Source: a virus
Length of the DNA: 5,588 nt
Virus record (IMG/VR): IMGVR_UViG_3300017773_005253
Span: 1 to 5,588 of that record
Direction: 5' to 3' (one strand)
The notes beneath the pieces were generated by a model. That model was not told the origin of the DNA. It saw only the letters and a program-made list of their open reading frames with translations, and did not search any database. Position numbers and translations under genes: made by a program. Positions 1 to 5,588 of this stretch are shown here, piece by piece (the first letter of the stretch is position 1; each line of letters opens with the position of its first letter).

Positions 1-62
1 CAACCTCAGATTACGACGCGATCACGGCGGATGTGGACAGCACCCGTATCGACAAGTCGTAA
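1..62 (+). CDS. Major capsid protein, C-terminal fragment (duplicate of 5466-5527 caused by circular overlap)
   Basis: Identical to the last 62 nt of the 3815-5527 ORF. Codon phase starts at base 3 and the TAA stop is at 60-62. Confidence 0.9.
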   Translation, partial: TSDYDAITADVDSTRIDKS

Positions 63-64
63 CA

Positions 65-93
65 GGTAGGGGGGTGCCTCCCGCCCCCCTGCC
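65..93 (+). terminator. GC-rich hairpin just after the capsid gene stop; terminator-like
   Basis: GGTAGGGGGG (65-74) pairs with CCCCCCTGCC (84-93), giving 10 bp with one U-G wobble at 67/91. The loop is 9 nt (TGCCTCCCG) and CTTTAAT follows. The T tract is short, so intrinsic termination would be weak or partial. Confidence 0.5.
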
Positions 94-116
94 CTTTAAT
101 ATGAAGGAAAAAACAG

Positions 117-644
117 ATGAAAACGTTCAAAAATGGTCCATTGGCCGATTGGAAACAGATAGAAGCGGGTCAAATGATCCCATTTTTATCGAACAAGGCA
201 CGGCGCGTAAAATTTCAGATTGTAGCGAACAGTCCCATAGAGATATGGGCTGGTACAGACGACCAGCTATCAGATGGGGTTCTGGTTGGAGCATCAAGCG
301 ACAAGGCACAAGTTGAATATACGGTCGTAGGTAATTCATATGTAATGGTAAAAGCTGAGAAAAAATCATCGGTATATATCAATGCACCGGATATTGATCA
401 AACGGTTGAAGAAAGTGAAAAACCAAGTTTCACAAGCATTGAGCCACGCGTAAGAAGCAACACAGATGTGGATCGTATGATGCAGTTGTTGAAATACAAT
501 CAACAACAGAACGAAGCAATGTTGGCTAAAGAGCGCGAAAATATGCTCGCAGAAATGGCAAAACGCTTTGCTGAGCAGCCAAAAGCGGAAACGGTGAAAG
601 AAGAGGCACCAGCAGATGATTCAGGAGCTGAGACCGCTTCTTAG
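117..644 (+). CDS. Hypothetical protein, 175 aa; possible structural or scaffolding protein
   Basis: ATG at 117 with SD AAGGA at 104-108 (8-nt spacer). The N-terminal ~95 aa have a beta-strand-like alternating pattern (VKFQIVANSPIEIWA, VEYTVVGNSYVMVKA, SVYINAP). The C-terminal ~60 aa look helical with an acidic tail (RMMQLLKYNQQQNEAMLAKERENMLAEMAKRFAEQ...EEAPADDSGAETAS). I recognise no family. Confidence 0.7.
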   Translation: MKTFKNGPLADWKQIEAGQMIPFLSNKARRVKFQIVANSPIEIWAGTDDQLSDGVLVGASSDKAQVEYTVVGNSYVMVKAEKKSSVYINAPDIDQTVEESEKPSFTSIEPRVRSNTDVDRMMQLLKYNQQQNEAMLAKERENMLAEMAKRFAEQPKAETVKEEAPADDSGAETAS

Positions 645-1146
645 GTTCTTAAGGTTGGTGCGGGCGTTAGACCGCATCAACCGCTTTAAAAATTCTAAGG
701 ATGAATTTGTAAGTAAAGATCACGTTGAAGCAGCAAGAACGCTTGCAACAACGAAATACAAATCAGTAACAAAAGCATATGATTTCGATGGTGTACATCC
801 AGATATAGTAGAATTCTGGAAGGCCATGGATAAGCATTGCAAGAAACGCAACATACCATTGTGGGCGTTTGAATTTGTACGTTCGAAAAAGCGTCAAGAC
901 GCATTGCAAGCAAAAGGTAGATCCAAAGCAAGGGGTGGGCAAAGTCCACACCAATACGGAATGGCCGTGGATATAGTTCACGCGTCAAGAGCTTGGAATC
1001 TAACTAAAAAAGAGTGGGATGTACTTGGCAGTATTGGCAAGGAAATCGCACGTAAAAGAAATTTGAAAATGGAATGGGGTGGAGATTGGAAATTTTACGA
1101 CCCTGCACATTGGCAGATAAAAAACTGGCGAGACCTACTGGACTAG
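616..1146 (+). CDS. Zinc peptidase M15 family cell-wall hydrolase (VanY / L-Ala-D-Glu endopeptidase-like, T5-endolysin-like); putative endolysin
   Basis: ATG at 616 with SD AGAGG at 602-606 (9-nt spacer). It overlaps the upstream ORF by 29 nt. Family landmarks are FVRSKKRQDALQAKGRS, GGQSPHQYGMAVD (His112 codon 949-951, Asp119 codon 970-972) and WGGDW...DPAHW (His165 codon 1108-1110), which give the H-D-H zinc triad. In-frame TTG 655 or GTG 658 are possible alternative starts. Confidence 0.85.
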   Translation: MIQELRPLLRFLRLVRALDRINRFKNSKDEFVSKDHVEAARTLATTKYKSVTKAYDFDGVHPDIVEFWKAMDKHCKKRNIPLWAFEFVRSKKRQDALQAKGRSKARGGQSPHQYGMAVDIVHASRAWNLTKKEWDVLGSIGKEIARKRNLKMEWGGDWKFYDPAHWQIKNWRDLLD

Positions 1147-1151
1147 CCAGA

Positions 1152-1198
1152 GCCGTCCCCGAAACGGAAACTCCATATATTGGAGTTTCGGGGGCGGC
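1152..1198 (+). terminator. Compound hairpin after the peptidase gene (terminator-like or other ssDNA/RNA structural element)
   Basis: The inner stem GAAACTCCA (1167-1175) pairs with TGGAGTTTC (1181-1189) around the loop TATAT. The outer stem GCCGTCCCC (1152-1160) pairs with GGGGGCGGC (1190-1198) with one U-G wobble, and the two stems are separated by a 6-nt 5' bulge. No T tract follows, so a terminator role is uncertain. Confidence 0.4.
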
Positions 1199-1266
1199 GG
1201 CATTAACTCCCTCTCCTCTTGTTGGGATATGCATTTAGTGACACCAACTGAAGCGAAGTAAGTAAA

Positions 1267-2289
1267 TTGTGTATTAGTACAAACAAATTAGATAACGGAG
1301 TTGAAGTTGCGTGTCGCGAATGCTGGCAATGCAGAAAGCGCCGTGTAGATGATCTAGTAGGCCGTTGCATTGCTGAAAGTAGGTTTTCAAAAAAAACATA
1401 CGCAATAACGTTAACATACGCACAAGATGCGGGCGTTAACGCAGTGACATTGGTTTACAAAGACGTTCAGGATTTTCTTAAAAGACTGCGTAAAAAGTAC
1501 AAATGTCGCTATATAGTAGCTGGCGAATACGGCAGCGCAAAGGGGAGAGCACATTGGCATGTAATTATCTTTTTTAAAGATAAAGCGCCTAATGTGGAGG
1601 AGCAAAAGCGGGTTCAGTGGAAATTCTGGCCTCATGGGTTCAGTTATTTTCAACAACCCGATTGGAAAGGTTTTGAATACGCGTTGAAATATGTGTTGAA
1701 AAACCAAGACTCGCGGAGTGCGGACGCACATTTAGCGATGTCGAAAAAGCCCCCGCTAGGCGCGGAATATTTTAATTGGTTAGCGGATGAATATGTACGC
1801 CAAGGATTGGTGCCGCAATCGTATTTTTACAAGTTTGGAGACATACGCGATTATAAAAACCGCGATAAAAGTTTCATGATGACAGGCAGAACTAAGGAAA
1901 AATTTATGGAAAGATTTTTGGAAAGGTGGCTGGACAAGTACGATACAGATCCACGGTCTGAGATCGTAGACCAGTATATTGACGACGTAACCGAGTTGGA
2001 GTTTACGGACGAAGAGTTAATGTCGCGCCTGCATTATAAACCAGTCAAATACATACAGCCGTGGGAAAATTACGGCGATGGAAAGTTTGACACATATATT
2101 CAACACGACATGGAATATGAAGGAATTCCACTAGTTGTGTGGGAATATGACGACGAATTTCACATAATAACGGAACATGATCAATGGCACGAAAAAAGAG
2201 AAGTAATAGTAGAACAAATACAAAAACGGTCAAAAAAAATACGGTCGCGCAAGTTGACCGAAATATTGCGAGAAGAGTGGGACGATTAA
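1267..2289 (+). CDS. Rolling-circle replication initiator (Microviridae VP4 / gpA-like HUH endonuclease), 340 aa
   Basis: N-terminal Cys cluster CRECWQCRKRR. Motif I AITLTY (1402-1419), HUH motif HWH (1552-1560), and the two-tyrosine motif YALKY (Tyr codons 1678-1680 and 1690-1692). The frame opens after TGA 1249-1251. No ATG lies upstream of the conserved Cys motif, so TTG 1267 is the only canonical start. Confidence 0.9.
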   Translation: MCISTNKLDNGVEVACRECWQCRKRRVDDLVGRCIAESRFSKKTYAITLTYAQDAGVNAVTLVYKDVQDFLKRLRKKYKCRYIVAGEYGSAKGRAHWHVIIFFKDKAPNVEEQKRVQWKFWPHGFSYFQQPDWKGFEYALKYVLKNQDSRSADAHLAMSKKPPLGAEYFNWLADEYVRQGLVPQSYFYKFGDIRDYKNRDKSFMMTGRTKEKFMERFLERWLDKYDTDPRSEIVDQYIDDVTELEFTDEELMSRLHYKPVKYIQPWENYGDGKFDTYIQHDMEYEGIPLVVWEYDDEFHIITEHDQWHEKREVIVEQIQKRSKKIRSRKLTEILREEWDD

Positions 2290-2528
2290 AAGCGCAGCGG
2301 CAAGCAAAAGTTTGGGGGGTTACCAACAATACTTTAGTGATCGAACCATTTAGGGCGCAAGCCCCGATCGCAAACCGCACACCCCCTGAACAGGGAATAG
2401 CGAAGCGGAAAAAACCCATTATAAAATGGTCAGATAAGAATCTGCGTTTAAGGTGTAAGGACAGACCGAAAGATAATAAGCCAACAGGCGGATCTGGAGG
2501 TAAAAGAGAATTTGTACCGTGGTGTTAA
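2184..2528 (+). CDS. Highly basic 114-aa protein; candidate DNA-binding/packaging protein (J / VP5 / ORF8 analogue)
   Basis: ATG at 2184 in the -1 frame relative to Rep, overlapping the Rep 3' end by 106 nt and then running 239 nt beyond the Rep stop. About 31 K/R against 7 D/E in 114 aa. Without this ORF, 2290-2739 would be an implausibly long non-coding gap for a microvirus. The SD is weak, and A-rich DNA easily yields Lys-rich frames. Confidence 0.5.
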   Translation: MARKKRSNSRTNTKTVKKNTVAQVDRNIARRVGRLKAQRQAKVWGVTNNTLVIEPFRAQAPIANRTPPEQGIAKRKKPIIKWSDKNLRLRCKDRPKDNKPTGGSGGKREFVPWC

Positions 2529-2533
2529 GATTA

Positions 2534-2569
2534 GCGTTGACCAAGTAAGTTTACGCACCTGGTCAACGC
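2534..2569 (+). other. Perfect 10-bp stem hairpin at the start of the largest non-coding region
   Basis: GCGTTGACCA (2534-2543) pairs with TGGTCAACGC (2560-2569) with no mismatch. The loop is 16 nt and GGGGTTTGATATT follows. It could be a terminator for the Rep/basic-ORF transcript or an ssDNA origin-associated structure. Confidence 0.6.
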
Positions 2570-2574
2570 GGGGT

Positions 2575-2583
2575 TTGATATTA
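2575..2583 (+). promoter_or_regulatory. Candidate viral-strand origin nick-site core (TTG^ATATTA)
   Basis: The 9-mer TTGATATTA is identical to the core of the phiX174 gene A protein cleavage site as I recall it (CAACTTG^ATATTAATAAC). It lies 5 nt 3' of the 10-bp hairpin in the main non-coding region, and the Rep carries the phiX-type YxxxY motif. Confidence 0.35.
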
Positions 2584-2739
2584 CAACTAAAAAGTGAAAT
2601 ACGTAAAAAAAGCAGTTGACATACAAAACAAAGTGTGAGTCTACTGTATTTAGTTAAAACGAAGTAAAAAGACCGCGAGAGAGTGTAGTCATAATAGTTA
2701 TTATGCGAATTAATCTCCCAGCGGTTGAAGGGATGACAA

Positions 2740-2934
2740 TTGTATAAAATATTATTGGCAGAGATAGTCAAGCCTATCATCCGTCGTGCAGGTACTGCGA
2801 TGGGTGCGACTTTAGTTGGAATGGGCGTGGCATCTGAGCAGGCGTTAGAAATTCAAACGGCGGCGATATCCTTACTTCTTGTTTTAGCTGATCTGATTTT
2901 AAGCAGCTTGGAGAGGAAAGTGAGAGATGAATAA
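2740..2934 (+). CDS. Small membrane protein, 64 aa, two predicted TMDs and a charged C-tail; holin/pinholin-like candidate
   Basis: TTG start at 2740 with SD GAAGGGA at 2727-2733. TMD1 is Gly/Ala-rich (AGTAMGATLVGMGVA) and TMD2 is strongly hydrophobic (IQTAAISLLLVLADLILSSL). The tail ERKVRDE is charged. An in-frame internal ATG at 2800 would give a 44-aa product. Confidence 0.6.
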   Translation: MYKILLAEIVKPIIRRAGTAMGATLVGMGVASEQALEIQTAAISLLLVLADLILSSLERKVRDE

Positions 2935-3022
2935 AACAATCGTAAATATGGCGCATGGCGCGATCATGGGAGTGATTATTTCGATTGCTCTATTTGGTCC
3001 AATTTTATTGGAGTGGGTGTAA
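2927..3022 (+). CDS. Micro-ORF, 31 aa, single-pass membrane peptide (MNKTIVNMAHGAIMGVIISIALFGPILLEWV)
   Basis: Absent from the supplied ORF track, presumably because it is too short; I translated it by hand. ATG 2927 overlaps the upstream stop (ATGAATAA, TAA at 2932-2934). SD GAGG lies at 2913-2916. Its TAA (3020-3022) overlaps the ATG of the pilot gene (TAATG). It has one ~21-aa hydrophobic segment. Confidence 0.5.
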   Translation: MNKTIVNMAHGAIMGVIISIALFGPILLEWV

Positions 3023-3750
3023 TGCCAGCTGGATGGTTAGTTCCTGCTCTACAAATGGGCGCAGCATTAATAGGCGCAAAAGCGTCGGGTGATGCGGCAA
3101 AAGCAAGCCAAAGAGGTACAGATCTAAAAAAGCTGCGCAAAGAATCTGAAGCAGCTGGGTTTAATCCTTTAACAGTGTTGCGTGCAACAGGTGGACAAGG
3201 ATTTAACAAAGGATCAAGCGGAGCTTTAGCAAGTGCTTCATTTTGGAGCAGTTTTGCTAATAGCGCAGGTCAGATTGCACGCCAATTTGATCCATATGAA
3301 AAGCGCCGTAAGCAATTGGATATGATTAATACAATTGCAAATATTAAATATACAGGCGCTTTGACAAAAGAAGTCGGTAAAAAACCTGATGATGGATTAA
3401 CATATTTGTTCAATGCGGATGGTAGCCCCAGATTGAATCAGTTTGGGCAACATATGCATATTGATCCACAGGCAGCAGCAGTTTTTCCGACGTTGCAAGC
3501 GTATATGGATATGTCTGGAAATAATTTAAGTTTACCTCACGAGCAGTTGTTGGATATGAATATCGGTTCATTGCCTACAGCAATAGCAGCTGTTGAGGGT
3601 GGAAAACGTGGAGCGGAGTTGCCTAACACTCCGTCTATGCTTCAATTTCCAAGGCAATATCAATTGAACAATGGCGAATGGAGACGACAAACGCGAGCGT
3701 TTTCGTTTGGTGGTGATCCATTTGGATCAAATTCACCAGTGCAGCCATAA
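3022..3750 (+). CDS. DNA pilot / minor capsid protein (VP2 / gpH-like), 242 aa
   Basis: ATG at 3022 with SD GGAG at 3010-3013 (8-nt spacer). I prefer this to the track's GTG at 3013. It has a Gly/Ala-rich hydrophobic N-terminus (AGWLVPALQMGAALIGAKA) and an AGFNPL motif like the AG(L/I/F)NP motif I recall in gokushovirus VP2. It sits directly upstream of the capsid gene and its length is typical. Confidence 0.75.
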   Translation: MPAGWLVPALQMGAALIGAKASGDAAKASQRGTDLKKLRKESEAAGFNPLTVLRATGGQGFNKGSSGALASASFWSSFANSAGQIARQFDPYEKRRKQLDMINTIANIKYTGALTKEVGKKPDDGLTYLFNADGSPRLNQFGQHMHIDPQAAAVFPTLQAYMDMSGNNLSLPHEQLLDMNIGSLPTAIAAVEGGKRGAELPNTPSMLQFPRQYQLNNGEWRRQTRAFSFGGDPFGSNSPVQP

Positions 3751-3818
3751 TGTGCAAGCGTTGCAAAAAAATAAGACAAATTATTAAGAAAATCATCGGA
3801 AGGAGTAAAAAACGATGA
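3750..3818 (+). CDS. Micro-ORF, 22 aa, ultra-basic amphipathic peptide (MCKRCKKIRQIIKKIIGRSKKR); J-like DNA-binding or membrane-active peptide candidate
   Basis: Absent from the ORF track. Its ATG 3750-3752 overlaps the pilot stop (TAATG), and its TGA 3816-3818 overlaps the capsid ATG (ATGA). 11 of 22 residues are K/R and none is acidic. The Ile residues at 8, 11, 12, 15 and 16 form one helical face. It has no SD of its own, so only translational coupling could drive it. The reading frame also spans the capsid SD. Confidence 0.35.
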   Translation: MCKRCKKIRQIIKKIIGRSKKR

Positions 3819-5527
3819 GAGTAACGGAAATGATACCTAATGCACCGATTACGGTGCAGAAAAGTATGCGAAAGGCGCGTGGGCGTGTTTTAACGTCAGG
3901 CGATGCAGGTAAAATTTTGCCTTTGAAATACGAATGGCTACACCGCGAAGACGGTGTGCAAAGTGGCAAAATCCGTGTCAACGTTGAAATGATGGAAACA
4001 TCTGAAATGTTGATGAACGGGGTTGGCGTGACTTGTTACGCTCATTTTGTCCCAATGCTTGCGTTTGACCGTTTTAACGGTTCAATGAATGAATTGAACG
4101 CAAGTTATAAAAAAGAAAACGGCGTAGCGGGTAGCGTAGTTCCTTTTTTTGAAAGTAATTTAGTTTTTAATGGTACATCAGTTGATGGAGCTGCTGCAAT
4201 AGCTGGCGGCGCTCCAAATTTTGATACTGGACCATCATACGCTAGGGAAACTGAGACATTTTACCAAACTATGGGTATTCACACACAAGCAACAAATTTA
4301 AATACAACGGTTGTTGAAGCTTATAACGCAATTGTGAATTATAGACGCAAAGCACGATCTAAATCCTTACCATTAAGAAACGCATTTGATCATAGATTAG
4401 CAGAAGCGTTTTGGATTAATAACGGTATGCAAAATATTGTGCCTGATTTTGATCAAGCGTTGATAGATGGTGAAGTGAGTTTGCAAGGACTTACTTTTAA
4501 AGCGCCAGTATATTCTGAATTTGCTAGTCGTGGGACTGCAAGTATTACAGGAGGAGGTTCGGAAAGTGGGTCTGATGGTTGGTCTCCAGCGGGAGCAAAT
4601 CAAGATTCAACTTTTCCTCCTTATAATTCAAATAATTTACATCCGGATGGATCAACAACCGGAGCGTATTATTGGGATAATGTTTGGGCAGAATTGACAG
4701 CGGGCGGAAACGCTACGATGTCTTTGGCGGATATTGATCAAGCACGTAAAACAGCAAGTTTTGCTAAGTTGCGTCAATTGTACGATGGCATTGATGACGA
4801 GTATTTGATTGATTTGTTAATGAGCGGAATTCGGGTACCCGAAGAAGCCATGAAACAACCTATTTTGTTAGGCAAAAGCCAACAAATGATTGGGTTTAAT
4901 CAACGTTATGCAACAGACGCAGCTAATTTGGACGAAAGTGCAACAAATGGTTACGCAACATTAGATATGAGTATTCGGACGCCTGCGATGAATACGGGTG
5001 GCGTAATTATGATCACTGCGGAAATTGTTCCTGAACAGTTGTGGGAGCGTAAGAAAGATTATTTTTTATACACAACTGATCCAGACACCCTGCCCTCGTA
5101 TTTGCGAGATTTTTTAGACCCTGAAAAAGTGGCAGTGGTGAAAAACGATCACGCTGATGTAAATCACGCAACGCCAGACGGTACGTTTGGTTATGCACCG
5201 CTCAACCATGAATGGCAGCGGGATTTGGTAAATGTAGGTGGTAAGTATTATCGGCCAGCAAATGATGCGTTTGACGAGGACCGAGCAAAAATTTGGTCTG
5301 CAGAAGCAACAAATCCAACGCTGAATGAAGATTTTTATCTTTGTACAGGGTTACACAAAAAAGTGTTTGCAGATCAGACTGCAGACAGTTTTGAGATTAC
5401 AGCAATGACAGATTTGAACATTGTTGGAAATACTGTGTTTGGCGCAGGTCTGCAGGAAGCAGATTCAACCTCAGATTACGACGCGATCACGGCGGATGTG
5501 GACAGCACCCGTATCGACAAGTCGTAA
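3815..5527 (+). CDS. Major capsid protein (Microviridae F / VP1 family), 570 aa
   Basis: Strong SD GGAAGGAG at 3798-3805, 9 nt before the ATG. It is the largest ORF of the genome. Local landmarks resemble phiX174 F from memory: CYAHFVPMLAF against FTFYVPHRHVY, and GVIMITAEIVP against GTMFTLALVRFP. Its size is typical of non-phiX microvirus capsids. Confidence 0.85.
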   Translation: MRVTEMIPNAPITVQKSMRKARGRVLTSGDAGKILPLKYEWLHREDGVQSGKIRVNVEMMETSEMLMNGVGVTCYAHFVPMLAFDRFNGSMNELNASYKKENGVAGSVVPFFESNLVFNGTSVDGAAAIAGGAPNFDTGPSYARETETFYQTMGIHTQATNLNTTVVEAYNAIVNYRRKARSKSLPLRNAFDHRLAEAFWINNGMQNIVPDFDQALIDGEVSLQGLTFKAPVYSEFASRGTASITGGGSESGSDGWSPAGANQDSTFPPYNSNNLHPDGSTTGAYYWDNVWAELTAGGNATMSLADIDQARKTASFAKLRQLYDGIDDEYLIDLLMSGIRVPEEAMKQPILLGKSQQMIGFNQRYATDAANLDESATNGYATLDMSIRTPAMNTGGVIMITAEIVPEQLWERKKDYFLYTTDPDTLPSYLRDFLDPEKVAVVKNDHADVNHATPDGTFGYAPLNHEWQRDLVNVGGKYYRPANDAFDEDRAKIWSAEATNPTLNEDFYLCTGLHKKVFADQTADSFEITAMTDLNIVGNTVFGAGLQEADSTSDYDAITADVDSTRIDKS

Positions 5528-5588
5528 CAGGTAGGGGGGTGCCTCCCGCCCCCCTGCCCTTTAATATGAAGGAAAAAACAGATGAAAA
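5466..5588. repeat. Terminal redundancy copy 2 (circular-contig overlap)
   Basis: Exact copy of 1-123. It contains the capsid gene 3' end, the GC hairpin and the first 7 nt (ATGAAAA, 5582-5588) of the 175-aa ORF. Confidence 0.95.
5530..5558 (+). terminator. GC-rich hairpin after the capsid stop (second copy of 65-93, in native context)
   Basis: Identical sequence to 65-93, starting 3 nt after the capsid TAA (5525-5527). Confidence 0.5.

Follow-up and report, generated by a model that had tools for sequence, protein, structure and literature searches.

Introduction

Textbooks cite microviruses as the example of phages that lyse their hosts by means of one small protein, acting without any cell-wall enzyme. 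The E protein of phiX174 works in this way, without a muralytic enzyme, and its gene is overprinted on gene D; it comes from the same virus family as the phage considered here, whose own small membrane protein, p64, is encoded by a free-standing gene and accompanies an endolysin. The canonical lysis of tailed phages, as in lambda S105/R and with class II holins, pairs a small membrane protein bearing a charged C-terminal tail with a soluble, signal-less muralytic enzyme, features that p64 and its genome share, but there the genes form a cassette, whereas here they lie 1.6 kb apart, with the candidate holin inside the structural operon of a 5.5 kb ssDNA genome that has neither a dual-start motif nor an evident spanin pair. 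The pinholin S68 of phage 21 is a protein of about 64–68 residues in which a weak first segment rich in Gly and Ala precedes a strong second segment, as in p64. Pinholins require a SAR endolysin as partner, and S68 has one; the M15 peptidase encoded here carries no SAR domain, and p64 has no conserved second start. A further parallel is one of role: in the ChiW/ChiX system of Serratia, which is a bacterial secretion system and not a phage, the M15-type L-Ala-D-Glu endopeptidase ChiX has no signal peptide and relies on ChiW, a holin-like protein.

Endolysins are now known from many microviruses of the gut and the environment, and one of these enzymes has been shown to be active. M15 peptidases were reported in gut Microviridae in 2012 (PMC3394797), an M15 “lysis” gene is already annotated in the CRPss phages (Occultatumvirinae), which have the gene order described below, and the peptidoglycan hydrolase Gp7 of Ebor, a member of the Tainavirinae, was verified biochemically in 2025 and degrades peptidoglycan (PMC11980548). 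The Ebor genome also encodes, upstream of its pilot gene, a 45-residue “membrane protein”, Gp1 (PMC11980548). Papers on endolysin-bearing microviruses (Roux 2012, CRPss, Ebor) name no holin and do not discuss their small membrane proteins; the words “holin” and “transmembrane” occur nowhere in PMC11499846 or PMC9753089, nor does “holin” in PMC11980548 or PMC9512667. The literature that we searched held no account of how a signal-less microvirus enzyme crosses the host inner membrane, and no published holin partner. A preliminary description of the DNA studied here had treated holin–endolysin lysis as undemonstrated in Microviridae; endolysins are known already in these phages (PMC3394797, PMC11980548), and only the holin half is new.

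Results and discussion

The p64 gene is conserved and under purifying selection

We analysed the 5,588 nucleotides of the IMG/VR record IMGVR_UViG_3300017773_005253, from a marine ssDNA phage, referred to below as the window, which are 77–79% identical to CRPss-151, CRPss-152, CRPss-153 and CRPss-155 and share their gene order. The gene for p64 occupies positions 2740–2934 on the plus strand, from a TTG start at 2740 to a TAA stop at 2932–2934, and encodes a conserved membrane protein and candidate holin of 64 residues, MYKILLAEIVKPIIRRAGTAMGATLVGMGVASEQALEIQTAAISLLLVLADLILSSLERKVRDE, which ends in ERKVRDE and has an in-frame ATG at 2800 (Met21), these last two features as the preliminary description had them. 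A 64-residue frame is by itself little evidence of a gene in a window with 57 open reading frames of at least 30 residues, and its shortness, its TTG start and the numerous frames of similar size might suggest that it is open by chance. That reading is already refuted, and we give it practically no credence, because of what the relatives show. We found 41 close homologues, on contigs of 5–6 kb, and relatives of the window have an ATG start at the codon homologous to TTG 2740. The ribosome-binding site GAAGGGA (2728–2734, plus strand, 6–12 nt upstream of the TTG) is unchanged in 10/10 loci of the window's clade, and in other clades a GAGG precedes an ATG at that same homologous codon. Between the window and CRPss-151, 37.2 of 43.3 synonymous sites have changed (about 86%, which is saturation), against just 14.8 of 133.7 non-synonymous sites (about 11%), and within clades dN/dS is 0.11–0.24. 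The wider family, which comprises at least 144 clusters at 50% identity, adds to this, and p64 is a genuine gene under strong purifying selection. A promoter scan found sigma-70-like sites to be rarer than in shuffled sequence, with none upstream of p64.

Membrane segments and topology

The protein falls into five parts, for which we give mean net charges over 84 family sequences. An amphipathic basic N-terminus (residues 1–16; positions 2740–2787, plus strand; charge +2.3) has P12 and R16 as invariant residues and R15 as a near-invariant one. It is followed by hydrophobic segment 1 (residues 17–31; 2788–2832, plus strand; charge about 0), which is rich in Gly, Ala and Ser, uncharged and weakly hydrophobic, with G18 invariant across the family, G29 nearly so and small residues at 22, 23 and 27. 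A loop (residues 32–39; charge −1.5) then leads to hydrophobic segment 2 (residues 40–57; 2857–2910, plus strand), a confident membrane span in which D51, the sole charged residue, and L52 and S55 are near-invariant (83/84, 82/84 and 74/84 sequences, respectively). The basic C-terminal tail (residues 58 to the end; charge +2.1), of which ERKVRDE in the window is encoded by 2911–2931 on the plus strand, includes R59, itself near-invariant (73/84). Nine residues are invariant or near-invariant over the 84 sequences.

The protein had been described as having two transmembrane segments. Segment 2 is strongly hydrophobic (15-residue Kyte–Doolittle mean up to 2.43). Segment 1 is only 15 residues long and its maximum, 1.35, falls short of the 1.6 or so that is customary for a membrane span. 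Segment 1 is therefore no confident span, and the two-transmembrane label is an interpretation, not an observation. AlphaFold2 models p64 as a helical hairpin (mean pLDDT 88.8) with the turn at residues 28–31, thus inside segment 1, and since this segment is also short and weak, a two-span topology is not secure. The charges across the family fit the positive-inside pattern expected of a hairpin with both ends in the cytoplasm, and by this rule the tail would be cytoplasmic. Features of the holin class are present in the form of a length of 64 residues, at least one membrane span and a hydrophilic, charged C-terminal tail. When the AlphaFold2 model was compared with BFVD by Foldseek, nothing was found at E≤0.001; the best two matches (E = 0.025 and 0.16) were to unnamed proteins and the remainder were generic helical hairpins.

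Relation to known protein families

Members of the p64 family are proteins of roughly 60 residues that share the motif E-x3-P-x2-R-R-x-G-[TS] ... D-L-x2-S-x3-R and whose genes lie just before the pilot-protein module, and the p64 of the window has all of these features. All members whose genomic context we inspected lie in microviruses or microvirus prophages. The carriers include cultured Roseobacter and Rhizobium phages, and in the records examined the homologues are annotated as “hypothetical”. A tblastn search of 50,697 phage records with p64, or with the family member P0056, matched microviruses only, and a third query, P0168, gave no match. Among the proteins returned by a word-indexed protein search, none had a Pfam domain already assigned.

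The sole recurrent family match in Pfam, NCBIfam and PHROGs is to the Pfam family PF23987 (Phage_holin_10). The p64 of the window scores 20.2 bits (E = 6.3e-4), which is below the curated gathering cut-off of 27 bits and counts against a holin assignment. The alignment is nearly full-length, with residues 12–59 colinear with positions 6–50 of the 52-position profile, and P0042, P0049, P0056 and P0062 align in that same register. The match recurs in 22/23 close homologues and in 24/77 diverse family members, with a best E of 3.3e-6; judging from the ratio of E-values, that best member likely scores about 27–28 bits, near the threshold. When ten members were scanned singly, five gave no match and five scored 16.1–23.8 bits. 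As a noise baseline, NCBIfam produced stray matches in one or two members (E≥0.016), while PHROGs gave one weak holin match (phrog_565, E = 0.04) and no recurrent family. PF23987, the family of cyanophage Pam3 gp28, is of the same length class as p64; it is a tailed-phage family, whereas the p64 members inspected come from microviruses and their prophages and not from tailed phages. Our literature search found no publication on what was tested for Pam3 gp28, nor any sequence or accession for that protein.

Association with endolysins

The plus-strand gene at 616–1146 encodes an M15-family peptidoglycan peptidase, the proposed cargo of p64. Its product matches PF13539 (1.1e-9) and the “endolysin” family phrog_465 (8e-22), and among PDB entries the L-Ala-D-Glu endopeptidase 8q2g (2e-10), with LysB4, ChiX and Ply500 completing a range of 2e-10 to 4e-8. 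The enzyme thus resembles soluble phage endolysins and Serratia ChiX, the latter among the closest solved structures (5opz, E = 3.8e-8). No N-terminal hydrophobic stretch was found in it or in 82 related endolysin reading frames, in agreement with the earlier account of a signal-less M15 hydrolase in this genome. Because the endolysins have no such segment, a membrane lesion would be needed for them to leave the cytoplasm.

We compared some 60 related microviruses of marine origin, and in this set all contigs that reach about 5.3 kb carry both p64 and M15; the pair is also present in tortoise microviruses 43 and 76, Rhizobium phage RHph_N25 and the prophage L019. In a second prophage, L020, the p64 homologue occurs with a T4-type lysozyme (Phage_lysozyme, PF00959) instead of M15, the domain beginning at residue 12 of 145. 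The family therefore accompanies signal-less endolysins of two unrelated folds, an M15 peptidase and a T4-type lysozyme. Two contigs of 5.2–5.3 kb, L048 (p64 without M15) and L060 (M15 without p64), were not counted as exceptions, as the absent gene would fall at the contig end; from the coordinates we read both as truncations. The converse case is CRPss-154, the sole related isolate without an endolysin, in which neither an endolysin nor a p64 homologue is detectable while the pilot and capsid proteins are retained. The negative side of this co-occurrence is that one genome, and most of the positive cases are phylogenetically related. IMG/VR held no close relatives of the CRPss-154 capsid protein, and a capsid search re-ranked on CRPss-154 returned only genomes with both p64 and an endolysin. 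Subgroups 6 and 7 of the Occultatumvirinae are reported to have no peptidase.

These associations bear on what kind of lysis protein p64 might be. The preliminary description had likened it to class II holins or pinholins. Were p64 a pinholin, the SAR-like segment 1 would leave the membrane and span 2 would form small depolarising channels that activate a membrane-tethered endolysin. Its size of about 64 residues, the weak, small-residue-rich segment 1, the much more hydrophobic segment 2 after it, in which D51 and S55 are polar, and a layout like that of phage 21 S68 would all suit such a protein. Yet none of the 82 endolysins has an N-terminal hydrophobic or SAR domain, the lysozyme domain of L020 starts as early as residue 12, and Pfam gave no match between the p64 family and pinholin families. 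The dual start that had been suggested at ATG 2800 also fell away: Met21 is invariant in the close clade only, the commonest residues at this position across 84 family sequences being L (19), A (15) and V (14), with M among the alternatives, there is no good ribosome-binding site before the ATG, and no second Met lies near the N-terminus. With no endolysin carrying a SAR domain, the pinholin was dropped as the main model, and we regard it as very improbable.

The classical lysis mode of microviruses (PMC3394797) offers another possibility, namely that p64 inhibits a host enzyme of cell-wall synthesis in the manner of phiX174 E, while the M15 enzyme would do something else or only assist. The small size of p64, its place in the membrane and its several invariant residues, a proline among them, would suggest a conserved host target. 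We nevertheless consider this very improbable, as p64 is always found with a muralytic enzyme and is gone where the enzyme is gone, the opposite of what an autonomous lysis gene would show; its reading frame is independent and not overprinted, and its weak similarity points to a holin family.

Position beside the pilot gene

Downstream of the M15 stop, Rep and p114 come before p64, whose start is 1,594 nt from that stop, so that there is no lysis cassette, and this separation is kept in all relatives examined. On its other side p64 is followed by p31, an unannotated single-span membrane protein of 31 residues (2927–3022, plus strand), and by the gene for the DNA pilot protein VP2 (3022–3750, plus strand), which has a conserved GFNPLTVLRATGGQG motif in common with the annotated pilot protein of CRPss-154. 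The start of p31 overlaps the stop region of p64, and in the sequence TAATG its stop codon runs into the start codon of VP2, which places VP2 downstream of p64 and p31 in a translationally coupled series. The order p64-(p31)-VP2-VP1 was found in every locus examined. That p64 lies away from the endolysin and invariably just before the pilot gene, to which it is translationally coupled, stands against a holin; a protein that helps in assembly or in delivering the DNA could also have such a place.

On one alternative reading, p64 has no role in lysis. It would be an inner-membrane accessory of the apparatus for piloting and entry or for assembly, or would serve superinfection exclusion by keeping out the DNA of further phages, and its linkage to endolysins would reflect shared ancestry of these subfamilies. 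Besides the invariable place before VP2 with start and stop codons overlapping through p31, its very high conservation speaks for this. Identity to CRPss-151 is 86% for p64 and 81% for the capsid protein, and conservation as high as this is unusual among holins; together with the nine invariant or near-invariant residues, among them invariant P12, R16 and G18 and near-invariant D51, it could indicate a specific protein partner. Expression in lysogens is also conceivable: the window has a dif-like XerC/D site, ATTCGCATAA-TAACTA-TTATGACTACA (2684–2711, minus strand), about 30 nt upstream of p64, comparable motifs precede the p64 homologue by 20–70 nt where the prophages L019 and L020 join the host DNA, and in prophages p64 is the first gene beside the dif junction. 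That most cases of p64–endolysin co-occurrence are not phylogenetically independent also leaves room for shared ancestry.

Several observations weigh on the other side. If p64 served the pilot protein or exclusion, the signal-less endolysin would be left without a route across the membrane, the only recurrent family similarity of p64 is to a holin family, PADLOC returned no match for it, and p64 is missing from CRPss-154 despite the presence there of pilot and capsid proteins. In virions of the related phage Ebor, Gp10 and the capsid and pilot proteins alone were detected in significant amounts, and the small membrane protein Gp1 was not detected (PMC11980548), which would argue against a virion role for p64 if Gp1 were its counterpart. 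On balance we judge a role in delivery, assembly or exclusion to be unlikely.

A model for lysis

The reading that we prefer, and hold to be probable if only just, is that p64 is a canonical-type holin and forms, with the endolysin, a lysis system of two parts encoded at separate places on the circular genome. Part of the argument is by elimination. The other genes of the window are accounted for as Rep, a basic J-like protein, the pilot protein, the capsid protein and the endolysin; p175 (117–644) has no family match and occupies the place expected of a scaffold; and p64 and p31 are the only remaining predicted membrane proteins, of which p64 is present also where p31 is missing. Of the proteins encoded here, p64 seems the likeliest to be the missing holin, through which the signal-less cell-wall enzyme would leave the cytoplasm. 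The holin-like partner of the endolysin proposed in the preliminary description gains support from the recurrence of PF23987, from charges placing both termini inside, from the unexported endolysins, from co-occurrence with two folds and from the absence in CRPss-154.

In such a system, the M15 peptidase of L-Ala-D-Glu type, having no export signal, would build up folded in the cytoplasm, while translation of p64, the first gene of the p64-p31-VP2-VP1 block, would begin at a weak TTG. The protein would insert in the inner membrane with its basic N-terminus and tail inside and the acidic loop (residues 32–39) outside, and as it accumulated it would form oligomers and then lesions wide enough to let the folded enzyme through to the peptidoglycan. 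The conserved acidic D51 in span 2 might line or gate the lesion along with S55 and with the face of segment 1 that bears small residues, and p31 could perhaps modulate or assist p64, which is very uncertain. The topology, the formation of holes, their timing and any part for p31 are all our deductions from sequence.

A conserved candidate holin with at least 144 clusters, which co-varies with the endolysin and pairs with two unrelated folds, would close the gap in how these enzymes cross the membrane. If p64 is a holin, ssDNA phages of 5–6 kb would be capable of the timed, two-step lysis of tailed phages, the annotation of thousands of metagenomic microvirus genomes would be improved, and the idea is directly testable in existing isolates. 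More boldly, and with rather less than even confidence, one may suppose that Occultatumvirinae- and Tainavirinae-like microviruses use multi-gene lysis by the holin p64, a membrane modulator p31 and a cytoplasmic endolysin, the first such case in ssDNA phages. In that event p64 would be ancient and microvirus-wide, would stem distantly from a tailed-phage holin family and would have been kept in the structural operon, with the weak SAR-like segment 1 and the invariant buried Asp acting as the trigger.

The p31 reading frame

The second conserved membrane reading frame, p31, was absent from the preliminary description. In CRPss-151 its homologue lies at 1616–1711, without annotation in the GenBank record. 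It is conserved in 15/15 close loci, with a within-clade dN/dS of 0–0.27, and most marine clades have a similar open reading frame of 28–34 residues at the same position.

Genome and gene order

The window carries an exact terminal direct repeat of 123 nt (1-123 and 5466-5588), and is thus a complete microvirus genome, circular and 5,465 nt long, linearised with this much overlap. Its DNA is 77-79% identical to that of the Roseobacter phages CRPss-151, -152, -153 and -155, marine isolates assigned by their authors to the proposed subfamily Occultatumvirinae (PMC11499846). All genes lie on the + strand, starting with p175 (117-644), possibly a scaffold protein, and followed by the M15 peptidase (616-1146), Rep (1267-2289) and a basic protein, p114 (2184-2528), that overlaps the 3′ end of Rep. 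An intergenic region of 211 nt (2529-2739) then precedes p64 (2740-2934), p31 (2927-3022), the pilot protein VP2 (3022-3750) and the capsid protein VP1 (3815-5527). A GC-rich hairpin, GGTAGGGGGGTGCCTCCCGCCCCCCTGCC, with 9 G-C among its 12 pairs, follows the stop of the capsid gene (65-93, and again 5530-5558) and could be a terminator or a replication or packaging signal. Just past the p114 stop, where the long intergenic region begins, an inverted repeat recognised by eye, GCGTTGACCA ... TGGTCAACGC (2534-2569), has a 10-bp stem and a 16-nt loop.

A conserved small membrane protein

Checking the sequence bore out the preliminary description of p64 as a 64-residue ORF with an ERKVRDE tail and an in-frame ATG at 2800. 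Close homologues number 41 (57-82 residues, mostly on 5-6 kb contigs), and in the genomic contexts inspected the gene always lies directly upstream of the pilot-protein module. The clade of the window starts p64 at a TTG preceded by GAAGGGA, and other clades have an ATG at the homologous codon with GAGG upstream. Compared with its CRPss-151 homologue, p64 of the window has changed at 37.2 of 43.3 synonymous sites against 14.8 of 133.7 non-synonymous sites, and dN/dS within clades is 0.11-0.24. The idea that the ORF is not a gene is hardly credible against these homologues, the start at the homologous codon and the contrast between the two classes of site; p64 is genuine, a conserved gene for a membrane protein. 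At 86% identity to its CRPss-151 homologue, p64 stands above the peptidase (83%), the capsid protein (81%), Rep (75%), the pilot protein (57%) and p31 (47%). This unusual conservation, like the fixed position beside VP2, would be explained if p64 belonged to the machinery for pilot/entry or assembly, or acted in superinfection exclusion, which we regard as the main rival to a role in lysis, if itself rather unlikely.

Searching 1.84 billion representatives with a profile (cut-off E 0.001) gave a p64 family of 144 clusters, nearly all of 57-70 residues and matched over their full length. P12, R16 and G18 are invariant, R15, G29, D51 and L52 are more than 90% conserved, and S55 and R59 almost as much. 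Averaged over 84 sequences, residues 1-16 carry a charge of +2.3, segment 1 (17-31) is uncharged and abundant in small residues, the loop (32-39) carries -1.5, segment 2 (40-57) has D51 as its sole charged residue, and the tail carries +2.1, a pattern that agrees with the positive-inside rule if the protein is a hairpin whose two ends are cytoplasmic. AlphaFold2, run on the family alignment, confidently predicts a hairpin (mean pLDDT 88.8) with helices at residues 2-27 and 32-63. Of the two transmembrane segments originally proposed, the second is strongly hydrophobic in the window (Kyte-Doolittle up to 2.43); the first is short, Gly/Ala-rich and weakly hydrophobic (maximum 1.35) and contains the predicted turn (28-31), so two membrane spans are plausible but cannot be taken for granted. 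A dual holin/antiholin start at ATG 2800 was dropped, since Met21 varies within the family and no ribosome-binding site precedes this ATG.

Co-occurrence with endolysins

The M15 peptidase is a bona fide endolysin-type enzyme: it matches PF13539 (1e-9) and phrog_465 (8e-22), and its nearest solved structures are L-Ala-D-Glu endopeptidases, LysB4, ChiX and Ply500. As had been proposed, it is signal-less: an N-terminal hydrophobic segment is absent both from the window enzyme and from 82 related endolysin ORFs. Near its start (616-700, residues ~6-24) the enzyme has an amphipathic, arginine-rich stretch, LRPLLRFLRLVRALDRINRF, part of whose coding sequence overlaps the end of p175. This stretch is conserved in CRPss-type relatives and might interact with membranes, or stand in for a spanin by acting on the outer membrane.

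Where genomic context was inspected, p64 members occur in microviruses or microvirus prophages and never in a tailed phage: marine contigs, cultured Roseobacter phages, 24 Rhizobium phage records, tortoise and fruit-bat faecal microviruses, prophages in bacterial chromosomes and one concatemeric contig. All sufficiently complete p64-bearing genomes have an endolysin, usually M15; that of prophage L020 is a T4-type lysozyme unrelated to M15 (PF00959, 2.6e-39). CRPss-154, from the same host strain, is the one isolate reported without a peptidase, and in it neither a p64 homologue (by HMM and tblastn) nor an endolysin was detectable. That p64 is kept where the enzyme has another fold, and is missing where the enzyme is missing, is what a functional holin-endolysin pair would predict, with the negative side consisting of a single genome and many of the positives being related. 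CRPss-154 has a 34-residue ORF with one hydrophobic span (1657-1761) overlapping the end of an HNH gene, a candidate single-gene lysis protein.

p64 is probably the holin of endolysin-based lysis in a large group of microviruses. We lean somewhat towards a canonical type, in which the signal-less enzyme would build up in the cytoplasm while p64, made from the structural operon, would build up in the inner membrane and eventually form lesions big enough to release it. That p64 is instead an inhibitor acting in single-gene lysis seems improbable beside its company of endolysins, and a pinholin, which the preliminary description had allowed, is marginally more so, since pinholins work with SAR endolysins and none of the endolysins examined has an N-terminal hydrophobic segment.

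Similarity to known families and earlier work

The only recurrent match of the p64 family is PF23987 (Phage_holin_10), the family of cyanophage Pam3 gp28. For p64 of the window the score is 20.2 bits, below the cut-off of 27 (E=6e-4), in a colinear, near full-length alignment; 22 of 23 close homologues and 24 of 77 diverse members also match (best E 3.3e-6), and members scanned singly align in the same register. NCBIfam gave scattered matches to one or two members (E 0.016 or worse), which is the noise baseline, PHROGs and PADLOC nothing recurrent for the family, and Foldseek with the p64 model was uninformative. Remote homology to this Pfam family is thus probable, and a search of the literature for the evidence behind the holin name of PF23987 found none.

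The enzyme half of the proposed holin-endolysin system was already known in Microviridae, since M15 peptidases were reported and proposed as endolysins in 2012 (PMC3394797) and noted in Occultatumvirinae (PMC11499846) and Rhizobium microviruses, and peptidoglycan degradation by Ebor Gp7 was shown in 2025 (PMC11980548). The papers on these enzymes do not mention a holin, nor did the full-text literature searched yield a holin proposal for any microvirus, and the candidate family appears to be undescribed there. With p64, an open question becomes directly testable in existing phage-host pairs.

The neighbouring gene p31

Between p64 and VP2, p31 (2927-3022, +) encodes 31 residues, among them a single span that is strongly hydrophobic. 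The gene overlaps both neighbours, the end of p64 with its ATG (ATGA) and the start of VP2 with its stop (TAATG), and it has a strong ribosome-binding site, GGAGAGGA. It is kept in all 15 close loci. Its homologue in CRPss-151 (1616-1711) is unannotated in GenBank, and most marine clades have counterparts of 28-34 residues in the same slot with the motif G-x3-G ... A-L-F-G-P. In some clades (loci L088 and L091) the span is fused behind a soluble N-terminal domain of ~55 residues; depending on the marine clade, the variants are a fused protein of 75-91 residues or an extra gene for 67-93 residues between p64 and p31 (L088 4732-4959; L091 2086-2361; L085 213-494; L086 515-718). The tortoise, Rhizobium and prophage genomes, all with p64 and an endolysin, lack p31. 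Where present, p31 might conceivably modulate p64.

Prophages and a possible integration site

About 30 nt upstream of p64, on the - strand, lies a dif-like XerC/D motif, ATTCGCATAA-TAACTA-TTATGACTACA (2684-2711). In two microvirus prophages (L019 6905-6931; L020 6954-6980) similar motifs mark the junction with the host, a short way upstream of the p64 homologue, which suggests that the virus can integrate at dif. Prophages L020 and L125, from different assemblies, occupy the same chromosomal site, downstream of rpsB-tsf and a gene for a LuxR-type regulator, and in both the first prophage gene is the p64 homologue. The concatemeric contig (L127, JGI 3300007505, 12.4 kb) consists of two head-to-tail copies of the same microvirus genome, probably joined in assembly or by rolling-circle amplification, and repeats the order Rep, a 63-residue protein, the p64 homologue, VP2, VP1, a 171-residue protein and M15.
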